From a virus (taxonomy: Duplodnaviria > Caudoviricetes): DNA of 50,183 nucleotides. Position 1 is the stretch's first letter, and every line of letters starts with the position of its first letter. The stretch spans positions 1-50,183 of the IMG/VR virus record IMGVR_UViG_3300009085_000039; one strand, given 5' to 3'. The translations under genes and the position numbers were made by a program. The notes beneath the pieces were generated by a model that had not been told where the DNA came from, did no database searches, and saw only the letters and a program-made list of their open reading frames with translations. Of this stretch, positions 1-50,183 are shown one piece after another.

Positions 1-53
1 ATAGGTTTATAATTTAATTAACCGGAGGGTCCATACCCCCAAAGGAGGACATC

Positions 54-767
54 ATGGGATCGCCTAAGAGTTTTGAGAAAATTACCACTCTAACTTCAGT
101 CACGACTTTAAGTTCAGCGGTTTACAATCCATCTCAGTTTTATTCAACCAATCTGACCAACGGGGCACTTACGTCTGGAACGTCATGGACAGGTGCGAAT
201 GACTTTGCCTCAACAGGGAATAAAGCTGTTTATACTCATAGTTCAGGGGCAGGAACATATACCCAGGCTGTGACGTCTTTAGCCCGTACCGGAAGATCGG
301 AACAGAAGTACAGGTTTATTTACACCGTATCAAGCCCTTCTGGAACCGCACCAACAGTTTCCGTTTCAACGGCTTTTGCGGGAGTTGCGGCGGCTCTTAT
401 TGGGCTTAGTGCGGCAGGGACATATCAAATCGATTTCGTTTCAGCGGCAAATCCAGCGGCGTTTGTCCTTTCGGGAACATCCACCACAACGGGTGCTGCT
501 TCGCTTGACGATCTTGAACTGTACGAGTTTGTTCAATCAAGTGACATCATGCAGGTAAAGAGGGCAGTTATTTCGGTTGAAACTGCATCGGTCAATTTCA
601 CCATAGACGGTTCTATGCCCACCGTTTCTTCGGGGACGTATCAGGGACATCTTCTTGATGCAGGTGATGTTCTCACGTTGAATGAGATTGATGAGATCCG
701 AAAATTCAGGTGTATCAATTCCGTAGCGTCGAATGGTGCCGTTCTTAAAGTCACCTATTCGTTCTAA
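54..767 (+). CDS. Virion structural protein with an inserted carbohydrate-binding-like beta-sandwich module
   Basis: SD AAGGAGG upstream; S/T/G/A-rich; central segment NLTNGALTSGTSW...SLDDLELYE resembles CBM-like jelly rolls; first gene of the tail cluster. Confidence 0.55.
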   Translation: MGSPKSFEKITTLTSVTTLSSAVYNPSQFYSTNLTNGALTSGTSWTGANDFASTGNKAVYTHSSGAGTYTQAVTSLARTGRSEQKYRFIYTVSSPSGTAPTVSVSTAFAGVAAALIGLSAAGTYQIDFVSAANPAAFVLSGTSTTTGAASLDDLELYEFVQSSDIMQVKRAVISVETASVNFTIDGSMPTVSSGTYQGHLLDAGDVLTLNEIDEIRKFRCINSVASNGAVLKVTYSF

Positions 768-778
768 GGAGGTCTGAC

Positions 779-2995
779 ATGAATATCAAACGAGACAACT
801 TTTCAAAGGTGTTTTCAGCGGTAAGACCTACGGAAGCAGATGCGGGATATACTGTTCCTACGTTATGGATTGATACCGCTGCGGATCAGGCATACATTCT
901 TACGGATGTCACCAGCGGTGTGGCTACATGGAAGAACGTAACCGGAGCTTCGACAACGCTTGATGCACAGAACTCTGTTCTTTCGATAGCGACAGCTTCA
1001 AGTGCACCCCCCACGGAAACAACGGGTAACAGGTATCTTTTAAGTTCTACCGGGACACCTCATGCGAATTGGGACGGGGCGTTAAACAACGACATAGTAG
1101 AGTTTGACGGTGCTTATTGGGTCGCCACGACACCTACAGAGGGCATGATAGTAGAGGTAGAAGACGTAAACACCATTTATCTCTATATTACGTCTTGGAC
1201 TGCATGGCAGAATCAGGCATTAACTACGACATCCTCTCCGACGTTTGTTAATATCACCGCGTCGGGGAATACCCCACTTAATCTTACCGGTACGGCGGTC
1301 ACGAAGGGTGTCAACTTTGCCAACGCAACCGTAGATATGAGCGATGCTGACAATACCATGCTGTCTTACGGGACATGGAATGATGAAGTAGACGTTGGGG
1401 CGCATACAGCGCATTTTGTTCCCTGGCAGGTGCATATGCACTCAACATCCGCTTCTGCCTTTGACATTGCCGCCATGAGGCTCAGGGTTGACACGGACGG
1501 GGACAACACAGGTGCGGCGTTACAGGTGCTTCAGCTTCGGTCCTCTATCATCAACGATACCGCTTCAATAGGTACAATGGGCGCAGGACTAAGTATTGAC
1601 GCAGCGTGTAATGTCGATACGGGGGAAGTGGTGGTTGGTGGCTTCTCGATTGCCGGTGCATACAAACCAACTACTGGCGCACCGAATAAGGTTACTGTTT
1701 TACAGGCTTGTAACTGGAATACTTATGCCGGGACTTCTGTCAACTACCTCATTGATGCGTATCAGAATGGCGCAGGGAATACCGTTGACGCTTTACTTAG
1801 AGGAAATGTCATTGCGGGTACGGCGACGGTCGGTGCGGAAATTGCAAATACTTCTGGAACACTAACAACGGGTTTGAAGTTTACAGGAACGATTGGGACG
1901 GACATAAGCCTCCAAAATGGAGAGACAATCAGCAACACAGTAAATGGGGCAATAGCATTAGGTGGTGCTACGAGTATGAAAGGCCCCGCAGCCGTAACCT
2001 CTTTCGCGGGTACGGTAACAGCAGCGGCCTCTACTTCCGTGACATTCTCAAGCGCGGCGGATGCTATCCTTTGCGGGTATAACGCCACTAACCCTGTCTT
2101 GGGTGCAACGCTGATCTCCAATGCCCTTACAAGATATATCGTAAGCTGGACGAACGCCACGACAGCGGTGGTTGATAGCTCAGTAACATGGGCGGGTACG
2201 GTGATTACGAGTTGCCAGTTGCCGATTGCTACGTTTGTGGATTCGAGCGGAGGAGTTGCTGGATGGATTTCGGCTGGCAGAAATATGGTTATATTTGCTC
2301 CTGGTTATTCCGATACGGCTGGGTTGGCTACTATATTGAAATTTGGGAGGCCGGATAAAGCGGACGGCCAGTTTCAATATCGACTTGATAATACTCGTGG
2401 CGACTTATGTTTAGATGGTTTTAGTGGTGGGAATTGGGTCGAGGTGATTCGGTGGGCGGTCACTGCTCGTAATGTTATTATCGGTGGCGTTGTTCCAGGC
2501 ACCTCCGCAGTTAAGATGCTCTACATGGGTTCTGGAACTGATGCCTCAGATTCCCCCGCAGATGCGGCAGGTATTGTGGTTAAAGACAAAGGTGCGGTTG
2601 CTGGAAAAGCCGCTTTCCATATGCGTGACGAAGCAGGGAACAACGGGCCGGTAGCGTTTGGGAACCTTGTCATCACAAGCCACGGGGCAACTGAATCAGC
2701 TACGGCAGATACGATGTATGGTAATGCTCACCTTGTTACGGGCAATTATGTCGTCAGCCTCCCCACGGCAACAGTCGGGTATAACACAACCTTTATGGCT
2801 ACTACTGCGGCGGCTTTCTCCCTCGATTTACTTACTGGAACGGATGTGTTTTACCTTGATGGGGTCGCGCTTACTGCCGGTTACAAAGTTACGTCTGACG
2901 CATCAATAAGAGCCGAAGTCCAAGTGAGATGCCTTGTTACAGGTTTCTATGAAGTAACAACTGTGAATGGTAGCTTCATCGACGGAGGTGCTTAA
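779..2995 (+). CDS. Tail fibre / receptor-binding protein (DUF2793-like N-terminal region)
   Basis: 738 aa, T/A/G-rich; PPTETTGNRYLL...WDG..NDIVEFDGAYW...PTEG..VEVED pattern typical of DUF2793-like fibre domains; SD AAGGAGG. Confidence 0.7.
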   Translation: MNIKRDNFSKVFSAVRPTEADAGYTVPTLWIDTAADQAYILTDVTSGVATWKNVTGASTTLDAQNSVLSIATASSAPPTETTGNRYLLSSTGTPHANWDGALNNDIVEFDGAYWVATTPTEGMIVEVEDVNTIYLYITSWTAWQNQALTTTSSPTFVNITASGNTPLNLTGTAVTKGVNFANATVDMSDADNTMLSYGTWNDEVDVGAHTAHFVPWQVHMHSTSASAFDIAAMRLRVDTDGDNTGAALQVLQLRSSIINDTASIGTMGAGLSIDAACNVDTGEVVVGGFSIAGAYKPTTGAPNKVTVLQACNWNTYAGTSVNYLIDAYQNGAGNTVDALLRGNVIAGTATVGAEIANTSGTLTTGLKFTGTIGTDISLQNGETISNTVNGAIALGGATSMKGPAAVTSFAGTVTAAASTSVTFSSAADAILCGYNATNPVLGATLISNALTRYIVSWTNATTAVVDSSVTWAGTVITSCQLPIATFVDSSGGVAGWISAGRNMVIFAPGYSDTAGLATILKFGRPDKADGQFQYRLDNTRGDLCLDGFSGGNWVEVIRWAVTARNVIIGGVVPGTSAVKMLYMGSGTDASDSPADAAGIVVKDKGAVAGKAAFHMRDEAGNNGPVAFGNLVITSHGATESATADTMYGNAHLVTGNYVVSLPTATVGYNTTFMATTAAAFSLDLLTGTDVFYLDGVALTAGYKVTSDASIRAEVQVRCLVTGFYEVTTVNGSFIDGGA

Positions 2996-4440
2996 TGAAA
3001 GCCTCTACTAAACGTAAATCAGTCGCCTCCGGTACAGTCACCAGCGGCATGAAGATAAGCGCGACAGATGGTGTTGCCTTCGTTGATTTCACAGCCGCGA
3101 CGTATCTCCCGAACAGCGATTCTACGCCTTTGCCGAACTATCTCGGCCACCTCCTGAGAATCTACGACAGCTCAAACAGGTGGATAGAGGGGTATATCAA
3201 GGCGGCGGGGAGTGCGGAGACGTTTGAAGATGTTATTGGAGGAACAAATCCAGCCTTATTAAACGGTGATTTCGAATCCGCCGAACCTCCTGGAGTCGTG
3301 TGGAGTCGTGGAACTGGATGGGTGATTACTGGTGGGGTGGCTGTCGCGACTGCCGTTGCCGCAAATGTAAGTTTATATCAAAGCCTTACAGGTCTTACCC
3401 CTAATTATCTGTATAAGGCAAGTGCAGATTTTGTTGTTACTACGGGAACAGTGGCGCATAGGTTTGATGCGGTAAATGGGCCAACTATATCTACATCAGG
3501 CACATATTCGCACTACAGAACCATCCAAAACTCAAACATTGACCCTCTGGTTAGGGCATTGACAGAATTTACCGGAACAGTAAATAATTACAGTTGGAGA
3601 AAAGTCCTCACCCCCAGTTCCACCGGCTGCACCATCTCCAACACAAAGGGCGGCTCTGTGATGAACTGGAAGAGCAAGAACGCATCCTTCAACTACAATG
3701 ATTCCAGCTATTCATACCGAATCTACAAGGACAAGGCGGCGGTTGTCGTGGCTACTGACACCATCGCGGCAGGTGCGGCCAAATTAGATACCACCACAGC
3801 AAATGCCTTCTACGGCGGTGCGGTTGATCTCTCAGCCTACCAGACAGGAAAGCATATCCTTGCTCTCTACAACACGACAGGCGGTTACGGGGCTATTGCG
3901 TGGATAAGCGCGGAAGCACCGGCGGGGGAGACACTGGGAGGCGACCTTGTCACTGACCCGTTATTTAATGATGACGGTGCTTGGGCAAAAGAGGAAGCGG
4001 CTTGGACAGTAGATACAACGAATCATTGGGCTGTTGCAACTCTTGTTCGTAATAATTACTGGATAAAAAATACTCTATCTTCGGCTTCAACAGTTGGGAG
4101 TTTATATAAAATCGCCGGAGAATGTCTAACACTTACGAGTTCCACTTGGAATCTTGCCTTTTCTGGATCAACTTCTTTGCCAACTGTTTATTCAAGTACT
4201 GGCGTAAAAACGATATATCTTACCTCCGACCAAATAGGTACAACCGCTGGTTTTTCTGGTAGAAATGACAATACTTCTGGAACATTTGATAATTTCCATG
4301 TGTATAAATTTACCGCCCCCGTCGCCACAGGCGCGCTCCTTCTCTCTACTCGCGGAGGCTCAAGGGGATGGATAAGTAAACACGCATCGTTCGATCCGAA
4401 TTTAGAAATGACCTACAAGATTTACTATGTGGGAGATTGA
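2995..4440 (+). CDS. Tail-associated protein made of two homologous halves, each with a CBM-like insert
   Basis: Internal duplication (HLLRIYD..GSAETF...TKGGS..WKSKNASF..YRIY vs HILALYN..PAGETL...TRGGSRGWISKHASF..YKIY); TAATG coupling to the upstream gene. Confidence 0.6.
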   Translation: MKASTKRKSVASGTVTSGMKISATDGVAFVDFTAATYLPNSDSTPLPNYLGHLLRIYDSSNRWIEGYIKAAGSAETFEDVIGGTNPALLNGDFESAEPPGVVWSRGTGWVITGGVAVATAVAANVSLYQSLTGLTPNYLYKASADFVVTTGTVAHRFDAVNGPTISTSGTYSHYRTIQNSNIDPLVRALTEFTGTVNNYSWRKVLTPSSTGCTISNTKGGSVMNWKSKNASFNYNDSSYSYRIYKDKAAVVVATDTIAAGAAKLDTTTANAFYGGAVDLSAYQTGKHILALYNTTGGYGAIAWISAEAPAGETLGGDLVTDPLFNDDGAWAKEEAAWTVDTTNHWAVATLVRNNYWIKNTLSSASTVGSLYKIAGECLTLTSSTWNLAFSGSTSLPTVYSSTGVKTIYLTSDQIGTTAGFSGRNDNTSGTFDNFHVYKFTAPVATGALLLSTRGGSRGWISKHASFDPNLEMTYKIYYVGD

Positions 4441-4763
4441 GCATGAAACTCCTTGCCTGGCTTATAATCTTACTTATGTCTGGATGTGGCTACCCTCATT
4501 CGTTTCATCACAAGTATGTCCTTCCCGCTGGTACGGAGATCCATATAGTAAGTGACCGATCACTCTACGACGTAAAGGAAAGAATAGACAGGGATGGCTA
4601 TGTTCACATTCCTTCTTCTTGCACCCCTCGTATATGGGTAACAGGCTACCAGCGCAGAGATGGAAAGATCAGCGTGGATAAGCCTTGGGTACTTGGGCAT
4701 GAGATAGAGGAAGTGCTGAAGTATTGTACAGATGGGACTTACTACTTACCGGAGCATAATTAA
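4437..4763 (+). CDS. Putative lipoprotein
   Basis: MKLLAWLIILLMSG-C signal peptide with lipobox; HEIEE zincin-like motif near the C-terminus. Confidence 0.55.
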   Translation: MSMKLLAWLIILLMSGCGYPHSFHHKYVLPAGTEIHIVSDRSLYDVKERIDRDGYVHIPSSCTPRIWVTGYQRRDGKISVDKPWVLGHEIEEVLKYCTDGTYYLPEHN

Positions 4764-6689
4764 ATGGACATACCTTTAATTAACACAAAACTTGCAGGGA
4801 TAGATCAGCTGGTGTCAGAGATCAGAACCCTGGTAAATGAGGTGCCAGTACCTCCCGATCCTCCTGAGCCTCCGCTCCCTGGTGATGATGCGATCATAAG
4901 CCGTATGGTGGGTACGTCCCTTCTTACGATCCGGGGAGCTAGCAAGTACGCAGGGGCGATTGATTTTCTCATCTGGAACGGCAAGGAGTTTGTATCCCGA
5001 ACCTGCACAGGTGATTTGCTCCAGACTGCCCTGGCTTGTAATGACTTGGCTGAGAGATACAATCCCACCGAGGCGGGCAATAGGTCTGGTGAGCCAAGTA
5101 AGCTAATCTCCATGACAGCCAATGGTAACGTGCTGAATACCAAGTGCCAGATGGCGTTCTACCTCAGCCCTGGTGAAGTATCAAATCCCAATGGGGAAGG
5201 CCCACAGACTCTACCTGCTGTAAACACGACGGAGCTGAGCGACTACATCCTTACAAAGAAAGTCACGATAGGCCATGCTTCATCTGACCACGTGATCGAG
5301 TTCCTATTAAACATCCATATCCCTGAACCCTGCAATACCATCATTGAGGCATTGACTGGATACATGCCAGCGGAGTTTAGCTCATTCTATACTTACAACC
5401 ATTCAACTCGTGAGCTATACCCTATCTCTGAGGGGCCAGGCGAGCAACAGTATCCACTTGTCTTTGCTTCCGGTGACACTCACGCGATGGGCTGTTACTG
5501 CCCTGACTTACCTATTCAGAATCAGTATAAGTATCTCGGCTATGGTAGATCCGCTCCACCGTGGGTCGCTGATGGCATGGTCAAATGGAACATGGTCTTT
5601 CGCATGAATGGATTGACTCCCGGAGACTATGCCTTCCGATGCTATGTAATGGTCGGCACGCTCGAGAACGTGCGGGTCTCGATGGTCCAGCTTCACAACT
5701 ACTTTGGCGGGGTAACTCCTACTCCTCCTACGCCTCCTCCTGGGGATGAAATCAAAGACTTCAACCGACTTCCTGAGTGCGACAACCCAAGTGCAATCTA
5801 TTTCAGCGCGGGTAATGTTAACGGTGATATGCACGTCGGAGAGTATGGCTACCAGAACGGGAGAACGAAATCATCCCTCTGGAAATATCCTCACAGCTTT
5901 GTCCGAGACTTCGATTGCGAAGCTATCTTTGATTTGTGTATGCATAAGGGGATCAATCTTCTTGCGCTGGAACGCGGCGGGTGGGGATCAGAAATAGACA
6001 GGGGTATGATCTATCGTCTATCGGGAAACTCATGGATAGAGACTTATAGACATCCCTCTCTGGCATCTGCTCTCAAGATGAAATCGTGTGCCGATGGGTA
6101 CGTCTATGCGACACTCGGTGAATCTTCGGTCCGCTCGCTCGATGGTATAACATGGGGAGTTTACAACGACACGCCTGGATACTGTCAATGGGATGTCACG
6201 GATTCAGGGGCAGATATATGGATCGCCGGAGCGTACGGGGGTGACTACGGCCCAGGGTGTCATCCGGTAGTCTGGAAAAACAGAAGCATGGTGTGGGATT
6301 CGCTACAAGAAGATGCAGGTTTTCTCGGCATTGCGGCTTTTAACGGGAACATATTTTTGGCTCAGGCAAACCCGGCGCAGATTATTCGATTCTCCGATAA
6401 GAAGGTCGTGTTGAATCGCCCAGGACAGGCCAAGTTCACCAAGTTAGTCATAGATGAGTTTGCGAAAACCCTCTACGCAATTACCTGTGTGCCGGACAGC
6501 GCAGCTTCAGGCGCAGAGGTCTGGTCAACAAAGGATGGTAATGCATGGAAGCAGATGCCAGGGCCGTATTCAGTGCCACATCTATTCAATGCCTACTATA
6601 ATCCATCGACAAAAGAGATATGGCTTACTGGCGGGAAATGGTCGCAAAGGTCAGGTGGGTACGGTAGAATATATAAGAGTGTTCGATAG
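4764..6689 (+). CDS. Two-domain protein: beta-sandwich/mutarotase-like domain plus beta-propeller-like domain, with Pro-rich linkers
   Basis: 641 aa; PVPPDPPEPP and PTPPTPPP linkers; Asp-box-like RSLDGITW and STKDGNAW motifs in the C-terminal half. Confidence 0.45.
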   Translation: MDIPLINTKLAGIDQLVSEIRTLVNEVPVPPDPPEPPLPGDDAIISRMVGTSLLTIRGASKYAGAIDFLIWNGKEFVSRTCTGDLLQTALACNDLAERYNPTEAGNRSGEPSKLISMTANGNVLNTKCQMAFYLSPGEVSNPNGEGPQTLPAVNTTELSDYILTKKVTIGHASSDHVIEFLLNIHIPEPCNTIIEALTGYMPAEFSSFYTYNHSTRELYPISEGPGEQQYPLVFASGDTHAMGCYCPDLPIQNQYKYLGYGRSAPPWVADGMVKWNMVFRMNGLTPGDYAFRCYVMVGTLENVRVSMVQLHNYFGGVTPTPPTPPPGDEIKDFNRLPECDNPSAIYFSAGNVNGDMHVGEYGYQNGRTKSSLWKYPHSFVRDFDCEAIFDLCMHKGINLLALERGGWGSEIDRGMIYRLSGNSWIETYRHPSLASALKMKSCADGYVYATLGESSVRSLDGITWGVYNDTPGYCQWDVTDSGADIWIAGAYGGDYGPGCHPVVWKNRSMVWDSLQEDAGFLGIAAFNGNIFLAQANPAQIIRFSDKKVVLNRPGQAKFTKLVIDEFAKTLYAITCVPDSAASGAEVWSTKDGNAWKQMPGPYSVPHLFNAYYNPSTKEIWLTGGKWSQRSGGYGRIYKSVR

Positions 6690-6709
6690 GATAAGGGGGC
6701 CACAAATGT

Positions 6710-6934
6710 ATGGATTTCGCTTCTCTTGCTCAGCAATACGGGACACCTGCGTTGGTAGTTGCCATCATCGGATTTGTGGTCTCTCACTTTCTGTCTGGCT
6801 ATTCGAATCACAAAAAAGATGTCTACCGGAAGATTGAGGAGCGTGTGAAAGACGGAATTTGCAAAGAACGACGAGAGGCAATCGACAAACAGATCAACGA
6901 GCACAAGCAGGATGGGAACCATGAACGGATATAA
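6710..6934 (+). CDS. Holin-like membrane protein
   Basis: One N-terminal TM segment and a charged tail; upstream of the endolysin. Confidence 0.45.
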   Translation: MDFASLAQQYGTPALVVAIIGFVVSHFLSGYSNHKKDVYRKIEERVKDGICKERREAIDKQINEHKQDGNHERI

Positions 6935-7454
6935 GAAATCAATACTTGCCGCGATAATCGTACTTGCCTTGCTTGTGGCAGGCGCATGGGTTGATAGGTG
7001 GTACTGGGAACACTGGCCTATGGTTCCTCTCGTTCTACACGGCGATAAGATAAAGATCACTAACGCCAACCGTGAAGTTTGCCAGGGGAGTATGCTGCTG
7101 TATGCAATAGAGGGCGAAAAATTAATGGAATACACCGGGGCCGTGGTGAAGCGACAGCTTATTAATTCCTACGTGATAACCTACCCGGCTTCGCAGCCAC
7201 CTACAAAACCGATGGGGCATATTGATGTAGGTGGACACCTGCATGTCCCGAAGATGGCAGAGGTTGGTGACTGGTACATGCGATGGGAAGTCATAGTTCC
7301 GCTTGGCCCGGAGAAGTACGGGAGAAAATTCAGCATAGCAAAGAACAGTGAGCCGTTCTGGGTTGTGGACTGCGATAATGACAAAGGTGAAAAGGGTGAT
7401 CGTGGCCCGAAGGGAGACAAGGGTGAACCCGGCAAAGGTTTCTGGGGGAAGTAA
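6921..7454 (+). CDS. Membrane-anchored protein with C-terminal collagen-like G-X-Y repeats
   Basis: N-terminal TM helix; C-terminal GEKGDRGPKGDKGEPGKG. Confidence 0.55.
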   Translation: MNGYKKSILAAIIVLALLVAGAWVDRWYWEHWPMVPLVLHGDKIKITNANREVCQGSMLLYAIEGEKLMEYTGAVVKRQLINSYVITYPASQPPTKPMGHIDVGGHLHVPKMAEVGDWYMRWEVIVPLGPEKYGRKFSIAKNSEPFWVVDCDNDKGEKGDRGPKGDKGEPGKGFWGK

Positions 7455-7526
7455 ATGACCATCATCCGTTTTATTCTTATCGACTGGTGGGTGTGGCTGA
7501 TTGTTCTGGCGATGAATTGCAGGTGA
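7455..7526 (+). CDS. 23-aa hydrophobic peptide (MTIIRFILIDWWVWLIVLAMNCR)
   Basis: Translated by hand; fills the gap between 7454 and the endolysin. Confidence 0.4.
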   Translation: MTIIRFILIDWWVWLIVLAMNCR

Positions 7527-7529
7527 GGC

Positions 7530-7835
7530 ATGAATACCCTTAGAGTTAAAAGAGCATTGTTCACTTCTCTTGTTCCGATACTGATTAACGAGATGATTTC
7601 AGCAGGGTATATCCCTCTGATTGGAAAAGACGGTCTGAAGCATAGGCCGGGGAGTCTGCACTATGAAGGTTTAGCCGTGGACATCGACCTGTTCAAAGGC
7701 GATGAGTACCAGGATAAGACGGAGCAGCATCAAGTGTTCGGAGAAATGTGGGAGAAGTTACATCCTGATTGTAGGTGGGGTGGAAGATTCAGCGACGGAA
7801 ATCACTACAGCGTAACATACTTAAACAAGGCTTGA
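7530..7835 (+). CDS. Endolysin, M15 family zinc peptidase (L-Ala-D-Glu peptidase-like)
   Basis: SLHYEGLAVDID and RWGGRFSDGNHYS motifs (SxH...D, DxxH). Confidence 0.85.
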   Translation: MNTLRVKRALFTSLVPILINEMISAGYIPLIGKDGLKHRPGSLHYEGLAVDIDLFKGDEYQDKTEQHQVFGEMWEKLHPDCRWGGRFSDGNHYSVTYLNKA

Positions 7836-7836
7836 T

Positions 7837-8436
7837 ATGACTCGCATACTCACAGGGCTTCAGACGGATCATCTCGACAATGAAAGATGGGTAAGAATAA
7901 CATCCCCCTTTGTCTGCGAGCTGGATTGTCTAAGAGAGGCAGGGTTACAGTCAAGAGTGACCGTACAGGCTGGTTTTATCCAGGACTTTGAGAGTATCCC
8001 TATCGTCAGAGGTCGGAATAAGCGCGGTGGGACGATACACGATTATCTATCTTGTCATGACTCTATTCCGGTTGTCACTAAGCAGCTCGCGGCGGAAGCA
8101 TATTGGGAGATGAACGTATATACGGATAGCATAGACCACAGTAGAAACTATCCCGTTATGGTCGCAGATTGGGCGCGGAGGTGGAGCAAGTGGGCCGTGG
8201 TCAGAGTATGGCCTGGATACTTCCACAAGAGAAGCATCTATGCGACCTGCAAGGAATTGACTGGATTAGAGGGCGATCCCTACATCACTATTGAGAAGCT
8301 GAAGGCGTTGATCGTCAAGACAAAAGAGGTATCCGCTGACCTAAAAGAAGTAGACGCTGATACGAAAGAAATGGTCAAGGAAACTGATCATGTTACCGAA
8401 GGGTTGAAGGATGCGATAGAGGAGAAGAAGGCATGA
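7837..8436 (+). CDS. DUF1353-like protein
   Basis: VQAGFIQDFESIP and TIHDYL motifs; lysis-module location. Confidence 0.65.
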   Translation: MTRILTGLQTDHLDNERWVRITSPFVCELDCLREAGLQSRVTVQAGFIQDFESIPIVRGRNKRGGTIHDYLSCHDSIPVVTKQLAAEAYWEMNVYTDSIDHSRNYPVMVADWARRWSKWAVVRVWPGYFHKRSIYATCKELTGLEGDPYITIEKLKALIVKTKEVSADLKEVDADTKEMVKETDHVTEGLKDAIEEKKA

Positions 8437-8630
8437 AAGACATCATCTGCAACGACAAGTTTCTGGTGACCTTTGCCGTGACGATCCTTGGAGTAGGAGC
8501 CTATGGGTGGAGCATCACGACAGGGGTTTCGGCAGAAAACATAATTACCGCTATCGTGTCGGGACTTTTCGGCATGGCTGCTGGAAGATCAATGACAAGA
8601 AACGACGACAAACCCCAAGGGAAGAAATAA
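8433..8630 (+). CDS. Holin-like two-TM protein
   Basis: Two hydrophobic segments, basic C-terminus, ATGA overlap. Confidence 0.55.
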   Translation: MKDIICNDKFLVTFAVTILGVGAYGWSITTGVSAENIITAIVSGLFGMAAGRSMTRNDDKPQGKK

Positions 8631-8693
8631 AGTCACGGGGAGGTATTCACCAGACTAACTTCCTCTCGACCGAGAGCGGGGCAGAAAAAACAC

Positions 8694-8721
8694 TTGACAA
8701 ATGATTTTATTTCCATAGAAT
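8694..8721 (+). promoter_or_regulatory. Sigma70-type promoter
   Basis: TTGACA-N16-TAGAAT preceded by an A-tract. Confidence 0.7.
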
Positions 8722-8823
8722 AGAGTCAACTTAAATCAAAGGAGAATGGCATGAGGCTGGTAACCTCGATAAAAACATCATCAGATTTTCCATTCGTGCA
8801 GGCCACCAACCTGCCCTTTGATA

Positions 8824-9053
8824 AGCAGCCCCATCGGATTCGTTCTGGTGGGGTTTCTTATTTCCTACCGCACAGAAATTCAAAGCTAATAGCCCTGCCA
8901 ATGAATGTGCGGAAAGTGTTGACCTTCAGTGATACGCAAGTGCGGGATGGGATTTTGAATTTTGCGTTGAAGGTTCCCGTGAGGATACCAAACCAACCAA
9001 CGGAGAGAGACACCCATATCACCCCCTCCGCGTCGATAGGCTCCCCACGGGAA
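8824..9053 (+). ncRNA. Putative structured RNA (consecutive stems)
   Basis: Stems: GCCCCATCGG/CTGGTGGGGT; CCGCACA 8868/TGTGCGG 8906; ACCTTCA+ACGCAA / TTGCGT+TGAAGGT 8922-8974; TTCCCGTG 8974/CACGGGAA 9046 enclosing CGGAG/CTCCG. Confidence 0.4.
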
Positions 9054-9235
9054 TATAGTGCCATAAGTACAAATCATCCCTATCAAAAATCTGGTGAAAA
9101 AGCAAAGGGCTACTCTGTGTCTCTGCTCGTCCTTTAGGGTTCTGATCTGTACGAAAGCTACGCATTTTCTCTCCTAAGACCTGTGAAACCAGTGAGGGGG
9201 GTGGTGTCTCTTAAATCTAATCTCTGGTGCCTTGC

Positions 9236-9676
9236 CTATTTTAGATAGTCTATAAATCGTGTTCCCCACATCTTTGACGGCTTATATCCTAATTGTTTAC
9301 ATAGATCAGCCATTGCTTCAAGATATGTATTCCCAAACCCTGCTGGGGATACCTGCAAATCAACAAAATCTTTATGCTTAGCGGTTTTCTTATCGCCATC
9401 TACGTCAAGTAATAAGCCAACTCGTTCTGCGTATTCTTTCGCATCCTCGTCATCGCATCCCCATTTATTTGCAAGTTCTAATATCCTTTCCTTTCTCGCC
9501 CCTGCCGCCAAACCCTCAATGCATATCGACCATGCATCTAATCTATTATCCGGGTCGCATGGCCAAAGCCCTACAGCAAATGGAGACTCGCGTATATCTG
9601 CCGCCGTTTCACCGAGTTCACGTTTGTAAATCATTTCCCCGTTGGTGTGTAGATAATACCATCCTTGTAACATCAC
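9236..9676 (-). CDS. Hypothetical protein
   Basis: SD AAGGAGG; protein-like composition; last gene of the leftward operon. Confidence 0.75.
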   Translation of the reverse strand: MMLQGWYYLHTNGEMIYKRELGETAADIRESPFAVGLWPCDPDNRLDAWSICIEGLAAGARKERILELANKWGCDDEDAKEYAERVGLLLDVDGDKKTAKHKDFVDLQVSPAGFGNTYLEAMADLCKQLGYKPSKMWGTRFIDYLK

Positions 9677-9704
9677 TTCCTCCTTTTAATAGTTGGTGCC
9701 TTGC

Positions 9705-9965
9705 CTAAAAGAAAACATCATCGCCATGACCTATTTTGGGATTATACTCTGTCATTACTGGTTCATCTTTCATAAACAGCGGCACAACGACACTTCCATC
9801 AGGAAGATGACTATGCGCCTGCATAAGCCTTGCAATTCTATTCAACATAGAAACCTCTGATTGAAGTCTTTTGATTTGAGTTCGTAAGCGTTCAGATTTC
9901 TCTATCTCGTTACACTCACTCCAATATTTATCTCTTGCGATTTTCATCTCATTAGTTTCCATCAC
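9705..9965 (-). CDS. Hypothetical protein
   Basis: SD AAGGAGG; coiled-coil-like segment. Confidence 0.7.
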   Translation of the reverse strand: MMETNEMKIARDKYWSECNEIEKSERLRTQIKRLQSEVSMLNRIARLMQAHSHLPDGSVVVPLFMKDEPVMTEYNPKIGHGDDVFF

Positions 9966-10078
9966 TTCCTCCTTAGTTTTATTATTGGTGCCTTCCCTCC
10001 GAACGCGCCAAGAAAGAACGCCTAAATCAACGCAATCAGGAGCAGGTAGAGCGAAGGCCAGAATAAAAGGTGGATCAT
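9962..10078 (-). pseudogene. Small membrane-protein ORF interrupted by an in-frame TAG
   Basis: MIHLLFWPSLYLLLIALI*AFFLGAFGGKAPIIKLRRK*; the final TGA overlaps the next start codon. Confidence 0.4.
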
Positions 10079-10080
10079 GT

Positions 10081-10287
10081 CTAAACGTCTCCGATTTTCT
10101 TGACTGCTTCTTTATTCAAATATCTGATTATCTCATTCACCGACCATCCATTTGGCCCCATAGGAATATGCTTTCTTGTATTATTTACCCAATCTCGTAA
10201 ATCCATATACGCTCCTGGGCAATGGATATGTTCTCCATTAAGATCCCACCCAGCCAAAGGGTAGCTTTCTATATGTTGCAGATTCAT
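10081..10287 (-). CDS. Hypothetical protein
   Basis: SD GGAGG; operon context. Confidence 0.65.
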   Translation of the reverse strand: MNLQHIESYPLAGWDLNGEHIHCPGAYMDLRDWVNNTRKHIPMGPNGWSVNEIIRYLNKEAVKKIGDV

Positions 10288-10318
10288 TTCGCCTCCAATG
10301 TCTTTAATAGCCAGGGGA

Positions 10319-10534
10319 TCATGGTCTGGTCTCCTCCTTAATCATATCGTTTATTATCCTTCTCGTTCGCTCAAAGCAGTAATCAAGAACTGACATAGCA
10401 TCTGAGTTGTGGAGTTCTTCTACGTTATGATATTCTTTTCCTTTGTACTTTACGGTAACGTTTAACTGTTTACGGCCTGGGTAGCAGTATTGCGGTTCAA
10501 TTCTCACTTCAATAGAATCGAGTTCGTTGCTCAT
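10319..10534 (-). CDS. Hypothetical protein
   Basis: ATGA coupling; SD GGAGGTG. Confidence 0.7.
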   Translation of the reverse strand: MSNELDSIEVRIEPQYCYPGRKQLNVTVKYKGKEYHNVEELHNSDAMSVLDYCFERTRRIINDMIKEETRP

Positions 10535-10881
10535 TTCTTCACCTCCAAAAACTCAGCCACCAGCCAGCTAAACCTATCCGGTCGCTCGACCAGAAACCAA
10601 TAAGCAAAGTGCTTCATTTCTTTATCTGGATTAAACTTACTTGCGGCAAAAAGTAAAAACTCATTCCACTCCCCCATCTCCATCAGCTTCTCCGCAAGTG
10701 CCTGACGGTCATCGGGGGCGTCGAAGGGGCGGTTTTCTATACAGGATATATAATACCAGTTACCGCAGGAACATATTTTATGCCCGTCCACGCCATCCTC
10801 TTGTCTTTTAAGCTCATGCCAGCACTCACCTATAAACTCAGTGAGCATCTTCTTTCGTGCTTCGGTCAGGGTGTAGTTCAT
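10531..10881 (-). CDS. Hypothetical phage protein (possible ABA-sandwich-like)
   Basis: ATGA coupling; EFIGECWH...CSCG pattern. Confidence 0.65.
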   Translation of the reverse strand: MNYTLTEARKKMLTEFIGECWHELKRQEDGVDGHKICSCGNWYYISCIENRPFDAPDDRQALAEKLMEMGEWNEFLLFAASKFNPDKEMKHFAYWFLVERPDRFSWLVAEFLEVKK

Positions 10882-11261
10882 GACTTTATCTCCTTCCTCA
10901 CCCAGATAAGTAAATCTATCAGAGCATCTGTGGGGTTGGGACTACCCTTCCTATTAAAAGGAAGATTGATTCCTGTCTCGTAATCCACGTAAAAAGCGTG
11001 CGTAAAATTTATGTTCTTATCCATTTGTAATTCATAAAGTCCTTTTTCTTTTGTCCGAAAAGTCCCCGGCAGCTCCCTCCATACCTCAGCCATGCTAGGG
11101 GCGGGGACCTGCTCCACATGATTCATACCACGAAAGTATAAGTTCCACTCTCTTCGGTCTGGATATTCATAGGGCCTCCAATAGGCTTCCGTTTCCAGCA
11201 CAATCCCTGCATCTATCAGCCTCTTGCTGGCTTCAAGGCTCGCATAGTTTAATGGGTTCAT
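10878..11261 (-). CDS. Conserved-looking hypothetical phage protein
   Basis: SLEASKRLIDAG...PAPSMAEVWRELP...DALIDLLIW; start chosen at the ATGA overlap. Confidence 0.7.
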   Translation of the reverse strand: MNPLNYASLEASKRLIDAGIVLETEAYWRPYEYPDRREWNLYFRGMNHVEQVPAPSMAEVWRELPGTFRTKEKGLYELQMDKNINFTHAFYVDYETGINLPFNRKGSPNPTDALIDLLIWVRKEIKS

Positions 11262-11566
11262 GGCTTCTGCCTCCAATCATAAGTCTCAAAAGTTTGTTTA
11301 TCGGCCAGCCTAGACTGATCCCAGAAGGCGCGGAGTTTGGCAAGTTCATCCTTGAGCGCGGCGATCTCCTTATCCTTCTCTATCGTCAGGGAATAGAGCC
11401 TTGCTGTCTCGGTCTGAAGGTCTGCAATCCGGCGGTCCTTCTCCTCAAGGGCGGCAAGGTAGTCGGGGTAGAGGACAATGTCCCCATCTACATCTTCTTT
11501 GAATCCTGTATCAAAAACACCGGGGCTAATTTCCTTTAAGGCTGTGAAGCTGTATCTCTGTATCAT
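11258..11566 (-). CDS. Hypothetical coiled-coil protein
   Basis: EDVDGDIVLY followed by heptads; SD GGGGG. Confidence 0.65.
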   Translation of the reverse strand: MIQRYSFTALKEISPGVFDTGFKEDVDGDIVLYPDYLAALEEKDRRIADLQTETARLYSLTIEKDKEIAALKDELAKLRAFWDQSRLADKQTFETYDWRQKP

Positions 11567-11582
11567 ATCCCCCCCTGTTGGC

Positions 11583-11837
11583 TCATATCTCTGTTCTCCC
11601 CTCAATATATATAAATGTAGAACCACATGCACTACATTGCAATTTTCCTACATCATTCAAAGAAATAGCCTGCATAGCCTGGATAACGGCATCAATCATT
11701 TCTAATGATACTTGTTCACTCCAGATCTTTTCTGCGGTACGCTGTACTTTTTGCATAAATTCATAATCATATGACCAGTTTGCCTTTTTATCTGGTTCTT
11801 TCGCAGTAGGAACGCTCAGTATTAATCTCTGCATCAT
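11583..11837 (-). CDS. Hypothetical protein with C-terminal CxxC
   Basis: SD AAGGAGG. Confidence 0.65.
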   Translation of the reverse strand: MMQRLILSVPTAKEPDKKANWSYDYEFMQKVQRTAEKIWSEQVSLEMIDAVIQAMQAISLNDVGKLQCSACGSTFIYIEGRTEI

Positions 11838-11855
11838 ACCCCCTCCTTGTGGCGG

Positions 11856-12077
11856 TTAAGCCTTTGCCCTCTTCTTTTCCACCCCGTTAATCTCCTGAAA
11901 CGCATCCTTAAATTCTCCCCGGACTTTGTGGATATACCACAGTATCCACTTGCCGACCTTCAGTAAAACCCAAGTCATACCGCCGATTGAAAGCAGGAAT
12001 ATCCCTAAGATCGCTATTGCACCGCCAAGAGTCCAGGCGGCTTGGCTTAGTCCGGTTAAGATTAGGTTTGAGTCCAT
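11856..12077 (-). CDS. Small membrane protein
   Basis: Long hydrophobic segment; SD AAGGAGG. Confidence 0.65.
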   Translation of the reverse strand: MDSNLILTGLSQAAWTLGGAIAILGIFLLSIGGMTWVLLKVGKWILWYIHKVRGEFKDAFQEINGVEKKRAKA

Positions 12078-12098
12078 CAACGTACCCTCCTTGTGACG

Positions 12099-12236
12099 TT
12101 AATTCTTATGTGACATCCGTAACCCGCTTAAAATCAAAACAATCAATAAAGCAAACCACGGATGCCCCTGGATGACTAAATATGTGATAGAAGCAATCCC
12201 AAAGACTATGATAAGCGCAAATGCGATATGAATCAC
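12099..12236 (-). CDS. Small two-TM membrane protein (45 aa, not in ORF track)
   Basis: GTG start; (M)IHIAFALIIVFGIASITYLVIQGHPWFALLIVLILSGLRMSHKN; GTGA overlap; SD AGGAGG. Confidence 0.6.
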   Translation of the reverse strand: MIHIAFALIIVFGIASITYLVIQGHPWFALLIVLILSGLRMSHKN

Positions 12237-12406
12237 CTCACCCTCCTAAACCACGGCGTAACCGTGTGCGCTGTCTTGCGTTCCCATCTGTTACTCCACC
12301 AAAGCCAGAGAAGGCCGATAGCATGAACAAGCAGCAGCCCAAGGACCAGGACGGCAAGGAACAGACAGATAAACAATATCATGTCGATGTTGGTCAAAGT
12401 TTCCAT
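12233..12406 (-). CDS. Small membrane protein (57 aa, not in ORF track)
   Basis: METLTNIDMILFICLFLAVLVLGLLLVHAIGLLWLWW...; TAATG coupling; SD GGAGG. Confidence 0.65.
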   Translation of the reverse strand: METLTNIDMILFICLFLAVLVLGLLLVHAIGLLWLWWSNRWERKTAHTVTPWFRRVR

Positions 12407-13278
12407 TATTTAACCTCCAAAGTCTTATAGAACGGACACCATGTATTTACGGAGCAGTAGTTTAGGCATTTAGTATTCTCACCGGGACGGAGTTCGACAT
12501 AGTGTGTTTTTGCCGTTCTTTTTTCTTCTAAGTCGGCTCTATCAATAGCTTCTTCATTGGTATCAAAAACCCTTACCGCTTTCTCGACACCTTGCTTCTT
12601 AACCGCATACTTTGTGGGTTTCTCCCATCGCTCAGTTGGCGTACACCAATATTCTACCGGAATTTCTACTGAGGATTGTCCACAAGCGATTTTCTCCGCA
12701 TTTAGGTGTAGGGATACCCTTTCGGAAATAAACGCCTCGCAGGTCGATTTATCCCAAGGTTTATAGGAAATCTGCTTGAAGGGTATTTCGGGATAATCAC
12801 CGGAGCTTCGTTTACGTTCCATCTTATTCCAATCTCTAAGAATGAGCCAATTTGCCAGCCCCGAAACGGGCTTTCCAAGCGATTGGACAAGGTATCCATA
12901 AATTTGAAGCTGTTGCTCCCATTCGCTTTTATCTGCGGCGAATATAACTGACCATACGGAAGTGAATTTGAAATCAATCACTTCTCCGTTGAAGTAATCC
13001 ACAACTCCAACGAGAGTTGCATCCCCGAATGGTTTTTCTATCTTTATTTCTGATACAAGGAAATTGATTTCAAGAGTCTTGTGCCCCATCTTCCCAAGCA
13101 AAGACCACAGATTTTCACTGACATCCTCTTCTATTTCGTGACCGTGTTGCATCGAAAGGATGCGTCTTAAAGGGCTGTCTATCAGTGCCGTAACTGAGAT
13201 TCTACCCGGAACAACCGGACGGCGTTCAACGGTAAGTGCCTTGACTAAAGGTTGGGGCAAATCATAGACGTTAGACAC
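12406..13278 (-). CDS. PD-(D/E)XK exonuclease (Cas4/RecB-like recombination nuclease)
   Basis: ISVTALI, GKMGH, E-x-K, GVVD, IDFK, QLQIY motifs and C-terminal C-x3-C-x5-C; GTG start after SD AAGGAG. Confidence 0.8.
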   Translation of the reverse strand: MSNVYDLPQPLVKALTVERRPVVPGRISVTALIDSPLRRILSMQHGHEIEEDVSENLWSLLGKMGHKTLEINFLVSEIKIEKPFGDATLVGVVDYFNGEVIDFKFTSVWSVIFAADKSEWEQQLQIYGYLVQSLGKPVSGLANWLILRDWNKMERKRSSGDYPEIPFKQISYKPWDKSTCEAFISERVSLHLNAEKIACGQSSVEIPVEYWCTPTERWEKPTKYAVKKQGVEKAVRVFDTNEEAIDRADLEEKRTAKTHYVELRPGENTKCLNYCSVNTWCPFYKTLEVK

Positions 13279-13414
13279 TAGCCTTCTCCTTCCTTCTACC
13301 CTTCGGCGGATTTCTTGAGATATGCATAGATCCATAACAGAGTGCCTCACAGACCGCCAGAAAGAACCATTCCTTTTTCAATAGATACCTCACGATAGAT
13401 ACGATCAGCTTCAT
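13271..13414 (-). CDS. Hypothetical 47-aa protein (not in ORF track)
   Basis: MKLIVSIVRYLLKKEWFF...; overlaps both neighbours. Confidence 0.5.
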   Translation of the reverse strand: MKLIVSIVRYLLKKEWFFLAVCEALCYGSMHISRNPPKGRRKEKASV

Positions 13415-13620
13415 GTTTTGCTCCTTTCCCTAAATGACTTTACAATCTCAAGATCGTTAAGATAGTCTAAAGTAGGTTCATCTACTACGAGAACGTGTGC
13501 CTCAAATGAATCTATTGGGATTTTAAGCCCAATATCTTGGACACTGGCATACATCCTTACAAAGAAAGTGGTGTCGCCGCGCGAAATATCTCTAACAATA
13601 TGACAGACTGCTGTTGGCAT
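13411..13620 (-). CDS. Hypothetical protein
   Basis: Translational coupling on both sides. Confidence 0.6.
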   Translation of the reverse strand: MPTAVCHIVRDISRGDTTFFVRMYASVQDIGLKIPIDSFEAHVLVVDEPTLDYLNDLEIVKSFRERSKT

Positions 13621-13829
13621 TATTTCTTCCCTTTCTTTACCTTCTTGAAATTATTTTTTGTGGGTTTAGTTTTATCTTCTCCAACTACAGTAAGTAAAGA
13701 TTCTATTTTAATATTTTGCCCGATGAAAAGTGCGGTAAGATTCAATAGCCCTTCCGCTACTATCTTTACCGCTTCAATAGCATTTTCATCCCATTTCGTA
13801 CCTATGAACTGACAGTTTTTAATATTCAT
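13620..13829 (-). CDS. Hypothetical protein
   Basis: ATGA overlap; SD GGAGG. Confidence 0.6.
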   Translation of the reverse strand: MNIKNCQFIGTKWDENAIEAVKIVAEGLLNLTALFIGQNIKIESLLTVVGEDKTKPTKNNFKKVKKGKK

Positions 13830-14017
13830 TTCTTGGCCTCCCATAAATCGCAGACACCTGATTTTTCAATTTGCTTATGGCCGACTTGACAGATAAAGAC
13901 CTTGACTTTACATCGACAAGTAAGTGATTCGTGGTCAACCTTCTCTCGGATCGAATCAAGGAAGTTGCAGTTGCCGCACTCTTTCTCGTGGTGTTGAACG
14001 GTGTAATTTCGACTCAT
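13826..14017 (-). CDS. Small Cys-rich protein
   Basis: CGNC...C...VCDLW motif; ATGA overlap. Confidence 0.65.
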   Translation of the reverse strand: MSRNYTVQHHEKECGNCNFLDSIREKVDHESLTCRCKVKVFICQVGHKQIEKSGVCDLWEAKK

Positions 14018-14241
14018 AAAATACTCCTGTTCTCATACAGCCAGTTAATTCTCTTATGGTATTCTAAATTCCAACGTGCCGTCCATGCCAATCGTTCCTT
14101 CTCTGTCCCGCCGCGAAACTTCTTGCCGACAAGTTTATTCGCGTGTTGTTCGGCTTCCTGAATGAAGCTGTCACGGGTAGCGATATAATCAAGGTCGGGA
14201 TGACACCATTGTTCAAGAGAGTAATCAGTAAGGTTTGGCAT
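14014..14241 (-). CDS. Hypothetical protein
   Basis: SD GGGAG; operon context. Confidence 0.65.
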   Translation of the reverse strand: MPNLTDYSLEQWCHPDLDYIATRDSFIQEAEQHANKLVGKKFRGGTEKERLAWTARWNLEYHKRINWLYENRSIL

Positions 14242-14242
14242 A

Positions 14243-14410
14243 TTAACTCCCTATTTCTTTGAAAAACGTGATGGTAATACCGGCGATTTCTATTTCTCTA
14301 ACTATGTTAGTGAATGGTAAAGGTGGTATCTCTTTTAGCTCAATATCCTTCGGTTGGCACATATGTACTGAAATATAGATTTTCTCAGTGGCTCGGATAG
14401 ATATGTCCAT
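14243..14410 (-). CDS. Hypothetical 55-aa protein (not in ORF track)
   Basis: MDISIRATEKIYISVHMC...; SD AGGAGG. Confidence 0.55.
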   Translation of the reverse strand: MDISIRATEKIYISVHMCQPKDIELKEIPPLPFTNIVREIEIAGITITFFKEIGS

Positions 14411-14419
14411 ATCACCCTC

Positions 14420-15022
14420 CTAGAACGGAACGTCTGTTTCTACTGGTGGTTGTTCTTCCGGTTCTGTTTTTTCGGTATGTGCCGAAACCCATTCCGCTGA
14501 TTCGTGAATTTTATCAACAATCCATTTAGGAGTTGCTTCAGGTGGTTCACCGGATTCAATCGCGTAAATTACAGTAGGATTCTCCGATTCCATCTTCTGC
14601 ATACCCTTGTAAAGCGGAAGAATAGCGGAGATGTTAGCATAGGTCTTACCGTCCTTTGAGGTATGAAGCACCTGAATCATTCCATTGACACCGATCAGTT
14701 TGGAGATGTCAAAGCCTTGAAGTTCCTCGGCAGTAAAAGCCCTCCCACGCCATGATTCAAGATATTTACGAAGGTTCGCACGATCACCTAAACTAACGGT
14801 GAATGTTTTACTGACGACTCTCGGAAGTGATAGCGTCTGACCGTCTTTCTGTATTTCAATCCGTTCTGAAGGAATTTCAAAGATGATAAGACATTGATGC
14901 GCCGCCTTATCAAAAGTCTTGTTGTACTGAGTGCCTAAATCGTAAATCGCGTAACAGACCCCTTGATGAACACCGGCAGGAACAGGGTCAAATCCTTTTT
15001 CTTCTCTGGCTGTCAAACCCAT
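14420..15022 (-). CDS. Putative single-stranded DNA-binding / replication protein (NGO0469-like phage family)
   Basis: PAGVHQGVCYAIYDLGTQ, ANLRKYLESWRGRAFT..EL..FD...L.G, acidic tail ending DVPF; SD AAAGGAG. Confidence 0.7.
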   Translation of the reverse strand: MGLTAREEKGFDPVPAGVHQGVCYAIYDLGTQYNKTFDKAAHQCLIIFEIPSERIEIQKDGQTLSLPRVVSKTFTVSLGDRANLRKYLESWRGRAFTAEELQGFDISKLIGVNGMIQVLHTSKDGKTYANISAILPLYKGMQKMESENPTVIYAIESGEPPEATPKWIVDKIHESAEWVSAHTEKTEPEEQPPVETDVPF

Positions 15023-15058
15023 TTTGTTTCTCCTTTCCAATAAATTGGAGGTTAATTG

Positions 15059-15280
15059 TACGGCCCATCGGTTGATTCCATCCGCCTACAACACATTGTG
15101 AGTGCATCACGCCCTTGGAGGCTCACAACTTAGGCCGTATGTAAAAGATCCTCTTTCCTACTGCTCCGTGTTACCAGGATGCCCACTTCCGATTCCTCTT
15201 TCCCCGGCTCCCCGTCTGACTTGAAAGGCCATGTCGGGAGGGTTAAGAGGTTCTGATTCGGCGGGTCTTGGGAAAGAGCT
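15059..15280 (-). ncRNA. Structured 5' leader with boxA-like motifs
   Basis: Nested stems CTCTTTCC/GGAAAGAG, CCTCTT/AAGAGG, CTCCC..G/CGGGAG; second domain TACGGCC/GGCCGTA enclosing TTGTGAG/CTCACAA; no convincing ORF. Confidence 0.5.
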
Positions 15281-15294
15281 TGTTCGTTGGGGGT

Positions 15295-15323
15295 AGTATT
15301 TCATACTTTTTATTCATTGTCAA
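15295..15323 (-). promoter_or_regulatory. Leftward sigma70-type promoter
   Basis: TTGACA-N17-AATACT with TGn extension. Confidence 0.65.
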
Positions 15324-15336
15324 GTGAAAATAGATG

Positions 15337-15364
15337 TTGACATGTAAATATTTTTATGTATAAT
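15337..15364 (+). promoter_or_regulatory. Rightward sigma70-type promoter
   Basis: TTGACA-N16-TATAAT, both hexamers consensus. Confidence 0.8.
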
Positions 15365-15389
15365 GGAATCAAAAAAGAAAGGAGGCACT

Positions 15390-15596
15390 ATGGAAAATAC
15401 AAATAATAAACCGGATACATCCCACAAAATCAAATCGTTGCTTGCTCTTAACGGTAAAAATATGGATACGCTTGCACCTCTTTTGGGTGTCCATGTCATC
15501 ACAATCTATAACCGTATGAAAAGCAATTCCTGGTCGGTTGATGATATAAATAAAATCGCCGCTCATCACAATATTGACCCTAAAGACCTTATCTGA
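15390..15596 (+). CDS. Cro/XRE-like HTH regulator
   Basis: KIKSLLALNGKNMDTLAPLLGVHVITIYNRM HTH pattern; SD AAGGAGG; first gene after the divergent promoters. Confidence 0.75.
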   Translation: MENTNNKPDTSHKIKSLLALNGKNMDTLAPLLGVHVITIYNRMKSNSWSVDDINKIAAHHNIDPKDLI

Positions 15597-15605
15597 GGAT
15601 GCGCC

Positions 15606-16301
15606 ATGTATAGAGGCTACGTTAAACTCTGGCGCAAATCCCTTGACGCCGGATGGTTATCAAACCATAAATTATGGACGTTTTGGTGTTGGTGTCTAAT
15701 GAAAGCATCCTATAAAGAAATGGACATGAGGGTTGGCTATCAAGAAGTTCATTTAATGCCTGGTGATTTTATCTTTGGATTGAACAAGGCATCCTCCGAA
15801 CTACGGATTTCAGTGCAATCCATAAGAACGATCATCACCGCACTCATTTCTACACAAAATATAACAGTCAAACCAACAAACAAGTTTTCTATTATTTCAA
15901 TAAATAATTGGGATACTTATCAGGCTGACGACAAAGACATCAACACTCAAATTAACACGCAACTAACAAACAACCAACAAACAACTAACACTCAACTAAC
16001 AACAAACAAGAATGAAAAGAATGTAAAGAATAAAACATATACCGATGAGTTTTTGAAATTCTATGCCGTGTATCCAAAAAAGGTAGGTAAAGATTTTGCA
16101 TGGAAGGCATGGTTATCCAAAAATGGGACAAGGCCACCTACGGACGTAATTATTTCTGCTATTGAACGGCTAAAAGTTACTGAACAATGGATTAAGAATA
16201 ACGGTCAATATATTCCCAATCCGGCAACATGGTTGAATCGTGGTGGGTGGGATGATGATTACAGTTTATTTAATGGTGATCCATTCAAAGGAGCATTATG
16301 A
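15606..16301 (+). CDS. Phage replication initiator / replisome organiser (lambda O-like layout)
   Basis: GYVKLWRK N-terminus, repetitive linker, C-terminal FLKFYAVYPKKVGK...YIPNPATWLN..GW. Confidence 0.8.
   Translation: MYRGYVKLWRKSLDAGWLSNHKLWTFWCWCLMKASYKEMDMRVGYQEVHLMPGDFIFGLNKASSELRISVQSIRTIITALISTQNITVKPTNKFSIISINNWDTYQADDKDINTQINTQLTNNQQTTNTQLTTNKNEKNVKNKTYTDEFLKFYAVYPKKVGKDFAWKAWLSKNGTRPPTDVIISAIERLKVTEQWIKNNGQYIPNPATWLNRGGWDDDYSLFNGDPFKGAL
15949..16001. repeat. Iteron-like 11-bp periodic repeats (CAACTAACA), candidate replication origin
   Basis: CAACTAACA at 15960, 15982, 15993; CAACCAACA at 15971; degenerate copy at 15949; inside the initiator gene. Confidence 0.6.
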
Positions 16302-17938
16302 CAGTACGAGATTATTTAATCAAAAAGAGTATTGAGTTTAAGATGCGTGGCGATGAAGCGGTAGCGAATTGCCCGTTTTGTTTCGATACGGAAAAGAAGT
16401 TTGCAATCAATGTTAAAAGTGGCGCGTTCAAATGTCTGCATGAAAACTCTTGCGGAGTTTCAGGATCATTTTGGGATTTCCAGAAGAGAATGGGTGATGA
16501 ACCTAAAAGGATAGGAGATAATGTCCATTTTGTTGGAAAGCGAAAATCATATAAAAAAGTAACGGTTACGGTGGCGAAAATAACAAATCCTGTGACGGAG
16601 TATCTTGAAAAGACCCGTGGGTTTTCAAAAGGGACAATAGAATATTTCAATATTGGGGCAAAGGGAACGGATACGGTAGAGATACCGTTCTATAAAAATG
16701 GTGTCCTTGTTAATATAAAGTACCGAAGCATAAAAGATAAACATAACATGTGGCAAGAAAAAGAAGCAGAGCAGGTTTTATTAAATAGGGATAATGTGGA
16801 AGGTGACACGCTTATTATTTGTGAAGGAGAGTATGACTGTATGGCTCTCCATCAGTACGGAATCAAAGCTGTTACGTCCATACCTTCAGGGGCGGGAAAT
16901 TTCGATTGGGTGGAAAACGAATGGGATTATATAGATAAATTTAGACAGATAGTTATTTGCTTTGATGATGATCCAGCAGGTGAAACAAAAGCGAGAGAGC
17001 TTGTCGCAAAGATAGGTAGCTGGAAATGCAAGGGGGTTATCTTCCCGTTCAAGGACGCAAACGAATGTCTAATCAATAATGTTTCAAAGGAAGCAATGGT
17101 TGAATGTATTGAATCGGCTCATGATTTTTCACCGGCAATGCTTTCTACCCCGTCGGCGTTTGCGGATGAAATAAAAGAAGTATTCAGTAATCCAGACAAA
17201 CTTAACGGAACTAAAACAGCATGGCCTAAACTGACAAAACTACTTGGTGGTTGGAGGAACGAAGAACTAACTGTATGGACAGGAAGAAGTGGAGCAGGCA
17301 AGTCAACTATATTAAATCAAGTTGTTCTGTGCCTTGCCGGAGAGGGTATAAATTCGTGCATTGCTTCTCTTGAAATGCCGCCTAAGAGTTACCTTAGATG
17401 GGCTTGTGTCCAGTTACTTGGTAATTGGAATCCATCTTCGGAGGCGGTTGATAGAGCGTTGGCGTTTATGGATAGCCGGTTGTATATCGTAAACACACAT
17501 GAGGAGATAAAAGAGACTGAATTATTCGACATTTTTGAGTATGCGGCACGAAAGCATAATTGTCGGCACATGGTTATTGATAGTCTTGTTAGGGTAGTTC
17601 TTGAATCGAAGGAAGAGCTTGAGGCGCAGAAAAACTTTGTGTCAAAATTGGTGTCATTCTGCAAGAAATTCAGTTGTCACGTTCATTTAGTCGCTCACCC
17701 ACGGAAGGGAATGAAAGATTCAGATAAACCGGATAAATCAGATGTAAAGGGTAATAGCGCGATAACCGATCTTGCTCATAACGTGATTTCGATTTGGAGG
17801 CCAGAAGAAGAATCATTTAAGGACGATCCATTGGGTGACGTCTTGTTGCAAGTATTGAAAAATAGAGAACTTGGGACAACAGGTAAGATAAGGATGAAGT
17901 TCGACAAGATGACAAAAAAGTTTAGTGATGGAGGATAA
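16298..17938 (+). CDS. Primase-helicase (T7 gp4/Twinkle-like)
   Basis: Zn finger CPFC...C..C, TOPRIM EGEYD and FDDD, KDANE, Walker A GRSGAGKST, IDSL, LVAHPRK, KNR. Confidence 0.92.
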   Translation: MTVRDYLIKKSIEFKMRGDEAVANCPFCFDTEKKFAINVKSGAFKCLHENSCGVSGSFWDFQKRMGDEPKRIGDNVHFVGKRKSYKKVTVTVAKITNPVTEYLEKTRGFSKGTIEYFNIGAKGTDTVEIPFYKNGVLVNIKYRSIKDKHNMWQEKEAEQVLLNRDNVEGDTLIICEGEYDCMALHQYGIKAVTSIPSGAGNFDWVENEWDYIDKFRQIVICFDDDPAGETKARELVAKIGSWKCKGVIFPFKDANECLINNVSKEAMVECIESAHDFSPAMLSTPSAFADEIKEVFSNPDKLNGTKTAWPKLTKLLGGWRNEELTVWTGRSGAGKSTILNQVVLCLAGEGINSCIASLEMPPKSYLRWACVQLLGNWNPSSEAVDRALAFMDSRLYIVNTHEEIKETELFDIFEYAARKHNCRHMVIDSLVRVVLESKEELEAQKNFVSKLVSFCKKFSCHVHLVAHPRKGMKDSDKPDKSDVKGNSAITDLAHNVISIWRPEEESFKDDPLGDVLLQVLKNRELGTTGKIRMKFDKMTKKFSDGG

Positions 17939-18338
17939 AATGGAATTAACAACCGAAGAATGGGAAGCTATAGCAGAAGCAAGGATAGCGATATGTGAGG
18001 AAAGGGAAATGTCGCTTGAGATAGATGCGCTCCTTATAGAAAAAGATGATCTTTCCAAGCGATTGGAAAAGGCGAATGAAGAAATAGTTAAGTGGAGGAA
18101 GTTACTGCGGGATTTAATAGAATCACTTGAGGCGGTTCATGACGATCCCGAATATCAAACGGTATGGACTTTGTATCAATCTCATATACCAACCGGATAT
18201 AGAGGGCGTAAATACACAAAGGAATTTGATGCGGCAAAGGAAGCATTAGGACCCAACAAAGAATTAAACGACCCTGAATTTCGGAGAGATTATGAGCAGT
18301 GGTTGGATGATTTGGAGGTGAAGTATGCGATTCCTTAG
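17928..18338 (+). CDS. Hypothetical protein
   Basis: Acidic coiled coil; overlapping operon context. Confidence 0.65.
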   Translation: MEDKMELTTEEWEAIAEARIAICEEREMSLEIDALLIEKDDLSKRLEKANEEIVKWRKLLRDLIESLEAVHDDPEYQTVWTLYQSHIPTGYRGRKYTKEFDAAKEALGPNKELNDPEFRRDYEQWLDDLEVKYAIP

Positions 18339-18528
18339 AAGTAAAAAGCAGAGAGCCATTAAAAAGAGGTTCAAAAAGACAGGGATACTTCCCGCAATCC
18401 CAATTGGTAAGAAGGATGGGCTTTACTGGTATAAATGCGTTATCCCAAAAGGAGTAGATGTCCCTATATTTTTTTCTGGATACACCCCTATGAAATACAT
18501 TCAGGAGGTTAAGTATGCGCGACCCTAA
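18325..18528 (+). CDS. Hypothetical basic protein
   Basis: SD GGAGGTG. Confidence 0.55.
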   Translation: MRFLRSKKQRAIKKRFKKTGILPAIPIGKKDGLYWYKCVIPKGVDVPIFFSGYTPMKYIQEVKYARP

Positions 18529-18681
18529 CGAACCTTCAGCTTCAGATTGCGGGCACCATACAACGAATTGGACATCATCGACGAGAACGGCGAAGAGATA
18601 ACCATCTGTGATTGCACATCTTGCCGCCGCAGAAGGACGAGGGAACAGAAGGAAGAATATCTGATTGATAGGGAGGATTGA
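18515..18681 (+). pseudogene. Small gene with an apparent 1-nt frameshift
   Basis: SD AGGAGG + ATG gives MRDPNEPSASDCGH; another frame continues YNELDIIDENGEEITICDCTSCRRRR...DRED to a TGA overlapping the next ATG. Confidence 0.4.
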
Positions 18682-19172
18682 TGATGGAACTGGCAAAGAG
18701 CCTTGATTTTTACGAGAAGCAGATAAAAAGCGGTGTTCGGGCGGGGTTACTGGGCGCGATTCATATCGGTATTGCACTTAAGAGGATTAAAGACGATAAC
18801 TTATGGGTGACAAGCGGGTCAAGGAACTTTGAGAAATACGTTTCTTCATCTCACGGCTTCTCCAAGAGTACCACCTATAACATGATCTCAGTAGCGGAAA
18901 AATTCGGCAAACATATCCTTGAAGATCCCTCTTTACAGTCCATCGAGCCGACGAGACTTATCCGGTTACTACCGTTTGTTGATGATTCCAACCCGTTGGA
19001 CTTGCTACATCAAGCGGCACAGATACCGGACGCACAGGGTTTCGACAATCAACTCCGAAACTTAGGCGGCAAGACCGGGACAGACGACCCGCACGAACAT
19101 GCATGGGAGTCAATCAATATCGAACAATGCTCCATCTGTAAACTCAGAAGGAAGGTGAAAGATGTCATCTAA
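18681..19172 (+). CDS. DUF3102-like protein with C-terminal CxxC
   Basis: IGIALKRIKD..LW...NFEKYV...GFSKSTTYNMI pattern. Confidence 0.55.
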   Translation: MMELAKSLDFYEKQIKSGVRAGLLGAIHIGIALKRIKDDNLWVTSGSRNFEKYVSSSHGFSKSTTYNMISVAEKFGKHILEDPSLQSIEPTRLIRLLPFVDDSNPLDLLHQAAQIPDAQGFDNQLRNLGGKTGTDDPHEHAWESINIEQCSICKLRRKVKDVI

Positions 19173-19626
19173 TAGGTCTAAATCGACATCTAAGCCACTT
19201 AAAAAGAAAAAGGCGGTAGGAGATACCAAGAAACACAGAAAGCGAATAGAAGGCGAATTAGACCGCCTTTGGGCGCAAATAGTCAAGGCTCGGTGGAACA
19301 ACAAATGTGGTTGGCCTGGGTGTCAATACAAAGAAGCACTGGCAAGTCACCATTTTTATCATAAAGCACACGGCCTTCGGGCAAGGTGGAATCTTGATAA
19401 TGGTATAGTACTTGACTTCTATCATCATATCCAGGTCGTCCATCGGAGAGGAGATACCGAACCGATAAGGGATGCCATCATTGAACATATCGGGCAGGAC
19501 AGGTTTGAGCAATTAAAGATCGACGTAAGAGGGATATGGAAACCATCTATTGAAGAACTTGAGTGTCTGAGGGATGATTTTCAGGGAATACTTGACGAAA
19601 TTACGGTAAAGGAGACAGGGATATGA
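19162..19626 (+). CDS. NinG/Rap-like HNH-type recombination endonuclease
   Basis: LDRLWAQIVKAR..KC..PGC...SHHF.......RWNLDNGIVL...HH. Confidence 0.7.
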   Translation: MSSNRSKSTSKPLKKKKAVGDTKKHRKRIEGELDRLWAQIVKARWNNKCGWPGCQYKEALASHHFYHKAHGLRARWNLDNGIVLDFYHHIQVVHRRGDTEPIRDAIIEHIGQDRFEQLKIDVRGIWKPSIEELECLRDDFQGILDEITVKETGI

Positions 19627-19763
19627 CAGGGATAGTTTGTAAGAAATGTGGGAAGAAGGATTGTAGGGAGTTTCTTATCTTAGGCGGATGGGTTACTTTC
19701 GTGTGTCCAGGTTGTGCGTTTAGTTGGACGGAGCCGGTGAATTTGCAGGAGGTTAAGATTTGA
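19623..19763 (+). CDS. Small zinc-ribbon protein (46 aa, not in ORF track)
   Basis: MTGIVCKKCG...FVCPGCAFSW; ATGA overlap; SD AAGGAG. Confidence 0.6.
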   Translation: MTGIVCKKCGKKDCREFLILGGWVTFVCPGCAFSWTEPVNLQEVKI

Positions 19764-19957
19764 ACGCAATCCCCTTTCTTTTTCTCTTGACCTGCCCTTA
19801 GCAAGAGAACCAGTGGGTCCCGATGTCAAGATCGGGGAGGGTAGAAAGCCGGTAACTACCGTGAAAGCCCCTTGACCCCCTCTGGATTTTGCACGTTCTT
19901 GATCTTCCCTAAGGCGGGGCGGACAAGTCGGTTAACACCTTTCCCCCTTTTAAATAC

Positions 19958-19993
19958 AAAAGCCCCCGAATCATATAGACTCCGAGGGCTTTT
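19958..19993. terminator. Putative bidirectional intrinsic terminator
   Basis: AAAAGCCC...GGGCTTTT hairpin between converging operons. Confidence 0.5.
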
Positions 19994-20155
19994 TATTCTA
20001 TCAGCGGTTGTGAGGCAGACATGATTTATATCAAGAACTGCGCCGCCGATATTTTGGTTACGGGTAATCATATCAAACCTCACGATTCCCCTATAACCGA
20101 AAATCAGGTTTTTGTCAATACCCTATTTTATCACCCCCTTTTCCAATTTCTTGGA

Positions 20156-21175
20156 CTACGCTGCGATTTGGTTCCATTCTTTCTCTGTTAGGTCGATTAT
20201 TCTTCCACCGATGGATTCATATTCAATCGCTCTGTCGTAATCCTCAGTGTTGTTCGCCATTGCGGTTACGGAGTTGGCAAGCCCCCATTGAGATAGGTCC
20301 CCGCCATTGACGAGGTTCTTCAAGATCGAGTCCTTAGCCGATACCGGCATGGAGTACCGTTTAGTGACGTCTTCGATGACTGCGACCAGAGGCTTCTCTT
20401 TGATCTTGTTTTCGGCGGTAAGTTGAAGTCTGGACATGGTTTTATCCCAAGCCACTTCAGACAAGGTTTCCCTTACCGTATCCCTGATCTTAAGTAGAAA
20501 TGCGTGGTTATCGGCATTTCGTGTATCAGCGGCGAAGTAGTCTTGGTCGATTTGCTTCCCTATATGGTATTTTCTCATGGCGGTATCTCTAATCATCCCG
20601 TTAAGGCATACCAACCTATAGATGAGGGGAGAGATATTTACCGATCCAAGGCCCACTTCTGAGTTGGAGATGATAAGACCTGATTGAACCACGTCGCCTT
20701 TTTTTACTTCACCTTGAAGTTTAGGGAAAACGACTTGAAGGTACATGCGTTTTTCAGTCACTTCCGCCGAAAGGACTTGAATATCAGGATACTCAAGAAC
20801 AACCGGAAGCGCGGTTTCAAGGATGAGGTCGTTATCAAGGGGTCTGTACCTGTCCGAAAGAAAGGCCCTTGCTTTTGAACCTACAGTCCTTACCATTCGG
20901 CTATCGGTGGCTCGGGCAAGCCATGTGTTGACGTTGTTTTCCCATAAAGCGGGTGTTTGGGTTTTCATCCGGTCATAATAAGCCTTTGGGATGTCGAGCT
21001 TTTCCGCCATTTGCTCATGGAAGATAGGGTTGATGTCATAAGCGTTTTGTCCATCGAACTCCAATTTCCCACCTGCTACGAACATATGGTCTGAGGGAAC
21101 GATGAAATCCTTACGTTGGTTTGCGGAGTTTTGTACCGCTTCCGCGAGTTTCATGATGCTGATTCCTTTGTTCAT
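20156..21175 (-). CDS. DUF932-like phage protein
   Basis: RAFLSDRYRPLDN and GDVVQSGLIISNSEVGLGS...YRLVCLNGMI; start MNKGIS after SD AAAGGAGA. Confidence 0.75.
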   Translation of the reverse strand: MNKGISIMKLAEAVQNSANQRKDFIVPSDHMFVAGGKLEFDGQNAYDINPIFHEQMAEKLDIPKAYYDRMKTQTPALWENNVNTWLARATDSRMVRTVGSKARAFLSDRYRPLDNDLILETALPVVLEYPDIQVLSAEVTEKRMYLQVVFPKLQGEVKKGDVVQSGLIISNSEVGLGSVNISPLIYRLVCLNGMIRDTAMRKYHIGKQIDQDYFAADTRNADNHAFLLKIRDTVRETLSEVAWDKTMSRLQLTAENKIKEKPLVAVIEDVTKRYSMPVSAKDSILKNLVNGGDLSQWGLANSVTAMANNTEDYDRAIEYESIGGRIIDLTEKEWNQIAA

Positions 21176-21206
21176 ATCGATCTCCTTTCTGTTTAGGGTT
21201 GACTCC

Positions 21207-21291
21207 ACAATAACACAAACCCCTTCAATAGTCAAGAATAATTCACACCAAGTATAAACTTCTTGACAATACCACCACAAAGAGATATAAG
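21207..21291. promoter_or_regulatory. Divergent sigma70-type promoter pair
   Basis: Minus strand TTGACT-N17-TATTGT with TGn (21235-21207); plus strand TTGACA-N17-TATAAG (21263-21291). Confidence 0.65.
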
Positions 21292-21314
21292 AACCCCAAA
21301 GGAGGATACCGCCG

Positions 21315-21509
21315 ATGGAAGAGATGACGACATCAATGAAAATAAGAGGGTTACTGGCATCAAGAGGATGGACGCAAACAAATCTTTCCGAATACCTGGA
21401 CTGCACCAGGGAAACTATTTCCAATCGTTTACGGGCAGATAATTGGAGCGTGAAGGATTTGAAGCGGATCGCGGAGTGCTTCAACGAGGATGTTTCCAGG
21501 CTTCTGTAA
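21315..21509 (+). CDS. Cro/XRE-like HTH regulator (paralog of 15390-15596)
   Basis: KIRGLLASRGWTQTNLSEYLDCTRETISNRL..NWSV; SD AAGGAGG. Confidence 0.8.
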   Translation: MEEMTTSMKIRGLLASRGWTQTNLSEYLDCTRETISNRLRADNWSVKDLKRIAECFNEDVSRLL

Positions 21510-21786
21510 CTGAATCAGAATCGATCTAAATTTTAACCTTTTTTATATTGGGGTACGATGGGCTGAGTAACGCCTTTCGTGCAACATTCGGATTCGTGCG
21601 CTTTGCGACCAAAAAAACGAGGGTCGTTTTTCTTCGGGTGTGTTTTTCTTCTCTGTTAGTTATCTTAACACAAAAGGCCAAAAATTGCAAGCGGTGTTTC
21701 TGAGGTTCTGACCTTTGGAAAGGTTGTGACCTCTTCTTTTTATATCCTCTCAGTAAAATATATTTCATTTTGTGTGAAGATATTTC

Positions 21787-21815
21787 TTGACATTGTGAAA
21801 AGACATCTTTATATA
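21787..21815 (+). promoter_or_regulatory. Sigma70-type promoter for the amidoligase operon
   Basis: TTGACA-N17-TATATA in AT-rich intergenic DNA. Confidence 0.5.
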
Positions 21816-21837
21816 TGTATCGAAAGGGGGTCTTGAT

Positions 21838-21909
21838 ATGATTGAAAAAGTGATTTTCACCTATTTGGCGGCGTTGGTGGTTTTAATGTTTCTTGTCTAT
21901 TTTATTTAA
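21838..21909 (+). CDS. 23-aa single-TM peptide (MIEKVIFTYLAALVVLMFLVYFI)
   Basis: SD AAAGGGGG; uniformly hydrophobic; directly before the amidoligase. Confidence 0.55.
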   Translation: MIEKVIFTYLAALVVLMFLVYFI

Positions 21910-21920
21910 GGGGGTGAATT

Positions 21921-23177
21921 ATGGAAGCAATTCAGCAAGTCCAAAAGTCGTTAGATTTGAAAGAAGAGTGTTCGCAGTGTGGCAAGTGGGTTGTGGGTTT
22001 AACAGATACTTCGACGGGTCCGGTGTGTGATGAATGTCTTGAAGATTTTTTTCTGTGTGTTGATTGCGAGGAATATAAACCGGATGGCGAGCTGACAAGT
22101 ACAGTCAATGGACCGGTGTGTGATGAGTGTTGTGATAATTATATTTGTTGTGATTCGTGCGGTGAATGGGTCTTAAATGATGACGCTGTGTTGTGTGACG
22201 ATTCGGTTTACTGCGAGTCATGCGGCGATGAAAATACATTTTGCTGTGCGGATTGTGGTGAAAGGAATGCAAATAATGCTGCGGTTAATACTGCTGGTGG
22301 TGATTCGATTTGTGAAAGGTGTTACGAAAATAATTATTTCTGTTGTGAAAACTGTCAAGAGGTTTTCCATAATGACAATTTAATGTCTACTGACTTTGCA
22401 TATTATTGTGAACGGTGTTATCCGGGAAATGATGATAATGGGGTAATACATGATTACCACCATAAGCCTAATCCGGTTTTCCATCATATGCCAAAGGAAA
22501 AAGATAAGTTATACATCGGAGTTGAACTTGAAACGGAAGGGGATTGTGATTGTGCGGAGGGGTGTCTTGAATGGTCGGACGGTGAGGATCGATATTGGTT
22601 GGAACACGATAGCAGTCTGGATCGTGGGTTTGAGCTGGTAACGCATCCATGCACGTTGGCCTATCATATGGAAAGGTTTCCGTGGGTTTCCGTATGTGAT
22701 TACCTGAAGGATAATAGATTCAAGTCGCATAATACCGAGACTTGTGGGTTACATATACATATAAGCAAAAGACCTCTGTCTCCAGCGGATCAAATCAAGA
22801 TTGGTTTATTTATGGGGTTCAATGCGGAAAAAATAAAGATTTTGGGGCGGCGGGATTACAATACCTATTGCAAGCGGAAATATATCGATAAAAAGATCAA
22901 TGCTGATTGTTCTCCTGATCGGTACGAGGCGGTTAATTTCACTAACTATAAGACTATAGAATTTCGGTTTTTCCGTGGGTCTATTAAAGCGGATACGATC
23001 AAAGCGGCAATTCAATTTTGTCATGCGCTCGTGGGATATTGTAAGCAAAACGGGTTTCCGACATTGGTAAGACCATGTTGGAATGAATTTGTGGCCTATG
23101 TCAAGGGGATAAAGGAATATAAACTTCTCTATACCTATCTACTGCATAAGAATATCGGGGGTGAATCATGTGTATAA
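21921..23177 (+). CDS. Amidoligase enzyme (COOH-NH2 ligase superfamily) with N-terminal zinc-ribbon repeats
   Basis: Ten CxxC motifs; IGVELE, DSSL..GFELVTHP, TCGLHIHIS, RYEAVN, TIEFRFFRG. Confidence 0.88.
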   Translation: MEAIQQVQKSLDLKEECSQCGKWVVGLTDTSTGPVCDECLEDFFLCVDCEEYKPDGELTSTVNGPVCDECCDNYICCDSCGEWVLNDDAVLCDDSVYCESCGDENTFCCADCGERNANNAAVNTAGGDSICERCYENNYFCCENCQEVFHNDNLMSTDFAYYCERCYPGNDDNGVIHDYHHKPNPVFHHMPKEKDKLYIGVELETEGDCDCAEGCLEWSDGEDRYWLEHDSSLDRGFELVTHPCTLAYHMERFPWVSVCDYLKDNRFKSHNTETCGLHIHISKRPLSPADQIKIGLFMGFNAEKIKILGRRDYNTYCKRKYIDKKINADCSPDRYEAVNFTNYKTIEFRFFRGSIKADTIKAAIQFCHALVGYCKQNGFPTLVRPCWNEFVAYVKGIKEYKLLYTYLLHKNIGGESCV

Positions 23178-23908
23178 TCGTCATTAAGCCTGCGGGTGCC
23201 AAGTTTCCGTCAAAGTCGATTCTAAAGGAATGTTTTGATAATAATCCTGACGGGGCGGGGTTCATGTTCCCATATCGGGGCAAGGTGGAAATATTCAAGG
23301 GATATATGAGATTCAAGAAGTTTTATCGTGCGTTGAATGTATTTGACCAAGATATATCCTTCCCGGTGATTTATCATTTTAGAATAGCTACCACGGGCAA
23401 GGTAAATGCCGATAATACTCATCCATTTCCCATTAGCAAGGTTTCAACCGATCTATGCCAATGGTATAGTGTTACGGATTTGGCTGTATGTCATAACGGT
23501 ATCCTGCCGATTAAACCATATAAAAGCCTGTCGGATACGCAAACATTTATTCTTGATATGCTTGCAGGGCTAAAAAAGGATATCATAAACAAACGTCCTG
23601 CGGTGATGGAATTGATAGAACTGGCGGTTCGGGGGTCAAGGTTGGCGTTTATGACCGGTACGGGTGAAGTGATAAAATTCGGGTCCGGTTGGATCGAAGA
23701 CCAAGGGCTAATCTATAGTAACGATGGGTATAAGCCGTCAGTTTATGAGAAGTATTGCGGTCATACGTATCCGATTGGGATCGAGTATGGTGATGGAGGT
23801 GATTATTTTTGTGAACACTGCGGCGGCAAGCTGTATCAGTGGGGTCAGGACCTATATTGTAACGAGTGCGACAACCTGGGCAACATAAACAGGCAAGGGA
23901 TGGTATAG
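23168..23908 (+). CDS. Class II (Ntn) glutamine amidotransferase
   Basis: N-terminal MC, NPDGAG, HFRIATTG, NTHPF, HNGI, SDT motifs; C-terminal zinc ribbon. Confidence 0.9.
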   Translation: MCIIVIKPAGAKFPSKSILKECFDNNPDGAGFMFPYRGKVEIFKGYMRFKKFYRALNVFDQDISFPVIYHFRIATTGKVNADNTHPFPISKVSTDLCQWYSVTDLAVCHNGILPIKPYKSLSDTQTFILDMLAGLKKDIINKRPAVMELIELAVRGSRLAFMTGTGEVIKFGSGWIEDQGLIYSNDGYKPSVYEKYCGHTYPIGIEYGDGGDYFCEHCGGKLYQWGQDLYCNECDNLGNINRQGMV

Positions 23909-23930
23909 GTTTTCCAAGAAATTGGAAAGA

Positions 23931-23965
23931 GGCGGCGGGGCAAGGAATGACCGCCGTTTTTTATT
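23931..23965 (+). terminator. Intrinsic terminator
   Basis: GGCGGCGG...CCGCCGTT stem followed by a T-tract. Confidence 0.65.
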
Positions 23966-23993
23966 GCCTAAAATTCCGCCGCTAAAAAAGGTA

Positions 23994-24022
23994 TTGACAT
24001 TCAATTAATATAGGTTTATACG
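23994..24022 (+). promoter_or_regulatory. Candidate late-operon promoter
   Basis: TTGACA-N17-TATACG; contains ATAGGTTTATA, which also occurs at positions 1-11. Confidence 0.5.
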
Positions 24023-24513
24023 ATCTTCAAATGGGGGGCCGCAAAGTTATGCCATTACCATTGTCAAGATCACCTATAAGTCAAGCTATCAATACAGCAA
24101 TCCAGAAACTATCAAGAGCTAATACAAGGGGTGATATGGGGGCTGTAGTGAGTGCTCCGCAACATCCAACACCTGTGGTACGCTCATCGTACCAGTTGGA
24201 TAAATGTGCGGATATAAACCATATCCACCTGCCGATGCTTCAGGATGGCGTCTCTATTGGCTCGATATCAAGGGATGCTGTTATGGGGGTATTTATGGGG
24301 GTATGTCAATCAATGGTGGATTATAATGCTTAATGATAATACTATACTATATGTTCTGTGTGATGGATGCAACCTCTGCCATGATTCATATGTGATTCAT
24401 TCGGCAGGGGGGGGAGGGGAGCCGGTGACGAAGGTGGTGGCTGGTGGTATGGATTCCTTACCTGCAACTCACAAGGGTTGGTGGGAAAACGGGTTTATGG
24501 ATAGTGAGTGGTC

Positions 24514-24861
24514 ATGAAATGTTTAGTTTGTGGGGTTGAGTTTGTTGCGGAGCGAAAGACGGCGAAGTATTGTTCTGAGCTTTGCAAGAAGAGGTTTCGG
24601 AGGGGAGTTAGCGGGACAGAAGGTTCCTTAGCGGGACAAGATGACCTTAGCGGGACAGATGAAGTTGGGAGTCCTGCGGAGGTGGTTGATGTGGTCAAGG
24701 ACTTGAAATTGGATTTGCACAAAGACCTTGGGTGCTATTCATGGACGGAGAATGGGATATTTATTCGTTCCGACATAACGATAGATCAGGTTCAGAACAT
24801 AGCTCGATTAGTTGCGGCGAAGCATGGTAGGGAGGTTGATTTTAATGAGTGCCGAGGTTAA
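24514..24861 (+). CDS. Hypothetical zinc-finger protein
   Basis: KCLVCG..F......KYCSELCKK motif. Confidence 0.6.
   Translation: MKCLVCGVEFVAERKTAKYCSELCKKRFRRGVSGTEGSLAGQDDLSGTDEVGSPAEVVDVVKDLKLDLHKDLGCYSWTENGIFIRSDITIDQVQNIARLVAAKHGREVDFNECRG
24608..24657. repeat. Three direct repeats TTAGCGGGACA
   Basis: At 24608, 24628 and 24647 (spacing 20 and 19 bp, not codon multiples). Confidence 0.85.
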
Positions 24862-25396
24862 GAAACCTTTGCCAATGCACAGCCCGGAGGCGATAAAGAA
24901 GCGGGTAGCGACTTTGCATAAGCAGCATAGGGTGAGGGACATGGCGATAGTGAAGAAGCGGATAGAGGGGAAGTCTAACAGGACGATAGCGAAGGAGATT
25001 ACGAGGGAGTTTGCGCCGATAACTCATCAGCGTGTGGATTATATATTGAGTCGAGATGATATAAAGCCTATCATGGAGAAGCAGTATTTGAAGATCATGG
25101 GTGTTGTCCCGGAGGTTACGGACAGGATTATTGCGAAGTCGAGGGCATTAGATGAGAATTTGGATGACAAGATCAACCAGCCGATTTGTTGGGAGGCGAA
25201 CAAACTATTGGCACAGACGGCGGGTATTTTGATTGCGCCGAACCAGACGAATATTCAGAACACGTTTATCACCCAAAATAACAACATAGTCCCTCCGGTG
25301 ATACAGGATCTCATGAAAAAGTATTTCGGGGACATTATTGATATTAAGCCTTTGGACATGAAGGAGATTGAAGATGCCGCTGACGCCCAAGGGTAA
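24845..25396 (+). CDS. terS: Putative terminase small subunit
   Basis: HTH-like EGKSNRTIAKEI...HQRVDYIL, helical middle, TNIQNTFITQNNN tail; upstream of terL; SD GGGAGG. Confidence 0.55.
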   Translation: MSAEVKKPLPMHSPEAIKKRVATLHKQHRVRDMAIVKKRIEGKSNRTIAKEITREFAPITHQRVDYILSRDDIKPIMEKQYLKIMGVVPEVTDRIIAKSRALDENLDDKINQPICWEANKLLAQTAGILIAPNQTNIQNTFITQNNNIVPPVIQDLMKKYFGDIIDIKPLDMKEIEDAADAQG

Positions 25397-25508
25397 GAAG
25401 ATCATGAAGTCGATGAAGAAGACCTATAAAACCACTAAGAAGACGGAGGAGGTGTTTTACTCTTCTGTTAATAAGGGTAAGATAAAGGGAGTCCACAAAA
25501 AGAAATAG
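25374..25508 (+). CDS. Small basic phage protein (44 aa, not in ORF track)
   Basis: MPLTPKGKKIMKSMKKTY...EVFYSSVNKGKIKGVH; resembles a common small phage family; SD AAGGAG. Confidence 0.7.
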   Translation: MPLTPKGKKIMKSMKKTYKTTKKTEEVFYSSVNKGKIKGVHKKK

Positions 25509-25517
25509 GAGTCTCTG

Positions 25518-26105
25518 ATGCGATTCATTCTGAAAGGAACGGCGAGGGATGGGCATGGGCAGATAATTTCAAGTGCCACGGTGAGTGTTTATTTGGCGGG
25601 GACCACGACGGTTGCTTCGGTGTATGCGGCATCTGCCGGTGGGACTGCGGTGAACTCAGTCACTTCTGGAACGGACGGTTCGTTCACGTTATATGTTGAT
25701 GATTCGGATTACTATCAATCTCAGAAGTTCAAGGTGACGGTATCTAAAACCGGATACACGAGTAAGACTTACGATGATGTGGTCATTTTCGCTCTGGGAC
25801 AGGCGACGGTGAAGACTGCTTTGCCTTCGGATGGTGCCGGGGAGAACGGTGATTTTGCCATCGTTGAGACAACGGACAACCATCAGTTCGCGTGGCAAGC
25901 CGGGGATGTATGGTACACCAGCGGCAGGGCGGAGATTCTTGCTGCGGTTCCTTCTGCGGGTACGGGGACTAACGGGGAGATAAGGATCATCGAAGCAACC
26001 GGCCTTCATGCGATAGCATGGAAAGCCGGGGGTGCGTGGTATGTGTCCATAGGAGGCACGACAGAAGGTTCTGCCGGTAATTACTCTTGGGAGTCGAGTC
26101 TGTGA
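25518..26105 (+). CDS. Virion-like protein: prealbumin/head-binding-like domain plus two fibre-type repeats
   Basis: ATVSVYLAGTTTVASVY...SVTSGTDGSFTLY; repeats PSDGAGENGD..AWQAGDVWY and PSAGTGTNGE..AWKAGGAWY. Confidence 0.55.
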   Translation: MRFILKGTARDGHGQIISSATVSVYLAGTTTVASVYAASAGGTAVNSVTSGTDGSFTLYVDDSDYYQSQKFKVTVSKTGYTSKTYDDVVIFALGQATVKTALPSDGAGENGDFAIVETTDNHQFAWQAGDVWYTSGRAEILAAVPSAGTGTNGEIRIIEATGLHAIAWKAGGAWYVSIGGTTEGSAGNYSWESSL

Positions 26106-28636
26106 CCGAGATTGAAGGCATAGCGGGTTGGGAGGGGATGTTTTCGTACAAGCCCACTCAGGTATTGAAGTGGCTTTTAACGAGTCCCTGTAAGATCACC
26201 TGCATATTTTCCGGCAACCAATTTGGAAAAAATGAATGTTTATCAGCACTTACGTTAATAGATACTCCTGAAGGGAAATTCACAATGGAGTATTTATATA
26301 ATAGAAGGATGCCATTTGAAGTTTATTCTTGGGATGGGGACAAAATCGTTAAAGCAAAAGCATCAAAACCTTTTAAGAAAAGTGGTGGTAAACGCTTATG
26401 TTATAAAATTACAATGGCTAATGGTCAGTGGGTAGAGGCATCTTCTGAGCATCGTGTTTTAACAACTTCTGGTGATTATATTTCTGTCGGCACCTTATAC
26501 GATTTTTTTCGCGGTTCTCCTCAGGAGAAAGTTTACGAGAAATATTATAAGATTGCTGACGAACCCTCCCATCGGGAGTCCATTTTGGGATTTTTCCCTT
26601 CAATTCAGTTCGAAGATGTTCTGCATTACTTGAAAAGAGTATTAGGTTTTCTAGGTTGTTGTTTTCACGATTTCCATCTAAATGGTGGACAACCTCTTGG
26701 GGGAGGAGGTAGCGAGACAGTTTTCTTTCGATTATTAAACGATGTTCGGCAACATATTTACCGCCATGTACTGCAAAAGGATGTTCTGGATAGTAAATAT
26801 GCCAGTATCCAGAAATTAGTATGCGGCCTCCTTTCCATCCTGTGTGTTTATCACCGGAACGTGGTCCGGTTCTTTGAGTCTTTATTGCCAGTTTTTTGCA
26901 TAGGTACTCTATCGTATACAGGGGTACATCAAAATATTCAGCGACTTCCCATTGTCTCAAACCTTCTTTCTCAATCATATAGATTAGTTTCTGATGATCG
27001 ACTTTTCCCGAAGATTTCATACGCTCCTCCTTTAATATTTGATGGTAATAAAGTTATTAGCATCGAAATGGTTGCAAGTCAAGAAGTATATGATATGACC
27101 GTTGAAAAATATCACAACTATCTTGCGGGTGGTTTAATTCACCATAATTCAGTTGCGATGGATCAAATCTTCTCTATCTTGGGAACGCACCCTAACGTGA
27201 ACAAACGTGTAAGGCCCGAAGACACCATCAGGACGTTCAGGTTTGCCTCTCAGACCCTCCCCGGGGAGAAGGAAGAGGATGAAGTCAAGAACACCCAATA
27301 CCCCGCGTTCAAACGAAGGCTACCGGCTAATCTTATCGAGAAAGAGATCACGCAGAGAAAACCAACCTTAACGGTGAAGACTCCTGATGGCGGGAACGTA
27401 CAGATAGAATTTGTGAGTTTCCAACAGGATGTTCAATCCGGTGCCGGTGTCCAGAGGAAGCGGATATGGATAGATGAGGAATGTACAAGGGATTTCTACG
27501 AAGAGCAGATCCCGAGGCTTCTTGCGGCGGATGGGGATATTGTGTTCACCTTTACTCCTGTCCCCGGCGCGATAGGTTGGGAGTTTGACGAACTCTACGA
27601 ACGGGCGAAGATCATCTACCGGACCCCTGCGGTACGACAGCGGATTAAAGAACGCTACGGAGAGGACTACCCCGAATGTCAGATAACCAAAAGCAAAGAT
27701 GACATCTGCGTTATCATGGCGGCTACGGATGACAACCCTGTTTACGAAGAGGTGGCACGGAAGCGAAGCCTTCATACCGGGATAAAGATCACGGCGAAAG
27801 AATACATCGATTCCATGTTCAATATGTATGACGATGAGGACGTTATCGATGCTCGAAGATATGGGTTGTTCAGACAGCTTTCCGGCAAGATCCACAAGTC
27901 GTTTTGCGCGACACATATATTAAAGGAAGAGGTTTACTTCCCCGAAGGCATTCCAACCGAGTGGAAACACTATCGTGGGATCGACTATCATCAGTCTAAC
28001 CCTTGGGCGTGTGTATGGCTCTCTTTAAGCCCTCAGGACGAGATATTTGTATGGGACGACTACGCCCCCTCCCCCCAAAGGATGATAACCTACGACATAG
28101 CAGAGAACATCGCCCGAAGGAGCCATGACTTCAGATATGTGTTTAACATGATTGACCCGAACGCTTCCAATAGGCAGCCGAATACGAATTTAACCACCAT
28201 AGACGACCTGAATAGAGCCTTTATGGACTTCCGAACCAGGGGACTATGTAATGGGGGTCACTGGCAAGCATGGGATACCCACGGTGGTCGCGGCAGGGAA
28301 GAACTGACTAAAAGACTGATAAATTCCGTAAAAGTGGGCAAGCCGTTCAATAATAAGGTAGTTTCAGAGGGTCGTGCGGTATATCTCCCGACAATTTGGT
28401 TCACCCAGAACTGTAAAAACACGATTGAAAGTCTGAAAAATTGGCGTTTGGAACAGTGGTCTTCACGGGAATCTCTTTCAAAAAACGATCCAAGGGAAAA
28501 GACGCAGATGAGGTGGTCGCATTTTCCTATTTGTATAGAATGTATGCTCAAGTCGCCCCTTCTGTCCCTTGCCAAATGGGGGAATCTGGATGGGACACCG
28601 TTGAGGCCGAAACTTTATGCTTCAGGAAGGAATTAA
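26102..28636 (+). CDS. terL: Terminase large subunit, intein-containing
   Basis: Walker A SGNQFGK, Walker B RIWIDEE, motif III TFTP, nuclease YRGIDYH; upstream of the portal; GTGA overlap start. Confidence 0.92.
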   Translation: MTEIEGIAGWEGMFSYKPTQVLKWLLTSPCKITCIFSGNQFGKNECLSALTLIDTPEGKFTMEYLYNRRMPFEVYSWDGDKIVKAKASKPFKKSGGKRLCYKITMANGQWVEASSEHRVLTTSGDYISVGTLYDFFRGSPQEKVYEKYYKIADEPSHRESILGFFPSIQFEDVLHYLKRVLGFLGCCFHDFHLNGGQPLGGGGSETVFFRLLNDVRQHIYRHVLQKDVLDSKYASIQKLVCGLLSILCVYHRNVVRFFESLLPVFCIGTLSYTGVHQNIQRLPIVSNLLSQSYRLVSDDRLFPKISYAPPLIFDGNKVISIEMVASQEVYDMTVEKYHNYLAGGLIHHNSVAMDQIFSILGTHPNVNKRVRPEDTIRTFRFASQTLPGEKEEDEVKNTQYPAFKRRLPANLIEKEITQRKPTLTVKTPDGGNVQIEFVSFQQDVQSGAGVQRKRIWIDEECTRDFYEEQIPRLLAADGDIVFTFTPVPGAIGWEFDELYERAKIIYRTPAVRQRIKERYGEDYPECQITKSKDDICVIMAATDDNPVYEEVARKRSLHTGIKITAKEYIDSMFNMYDDEDVIDARRYGLFRQLSGKIHKSFCATHILKEEVYFPEGIPTEWKHYRGIDYHQSNPWACVWLSLSPQDEIFVWDDYAPSPQRMITYDIAENIARRSHDFRYVFNMIDPNASNRQPNTNLTTIDDLNRAFMDFRTRGLCNGGHWQAWDTHGGRGREELTKRLINSVKVGKPFNNKVVSEGRAVYLPTIWFTQNCKNTIESLKNWRLEQWSSRESLSKNDPREKTQMRWSHFPICIECMLKSPLLSLAKWGNLDGTPLRPKLYASGRN
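26418..27020 (-). CDS. HNH homing endonuclease encoded antisense inside the intein
   Basis: N-terminal HTH-like segment, HTGWKGGR, YVAEHRLIIERKLSRYL..EVVHHLDGNRENNNLENL..H; SD AAAGGAGGAG just upstream of the ATG. Confidence 0.92.
   Translation of the reverse strand: MKSSGKVDHQKLIYMIEKEGLRQWEVAEYFDVPLYTIEYLCKKLAIKTQRTGPRSGDKHTGWKGGRILISGYWHIYYPEHPFAVHGGKYVAEHRLIIERKLSRYLLPQEVVHHLDGNRENNNLENLILFSSNAEHLRTELKGKIPKWTPDGRVRQQSYNISRKLSPEENREKNRIRCRQKYNHQKLLKHDAQKMPLPTDH
27054..27082 (-). promoter_or_regulatory. Candidate internal promoter for the antisense HNH gene
   Basis: TTGACT-N17-TAATAA with TGn extension, about 30 nt upstream of the ATG. Confidence 0.4.
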
Positions 28637-28639
28637 AAC

Positions 28640-28786
28640 ATGCTTTATGCGTTCCATTGTAAGGAATGTAAGAAGGTTTACGAGGTGATTCTACCCTTGA
28701 AACAGTACGATAAGAAGGTGAAATGCCCGTATTGCAAGAAAAGATTGAATAAAATCATCACTCCGGTCTTATTTAAGGTGAAATGA
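28640..28786 (+). CDS. FmdB-like zinc-ribbon protein (48 aa, not in ORF track)
   Basis: MLYAFHCKECKKVYEV...KCPYCKK.LNKIIT; TGATG coupling to the portal gene. Confidence 0.75.
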   Translation: MLYAFHCKECKKVYEVILPLKQYDKKVKCPYCKKRLNKIITPVLFKVK

Positions 28787-30687
28787 TGGCAAAAAGACGG
28801 CTTAAAGAGGCAGATTTGGTGTTGGCGAACAACATTTACGACCAATACGACATTGCCAAAAGGGATCAACAGGATTCGGATGAAGAATTTGCCGGGATAA
28901 TGGACATGATTGAGTGCAAACGGTCTGAAAAGGACTATGAGTGGATGTCCGATGTCTTCATCCCGGAGTTTCCATCTATTCACTTGACTGAAGCATCCCA
29001 ATGGGCAAACCAGTATTTCCAGAGTCGTGATTTCGTTGAGGTGTACCTAAGCGATGCCTCCGAAATTGGTGAATTTAGGGCAAAAGCCGCCAAAGATTAC
29101 ATCAACACCATGCTCAATGTGAAGGAACTCTATCACTACCCTAAGTACATAAGGGCAAGGGGGATAAATTCAATCCGTGGACAGGTTGTTGCGGTATGCA
29201 GTTGGAAACAGAGGCTTATAGAGAAGAACGAGCCTTCGGAAGAGATGGCATTAACAGGGTACGATGCCAATTCCGCCCCGGTTTACGACATGGTACAGAA
29301 GCAGAACACGGTTTCTCATCCGGTTGAGGACAGGTTTGAGTATGAGGTAATCGACCCGAGGAACCTGTTTTCGGATAACAAATACGCCTATTCGATACAG
29401 GAAAAGGAATGGGTTATCATTAGGAGTGAGATGACCTATGACGAACTGTATTCCAAGCGATTGGAAAACGGGTACATCAATCTCGACAAGGTGAAAAAGT
29501 GGAAAACGGTTTATAAAACTGATACCGCAAAGGACACCGAGAATGAAGAGAACGAAAGCAAACTTACCGAGCCGCATTTTGATGTTCTTGAACGATTCGG
29601 GAAGACTTGGGCGGTTGTTGAAGACCGTGACGAATATGGAAACCCGAGAACGATTCATAACGGGTACAAAGAGGACGGGTCTGTAAAGGAATCTGCGGAA
29701 CTTGTCGAGGCGATTGTCACGGTGGCTTGCTACAATAGCGATAGAGTCCTGATAAGGCTTCAGGCAACACCGTTTATCACCTCCAAGGGTATTCCCTATA
29801 GACCCCTTATAAGAGGGTTATGCTACGTCCATCCGACCAAGGATGTCGGCATGAGCGACGGTAAGTACGGCAGGGAACTTCAAATTTTAATAAACGACAT
29901 GATAAACATGGGTATCGACAGGTCTAAACTCTCCATGCTGCCTACTTTGAAGGTCCGGAGACTTGCTTGGGAAGACAACGATTCCATCTATTTTGAGCCG
30001 GAACACGCTATGATAGTCGAGAACAAGGACGACATCGAGGAGTTCAGGATCGATGGGAATATTCAATCTTCAATGGACATCATCTCATTGGCGATAAATA
30101 AGATGCAACAGGTCGAAGCGGTGTACCCCACGACAATGGGAAACACGCCAGGGAAAGTGGAAACCGCAACGGCAATCTCCGGCGCGGAGAACCGGGGGAA
30201 CTTGAGGGCAAACTACAAATCCCTTACCTTTGAACATACTTTTCTTTCGGAGTTTTACTGGATGATGCTTCAAATGGGCTACCAGTTCATGCACCCCGAA
30301 ACCGCCACCGAGATCATGGGTGACAATGCACAATATTTCGATCCCGACCAGAACTACAGCTATACCCCTGTGACGAGCAATATCGAGGTGGAATACTCAA
30401 AGGCGAAGAAACTGCAAGCCTTCGACTCTATGTTGAGCCGTTTGGTTGGGCTTCAGAACCCCGCCATCGTCCCGATCATTGCGGCGATTGTGTCACGGCA
30501 ATTCGAACTCCTGGGTGATGAGTACCAGAAATACTCTAAACTTGTTGAAGTGTTGGCTAAGACACCCAATACCCCTGAAGCCGGAGGAGGGAATAAAAAT
30601 CAACCCAACGGTAAAGAAGCAATGCCTCCTCAGAATCAGGAAGGATTGCCCATGAGTGGCATGGAACAAGAGGTTAGAGGAATATGA
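28786..30687 (+). CDS. Portal protein
   Basis: About 630 aa after terL; VIDPRNLF, WVIIRSEMT, ETATAIS motifs typical of podophage portals. Confidence 0.85.
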   Translation: MAKRRLKEADLVLANNIYDQYDIAKRDQQDSDEEFAGIMDMIECKRSEKDYEWMSDVFIPEFPSIHLTEASQWANQYFQSRDFVEVYLSDASEIGEFRAKAAKDYINTMLNVKELYHYPKYIRARGINSIRGQVVAVCSWKQRLIEKNEPSEEMALTGYDANSAPVYDMVQKQNTVSHPVEDRFEYEVIDPRNLFSDNKYAYSIQEKEWVIIRSEMTYDELYSKRLENGYINLDKVKKWKTVYKTDTAKDTENEENESKLTEPHFDVLERFGKTWAVVEDRDEYGNPRTIHNGYKEDGSVKESAELVEAIVTVACYNSDRVLIRLQATPFITSKGIPYRPLIRGLCYVHPTKDVGMSDGKYGRELQILINDMINMGIDRSKLSMLPTLKVRRLAWEDNDSIYFEPEHAMIVENKDDIEEFRIDGNIQSSMDIISLAINKMQQVEAVYPTTMGNTPGKVETATAISGAENRGNLRANYKSLTFEHTFLSEFYWMMLQMGYQFMHPETATEIMGDNAQYFDPDQNYSYTPVTSNIEVEYSKAKKLQAFDSMLSRLVGLQNPAIVPIIAAIVSRQFELLGDEYQKYSKLVEVLAKTPNTPEAGGGNKNQPNGKEAMPPQNQEGLPMSGMEQEVRGI

Positions 30688-30995
30688 AAGACATACAGAC
30701 ATATTTGGAACGGATTAAAAAGCGTAGTGCTCACAGTCTTCAGGTATTTGAGAACAACCTTGATTTTGTGCTTGCCATAAAAACCCCTATCGGGCAGATG
30801 CTCTTAAAAGACTTGGTTGATCGGCATGAGATTCAGTTTAATAAAATCGCCTCTTTGGATGCCACTTATGCCGACAAACAGACGTATCTATACTTAAAAG
30901 GAATGATTGAAACATGGGTGGCTCGCATTGCGAGCTATGAAAATAACGTGAGTGATTATAAGAGTTCCGCCCCAAAAGCCGAACAGAAAGGATGA
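30684..30995 (+). CDS. Hypothetical head-region protein
   Basis: ATGA overlap; TPIGQMLLKDL, typical of the small gene following a portal. Confidence 0.65.
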   Translation: MKDIQTYLERIKKRSAHSLQVFENNLDFVLAIKTPIGQMLLKDLVDRHEIQFNKIASLDATYADKQTYLYLKGMIETWVARIASYENNVSDYKSSAPKAEQKG

Positions 30996-31696
30996 GTATG
31001 GAAAACGAAGAACTGGCCCAGGAAACTCCCGCCCCCGAAGAGGCAAGCGAAGTCCCTGCGCCCGAACCCGAGGTTGAGCCTGATGAACCCATAGACAACA
31101 GGGAGAGGTCAAGGCTCGGAAGACGCTTCACGCAGTTGGAGTCTGAACTTCGATCAACCAAAGAGACACTGGCAAGAATGGAACAGATGTTGGCTTCGCC
31201 CCAATCGCTTCCTTCGGCCCCTCTTGACGACGAGTATGATTCCGACAAGATCCTTACCGTAGGAGAACTTGAGAAGTACGAACGGGCAAAACAGGAAAAG
31301 AGAGATCGGCAACAGAGTGTGTATCGAAGCCAGTATGTTCAGACCATAAAAAGTCTGTCCACTGACCCTGATCTTCATGCTGAAATTGAGAAGGAAATGC
31401 TGACCAATATTTCTGAATATCCTACTCATACGAATCATCAGAATCCGGTACACGATGCGAAGGTGAATTATCGACTTGCCCGAGCAGCCGTGATCGAAAA
31501 GAAGTATGCCGTTCCGAAACCCAATGTGCGTGGAGGCGTAAATGCACCAACGGGTGTGACTGCCACCACAAGGACGGCGACACCTCCAAGGAAGATTGTC
31601 AAACTCGATGAGGCGACAGCCAAATTCGCAAAGGCAATGGGACTTGATGAGGAGTCTGAATTTGTCCAGCAGTCTGTAACAAGGAGTGATCTTTGA
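30992..31696 (+). CDS. Putative scaffolding protein
   Basis: Acidic/Pro-rich N-terminus, coiled coil, C-terminal LDEAT.KFAKAMGL helix; between portal and capsid. Confidence 0.7.
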   Translation: MSMENEELAQETPAPEEASEVPAPEPEVEPDEPIDNRERSRLGRRFTQLESELRSTKETLARMEQMLASPQSLPSAPLDDEYDSDKILTVGELEKYERAKQEKRDRQQSVYRSQYVQTIKSLSTDPDLHAEIEKEMLTNISEYPTHTNHQNPVHDAKVNYRLARAAVIEKKYAVPKPNVRGGVNAPTGVTATTRTATPPRKIVKLDEATAKFAKAMGLDEESEFVQQSVTRSDL

Positions 31697-32064
31697 ACAG
31701 TAGGTACATAAGGACTCATCGCACACGACTTCCGAAGCACCGGCAATCCACACGTTTGCCTGGTTCGTTTGAGGACCGGAACAAGTGGATACGGTGTTGG
31801 AATTGCGGATTCGTGATTAACAAGGATCGTCTGACTAAATCAGATCAAATGGCATCCTCCATAACGGATTATCCATTAGAAAACACAGAGGTCAGGGGAT
31901 CTGGCGATGAATTAAACATAATTTTGTCACAAGACGAATTAGACACGGTAGGGACGATGATACAGAACGGGCTTGATGGTGATCCTGTCACGGATTATTA
32001 CACTCCGAGGATTTGCAAACCATTGAAAGGCTGCCCATTGTGCGGAGTCGTCAACCTGCCTTGA
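31693..32064 (+). CDS. Hypothetical split zinc-finger protein
   Basis: RCWNCGF ... GCPLCG; TTGA overlap. Confidence 0.6.
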   Translation: MNSRYIRTHRTRLPKHRQSTRLPGSFEDRNKWIRCWNCGFVINKDRLTKSDQMASSITDYPLENTEVRGSGDELNIILSQDELDTVGTMIQNGLDGDPVTDYYTPRICKPLKGCPLCGVVNLP

Positions 32065-32077
32065 GGAGGATAAGATC

Positions 32078-32923
32078 ATGGGAATGGGATTTTCAATCGT
32101 TTATTCTCCGCATAAGCCAATTTGGGTTCCAGTGGACACCACGGACACCCTTTATCACGGTCAGTTGGTTTATTACGGTCTTCGGACACCTGCTAACACA
32201 GGTGGAGTAAAGGCGTTGATCGCTGCAAGCGGGATGGGGGATGTCAGTAAGTTCCAGCCCCCGTTCGGCATTGTGGTTGGCGACAACAATGCAACTCCCG
32301 TATATGCGACTGTGAGCACGGCGAATGTGAAACTTCCGTATATCACCGGAGTGGATACGGCGGCGGCACAGATAGCCCGTGATTGGCGCGGTGCGGAAGG
32401 GATGTACTCAAAGGGTGACCCTCAACCGCTGGTTCAGGTAGCGCGGATTACTGCCGAAACCATCATCAGAGGGTATTTCAGAAACAGCGCAACCGTTGGG
32501 ACGACATGTATCACCACGTTGTCTCCGACGGCGGTTGCGACCACGGCGATGACTTTTGCAACCTTCGGGATGACTACGGTGGCTCAGAACGCGACTACCT
32601 ATTGCGTGACAGGGGCAAATGCTGGTCTGTATAGAGTTGCTGCAAGTGCAAGTGCAACTGCTTACACATACACCCGTGAATGGCCCTACACCCCCGCGAC
32701 GACGGATACGTTCAAGACCGTCAATGTGCGTCAGGGTCTTTGCCGTATGAACGTGGACACGACCTACGGGCTTTGGATCAATAACGTGGATGCGTTGACT
32801 TCGAATTGTTATTTAGCCAACGTGCTTAAACTGGATCTCTCTGGCGGTGCCGGTGAGGAATATTGTGACTTCTCGTTTGCTCACGATATGTTCTCGGCAG
32901 CTGCTCAGGGCAGAACGACATAA
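32078..32923 (+). CDS. Putative capsid decoration/cement protein
   Basis: T/A/G-rich, directly upstream of the major capsid gene; SD GAGGAGG. Confidence 0.55.
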   Translation: MGMGFSIVYSPHKPIWVPVDTTDTLYHGQLVYYGLRTPANTGGVKALIAASGMGDVSKFQPPFGIVVGDNNATPVYATVSTANVKLPYITGVDTAAAQIARDWRGAEGMYSKGDPQPLVQVARITAETIIRGYFRNSATVGTTCITTLSPTAVATTAMTFATFGMTTVAQNATTYCVTGANAGLYRVAASASATAYTYTREWPYTPATTDTFKTVNVRQGLCRMNVDTTYGLWINNVDALTSNCYLANVLKLDLSGGAGEEYCDFSFAHDMFSAAAQGRTT

Positions 32924-32935
32924 GGAGGTAGTATC

Positions 32936-33880
32936 ATGGGAAATCCATTGACCAGTTCACAGTTTATCCGCCTTCTGGACGACAGACTCCGCAAGGTGGA
33001 AGTGGATTCCTTCAAGGAGCTGCCTTCTATGATTGACCGCCTGTTCGGGGTCATCAAGTCGGACAAAGCCTGGGAGGAGTTCTATGGGATAGGTGCGGTG
33101 CCTGACATCCCGGCGTTCAATGGAGCGTTGGAATATCTGAGTGTCGCCCCTCAATATTACACCAGGATCGAACCCAAGGAATATGCGGGTGCGATTGTTA
33201 TCGAGAGAAAACTTATTGACGACGAACGCTACGGGGTCATCAAGAGCCGCCAGCAGGGACTTGTCGATTCTCTCATCCGTGTTCGTGAGAAGTTGGGCGC
33301 ACAGGCGTTCGGATACGCCTTCTCGTCTGCTTTCACGTTCCAGACCAGTGAAGAAGGAGTTTCACTTTGCTCCTCTTCGCATACCACTAAGAGTGGTGCG
33401 GCAACGACTACCGGATTCGACAATGCCGGTACGACTGCAATCAGTAAAACCTCTATCGCGGCGACACGGATTATCATGCGGCAGTTTAGAAACGAAACGG
33501 GATCTCGTATCGTTATCGAACCAGATACCCTGATCGTTCCCGACAACCTCTATGATACTGCGTGTGAAGCGGTAGGATCGAACTTTGTAGGTGCAAGTTC
33601 CCAGATGGACCCCGACAGCGGGAATATCGGTAAGATCAATACCCAGTACAACAGATGGAAGGTTATCGCCTATCCTCGTCTTGACGACTACGACACCAAC
33701 AACTGGTTCATGGTCGATTCCAAAAAGATGAAGGACTATCTGCTCTGGGTTGATCGGCTGGCACCGGACATCGAAACCACCAAAGATTTCGAAACGAAAA
33801 TGTTCAAGCAAAGTATCTATTCCCGTTTCGGGTACGGATTTACCGAATGGAGATGGATCTACGGAATGGAAGTAAGTTAG
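32936..33880 (+). CDS. Major capsid protein (Mu gpT-like, HK97 fold)
   Basis: IERKLIDDERYG, DGxxL-like EEGVSLCSSSH, PDTLIVP, NNWFMVD, RFGYGFTEWRWIYG; SD TAAGGAGG. Confidence 0.88.
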   Translation: MGNPLTSSQFIRLLDDRLRKVEVDSFKELPSMIDRLFGVIKSDKAWEEFYGIGAVPDIPAFNGALEYLSVAPQYYTRIEPKEYAGAIVIERKLIDDERYGVIKSRQQGLVDSLIRVREKLGAQAFGYAFSSAFTFQTSEEGVSLCSSSHTTKSGAATTTGFDNAGTTAISKTSIAATRIIMRQFRNETGSRIVIEPDTLIVPDNLYDTACEAVGSNFVGASSQMDPDSGNIGKINTQYNRWKVIAYPRLDDYDTNNWFMVDSKKMKDYLLWVDRLAPDIETTKDFETKMFKQSIYSRFGYGFTEWRWIYGMEVS

Positions 33881-33897
33881 TAGTAACGGTAACTTAG

Positions 33898-34030
33898 GCT
33901 CTTTGACAATTTAGGAGTTGAGGCTTAATATGAACAAAGTCCTCAACAAAACCAATCGGTAGGGGGCTTCGGCCCCCGCCGAATAATCGTGCAAGGGTCC
34001 GTTAGAGTCGGATCGGCAGCCCTTCGGGGG
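33898..34030 (+). promoter_or_regulatory. boxA-like motif followed by stable hairpins
   Basis: GCTCTTTGACAA; GTTGAGG/CCTCAAC stem; two C-TTCG-G tetraloop hairpins without T-tracts. Confidence 0.5.
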
Positions 34031-34055
34031 TGTTACATACAGAGGAGGATTAGAA

Positions 34056-35072
34056 ATGGGATATACGAATTTTCCAAACGGGGTGACAAGTTTCGGCCTT
34101 CCGGTCTTGGGTCAGGCTGGATGCGGGGAGATTTTTCATTTGGTGACCAACAAGACAACCGATACATATTATGGGTTGCTCAGTGACCGTAAGGTTTCTG
34201 AGGATACTATCTTTACCACTCTCGCAACCGCATATGCGGCAATGACGACAAATCAAAACGATACGCTTTATGTGTATCCAGGCGATCACGTCCAAACCGC
34301 AAGTCTTACATGGGCAAAAGATGCGACGAATATCATTGGTGTGGGAAGCATAAACCAGAGATTCCAACCTTCAACCCTAACTACAGGTGGGGTCAGGATT
34401 TCCTGTACCACGGCAGCAGTTGATTCCATCATCGATTTTACCGGAAACTACGTCAGTCTATATAATATTGGCACGTTCAATAGTGCGGCAAGCACATCGA
34501 ACAAATGCGATATTAAGATTTCCGGTAAGAACTTCTTTGCGGATTACTGTTCGTTCCGTGGTGGAAATAGTTCCACGCAGACCGCAAACGCGACGGCTGG
34601 TATCCCGATTTGGGTTGCCTCCTCCGTTGCCGGCGGCGGAAATGCCATGTGGATTAGAAACTCCGTTATCGGGAGTGCCGGGAATGCAGATAGAACGAAA
34701 GGGCCAGGATGTATCTATTTTGAGGGTGGCGCGGCGGCAGGGTTCAATCCTGTTATCGAAAATTGTCTCCTTTCAACGAGGGCATCCGCAAGCACGAATC
34801 AATGCTGCTTGGTTCTCCTTGAGGCGAACTACTCCGTTGACCGTGAGCTTCTGTTTAAGGGTTGCAACTTCTACAACTTTGTCGAGAACCTTGCTTCGCT
34901 TGTTGACTATGCGATTCAGGACGAGTGCGCCACGACCCACATGATTACGATTGATTCACGATGTACCGCAACGGGTATTGATTACTGGTCGAATGCGCCG
35001 ACGTATTGTTTCGTGTGTGCGCCAGCTTCGGATGGTCATGGCGGAATCGGAACTGCAAGCCATACGACCTAG
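34056..35072 (+). CDS. Virion protein with beta-helix (pectin lyase-like) region
   Basis: MGYTNFPNGVTSFG N-terminus; TLATAYAAM..DTLYVYPG beta-helix cap and IENC/FKGCNF repeats. Confidence 0.6.
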   Translation: MGYTNFPNGVTSFGLPVLGQAGCGEIFHLVTNKTTDTYYGLLSDRKVSEDTIFTTLATAYAAMTTNQNDTLYVYPGDHVQTASLTWAKDATNIIGVGSINQRFQPSTLTTGGVRISCTTAAVDSIIDFTGNYVSLYNIGTFNSAASTSNKCDIKISGKNFFADYCSFRGGNSSTQTANATAGIPIWVASSVAGGGNAMWIRNSVIGSAGNADRTKGPGCIYFEGGAAAGFNPVIENCLLSTRASASTNQCCLVLLEANYSVDRELLFKGCNFYNFVENLASLVDYAIQDECATTHMITIDSRCTATGIDYWSNAPTYCFVCAPASDGHGGIGTASHTT

Positions 35073-35083
35073 TGAGGTGAATT

Positions 35084-35230
35084 ATGCCAAAACCGAGTGG
35101 CGGGAAGGATGTTTACGGTATCTGTCCTCAGTGCAACGGGACAGGAAAGAGGAAAACAGGCACAGGGGAAGAGGAATGTCCCCGGTGTGCCGGAGCGGGA
35201 TACGTCATTATCGGTTATGTGGAAAAGTAA
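35084..35230 (+). CDS. DnaJ-type zinc-finger miniprotein (48 aa, not in ORF track)
   Basis: CPQCNGTG ... CPRCAGAG; SD GAGGTG. Confidence 0.7.
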   Translation: MPKPSGGKDVYGICPQCNGTGKRKTGTGEEECPRCAGAGYVIIGYVEK

Positions 35231-35279
35231 CCCCGCCGGGGAGGCGGGTAAACCTCCCCACTTTTAAGGAGCAAAAGAG

Positions 35280-35414
35280 ATGATTTGTAAATGGTGTGGT
35301 GAGAACGATGTCCAATCCGGAGAGGCGTGTGCCTTTTGCGGAACTCTTTTCGGAGAGGACAAACCGAAAATAACGGAAGTCAAGAAGCCAGCCCCTAAGA
35401 AGAAAGGCAAGTAA
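35280..35414 (+). CDS. Small zinc-ribbon protein (44 aa, not in ORF track)
   Basis: MICKWCG...CAFCG, Lys-rich tail; SD TAAGGAG. Confidence 0.6.
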   Translation: MICKWCGENDVQSGEACAFCGTLFGEDKPKITEVKKPAPKKKGK

Positions 35415-35969
35415 GTGGGGAGAGTCGGCGGTCATTGTAATATGACTAACATCGACCAGGGTGTGTTTGATTACATCCAGAAGCTCTTTGACATAGATAC
35501 AATGGTTGATGTCGGGTGTGGTCCAGGGGGGATGGTGTATATCGCAAAATGCCACGGTGTCCATGCAGTAGGGGTCGATGGAGACTCTAATGTAAATGCG
35601 GATATAACCCATAACTTCGATGACGGACCTCTTGATATTGGCCCGTTTGATTTAGCGTGGTCGGTGGAGTTTCTTGAGCATATTGAGGAACAATACTTAG
35701 TCAACGTCTTCTCTTTGTTTAAGAACTGCAAGTATGTCTTTTGCACTCACAACCCGAAACCGGGACCGTGGCACTTCAACTGCCAACCAAACGAGTATTG
35801 GATAGATGTATTTACTAAAAACGGATTCAGTTACGACAGGTCAATATCGGAACAGATTAAAGTCCACAGCACCATGCAGAGGGAGTTTGTTAAAAACAGC
35901 GGGGAGTTTTACATAAATGAAGGTTTCGATCATCGGCAAAGGGCGTGGTTGGGAGGAAGCCCCATATGA
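35415..35969 (+). CDS. Class I SAM-dependent methyltransferase
   Basis: VDVGCGPG, GVDG, FDLAWSVEFLEHI, HFNCQ..YW. Confidence 0.85.
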   Translation: MGRVGGHCNMTNIDQGVFDYIQKLFDIDTMVDVGCGPGGMVYIAKCHGVHAVGVDGDSNVNADITHNFDDGPLDIGPFDLAWSVEFLEHIEEQYLVNVFSLFKNCKYVFCTHNPKPGPWHFNCQPNEYWIDVFTKNGFSYDRSISEQIKVHSTMQREFVKNSGEFYINEGFDHRQRAWLGGSPI

Positions 35970-36426
35970 TTCAAGGACTTGGGGGATCACACAGTTAAAT
36001 CTCCGTCGTCCGGTGAATCGGGTCATTGATATGAATGACTACATGCTTTGGGGACCAGAGGAAGCTATGGAAGCGGCTCAATCCCGTATGCTTGCTGAGG
36101 TCTATGGGACAGAATATATCGATAGGGATTCATACCCATTAGAAGGTGTGATTGATAAATTCAAAACAGATTACTTTTCCAATTCCGTGGACTACGCGAT
36201 AGCCCTTGCGCTTTATGAAGGATATGATGAGATTCATCTTTACGGTGTGAACATGGAAACCAATTCTGAGTACGCATTTGAAAAAGCCGGGGTTGATTTC
36301 TGGTGTGGATATGCCCTTGGGTTAAAAGCCCAAGTGATAGTGCATGGTATGTTTTCGACTATCATGCGAACTAAGGACGGACTATTATACGGGTACGGGA
36401 GTCCCCAGAGAGAGAGGAGAATATGA
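35917..36426 (+). CDS. Maf/DUF115/GT29-like transferase-fold protein
   Basis: KVSIIGKG, NSVDYAIALALYEGYDEIHLYGVNM motifs. Confidence 0.55.
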   Translation: MKVSIIGKGRGWEEAPYDSRTWGITQLNLRRPVNRVIDMNDYMLWGPEEAMEAAQSRMLAEVYGTEYIDRDSYPLEGVIDKFKTDYFSNSVDYAIALALYEGYDEIHLYGVNMETNSEYAFEKAGVDFWCGYALGLKAQVIVHGMFSTIMRTKDGLLYGYGSPQRERRI

Positions 36427-36962
36427 CGGCACAGTTTTTTTCAGAGGCGGATATGACCACTAAAGAAGGCATAAAGAAAGTCTCTTCGGAATATCCGGCG
36501 TGGTATTACACGACTATGGTTGAAGACTTGAAAGACGATGTTCGGCGGGAAGAGTTTCAGCTTGAAAGCGGGGTTATCCCCGCCGACAGAATCCCACAGA
36601 TCAGGGATAAGGTCAAAAGACTCAAAAGCAAACTTGAGGAAATCGAAAATAGCGTTCCGAAGCTGAATGAAGTTGAAGAGGCTAAACTTTTGAAGGTTCG
36701 AAAGGATCTGGGTAAAGAGATCACCAATCTCATGTTTACCCGTTCGCAGATGCAGAAAGGCTTGGCGGATAGCCATACAGAAGCCCGACGAATGACGGAA
36801 CCGTGCATCACCGTTACTCCCGAAGTCGCGGAGGTAGCAAAATCGTGCAACATCACTATAAACAAAGGCAAACTGTCTCGGAACCAAGCAGAAAAGATAT
36901 GGAAGATCACCGGAAGGTATTTTAATGACATCTCAAATAGCGAAAGTCTCCGCAAGGATTAA
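36423..36962 (+). CDS. Hypothetical protein
   Basis: ATGA overlap; helical and charged. Confidence 0.7.
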   Translation: MTAQFFSEADMTTKEGIKKVSSEYPAWYYTTMVEDLKDDVRREEFQLESGVIPADRIPQIRDKVKRLKSKLEEIENSVPKLNEVEEAKLLKVRKDLGKEITNLMFTRSQMQKGLADSHTEARRMTEPCITVTPEVAEVAKSCNITINKGKLSRNQAEKIWKITGRYFNDISNSESLRKD

Positions 36963-36971
36963 GGTGACGTT

Positions 36972-37898
36972 ATGATCGGGATCGATTATATAAACAGATT
37001 GGCGCAGATTCTTAACGATGCACACCCAAGTGGGTATTTCCTCGACAAGAAAACCAGTTTCGATTTTATCTATGAAGCGGCGAAGAATTTTGCATCCGAT
37101 ACCCGATCACTCCATTCCACTCAGACCATAACCACGGTGGACGGGACTGCTAAGTACGCTCTTAACCCGAATTTCCTCAGAGTCTTGACGGAGGATTCGG
37201 ATGGGAAGGAAACGATACCATATAATAATGGAACCGATACGTCGTGGCTTTCATTTGAACAATATCCAACGATTGTTTACGAAGACCTTGATGAAGCAAC
37301 GCCTTACAGGTTTTCCATCACCGATAGACCAAAAGCGACTCAGTTGACCGGAACCGCGACATCGAGTTCGACCAATTCAGGTGGTGAAACCACACTAACG
37401 GATACCACGGCGGCATTCACCACTGTTCCTACCGGGTCTGCGGTATATAATACAACCTCAAGCTATGTCGGGTATGTGCTTTCGGTCACCTCTGGGACTG
37501 CCGTTAAAACCGCTATGTTTGACCTCTCAGCGGTTCAGAGCGCATATGCGAACTGGACATCCACAAATGCCTATATCGTTCAACCAGCGGCTCAGTATGA
37601 CCTTGTGTTAGACCCTACTCCTGATACTTCGGGTCATACGATAGCACTTGAGTATGTCTGTTCTCCTGATCCGGTTTATACCGATTACGGGAGTTACGGG
37701 TTTGCCTCGGGGTTTGAGGAGGCAATTCTGAAGTATGCCGCATGGCTCTATAAATACCGTGATGTCCAGCCTAAGTTTGGGGATATGCTTTACATGGCAT
37801 ACGATGGTCAGATGCGGAAGGCTCGGAGCAACAACAGGGCTATAAAGGGGATGAAAAGAGTTAGGGCGAATTTCATATCTTCTAAGCCGTGGAGATAA
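36972..37898 (+). CDS. Head-tail adaptor (tail tubular protein A-like) with an inserted beta-rich domain
   Basis: ITTVDGTAKYALNPNFLRV, LDPTPD, EEAILKYAAW motifs. Confidence 0.7.
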   Translation: MIGIDYINRLAQILNDAHPSGYFLDKKTSFDFIYEAAKNFASDTRSLHSTQTITTVDGTAKYALNPNFLRVLTEDSDGKETIPYNNGTDTSWLSFEQYPTIVYEDLDEATPYRFSITDRPKATQLTGTATSSSTNSGGETTLTDTTAAFTTVPTGSAVYNTTSSYVGYVLSVTSGTAVKTAMFDLSAVQSAYANWTSTNAYIVQPAAQYDLVLDPTPDTSGHTIALEYVCSPDPVYTDYGSYGFASGFEEAILKYAAWLYKYRDVQPKFGDMLYMAYDGQMRKARSNNRAIKGMKRVRANFISSKPWR

Positions 37899-37899
37899 A

Positions 37900-40158
37900 A
37901 TGGCTCGCAAAAAAGTAGAACCGAAGAAAAGTATCGCAGACATGGCACCTATCCCGATGAGGGGCGGGTGTAACACCTATCTCCCGGCGATAACCTTGCC
38001 ATCGGGTGCGTTTTCCATGATTCAGAATATGAGGGCAACGCATCCTGGGTTTAAGGCTCGGGCAGGGACGTTAAAACTTCATTCAACAGCTCATTCAGCA
38101 ACTAAGACGCTTTCGCTTTACCACTTCAGTAAAGGTAAAAGGTCGGAGAACCATTTCCTGGCGCAGTTTTCGGACGACGATTTATATCAAGCCACTACTC
38201 AACCTCCTGGTGTTACCACAGGTGTTTTCGGGACTTTGATGCACACCGGAACTGCGTCTTCGTACCCTGCGGCGTATTCTAATATAGATGATACGCTATT
38301 GTATTCCAACGGGGTGGATCAGCATCAACTCTATCCCGGTGATGCGAACCCGATCAAGAGTTTTGTCGTCTATCAGTCTGCGAATGCACTACCATTGATC
38401 CCCTCCATCGGGAAGGACTATACCAACGAAGTCTTGGATTCAAGCACGACGAGTTATGCCGATATTTCCGCGCTTGAAACTAACGTCAACGATTCGGTTC
38501 TTATCTGTTGCTCCTGTGTTCCGTCGAAGTTGAATATCACAATGATTGCGACGGCGTTAAATACTAACACCTCTGTTCTTTCGGTGGAATATTACAAGGA
38601 TAGTTGGGCATCCGTAACGGCTCTTTCGGATGGAACCGCTTCGGGTGGGAAGACGTTTGCACAAAGCGGGACGATTTCATGGACGGCTCCCACGGATATG
38701 ACACAGGGATATATGTTCGGGGTAACGGGTTTCTGGTTGAGGTTGACCGTTTCATTGACGCTTAGTGCCACGGTAAGAATTGCCCAAGTAACTTATGGTG
38801 GTGTGTTCCAATCGCTTCAAAACGTATGGGACGGTGAAAGTCTGGTCGCAATTGAGGCAAGGTTTTATATCCATGCAAGCGCAGCGTATTTTACCTATTA
38901 TGGGTCATCGATCGACATTTCAAGCATGGTTGCCACGGATGATGCGATTTATTTCAATTCACTTGATTTAATCAGTGCGTTTTATATCGACAGCACTTCT
39001 GCCCCTTCGGTGACGGCAAGCGTGACTCCACATTTGTATTACTACACCGGATCGGCATGGACAGAGGTAAGCGGTCTTGTGGACAATACAGCAGGGTTTA
39101 CTAAACCTGGATGGGTGACGTTCACAAAAACTGCCGCACAAAAGACCATGTTTCAGACATCCTATTATTCATACTGGTGGAAGATAACTGTAACGGGTGG
39201 CAATATCTCAGCCGATACGCGGATAGGGATTTATACCATGCCCTACTATGACATAAACGACATCTGCACCACTGGGAGGGTGAATTGTGCATGGAAGAAC
39301 AGGGCGGTTTACGGAACCAATAGGGATCAGTATCTTTTGGTTTCGGCACTCCATCAGCCGATGGTTCTCAACGGAAGTGATTCTGCGGTGATTGACCCAG
39401 GTGATGGCAGGGCGAACATTCCTATTTGCGCGAAACAGTTCAAAAACGAACTCATGGTATGGCAAGAGGAGAAGGGAACAGAAGGCGGATGTTTTACGCT
39501 CTTTGAAGGCTATAGCCCTGAAACCTTCGGTAAGTTGGTTCTATCAACCAAACTTGGCGCGATGAACTCCAAAAGCGCAGTCGTTGTCGAGGGTGTTGCG
39601 GTAAGCACCGAAACGGGCGTTGAGATCCGCACAGTGGTTTATGTCCTTAGTCACTACGGAGTTTATGTTTCGGATGGAAGGTATTGCACTATTATTTCAG
39701 ACGACATAAGGGACAGGTTTGATACCACAAACGCAAATTGTATTAGAAGAGGTTACGAATCGGATATGTGGATTGCCTATGATTCGACCTACAATGTCCT
39801 GAAACTTGGTTTGGTGTGCGGAACCGGAACGGTGCCGAATGTGTTTCCAGTGTACGACATTACTGACAGTTCATGGATGTTCGATTATGGTCAGAATATA
39901 TCAAGTTTCTGTGAAGTCGAAGCCGGTAGCGGTACTGCTCCTGTTCTCCAATGTGGGGGTGGTAGTGCGGATGGTTTAGTGCATCTCCTGAACAGCGGCA
40001 CAACTGATAACGGGACTGCGATAGATTCTTATGTCACAATAGAACTCGATGGTGCTGGTATGGTCATGAATGCAAGGGAACTCATTCTCTCCAAGACCGG
40101 GGACGTGACCATAACGCCCTACCAGGACGGAACAGCTCAGACCGCAAAGGTGATTTGA
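37900..40158 (+). CDS. Tail stabilisation / tubular protein B-like
   Basis: GGCN...QNMR..GFKARAG N-terminus; YVLSHYGVYVSDG...ISDDI; follows the adaptor. Confidence 0.7.
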   Translation: MARKKVEPKKSIADMAPIPMRGGCNTYLPAITLPSGAFSMIQNMRATHPGFKARAGTLKLHSTAHSATKTLSLYHFSKGKRSENHFLAQFSDDDLYQATTQPPGVTTGVFGTLMHTGTASSYPAAYSNIDDTLLYSNGVDQHQLYPGDANPIKSFVVYQSANALPLIPSIGKDYTNEVLDSSTTSYADISALETNVNDSVLICCSCVPSKLNITMIATALNTNTSVLSVEYYKDSWASVTALSDGTASGGKTFAQSGTISWTAPTDMTQGYMFGVTGFWLRLTVSLTLSATVRIAQVTYGGVFQSLQNVWDGESLVAIEARFYIHASAAYFTYYGSSIDISSMVATDDAIYFNSLDLISAFYIDSTSAPSVTASVTPHLYYYTGSAWTEVSGLVDNTAGFTKPGWVTFTKTAAQKTMFQTSYYSYWWKITVTGGNISADTRIGIYTMPYYDINDICTTGRVNCAWKNRAVYGTNRDQYLLVSALHQPMVLNGSDSAVIDPGDGRANIPICAKQFKNELMVWQEEKGTEGGCFTLFEGYSPETFGKLVLSTKLGAMNSKSAVVVEGVAVSTETGVEIRTVVYVLSHYGVYVSDGRYCTIISDDIRDRFDTTNANCIRRGYESDMWIAYDSTYNVLKLGLVCGTGTVPNVFPVYDITDSSWMFDYGQNISSFCEVEAGSGTAPVLQCGGGSADGLVHLLNSGTTDNGTAIDSYVTIELDGAGMVMNARELILSKTGDVTITPYQDGTAQTAKVI

Positions 40159-40376
40159 TGGATAGGGTAAGGATGAGTCTGAATATCACAGGAAAGCACG
40201 GATCGCTTAAGCTCGCGGGTAGCGATCTGAGTGAACTGGTCGTGTTAAAAAATGATGCGGTTGAGATAACGCCTTATGTCCCTTTGAATGTCATTGGGGA
40301 ACACATTGGGATTAAAATGGCAGGGTCGAGATTGGATTACGTTTGTTTCAATATAGAACCAATGGCGGCAAGATGA
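40158..40376 (+). CDS. Small protein resembling a detached C-terminus of the upstream tail protein
   Basis: TGATG coupling; ELVV..VEITPY resembles ELIL..VTITPY upstream; internal LNITGKH..KLAGS / LNVIGEH..KMAGS duplication. Confidence 0.5.
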   Translation: MDRVRMSLNITGKHGSLKLAGSDLSELVVLKNDAVEITPYVPLNVIGEHIGIKMAGSRLDYVCFNIEPMAAR

Positions 40377-41656
40377 AAGAGTATTTCAGAAAACCACATA
40401 TTGCCAAAAGCTACGTTGATATGTTCGAAAGAACATCTGAAAAACAGATGCAGTCTGAAAGTGTATATAAACATTCCGAGTTTAAGAAGCCATACAACTC
40501 TGATAGTTATGACGATATGGAGCAGATGGTTCAGCCCACGTTCAACTTTGGTGGAATTGCGCCTCCTAAATGGGACTATCCGCCTGACGAGAAGAAAATA
40601 TTTAGATGGAAAATCATAAGGACACTCAAGGAGAAGATAAAAGATTTTTATCATCGGGAAACAACGGGAGAACTAAAAATTACGGGAGAACTAAAAATTA
40701 CGGGAGAACTAAAAATTATTGATGGGCCGATTGGTGAAATCTCTCCCAGGACTTTTGCAGCTGGTGGTACGGGTCCAACAAAGAAGGAAAGAACTTGTGC
40801 TGATTACTGGCGTGAGTTGTTTGGGAATTGGACAGGGGGTGTAGTTGATAGCGATGGGATGAGATTGATAAACAAATACGCTATGGTGTGTCCCGTTATA
40901 TTTGAACCACCCTATGACTGTTGCAAAGACGCAAAGATGTCCGATCAGAATGGGTTTGAAAGGAAAGCTGGATGCACTTATACCTGGACGAAGAAACTTG
41001 TATCAAAATCAGGAAGCACTTGTACTTATCTTGTTGAGGTATGGACTATATGGCAGAACGAACCATGCTTCAGTAAAACCATAACGGCAGTTTGCGGGTC
41101 CGTAACTGCGGTCAATAATCAATTATATTATAGAACTGTACTATGTGGCGGTACTGAATCGATAGGTTATGTGTCCCTTCAAATGGCGGTGGATGAAATT
41201 CAGTCCTTCACAATAGTAGATGAACAGGTTGGAGCATCATACGATTGGGTAATCACTTCAGGGGGTGGATCAATAACAGGTGACGGAGTATATACAGCAC
41301 CTTCTTACAATGTGGATTGTTTACAAAACCCGACGATAGCATTGAAATGTGGTGGGAACATTATGGCAACCATAAGCCTTGCGGTGAATGGTCCTTATTA
41401 TGCAACGTCTTTAGCATCAGAAGTATGTTGTCAGCCGGTGTCACCGCTGCAAGATTATAACTGTCTTAACTACCAGAAGTGTAACGGAACATATCAAAAC
41501 GCCACTGACGCTCAATGTCTCTCGGCTTGCGGAGCCAATTCTGGTACACTTGCGTATAACCCCTGCGGTTGGCCCACGCCTGGGGGGAGTTATACTACCG
41601 ATCTAAGGACAGCGGATATGAAAACAGCATGGTGTTGTGTTACTTCGTTGTTATAG
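40373..41656 (+). CDS. Cys-rich virion-associated protein with an Ig-like segment
   Basis: Many Cys; YDWVITSGGGSITGDGVYTAP; ATGA overlap. Confidence 0.55.
   Translation: MKEYFRKPHIAKSYVDMFERTSEKQMQSESVYKHSEFKKPYNSDSYDDMEQMVQPTFNFGGIAPPKWDYPPDEKKIFRWKIIRTLKEKIKDFYHRETTGELKITGELKITGELKIIDGPIGEISPRTFAAGGTGPTKKERTCADYWRELFGNWTGGVVDSDGMRLINKYAMVCPVIFEPPYDCCKDAKMSDQNGFERKAGCTYTWTKKLVSKSGSTCTYLVEVWTIWQNEPCFSKTITAVCGSVTAVNNQLYYRTVLCGGTESIGYVSLQMAVDEIQSFTIVDEQVGASYDWVITSGGGSITGDGVYTAPSYNVDCLQNPTIALKCGGNIMATISLAVNGPYYATSLASEVCCQPVSPLQDYNCLNYQKCNGTYQNATDAQCLSACGANSGTLAYNPCGWPTPGGSYTTDLRTADMKTAWCCVTSLL
40664..40717. repeat. Perfect 18-bp tandem repeat x3 (ACGGGAGAACTAAAAATT; TGELKI)
   Basis: Read directly. 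Confidence 0.95.
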
Positions 41657-41663
41657 GAAAGTT

Positions 41664-42053
41664 ATGAAAGAGCTTACCAAAGAACAGTTATATGACAGGG
41701 TGATGGCGGTTCAAAGGGCGAAGGCTATCTTTATAGAGTCCGGGTTGACGAACAATATTACTAAAGCCTTTGAAGCGTACCAAGAGATATTTGCGGAGAG
41801 AGAACGGGAGATATTTCTATCATCCCAAGTCCACGGGAACAGAGAAAAGACTGTTCTGGATAAATATGAACGTATTAGATGCCCGGATTGTGATTCAGAT
41901 ATGATGTTTAGGCAAGTTCCTACAAACCCAGAGGGGATAAAAGTGCAACTTGTTTGCAGTAACGGCGAATGCGATACGGTGCTTAATTCGGAGAACGATT
42001 TACTGTGGTGGATGCAGAACATGAGGGTGAAAGATGGACCTGTCGCAACTTAA
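41664..42053 (+). CDS. Hypothetical zinc-ribbon protein
   Basis: RCPDCD...VCSNGEC. Confidence 0.65.
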   Translation: MKELTKEQLYDRVMAVQRAKAIFIESGLTNNITKAFEAYQEIFAEREREIFLSSQVHGNREKTVLDKYERIRCPDCDSDMMFRQVPTNPEGIKVQLVCSNGECDTVLNSENDLLWWMQNMRVKDGPVAT

Positions 42054-42252
42054 AAAGTCATCTAAGAAGGATGATGTACCAGGAACTGTGGAAGCGTATC
42101 TTGAAGAGTTATGCCCCGTTCCTAATTGCGGGAAAAAGTTGAAATTGATGAAACCATGCTGCACCAGCAGGTTCTTTACGAAGGAATGTAAATGTGGATA
42201 TAAAGCTACTGTCAATCATTATGTTGGGGATAGCCGCCGAAGCACTGGTTGA
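42034..42252 (+). CDS. Small Cys-rich protein
   Basis: CPVPNCG...PCC...ECKCGY. Confidence 0.6.
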   Translation: MDLSQLKKSSKKDDVPGTVEAYLEELCPVPNCGKKLKLMKPCCTSRFFTKECKCGYKATVNHYVGDSRRSTG

Positions 42253-42535
42253 GTTGATTAAGAAGGCTGGCCCATTACAGGGAGCAAGAAGATGGATTAT
42301 CTGCAAGACACCGTTTCTTTACAGCAGAGAGATGGAAACACATTTGCTGCAATGCCCATATTGTATCAGCTTATGGCTTGGGATTTTGGCGGCGATAGGA
42401 TATTTATTTATGGAATCAGTGGTGGTTCAGTTTATTGTGGTTGGACTTGTTTTGCACAGATTGAGCAATTATATTCATATCTTATGGAGTATAACGAAGG
42501 ATAGGCAGATGGACATTCGTATAAGGAGGGGTTGA
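42221..42535 (+). CDS. DUF1360-like membrane protein
   Basis: LLQCPYCISLWLG motif between TM segments; start codon uncertain. Confidence 0.6.
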   Translation: MLGIAAEALVELIKKAGPLQGARRWIICKTPFLYSREMETHLLQCPYCISLWLGILAAIGYLFMESVVVQFIVVGLVLHRLSNYIHILWSITKDRQMDIRIRRG

Positions 42536-42536
42536 G

Positions 42537-43685
42537 ATGCCTTACGATGCTGAGGGACAATATTATGAAGGGGCGCAGGTTAGTTCTTCCGATTTTCAGC
42601 CTGTGAGTGCGTTCTATCAGGATGATGATTATTGGTCGGGGAATGATAAAAATACGCCTATGAGTGCCTTTGGGCAAGAAAATGACTTGTTTGGAAGCCA
42701 ACCTGCTCTTGGCCCATCTGTCAATGATAATTTATCTCTTAAATATGGAAGAGAGTATGAAGGCATAGGACAACCATATTGGAACGGGAACGCATGGACG
42801 CTCGGTTCAAGCGGTGGGACGACAAATAAAGCCATTACTCCAAAAGTGAGTTCATCCAGTGGCACAAGTTCATCTAACCGAACTCCGGTATCTTCTGGTC
42901 CAAGTAGGGTTTCATCCATGCCTGATTCAAGGTTCGCAACAACCCCAGCCATAGCTACCGTGGTAAGACCTCAATCGGCATTACAACCTGTCATTCCTCC
43001 TGCCATTGATCGGTTTGTTTCCATTCCTCAATCTATGTATCAGATGACAACCACCTTTCCTGAGACAAGTAATGTAATCAAGGATACATGGGGAAGAACG
43101 GTTACGGCCCCTCAGACTCAAATCACAACGGGGGAGACTACAAGCACAACTCATAAAGTGCCTACAATGGCATTGCCTCAATATCAAGAGACACCGGCTT
43201 TGGTAGCCCCTCCCCGTAACGCTATGAGAGAGAGGATGCTTGCACAAGAAGAAGCGTCTTTGGGAGTGGGTGAATGGCGGCAGTCACTTAAATCAGGATT
43301 GAATAAGATCATGTCCGAGGGGAATTTCGCTGCAAGAGGGGCGCAGATGCGTGAACTGTTCTCCGGTGCTGGTAAAGCCCTTGGGAGGATACTGCAATCC
43401 GCAAGTTCGGCGGCGAGGAAACAGTATAACGAGGAGTATGCAACAGCGGTTTCTTTTGCGGTTGAGAATTATCGTGGTCAACTCCAACAGAGGCTTTCAA
43501 AGTATTCTCAGGACATTCAGATGTACCTTGGTACAATGGAGAATCAGACTACGCAATCATCGAATCAGAGTGTGTTCACTTCGGGTGGCGGCACGACAAC
43601 CACGGGTGGGACAACAGTAACCGAAAATAAAAGTGGTGGCGGCCAACTGACCGAAAAAAGCACAACAAGACCCGCAGGGTATTAG
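42537..43685 (+). CDS. Putative DNA ejection / internal virion protein
   Basis: Low-complexity S/T/G/Q sequence with a helical core; after the tail genes. Confidence 0.55.
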   Translation: MPYDAEGQYYEGAQVSSSDFQPVSAFYQDDDYWSGNDKNTPMSAFGQENDLFGSQPALGPSVNDNLSLKYGREYEGIGQPYWNGNAWTLGSSGGTTNKAITPKVSSSSGTSSSNRTPVSSGPSRVSSMPDSRFATTPAIATVVRPQSALQPVIPPAIDRFVSIPQSMYQMTTTFPETSNVIKDTWGRTVTAPQTQITTGETTSTTHKVPTMALPQYQETPALVAPPRNAMRERMLAQEEASLGVGEWRQSLKSGLNKIMSEGNFAARGAQMRELFSGAGKALGRILQSASSAARKQYNEEYATAVSFAVENYRGQLQQRLSKYSQDIQMYLGTMENQTTQSSNQSVFTSGGGTTTTGGTTVTENKSGGGQLTEKSTTRPAGY

Positions 43686-43694
43686 GAGGTTATC

Positions 43695-45458
43695 ATGGGT
43701 GAATGGCAAGCAGAAGACACGGCAACTGATTATCCACGAGGCCCATACCCGACTGACCTCATTGTTTCGGAAGACAGCCAAAGCCTCATAAAACGGGATC
43801 TAACCGATGAACCGAATCCTGAGAAATTCACATTCACTCCTGATATGGGGCCAGTGGATTTGCGGGTTAATTATGGGCTTAACCAACCCGCTATCAATAG
43901 TCAGATCCCTGGATCAGCACTTGGTACGACAGAAGTTGTGGGTTACGACAATAGGACAGCCATAAGAAAAGGTGGTCAAGAGACATGGACGACTCCCGAA
44001 GGGAATGAGGTCACGGAAGACTATTACAAAACGGGCGGGAAATACGGTAAAGCAGATGATCCTCATAAGGATTCGGATGTCATCTATTACCCCGATGAGA
44101 TCCATACCAAGAAACCTGACGGGACTTGGGATGTCACCGCACGACCTCAGCCGCCCAAGAAAGACCCTGTCTTGGACCAGATAGACAAGTTATCAAATAC
44201 ATCACCGGAAGATGTGGTGAGAACCGCAGAACGGAAGTTTGGTGTTTCTTTAACTCAATCTCCCAAAGAACAAGCTATGGCAAGAGTGAGCCAAAGCGAT
44301 TCCATTGCATTTAAGGATATGTTCGGGGTTGATATTAGCAGGGCTACACCTGCAATGTCGGCAATGTTCAGAGATAAACGAAAATCAGAATTGGCAAGTT
44401 TTACTAAGCATTACGAACAACAGGCGGCACAAGCGGCACAGTATATTAAACAAAATTCACCCGAGGAGCTTCTGAAACTCAAGAAGTCTTATCTGGAAGT
44501 TAAAAAACTGGAAGAGGATTTGAAAAATAGAACCCCGAAACAAGAACCGAAACGCATGAAATCCTACTATAATGCCGAAGGGAAATATGTGGGCGAGTTT
44601 AACGTCAATGACCCGAACTTGGGGAAACTGATTGAGGAGAAAGGTCTTACCCCTGACAAACCTGCGAAACCGGCAAACGAAGATTCCTTAATCAAAGGAG
44701 CTATAAGTCAAATAGATGCCCATATCGCTAAGAATTATACGCCTGAGATCAAGGCAGAAAGAGCATTGATAAATCTCATTGCAACAGGGAAGGGAGTTGA
44801 TAGCAAAGGGAAACCCTACAAGGATGAGGCGGCGAAGTCTAATGCGATTCAAATCCATATGAAGCGGATTGAAGACATGGAACAAAAAAGGGATCAGGCA
44901 CTTGCGACGAAAGCATTGATCCAGAACAAAGAACTACATCCTTCTCAGGTGGTTTGGGGCGGGAATAAGGAATCCGCTCCTACGGATTCAGCAAAAGAAT
45001 CCGAGTTTGATCCAGAGGGAACGGGATACGATTACGAAACGGCAAAAATGTCTGGTCTAAAACCTGACGCATCCGGGCATTGGCCGTCGAGAGATCCTCT
45101 TACCGGACAGATATTGAAAGGCAAAAAACATGAAACATTTTCTAAAACGGAAGAGGGGGAAAAAGTAGCTGGACACACAATAATCAAAGCATCAAATGGA
45201 AGGTATTACTCCTATACAAAGGATAAGTTACCAACAACCACTACCGTTCCGTCTACAATGCCAGCTGCGGCTCCAAAGAACATAGGCACACCGAATAAAC
45301 CTGTGGTTCCACCTGTTACAGTGCCTCCGATGGTGAATCAGCAGACTCTTGTGGATGAAGCAAACAAGGCTATTCAGGGTGGTGCTAATCCCGATTTGGT
45401 TATGAAACGTCTGAAAGAAAAGTACGGCATCGAGGTAAAAATGCGAGAGGTAAAATAA
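43695..45458 (+). CDS. Putative DNA ejection / internal virion protein
   Basis: 587 aa, helical; C-terminal EANKAIQGGANPDLVMKRL; SD AGGAGG. Confidence 0.55.
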   Translation: MGEWQAEDTATDYPRGPYPTDLIVSEDSQSLIKRDLTDEPNPEKFTFTPDMGPVDLRVNYGLNQPAINSQIPGSALGTTEVVGYDNRTAIRKGGQETWTTPEGNEVTEDYYKTGGKYGKADDPHKDSDVIYYPDEIHTKKPDGTWDVTARPQPPKKDPVLDQIDKLSNTSPEDVVRTAERKFGVSLTQSPKEQAMARVSQSDSIAFKDMFGVDISRATPAMSAMFRDKRKSELASFTKHYEQQAAQAAQYIKQNSPEELLKLKKSYLEVKKLEEDLKNRTPKQEPKRMKSYYNAEGKYVGEFNVNDPNLGKLIEEKGLTPDKPAKPANEDSLIKGAISQIDAHIAKNYTPEIKAERALINLIATGKGVDSKGKPYKDEAAKSNAIQIHMKRIEDMEQKRDQALATKALIQNKELHPSQVVWGGNKESAPTDSAKESEFDPEGTGYDYETAKMSGLKPDASGHWPSRDPLTGQILKGKKHETFSKTEEGEKVAGHTIIKASNGRYYSYTKDKLPTTTTVPSTMPAAAPKNIGTPNKPVVPPVTVPPMVNQQTLVDEANKAIQGGANPDLVMKRLKEKYGIEVKMREVK

Positions 45459-48400
45459 TGGGTGCGTTTGATGATTTGATCCCATCTTCCGAATCCGCTT
45501 CCGGCGCATTTACTGACTTGATCCCAAGTTCTGAGGGGATAGCTGGATCATTCGATGATCTCATTCCCAAACCCAAAGAAGAGGGTATCGTTGATACCGC
45601 TTTAAGATATGGTGAGAACGCTATGGACTTCTCAAAAGAAGTGGGGAAGACCATAGCGGATGTCCCGGTGCAGTTGGTTACGATGCCAGCGGCTTGGATG
45701 GGCGGGGTAGCAACAGAAGCAATAACCAAAGCAATCACTGGTGATCCAGAAAAAACAGCAGAATATAAAGATATTGTATCTCGCGGTCTATCAGTAGAGC
45801 CTATGAGCAAGGTCGGGAAGTATGTCATGGAAAAGGCAGAACCAGTTTTCCAAGGCGTATCTAACTTTGCAACCGAAGTTACCGAACCGATAAGACGTGA
45901 CCCCCTGCTTGGTGGTTCTCATTCGCCTGTACCTGAATTGGCAAAGGCGGCAGTTGAATTGTATCTCTTTAAGAAGGCCGGTGATGTTGGCAAGAAAGGC
46001 GCAAAAGCCATTGACCTTCGGGGTATGAAAGAAGGTCTTGATGTTACCCGTCCAACGGAACTTGAGATAGTCCGTCCCGAGTCCGGTCAGATACCCCTTG
46101 AAAGGCCTAAAATCGTCCTTGAAGCGAAAGAACCTGTTAAACCCGTACCGGAAGCCATTAAAGAGGAGATCGTTCCTCTTGATGCCACTACACCCCCTCT
46201 GGAAGTCAAAGAAGAGGTAGTTTCCGAAGTTTCTCCGAAGCGTCCTGTATGGGACATGCACCGATCAGAGGTAAATGAAAACGCACCCGCGACACTCAGA
46301 AAGACCGACGAAGGGAAATTCTATCTTGAGAAAGAAGATGGGACGCTGGTTCAGAACCCCAAAACAAAAAACGCTTTATTCGATAACGGGGATTACGCCT
46401 TTGACGAGTATTACAAGCAGGAACTTAACGGCGCATTGAAACGGGGTGAACCTGTTCGTGCGGATATTTACGAAGAGATTTCATGGCTGAAAGAACAGGA
46501 AGTCGAAACACCTGTGTCTAAACGCAGCCCTCAGAATATCGTCACAAGGATTAACGTGCCAGACGACATGGGGAATTACGGGATTAACCTTGGGAAATCC
46601 TATAACCCAACAGAGTTAAGAGAGTTCCCTGACCTCAATAGGACGATAAACCAAAAGAACGGATTGCACCCTGACGAATGGGCGACCATACTCAATTCCG
46701 AAGGCTATAAAACCAGAACCGGAGAACCTTGGACGGCAGATACCTTGATCGAGTCGCTTAAAACAGGTGAGGGAAGGGACTTACTAAATCCAGAGAAGGC
46801 CGATGTCTTAACCGAACGAAAATTCAAAACTCAGGAACAGGAGGCTATTGAAAGAGGTATCGAAGCAGAAAATCAAGGAGTGCCGTTTGATGTTCCTGGT
46901 GAAAAGCCAAGGGGTTTGGCTAAAAGTATTGAAGATGCGGCTCTTGAAAAAGCGTTGATACAAGAACGAGGTGACTTGGGGAAACTTCCTACTTATGGTG
47001 AACGGAACATGCAAGAGATTCACCAGATAGTTAAGGAGTTTGTTGACTTAAACAGAGAGAAAGCATTTAAGATAGTTGAAACCGGGAGAGATGCACCGGA
47101 AGGACTGTACCCTGAAGATATATTTACGGGGTTAAGGGTAAAAGCAGAACTTGAAGGCGATGTCCCTACTCTTCAAAGGTTATTGGAATCACCGTTAGTT
47201 ACGGAAGGGACAACGATGGGGCAAAGGATACAAGCCCTTGACTCTGGTGAACGAACTCCTTTTGGTGACATGAAAGATATTGCGAATACGAGGGCTAATA
47301 GGGTTGAAAAGACCACCGGGAAGAAACCATCACCTCAAGTTGTCTTGGAGGCGCAGAAGCGTTTAGACCTTGCCGAAAAAGCCCTTGAGAGAGTTGAGAA
47401 TAAAAAAGCACTTCAAGCGTTCAACGAAACCCATGCGGCACTGACCAACCCTAAAACACCGATTGATAGAAAACCTACCGTGTACGGGGCTAAGAACAAA
47501 CTCGTCACGAAGGATATGTATGATTTAATAAGGAAGGAGTTAAAAGAGAGTTTCAGGGGGACTAAATTAAGCATGGGTCCGGACCTTGATCTTGCGGTAA
47601 AGGCAGGTCTTTATCATCTTGAAGCGGGTGCAAGGGAGTTTAAGGCATGGTCTGAGAGGATGGTTGCGGATGCCGGGGAGAAGATAAGGCCGTTCCTTGA
47701 CGACCTTTGGAAAAGGACTAAAGCTGATTTCCATAAACTTTCGATAGACGATTTGAAGGGTAAGATTTCCAATCGATTGGAAAAGGGTAAAGACCTGTCC
47801 GAACTTAGTCCCTATGTCAATGCGATTGCAAAACAATTCATCGAGGAGGGTGTAAGGCGCAAGGGAGAACTTGTAAAGTCAGTCCATAAGGTTCTCAAAG
47901 AAGTTATGCCCGAAGTCACTCCGAGAGAAACGATGGACGCTATTTCGGGGTATGGACAATGGCGCAAGTTAAAGCATACCGAAGTTCTTGATACTCTCAG
48001 GGAGATGAAAGCAGAACTCCAAGACGTTGCCAAACTGGTTGACTTGAAAAAGAAAGGCACATTCAGCCTCACAGGACACGAAAGACAAGCAAAGACAGAT
48101 GCTCAGAGGATACTTGAAAAGAAAGTAAACGAATACAAAAAGAAATACGGGCTACAGGATGTCAATCGGGAGTCACTTAACAAATCGGCACTTCAAGCGA
48201 TTAAGACCAGACTTGAGAATGAGATAAAAGACCTCAACACCCAGATTGAAACCGGAAAGAAGATAATCAAGAATAAAACCCAAGTGAATTGGGATAAGGA
48301 AGCACTTGATCTAAAAGCTAAACGTGATGAACGAAAAGCAGTCTTTGATGAATTATTCGGCAAGCCTCAAATTACCGATGCACAGAAAATAGACCGAGCC

Positions 48401-50155
48401 ATAAAAGTCACCGAAAAATGGATTGTGGAATACCAGCGCAAGATTGAAGCCGGTGACATCACCCCTATAAACAAGAGAGAGGTGTTACATTCAACCAAAC
48501 TCGATGCCCTGAGATTGGAACGTGAGAAATTAAAGGATAGGTTACAGGAACTCCGCAACCTGAAGAATCCGAAGAAAACACCCGAAGAGATTACGCTTCA
48601 GAGATTGAAGACACGGTTGGAGAACGAAACCAAAAGATACAACGAAAAGATGAAGAATCTTGATTTTGAGGTTAACCCCAAGAAACCAACTGAGTTGGAC
48701 ATTAAAGGACAGATACTTAAAAAAGAACGGGATAGGGCAAAAAGAGACTTTGACAATGCTTCCAACGCTTCTGTAAATAAAGATGAGATGGAGAACATCT
48801 TGAAGATGTCCAAAGAGATCACCGAAGCAGAGAAGCGTGATCTTGCTAAGTATGGGAAGGATGGACAATGGGCAGAATATGGTTCTGCTAAACGAGCCTA
48901 CGATAAATACGTTCAAGCTCTTAAAGAGGGGGATAGAACATTCACAAAAGAAATAACGGATAGGATACAAAGGGCAAAAACAGAATATAAGGAAAATCCG
49001 TCTTTGGCTACTCTTAATATCCTTAAAGACATAGGGCATGAGATAGCAGATAACTCTGTAGCAATGGCGGCATCTTTCGATTTAAGTTTTGTGGGTCGGC
49101 AGGGCTTTTTTACTGCTTTAACACATCCATCGGCATGGCTTAAAGGGTTTAAGGTGATGATGCACTCTTTTGTCAAAGAGTTTGGTGTAAATGGTGCTAT
49201 GGATGCTTATCTGTCTAACGTATTCAGCAGACCGAATTATCGTAATGGGCTTTACCAAAAGGCGGGTGTTCTGTCGATGACGGAAGAAGTTTACCCTACT
49301 TCTCGTCCAGGGAAAATTCCGGTTATTGGAAAAGTATTCAACGCAAGTCAAGCGGCGTTTCAAACTGCTGGAATTGAAATGCGAACAAGGGCAATGGACA
49401 TTATAGCTGAAATCCAAAAACAGAATAAAATAGACCCATTTGGTAAGGATCAGGCGGAATCAGTAGGGACTTTAATAAATAGTCTTACTTATAGAGGGAA
49501 ATGGGGGGAACGGGGTGTTGCTCCATCCATAAAACTATTGCTGTGGGCACCGAATATTATCAAGGGACAATGGGATATATTAACGGCCCATACGGGCGGG
49601 GCAGGGCTTAGAACATCGTTTGCTCGTCAACAGGCAAGAATGAATCTTTATAAAATAACAGGTGAAATGGTAGCGTTTGCTACGATAGCAAATATGTTAA
49701 GCCCTGGTAGTGCCGAGATAAATCCGACAAGCAGTGCATTTGGGACTGTAAAGGTAGGGGATGAGCATATCGACTACACGGCAGGGGCAAGAACACCCAT
49801 TATCGCATTTGCAAAATTTATTACGGGTAAAGAAAAGAACATAACAACAGGGATGACAAAAGACCTTGAATGGGGTTTTGGAAAGAGAAAAAGATTAAAT
49901 ATTCCTATAGATTTTGCCTTGTCTAAATTCAATCCCGTTGCCGGTGTTGTGAGAGATTGGGCAAGGGATGAGTTTTACGGAGGAGAAAAATTCAGTTGGT
50001 TAGGAGGTTTCTATCGGGCATATACACCTATCCTTGGTCAACAAACGGCACAATCTGCCGAACAGGGGATGACTCCATCAAGAGTATTGGGGATAGGCTT
50101 AGAAGGATTCGGCGTTGGGACACCACAAATAGGGACACCTTGGATACGGAGATAA
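45458..50155 (+). CDS. Large internal virion (ejection/polyvalent-type) protein
   Basis: 1565 aa, coiled-coil rich; N-terminal (G)xFxDLIP x3; C-terminal FALSKFNPVAG...EFYG motif typical of large podophage ejection proteins. Confidence 0.65.
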   Translation: MGAFDDLIPSSESASGAFTDLIPSSEGIAGSFDDLIPKPKEEGIVDTALRYGENAMDFSKEVGKTIADVPVQLVTMPAAWMGGVATEAITKAITGDPEKTAEYKDIVSRGLSVEPMSKVGKYVMEKAEPVFQGVSNFATEVTEPIRRDPLLGGSHSPVPELAKAAVELYLFKKAGDVGKKGAKAIDLRGMKEGLDVTRPTELEIVRPESGQIPLERPKIVLEAKEPVKPVPEAIKEEIVPLDATTPPLEVKEEVVSEVSPKRPVWDMHRSEVNENAPATLRKTDEGKFYLEKEDGTLVQNPKTKNALFDNGDYAFDEYYKQELNGALKRGEPVRADIYEEISWLKEQEVETPVSKRSPQNIVTRINVPDDMGNYGINLGKSYNPTELREFPDLNRTINQKNGLHPDEWATILNSEGYKTRTGEPWTADTLIESLKTGEGRDLLNPEKADVLTERKFKTQEQEAIERGIEAENQGVPFDVPGEKPRGLAKSIEDAALEKALIQERGDLGKLPTYGERNMQEIHQIVKEFVDLNREKAFKIVETGRDAPEGLYPEDIFTGLRVKAELEGDVPTLQRLLESPLVTEGTTMGQRIQALDSGERTPFGDMKDIANTRANRVEKTTGKKPSPQVVLEAQKRLDLAEKALERVENKKALQAFNETHAALTNPKTPIDRKPTVYGAKNKLVTKDMYDLIRKELKESFRGTKLSMGPDLDLAVKAGLYHLEAGAREFKAWSERMVADAGEKIRPFLDDLWKRTKADFHKLSIDDLKGKISNRLEKGKDLSELSPYVNAIAKQFIEEGVRRKGELVKSVHKVLKEVMPEVTPRETMDAISGYGQWRKLKHTEVLDTLREMKAELQDVAKLVDLKKKGTFSLTGHERQAKTDAQRILEKKVNEYKKKYGLQDVNRESLNKSALQAIKTRLENEIKDLNTQIETGKKIIKNKTQVNWDKEALDLKAKRDERKAVFDELFGKPQITDAQKIDRAIKVTEKWIVEYQRKIEAGDITPINKREVLHSTKLDALRLEREKLKDRLQELRNLKNPKKTPEEITLQRLKTRLENETKRYNEKMKNLDFEVNPKKPTELDIKGQILKKERDRAKRDFDNASNASVNKDEMENILKMSKEITEAEKRDLAKYGKDGQWAEYGSAKRAYDKYVQALKEGDRTFTKEITDRIQRAKTEYKENPSLATLNILKDIGHEIADNSVAMAASFDLSFVGRQGFFTALTHPSAWLKGFKVMMHSFVKEFGVNGAMDAYLSNVFSRPNYRNGLYQKAGVLSMTEEVYPTSRPGKIPVIGKVFNASQAAFQTAGIEMRTRAMDIIAEIQKQNKIDPFGKDQAESVGTLINSLTYRGKWGERGVAPSIKLLLWAPNIIKGQWDILTAHTGGAGLRTSFARQQARMNLYKITGEMVAFATIANMLSPGSAEINPTSSAFGTVKVGDEHIDYTAGARTPIIAFAKFITGKEKNITTGMTKDLEWGFGKRKRLNIPIDFALSKFNPVAGVVRDWARDEFYGGEKFSWLGGFYRAYTPILGQQTAQSAEQGMTPSRVLGIGLEGFGVGTPQIGTPWIRR

Positions 50156-50183
50156 AAAGGGGGCTTGTAAAAGCAAATAATAG

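Follow-up and report, generated by a model that had tools for sequence, protein, structure and literature searches.

We found that the large terminase subunit (TerL) gene of a virus of the Caudoviricetes (IMG/VR record IMGVR_UViG_3300009085_000039, analysed over a window of 50,183 nucleotides) carries at its P-loop an intein whose usual endonuclease slot is occupied, on the opposite strand, by an intact endonuclease gene of the HTH-HNH_3 type. In canonical inteins, the endonuclease is encoded in-frame within the spliced protein. Here, two genes on opposite strands share one stretch of DNA and most probably make up a composite homing element: the intein would rescue the host protein, and the separately expressed antisense nuclease would drive mobility.

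The terminase intein and its antisense endonuclease gene

By homology to terminase families, the host gene is a large terminase subunit. It matches annotated terminases with E values of 3e-13 to 3e-6 (tblastn), and its family aligns with the exteins of Terminase_6-type (Terminase_6-positive) loci at a probability of 99.3% (E 5e-20, hhalign). The C-extein of this phage has no terminase match in Pfam or PHROGs, profiles of the TerL family matched nothing in PDB, and the neighbouring ORFs have no terminase or portal match in PHROGs. The gene is essential and single-copy, with one TerL-like region detected in the 99%-complete genome. Where its translation starts is uncertain, as the TTG at 26087 is followed 17 codons later by an ATG in the same frame. 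Intein-free relatives read GNQxGKxE at the end of the N-extein and continue directly with T/C/E..MD.

Table 1. Features of the TerL locus (positions are those of the window)
Feature	Position	Strand	Remarks
TerL precursor ORF	26087..28636	+	849 aa including intein, no stop
N-extein	26087..26236	+	ends in Walker A-like loop SGNQFGKNE
Class-1 intein, 304 aa	26237..27148	+	inserted at TerL P-loop (Walker A loop)
Intein catalytic residues	Cys1 26237-26239; block B His72 26450-26452; Asp286; His303-Asn304 27143-27148	+	
Intein N-terminal splicing lobe, residues 1-90	26237..26506	+	pLDDT 95-98
Sense-frame filler, ~residues 91-261	26507..27019	+	usual endonuclease slot; stop-free; mostly predicted unstructured
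Intein C-terminal splicing lobe, residues 262-304	27020..27148	+	pLDDT 80-97; Pfam profile positions 121-155
C-extein	27149..28636	+	first residue Ser+1 (27149-27151)
HTH-HNH_3 endonuclease gene, 200 aa + stop	26418..27020	-	intact, nested in intein
Shine-Dalgarno-like AAAGGAGGAG	27024..27033	-	3 nt upstream of HNH ATG
Weak sigma-70-like promoter match TTGTGA-16-TATCAT	27090..27117	-	~70 nt upstream of HNH start

The intein (boundaries ...FGKNE/CLSALT...GLIHHN/SVAMD) has the features of class 1, namely Cys1, the block B histidine, a penultimate histidine with terminal asparagine, and Ser+1. Over its full length, the plus strand matches the Pfam family Intein_splicing (E 1.2e-11, 45.1 bits against a cut-off of 35.8). 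C1, H72, D286 and N304 are invariant among 65 inteins and H303 is at least 90% conserved. When the AF2 model was compared with PDB using Foldseek, every one of the 32 matches at E <= 0.001 was an intein or Hint protein, and the model resembles the mini-intein NpuDnaE 4kl5 (E 9.4e-7, TM to target 0.81). Because the catalytic residues are intact and this is the sole TerL gene in the genome, we infer that the TerL precursor undergoes protein splicing.

The filler between the two lobes has no family match in Pfam, and the AF2 confidence falls below a pLDDT of 50 at residues 116-197 and 230-257, with one helix at residues 199-230 (pLDDT 62-83). A folded sense-frame domain was rejected on these grounds, as was, with the selection on the opposite strand described below, a canonical large intein with an in-frame endonuclease.

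The minus-strand ORF matches Pfam HNH_3 (E 1.8e-8, 34.3 bits against a cut-off of 24.8) and the PHROGs family phrog_10730, annotated as HNH endonuclease (2.6e-22). The protein consists of an HTH (~residues 1-50), a nuclease core (~56-143) and a helical tail (149-191). Its HNH residues (H113, N121, N125, N132 and H135) are invariant among 65 relatives, and its AF2 model has a mean pLDDT of 90.4. The nearest solved nuclease, by profile and by fold, is I-HmuI (PDB 1u3e), which shares the Pfam family type HNH_3; the similarity is weak (HMM E 0.0037), and the fold comparison gave a modest match (VIA Z 6.4, rmsd 3.6, 24% identity, 79 residues). A Foldseek search of the model against PDB returned nothing at E <= 0.001 (I-HmuI, E 0.23). 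I-HmuI is a nickase whose gene resides in a group I intron. Its domain order differs from that of the protein found here, in which the HTH is N-terminal and a helical tail forms the C-terminus.

Read along the plus strand, the stop codon of the HNH gene (26418-26420) comes before the block B codons, and the C-terminal codons of the nuclease therefore overlap block B. The Shine-Dalgarno-like region corresponds on the plus strand to intein Ala-Pro-Pro codons, and such a motif precedes the first HNH ATG in 37 of 74 non-identical loci. The promoter match is no evidence by itself, since the region has three promoter-like sites where shuffled sequences give 3.3; in the scan for promoters and terminators, matches were no commoner than in shuffled sequences.

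These results bear out the anatomy proposed in the earlier note, which had placed an intein with full splicing motifs two residues past the Walker A lysine, a filler without LAGLIDADG or HNH motif, and an intact 200-aa antisense HTH-HNH nuclease whose C-terminus overlaps the block B codons. Boundaries, residues and coordinates agree, the profile matches in both frames are above cut-off, and over most of the filler the pLDDT is below 50.

The junction between N-extein and intein is bridged with 0 differences by pieces of two contigs (X3, 26067-26320; X4, 26085-26287) that come from two other runs of one further study. The C-terminal junction is bridged in X1 only, which may be the source sample. 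An intein-skipping joint or variant was not seen in the covered parts of the contigs of four DNA runs (X2-X4 being partly uncovered).

Recurrence of the design and direction of selection

At least 495 relatives of the HNH protein were detected in IMG/VR viral contigs, and among the best 80, which we examined, 77 have an antisense HNH gene in an intein and the other three show one intein part. Matches in genome contigs include the design in 12 of 80, with two further partial cases. Selecting the best 80 loci by similarity to the HNH protein favours those with an intact HNH gene; in a smaller, intein-first sample, found through the N-lobe with one narrow search pattern, the design is present in 37 of 41 loci. 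The frame relation between the strands is identical in 84/84 loci, which implies that the invasion took place long before this phage acquired the element. Antisense HNH genes are thus recurrent in other inteins, as the earlier note had proposed to check, and the singular event in this phage that it implied gives way to one member of a family with a single shared frame relation. Judged from these loci, the family is large and conserved, a group of putative mobile elements and not a one-off.

The family occurs in metagenomic phages, in Pectobacterium and Pseudoalteromonas phages, and in MAG contigs. Two cultured phages, Pectobacterium phage Ymer and Pseudoalteromonas phage PHS3, carry the design and are mis-annotated: PHS3 has a truncated terminase annotation, and the genomes of the Ymer group have no call for the HNH gene and a terminase labelled hypothetical. 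The paper on the Ymer genus mentions neither intein nor HNH. The comparison exposes systematic mis-annotation, and surveys that call such elements mini-inteins or decaying inteins would undercount active homing elements. Among the long matches, every member of the HNH clade lies in a Hint-containing frame; free-standing HTH-HNH genes occur among its more distant relatives (Thibault gp148 and the MW202481 HNH).

Across the HNH region, the intein frame contains no stop and the HNH frame one (its own), and the other four frames contain 10-15. Shuffling synonymous codons, with the HNH protein and its codon usage preserved, left the intein frame without a stop in 1 of 5000 trials and, in a second set, in 0 of 3000 (mean 6.1 stops), close to the rough chance of 2e-4 given in the earlier note. 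At ten other loci it was open in 0-9 of 3000 permutations. All 89 in-intein HNH genes (89/89) leave the intein frame stop-free, and the two remaining antisense frames contain on average 11.0 and 7.7 stops. The equivalent frame of 57 HNH relatives without a detected intein has a mean of 6.9 stops and is open in three of them; two of these three were scanned and both have weak Hint matches. Because of the permutations and this natural control, we consider that the open intein frame is under selection.

Identity by HNH codon position decreases from position 2 to position 1 to position 3 in every diverged pair (0.58/0.69/0.38 at positions 1/2/3 between this phage and L002). The third HNH position is the second position of the filler codons, which is the least conserved position of the filler, and the mean identity is 0.25 for the filler against 0.41 for the HNH protein. 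Substitutions thus follow the HNH frame, the pattern of selection on the HNH protein, and the comparison together with the AF2 model supports a filler that is probably non-functional and kept stop-free. A chance shadow ORF is ruled out by the permutations, the intein-less HNH relatives and the codon-position pattern. The locus offers a clear natural example of dual coding over a long antisense overlap, and it shows directly which way selection acts: one strand encodes a protein subject to purifying selection, and for the other strand the absence of stops appears to be the sole requirement.

Empty alleles and decay of the element

Our search for intein-free terL alleles, suggested in the earlier note, returned 15-16 related alleles that are exact at the insertion point. 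They derive from 17 related IMG/VR loci whose identity to the C-extein is 53-86%; 15 of these hold both flanks, always with contiguous exteins, and two are without the N-terminal flank. The sister of this phage's allele in the TerL tree (86% identical) is intein-free, and the two intein-bearing alleles require at least two changes. The distribution is also patchy on the side of the nuclease: 11 of the 12 closest HNH relatives are located in terminases at baseline extein identity (0.18-0.25), and the twelfth (L038) belongs to this phage's own TerL family. The GC content is 34-43% in the element and ~50% in the flanks. Patchy distribution and exact empty sites are indirect signs of site-specific cleavage of the empty allele and of super-Mendelian transmission, both of which are predictions.

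Full elements span 280-340 aa. L218 (222 aa) and L215 (194 aa) have truncated HNHs, L224 (141 aa) retains just a remnant of the HNH tail, and L197 and L200 are mini-inteins of 133 aa. This size series, from full element through truncated HNH to mini-intein, matches the decay that a homing cycle would predict. Pairwise identities of the HNH and of the splicing lobes correlate just moderately (Spearman 0.44), hence there may have been some reassortment of nuclease and intein.

Proposed homing cycle, alternative readings and known systems

In the mechanism that we favour, the whole TerL precursor would be translated, including ~170 residues of meaningless filler, after which the two splicing lobes would fold together like a mini-intein, excise the insert and restore the terminase. 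The DNA under the filler would encode the I-HmuI-like HTH-HNH endonuclease, expressed separately from its own ribosome-binding site and its own antisense transcript. During mixed infection, this nuclease would nick or cut its putative target, the intact P-loop sequence in a terminase allele without intein, and repair templated by the intein-bearing genome would copy intein and HNH gene together. Since the intein would disrupt the target site, the carrier would be protected, and the essential gene would stay working. Selection on the terminase would keep the filler stop-free through synonymous codon choice in the HNH gene, and selection for mobility would preserve the HNH protein.

It is unlikely that the HNH gene is instead an independent selfish gene using the intein slot as a safe harbour, with another target or self-mobilisation and no part in intein homing. 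Such a gene would fit the moderate correlation of HNH and lobe identities (0.44) and the existence of free-standing HTH-HNH relatives. However, the pairing is near-obligate (77/80 and 37/41 loci) with a frame shared in 84/84, the unit as a whole is either there or missing, precisely at the P-loop site, loss of the HNH accompanies shrinkage to mini-inteins, and the clade is unseen outside Hint-containing frames among the long matches. We regard as quite improbable a domesticated gene without homing, whether a packaging-associated HNH or an antisense transcript regulating the terminase. The gene does lie in the packaging module, and HNH proteins adjoining terminase genes are known packaging factors, according to the available text of PMC3592412. 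Against this, the closest terminases (53-86% identity; 15 of 17 loci with both flanks) are without intein and HNH, which means that the HNH is not needed for packaging in this lineage; the nuclease is of the HNH_3/I-HmuI type with an HTH, and its low GC marks it as foreign.

A fractured gene, in which the filler is untranslated and the intein halves are made separately and trans-splice, is highly improbable. The layout resembles that of Dassa et al. 2009 (PMC2677866), where, in the parts of the paper available, a free-standing nuclease gene lies between split-intein halves. In those loci, however, the nuclease gene splits the host gene into two ORFs. We rejected this reading on the single continuous frame here and in 89/89 loci, stop-free against ~6-7 stops expected, which would be pointless without read-through. 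Hardly any credence is due to an artefact (a shadow ORF arisen by chance, an assembly error or a terminase that is a dead pseudogene), for which speak the oddity itself and a C-terminal junction bridged in the possible source run only. Family matches on both strands, the permutations and natural controls, recurrence in more than 100 independent contigs and two cultured-phage lineages, the independent contigs that span the N-terminal junction, and intact catalytic residues all argue against it.

The earlier note had read the locus as a dual-coding element in which an HNH gene entered a mini-intein in reverse orientation. Its scaffold, filler and antisense gene fit the comparative evidence; its statement that the architecture is undescribed as an intein class was too strong. 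Antisense LAGLIDADG genes were reported in the Synechocystis DnaX and Chloroflexus SpoVR inteins (Gorbalenya 1998; Gogarten 2002), and actinobacteriophage inteins with antisense LAGLIDADG or VSR-like nucleases are described in a 2025 preprint (Gosselin, Arsenault and Gogarten, bioRxiv 10.1101/2025.01.02.630785). In its available text, the preprint also describes out-of-frame EndoVII-like endonucleases, counts terminase inteins among the hosts, proposes an origin in which an intein was invaded by a free-standing nuclease gene, and lists HNH solely as an in-frame domain; its supplements might list further types. We found no report of an antisense HNH gene in an intein in the literature searched, which covered few subscription journals, and within that scope the antisense HNH form appears to be an abundant new type of a known rare kind, the antisense-endonuclease inteins.

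As far as the accessible parts of these reports describe them, the non-canonical antisense inteins share with ours a nuclease encoded antisense in the interval that separates the splicing blocks, an intein frame open across it, an in-frame stretch without recognisable fold, a TerL host, a patchy distribution and a proposed origin by invasion of a free-standing nuclease gene. They differ in the nuclease, which is LAGLIDADG or VSR-like there and HTH + HNH_3 and I-HmuI-like here, and the preprint's hosts are actinophages, unlike the metagenomic, Pectobacterium and Pseudoalteromonas phages and MAG contigs of this family. With the loci of Dassa et al. 2009 (PMC2677866), again in the text available, our element has in common a free-standing type of nuclease gene in the endonuclease slot of inteins in phage genes, nuclease and intein coding regions that overlap at one end, and the same evolutionary model of a nuclease invading an intein; those loci have two host ORFs, trans-splicing and GIY-YIG or Vsr-like nucleases, whereas our element has an antisense nuclease and leaves the host ORF unbroken. 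The system of an intron with an adjacent nuclease gene, as described in the available source, is similar in having two separately expressed partners, a splicing element that neutralises the insertion and abolishes the target, and a nuclease of separate origin already adapted to the site of insertion. There, splicing acts on RNA and the nuclease gene adjoins the intron; here, the splicing element would be an intein and the nuclease gene is nested antisense inside it.

With more than 100 independent loci, cultured phages included, the family offers a large natural data set on how inteins acquired homing nucleases. The data support a splicing element that came first and was later invaded by a nuclease, giving a stable intermediate in which the functions would still be separate genes. 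The compact HTH-HNH enzymes, apparently aimed at P-loop codons, are candidate new site-specific nickases. More tentatively, and with a good deal of doubt, the family might go back to a single ancient reverse-orientation capture of a free-standing HTH-HNH by a P-loop mini-intein, the cassette having spread through unrelated terminases (Terminase_3, Terminase_6 and this unclassified family), probably other P-loop ATPases, and phages of many lineages of bacteria and perhaps archaea. Among the non-canonical intein classes it would then perhaps be the commonest, missed because gene callers report one strand only, and the antisense layout would be adaptive. If so, this layout would uncouple nuclease timing and dosage from late terminase expression, and the essential host gene would enforce the open frame and thereby shape the codon choice of the nuclease.

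Insertion into the Walker A loop is also known from the mycobacteriophage TerL1-a/b inteins (Kelley et al. 2016, PMC5050341), a report whose available text mentions no antisense, opposite-strand or reverse-oriented nuclease gene. The site 'GK/T' of the mycobacteriophage inteins in that report, between the invariant lysine and a nucleophilic threonine, is seen here in L034, L036 and others.

An antisense HNH gene in a terminase intein

The intein in the large terminase (TerL) of the window, with an HNH gene on its antisense strand, is a new, widespread form of the already known, rare antisense-nuclease inteins. It is 304 residues long, with borders SGNQFGKNE/CLSALT (Cys1) and GLIHHN/SVAMD, His72 as the block B residue and Ser at position +1. 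Pfam matches to both strands are listed in the table, and the minus-strand protein also matched HNH endonuclease families in PHROGs (best E 2.6e-22). Because the HNH gene ends in a stop codon (26418-26420) located upstream of the block B codons (26447-26464), the final HNH codons overlap block B, as the earlier note had claimed. The GC content of the element is 34-43% versus about 50% in the flanks.

On the minus strand of the window, AAAGGAGGAG, rated strong, stands 3 nt 5' of the HNH ATG, and an SD-like motif precedes the first ATG in 37/74 HNH loci. A promoter-like match upstream of the window HNH gene was not above chance. Among RNA runs, none contains the sequence. The filler, the sense-frame stretch opposite the HNH gene (about residues 91-261), contains on the terminase strand a terminator-like hairpin followed by a T-run (26566-26578); one such site was found versus 1.3 expected from shuffles, and the hairpin is probably a chance occurrence.

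Coordinates of the window element and of compared loci
Feature	Record	Position	Strand	Details
Precursor ORF	window	26087-28636	+	849 aa, stop-free
HNH ORF	window	27020-26418	-	200 aa
Intein_splicing	window	26237-27148	+	Pfam E 1.2e-11, exceeds curated cut-off
HNH_3	window	protein of 27020-26418 ORF	-	Pfam E 1.8e-8, exceeds cut-off
Ymer ORF (L032)	OP748252.2	1119-3383	-	labelled hypothetical protein
Ymer HNH (L032)	OP748252.2	2462-3187	+	uncalled
PHS3 ORF (L033)	KX912252.1	1056-3179	-	
PHS3 HNH (L033)	KX912252.1	2321-3031	+	annotated
Host protein	L122	798-2156	-	C-extein matches TraG-D_C E 8.4e-6 (exceeds cut-off), also TrwB_AAD_bind
Host protein	L111	1353-2393	-	weak DEAD/SNF2 helicase-family match
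Host protein	L124	1212-2393	-	weak DEAD/SNF2 helicase-family match

AlphaFold2 models were built from 65-sequence alignments. The splicing lobes (residues 1-90 and 262-304) were predicted with pLDDT of about 80-98, reaching 95-98 over residues 1-90, and the filler had pLDDT <50 at residues 116-197 and 230-257 with a single helix at 199-230. The intein model resembles mini-inteins such as NpuDnaE (4kl5; E 9.4e-7, TM to target 0.81), and the alignment leaves the filler as a gap. The HNH protein was modelled with a mean pLDDT of 90.4 and has a helix-turn-helix at its N-terminus (Z 7.0). The closest match of its core is I-HmuI (VIA Z 6.4 with rmsd 3.6 across 79 residues; profile E 0.0037). Foldseek alone gave no significant match for the HNH model.

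Chance and selection in the overlapping frames

Between 26418 and 27020 the intein frame has no stops and the HNH frame only its own, and the other four frames have 10-15. When synonymous codons were shuffled in a way that changed neither the HNH protein nor its codon usage, the intein frame stayed open in 1/5000 and 0/3000 trials, with 6.1 stops expected. In related HNH genes within inteins, the intein frame was free of stops in 89/89, and the remaining two antisense frames had means of 11.0 and 7.7. As a natural control, the equivalent frame of 57 HNH relatives without a detected intein had a mean of 6.9 stops and was open in only 3/57. The terminase intein with an intact antisense HNH gene that the earlier note had described is confirmed. 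The three relatives with an open frame in this control (L152, L153 and L185) had no match to intein HMMs, yet each faces an open frame of 745-777 aa with zero stops and the same frame relation. Both of those scanned have weak Hint_2 matches (L153, E 3e-4; L185, E 7.5e-4), so the three probably belong to the same design in diverged form.

The third HNH codon position coincides with the second filler position, and the second HNH position with the third filler position. Nucleotide identity by HNH codon position followed pos2 > pos1 > pos3 in all diverged locus pairs (0.69, 0.58 and 0.38, respectively, for the window and locus L002). This order is the pattern left by purifying selection that acts on the HNH protein and not on the filler sequence. 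Pairwise identity was on average highest for the HNH protein (0.41), followed by the splicing lobes (0.33), the filler (0.25) and the exteins (0.24). Given the genetic code and the frame relation measured here, a stop in the filler frame arises only where certain dinucleotide-plus-A contexts span an HNH codon boundary, so synonymous choice of HNH codons can nearly always avoid one.

Distribution, movement and related systems

A search with the HNH protein found 8/8 clear relatives in viral contigs to be antisense within an intein-bearing terminase ORF. A profile of six HNH sequences recovered at least 495 relatives in IMG/VR; among the best 80 of these, 77 have matches to both N- and C-lobe HMMs and an HNH-spanning stretch in a single open antisense frame, and the other three have one lobe only; at least one of them (L041) stops at the contig end. 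The best 80 matches in one-genome-per-species contigs comprised 12 full and 2 partial designs, the other 66 being short HNH-core matches. Boundaries could be set in 85/89 complete loci, and all 85 lie at the Walker A loop in one of three insertion registers (between GK and T, before [ST]GK[ST], or between GKxE and [ST] as in the window). The frame relation between strands is identical in 84/84 loci, and the HNH ORFs span 165-251 aa. The same design occurs in genome contigs (L114-L126 and L143) binned with widely differing organisms, among them Clostridia, Pirellulales, Chloroflexi, Paracoccaceae (a 225-kb contig), Nanoarchaeota and Methanobacteriota MAGs. The majority of these contigs are short and may be mis-binned phage, so the bins do not establish a host range.

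The reverse search with the intein N-lobe gave 41 loci, 37 of which have the antisense HNH gene and the C-lobe in one frame; one is cut by the contig end and three have no HNH gene (two 133-aa mini-inteins, L197 and L200, and the 271-aa L231 without an HNH match). Shortened inteins with a truncated HNH gene were found at 222 aa (L218, whose sibling L219 has 304 aa) and 194 aa (L215), and all that remains of the HNH gene in a 141-aa intein (L224) is a tail remnant. What survives is the stretch overlapping the intein N-lobe. Judged from sequence, these loci look like successive stages of decay, from the full element down to the mini-intein, as expected once a homing element has become fixed.

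Intein-free terL alleles, a check proposed in the earlier note, were found. The C-extein search gave 17 IMG/VR loci with 53-86% identity; N- and C-extein are contiguous in 15/15 loci that include both flanks, and in the other two the N-terminal flank is missing. Twelve of these junctions read GNQxGKxE followed directly by [T/C/E]..MD. In the maximum-likelihood TerL tree, the sister of the window (86% identical, support 100/100) is empty, and L038, the one further allele of this family with an intein, is nested in another part of the tree; well-supported branches require at least two changes. Eleven of the window's 12 closest HNH relatives reside in terminases at baseline similarity to its own (0.18-0.25), which argues that the element moves between terminase lineages; the twelfth is L038, from the window's own TerL family (similarity 0.51).

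A composite homing element is the best reading, for which we infer that the precursor splices, that the antisense gene is expressed and that the empty site is cut. The intein would render insertion into the essential P-loop harmless, its insertion would destroy the target site, and the antisense gene would provide the nuclease from its own message. The interpretation in the earlier note was largely right, but the intein class, which that note did not know as a described one, is already known: antisense nucleases in inteins have been reported. Antisense LAGLIDADG genes were described by Gorbalenya 1998 and Gogarten 2002, and a 2025 preprint (10.1101/2025.01.02.630785) describes actinophage inteins, those of terminases among them, with LAGLIDADG or VSR-like nucleases in antisense and EndoVII-like ones out of frame. 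The preprint makes the case that free-standing nucleases invaded, and expects such elements to be under-counted; it lists HNH as an in-frame domain only, whereas the HNH gene of the window is antisense. Literature searches of incomplete coverage, excluding supplements, turned up no earlier description of an antisense HNH gene in an intein. Collaborative homing is the intron analogue of the window element, Dassa 2009 (PMC2677866) describes a fractured version with split inteins, and PMC12613952 reports a possibly related HNH gene nested within another ORF. The classic P-loop terminase intein sites are described in Kelley 2016 (PMC5050341).

Cultured phages also carry the design. Pectobacterium phage Ymer is one of eight Pectobacterium/Dickeya phage records matched in GenBank, and the paper describing its genus makes no mention of an intein or HNH gene. 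In Pseudoalteromonas phage PHS3, the annotated terminase is truncated and begins inside the intein C-lobe; the 708-aa frame nonetheless crosses the HNH gene. The public annotations of both phages miss the antisense-HNH intein design. More distant HTH-HNH relatives are free-standing (Mycobacterium phage Thibault gp148 and an HNH in MW202481).

Host proteins and neighbouring genes

Pfam and PHROGs gave no family name for the window exteins. They match annotated terminases in tblastn (E 3e-13 to 3e-6), and the profile of the window TerL family matches Terminase_6-positive exteins with 99.3% probability (E 5e-20). The window genome, a 50,183-bp IMG/VR record rated 99% complete, has one TerL-like region, one intein and one HNH_3 gene; as this TerL-like region is the sole one, the phage depends on the intein-bearing precursor. 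Among 18 C-exteins scanned, 10 matched Terminase_6 or Terminase_3, one TraG-D_C and two, weakly, helicase families; five, including the window, matched none. Some host proteins (L122, L111 and L124) are not clearly terminases, and the element may also occupy the P-loops of other ATPases. One locus (L097, 3-2036, minus strand) has a second intein in the terminase C-extein, downstream of the first (Hint_2 at residues 98-140, Intein_splicing at residues 344-371).

Neighbouring plus-strand ORFs of the window at 28783-30687, 24812-25396 and 25518-26105 have no PHROG match at E <= 0.001, among them a 634-aa ORF at the place expected for the portal. The lineage of this phage is poorly represented in current family libraries. 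Upstream of the packaging genes, a 117-aa ORF (24508-24861, plus strand) begins with a CxxC…CxxC segment and matches phrog_6975 weakly (3.7e-9) and part of the 'HNH endonuclease' phrog_1271 (1.5e-5); it is possibly a zinc-ribbon DNA-binding protein.
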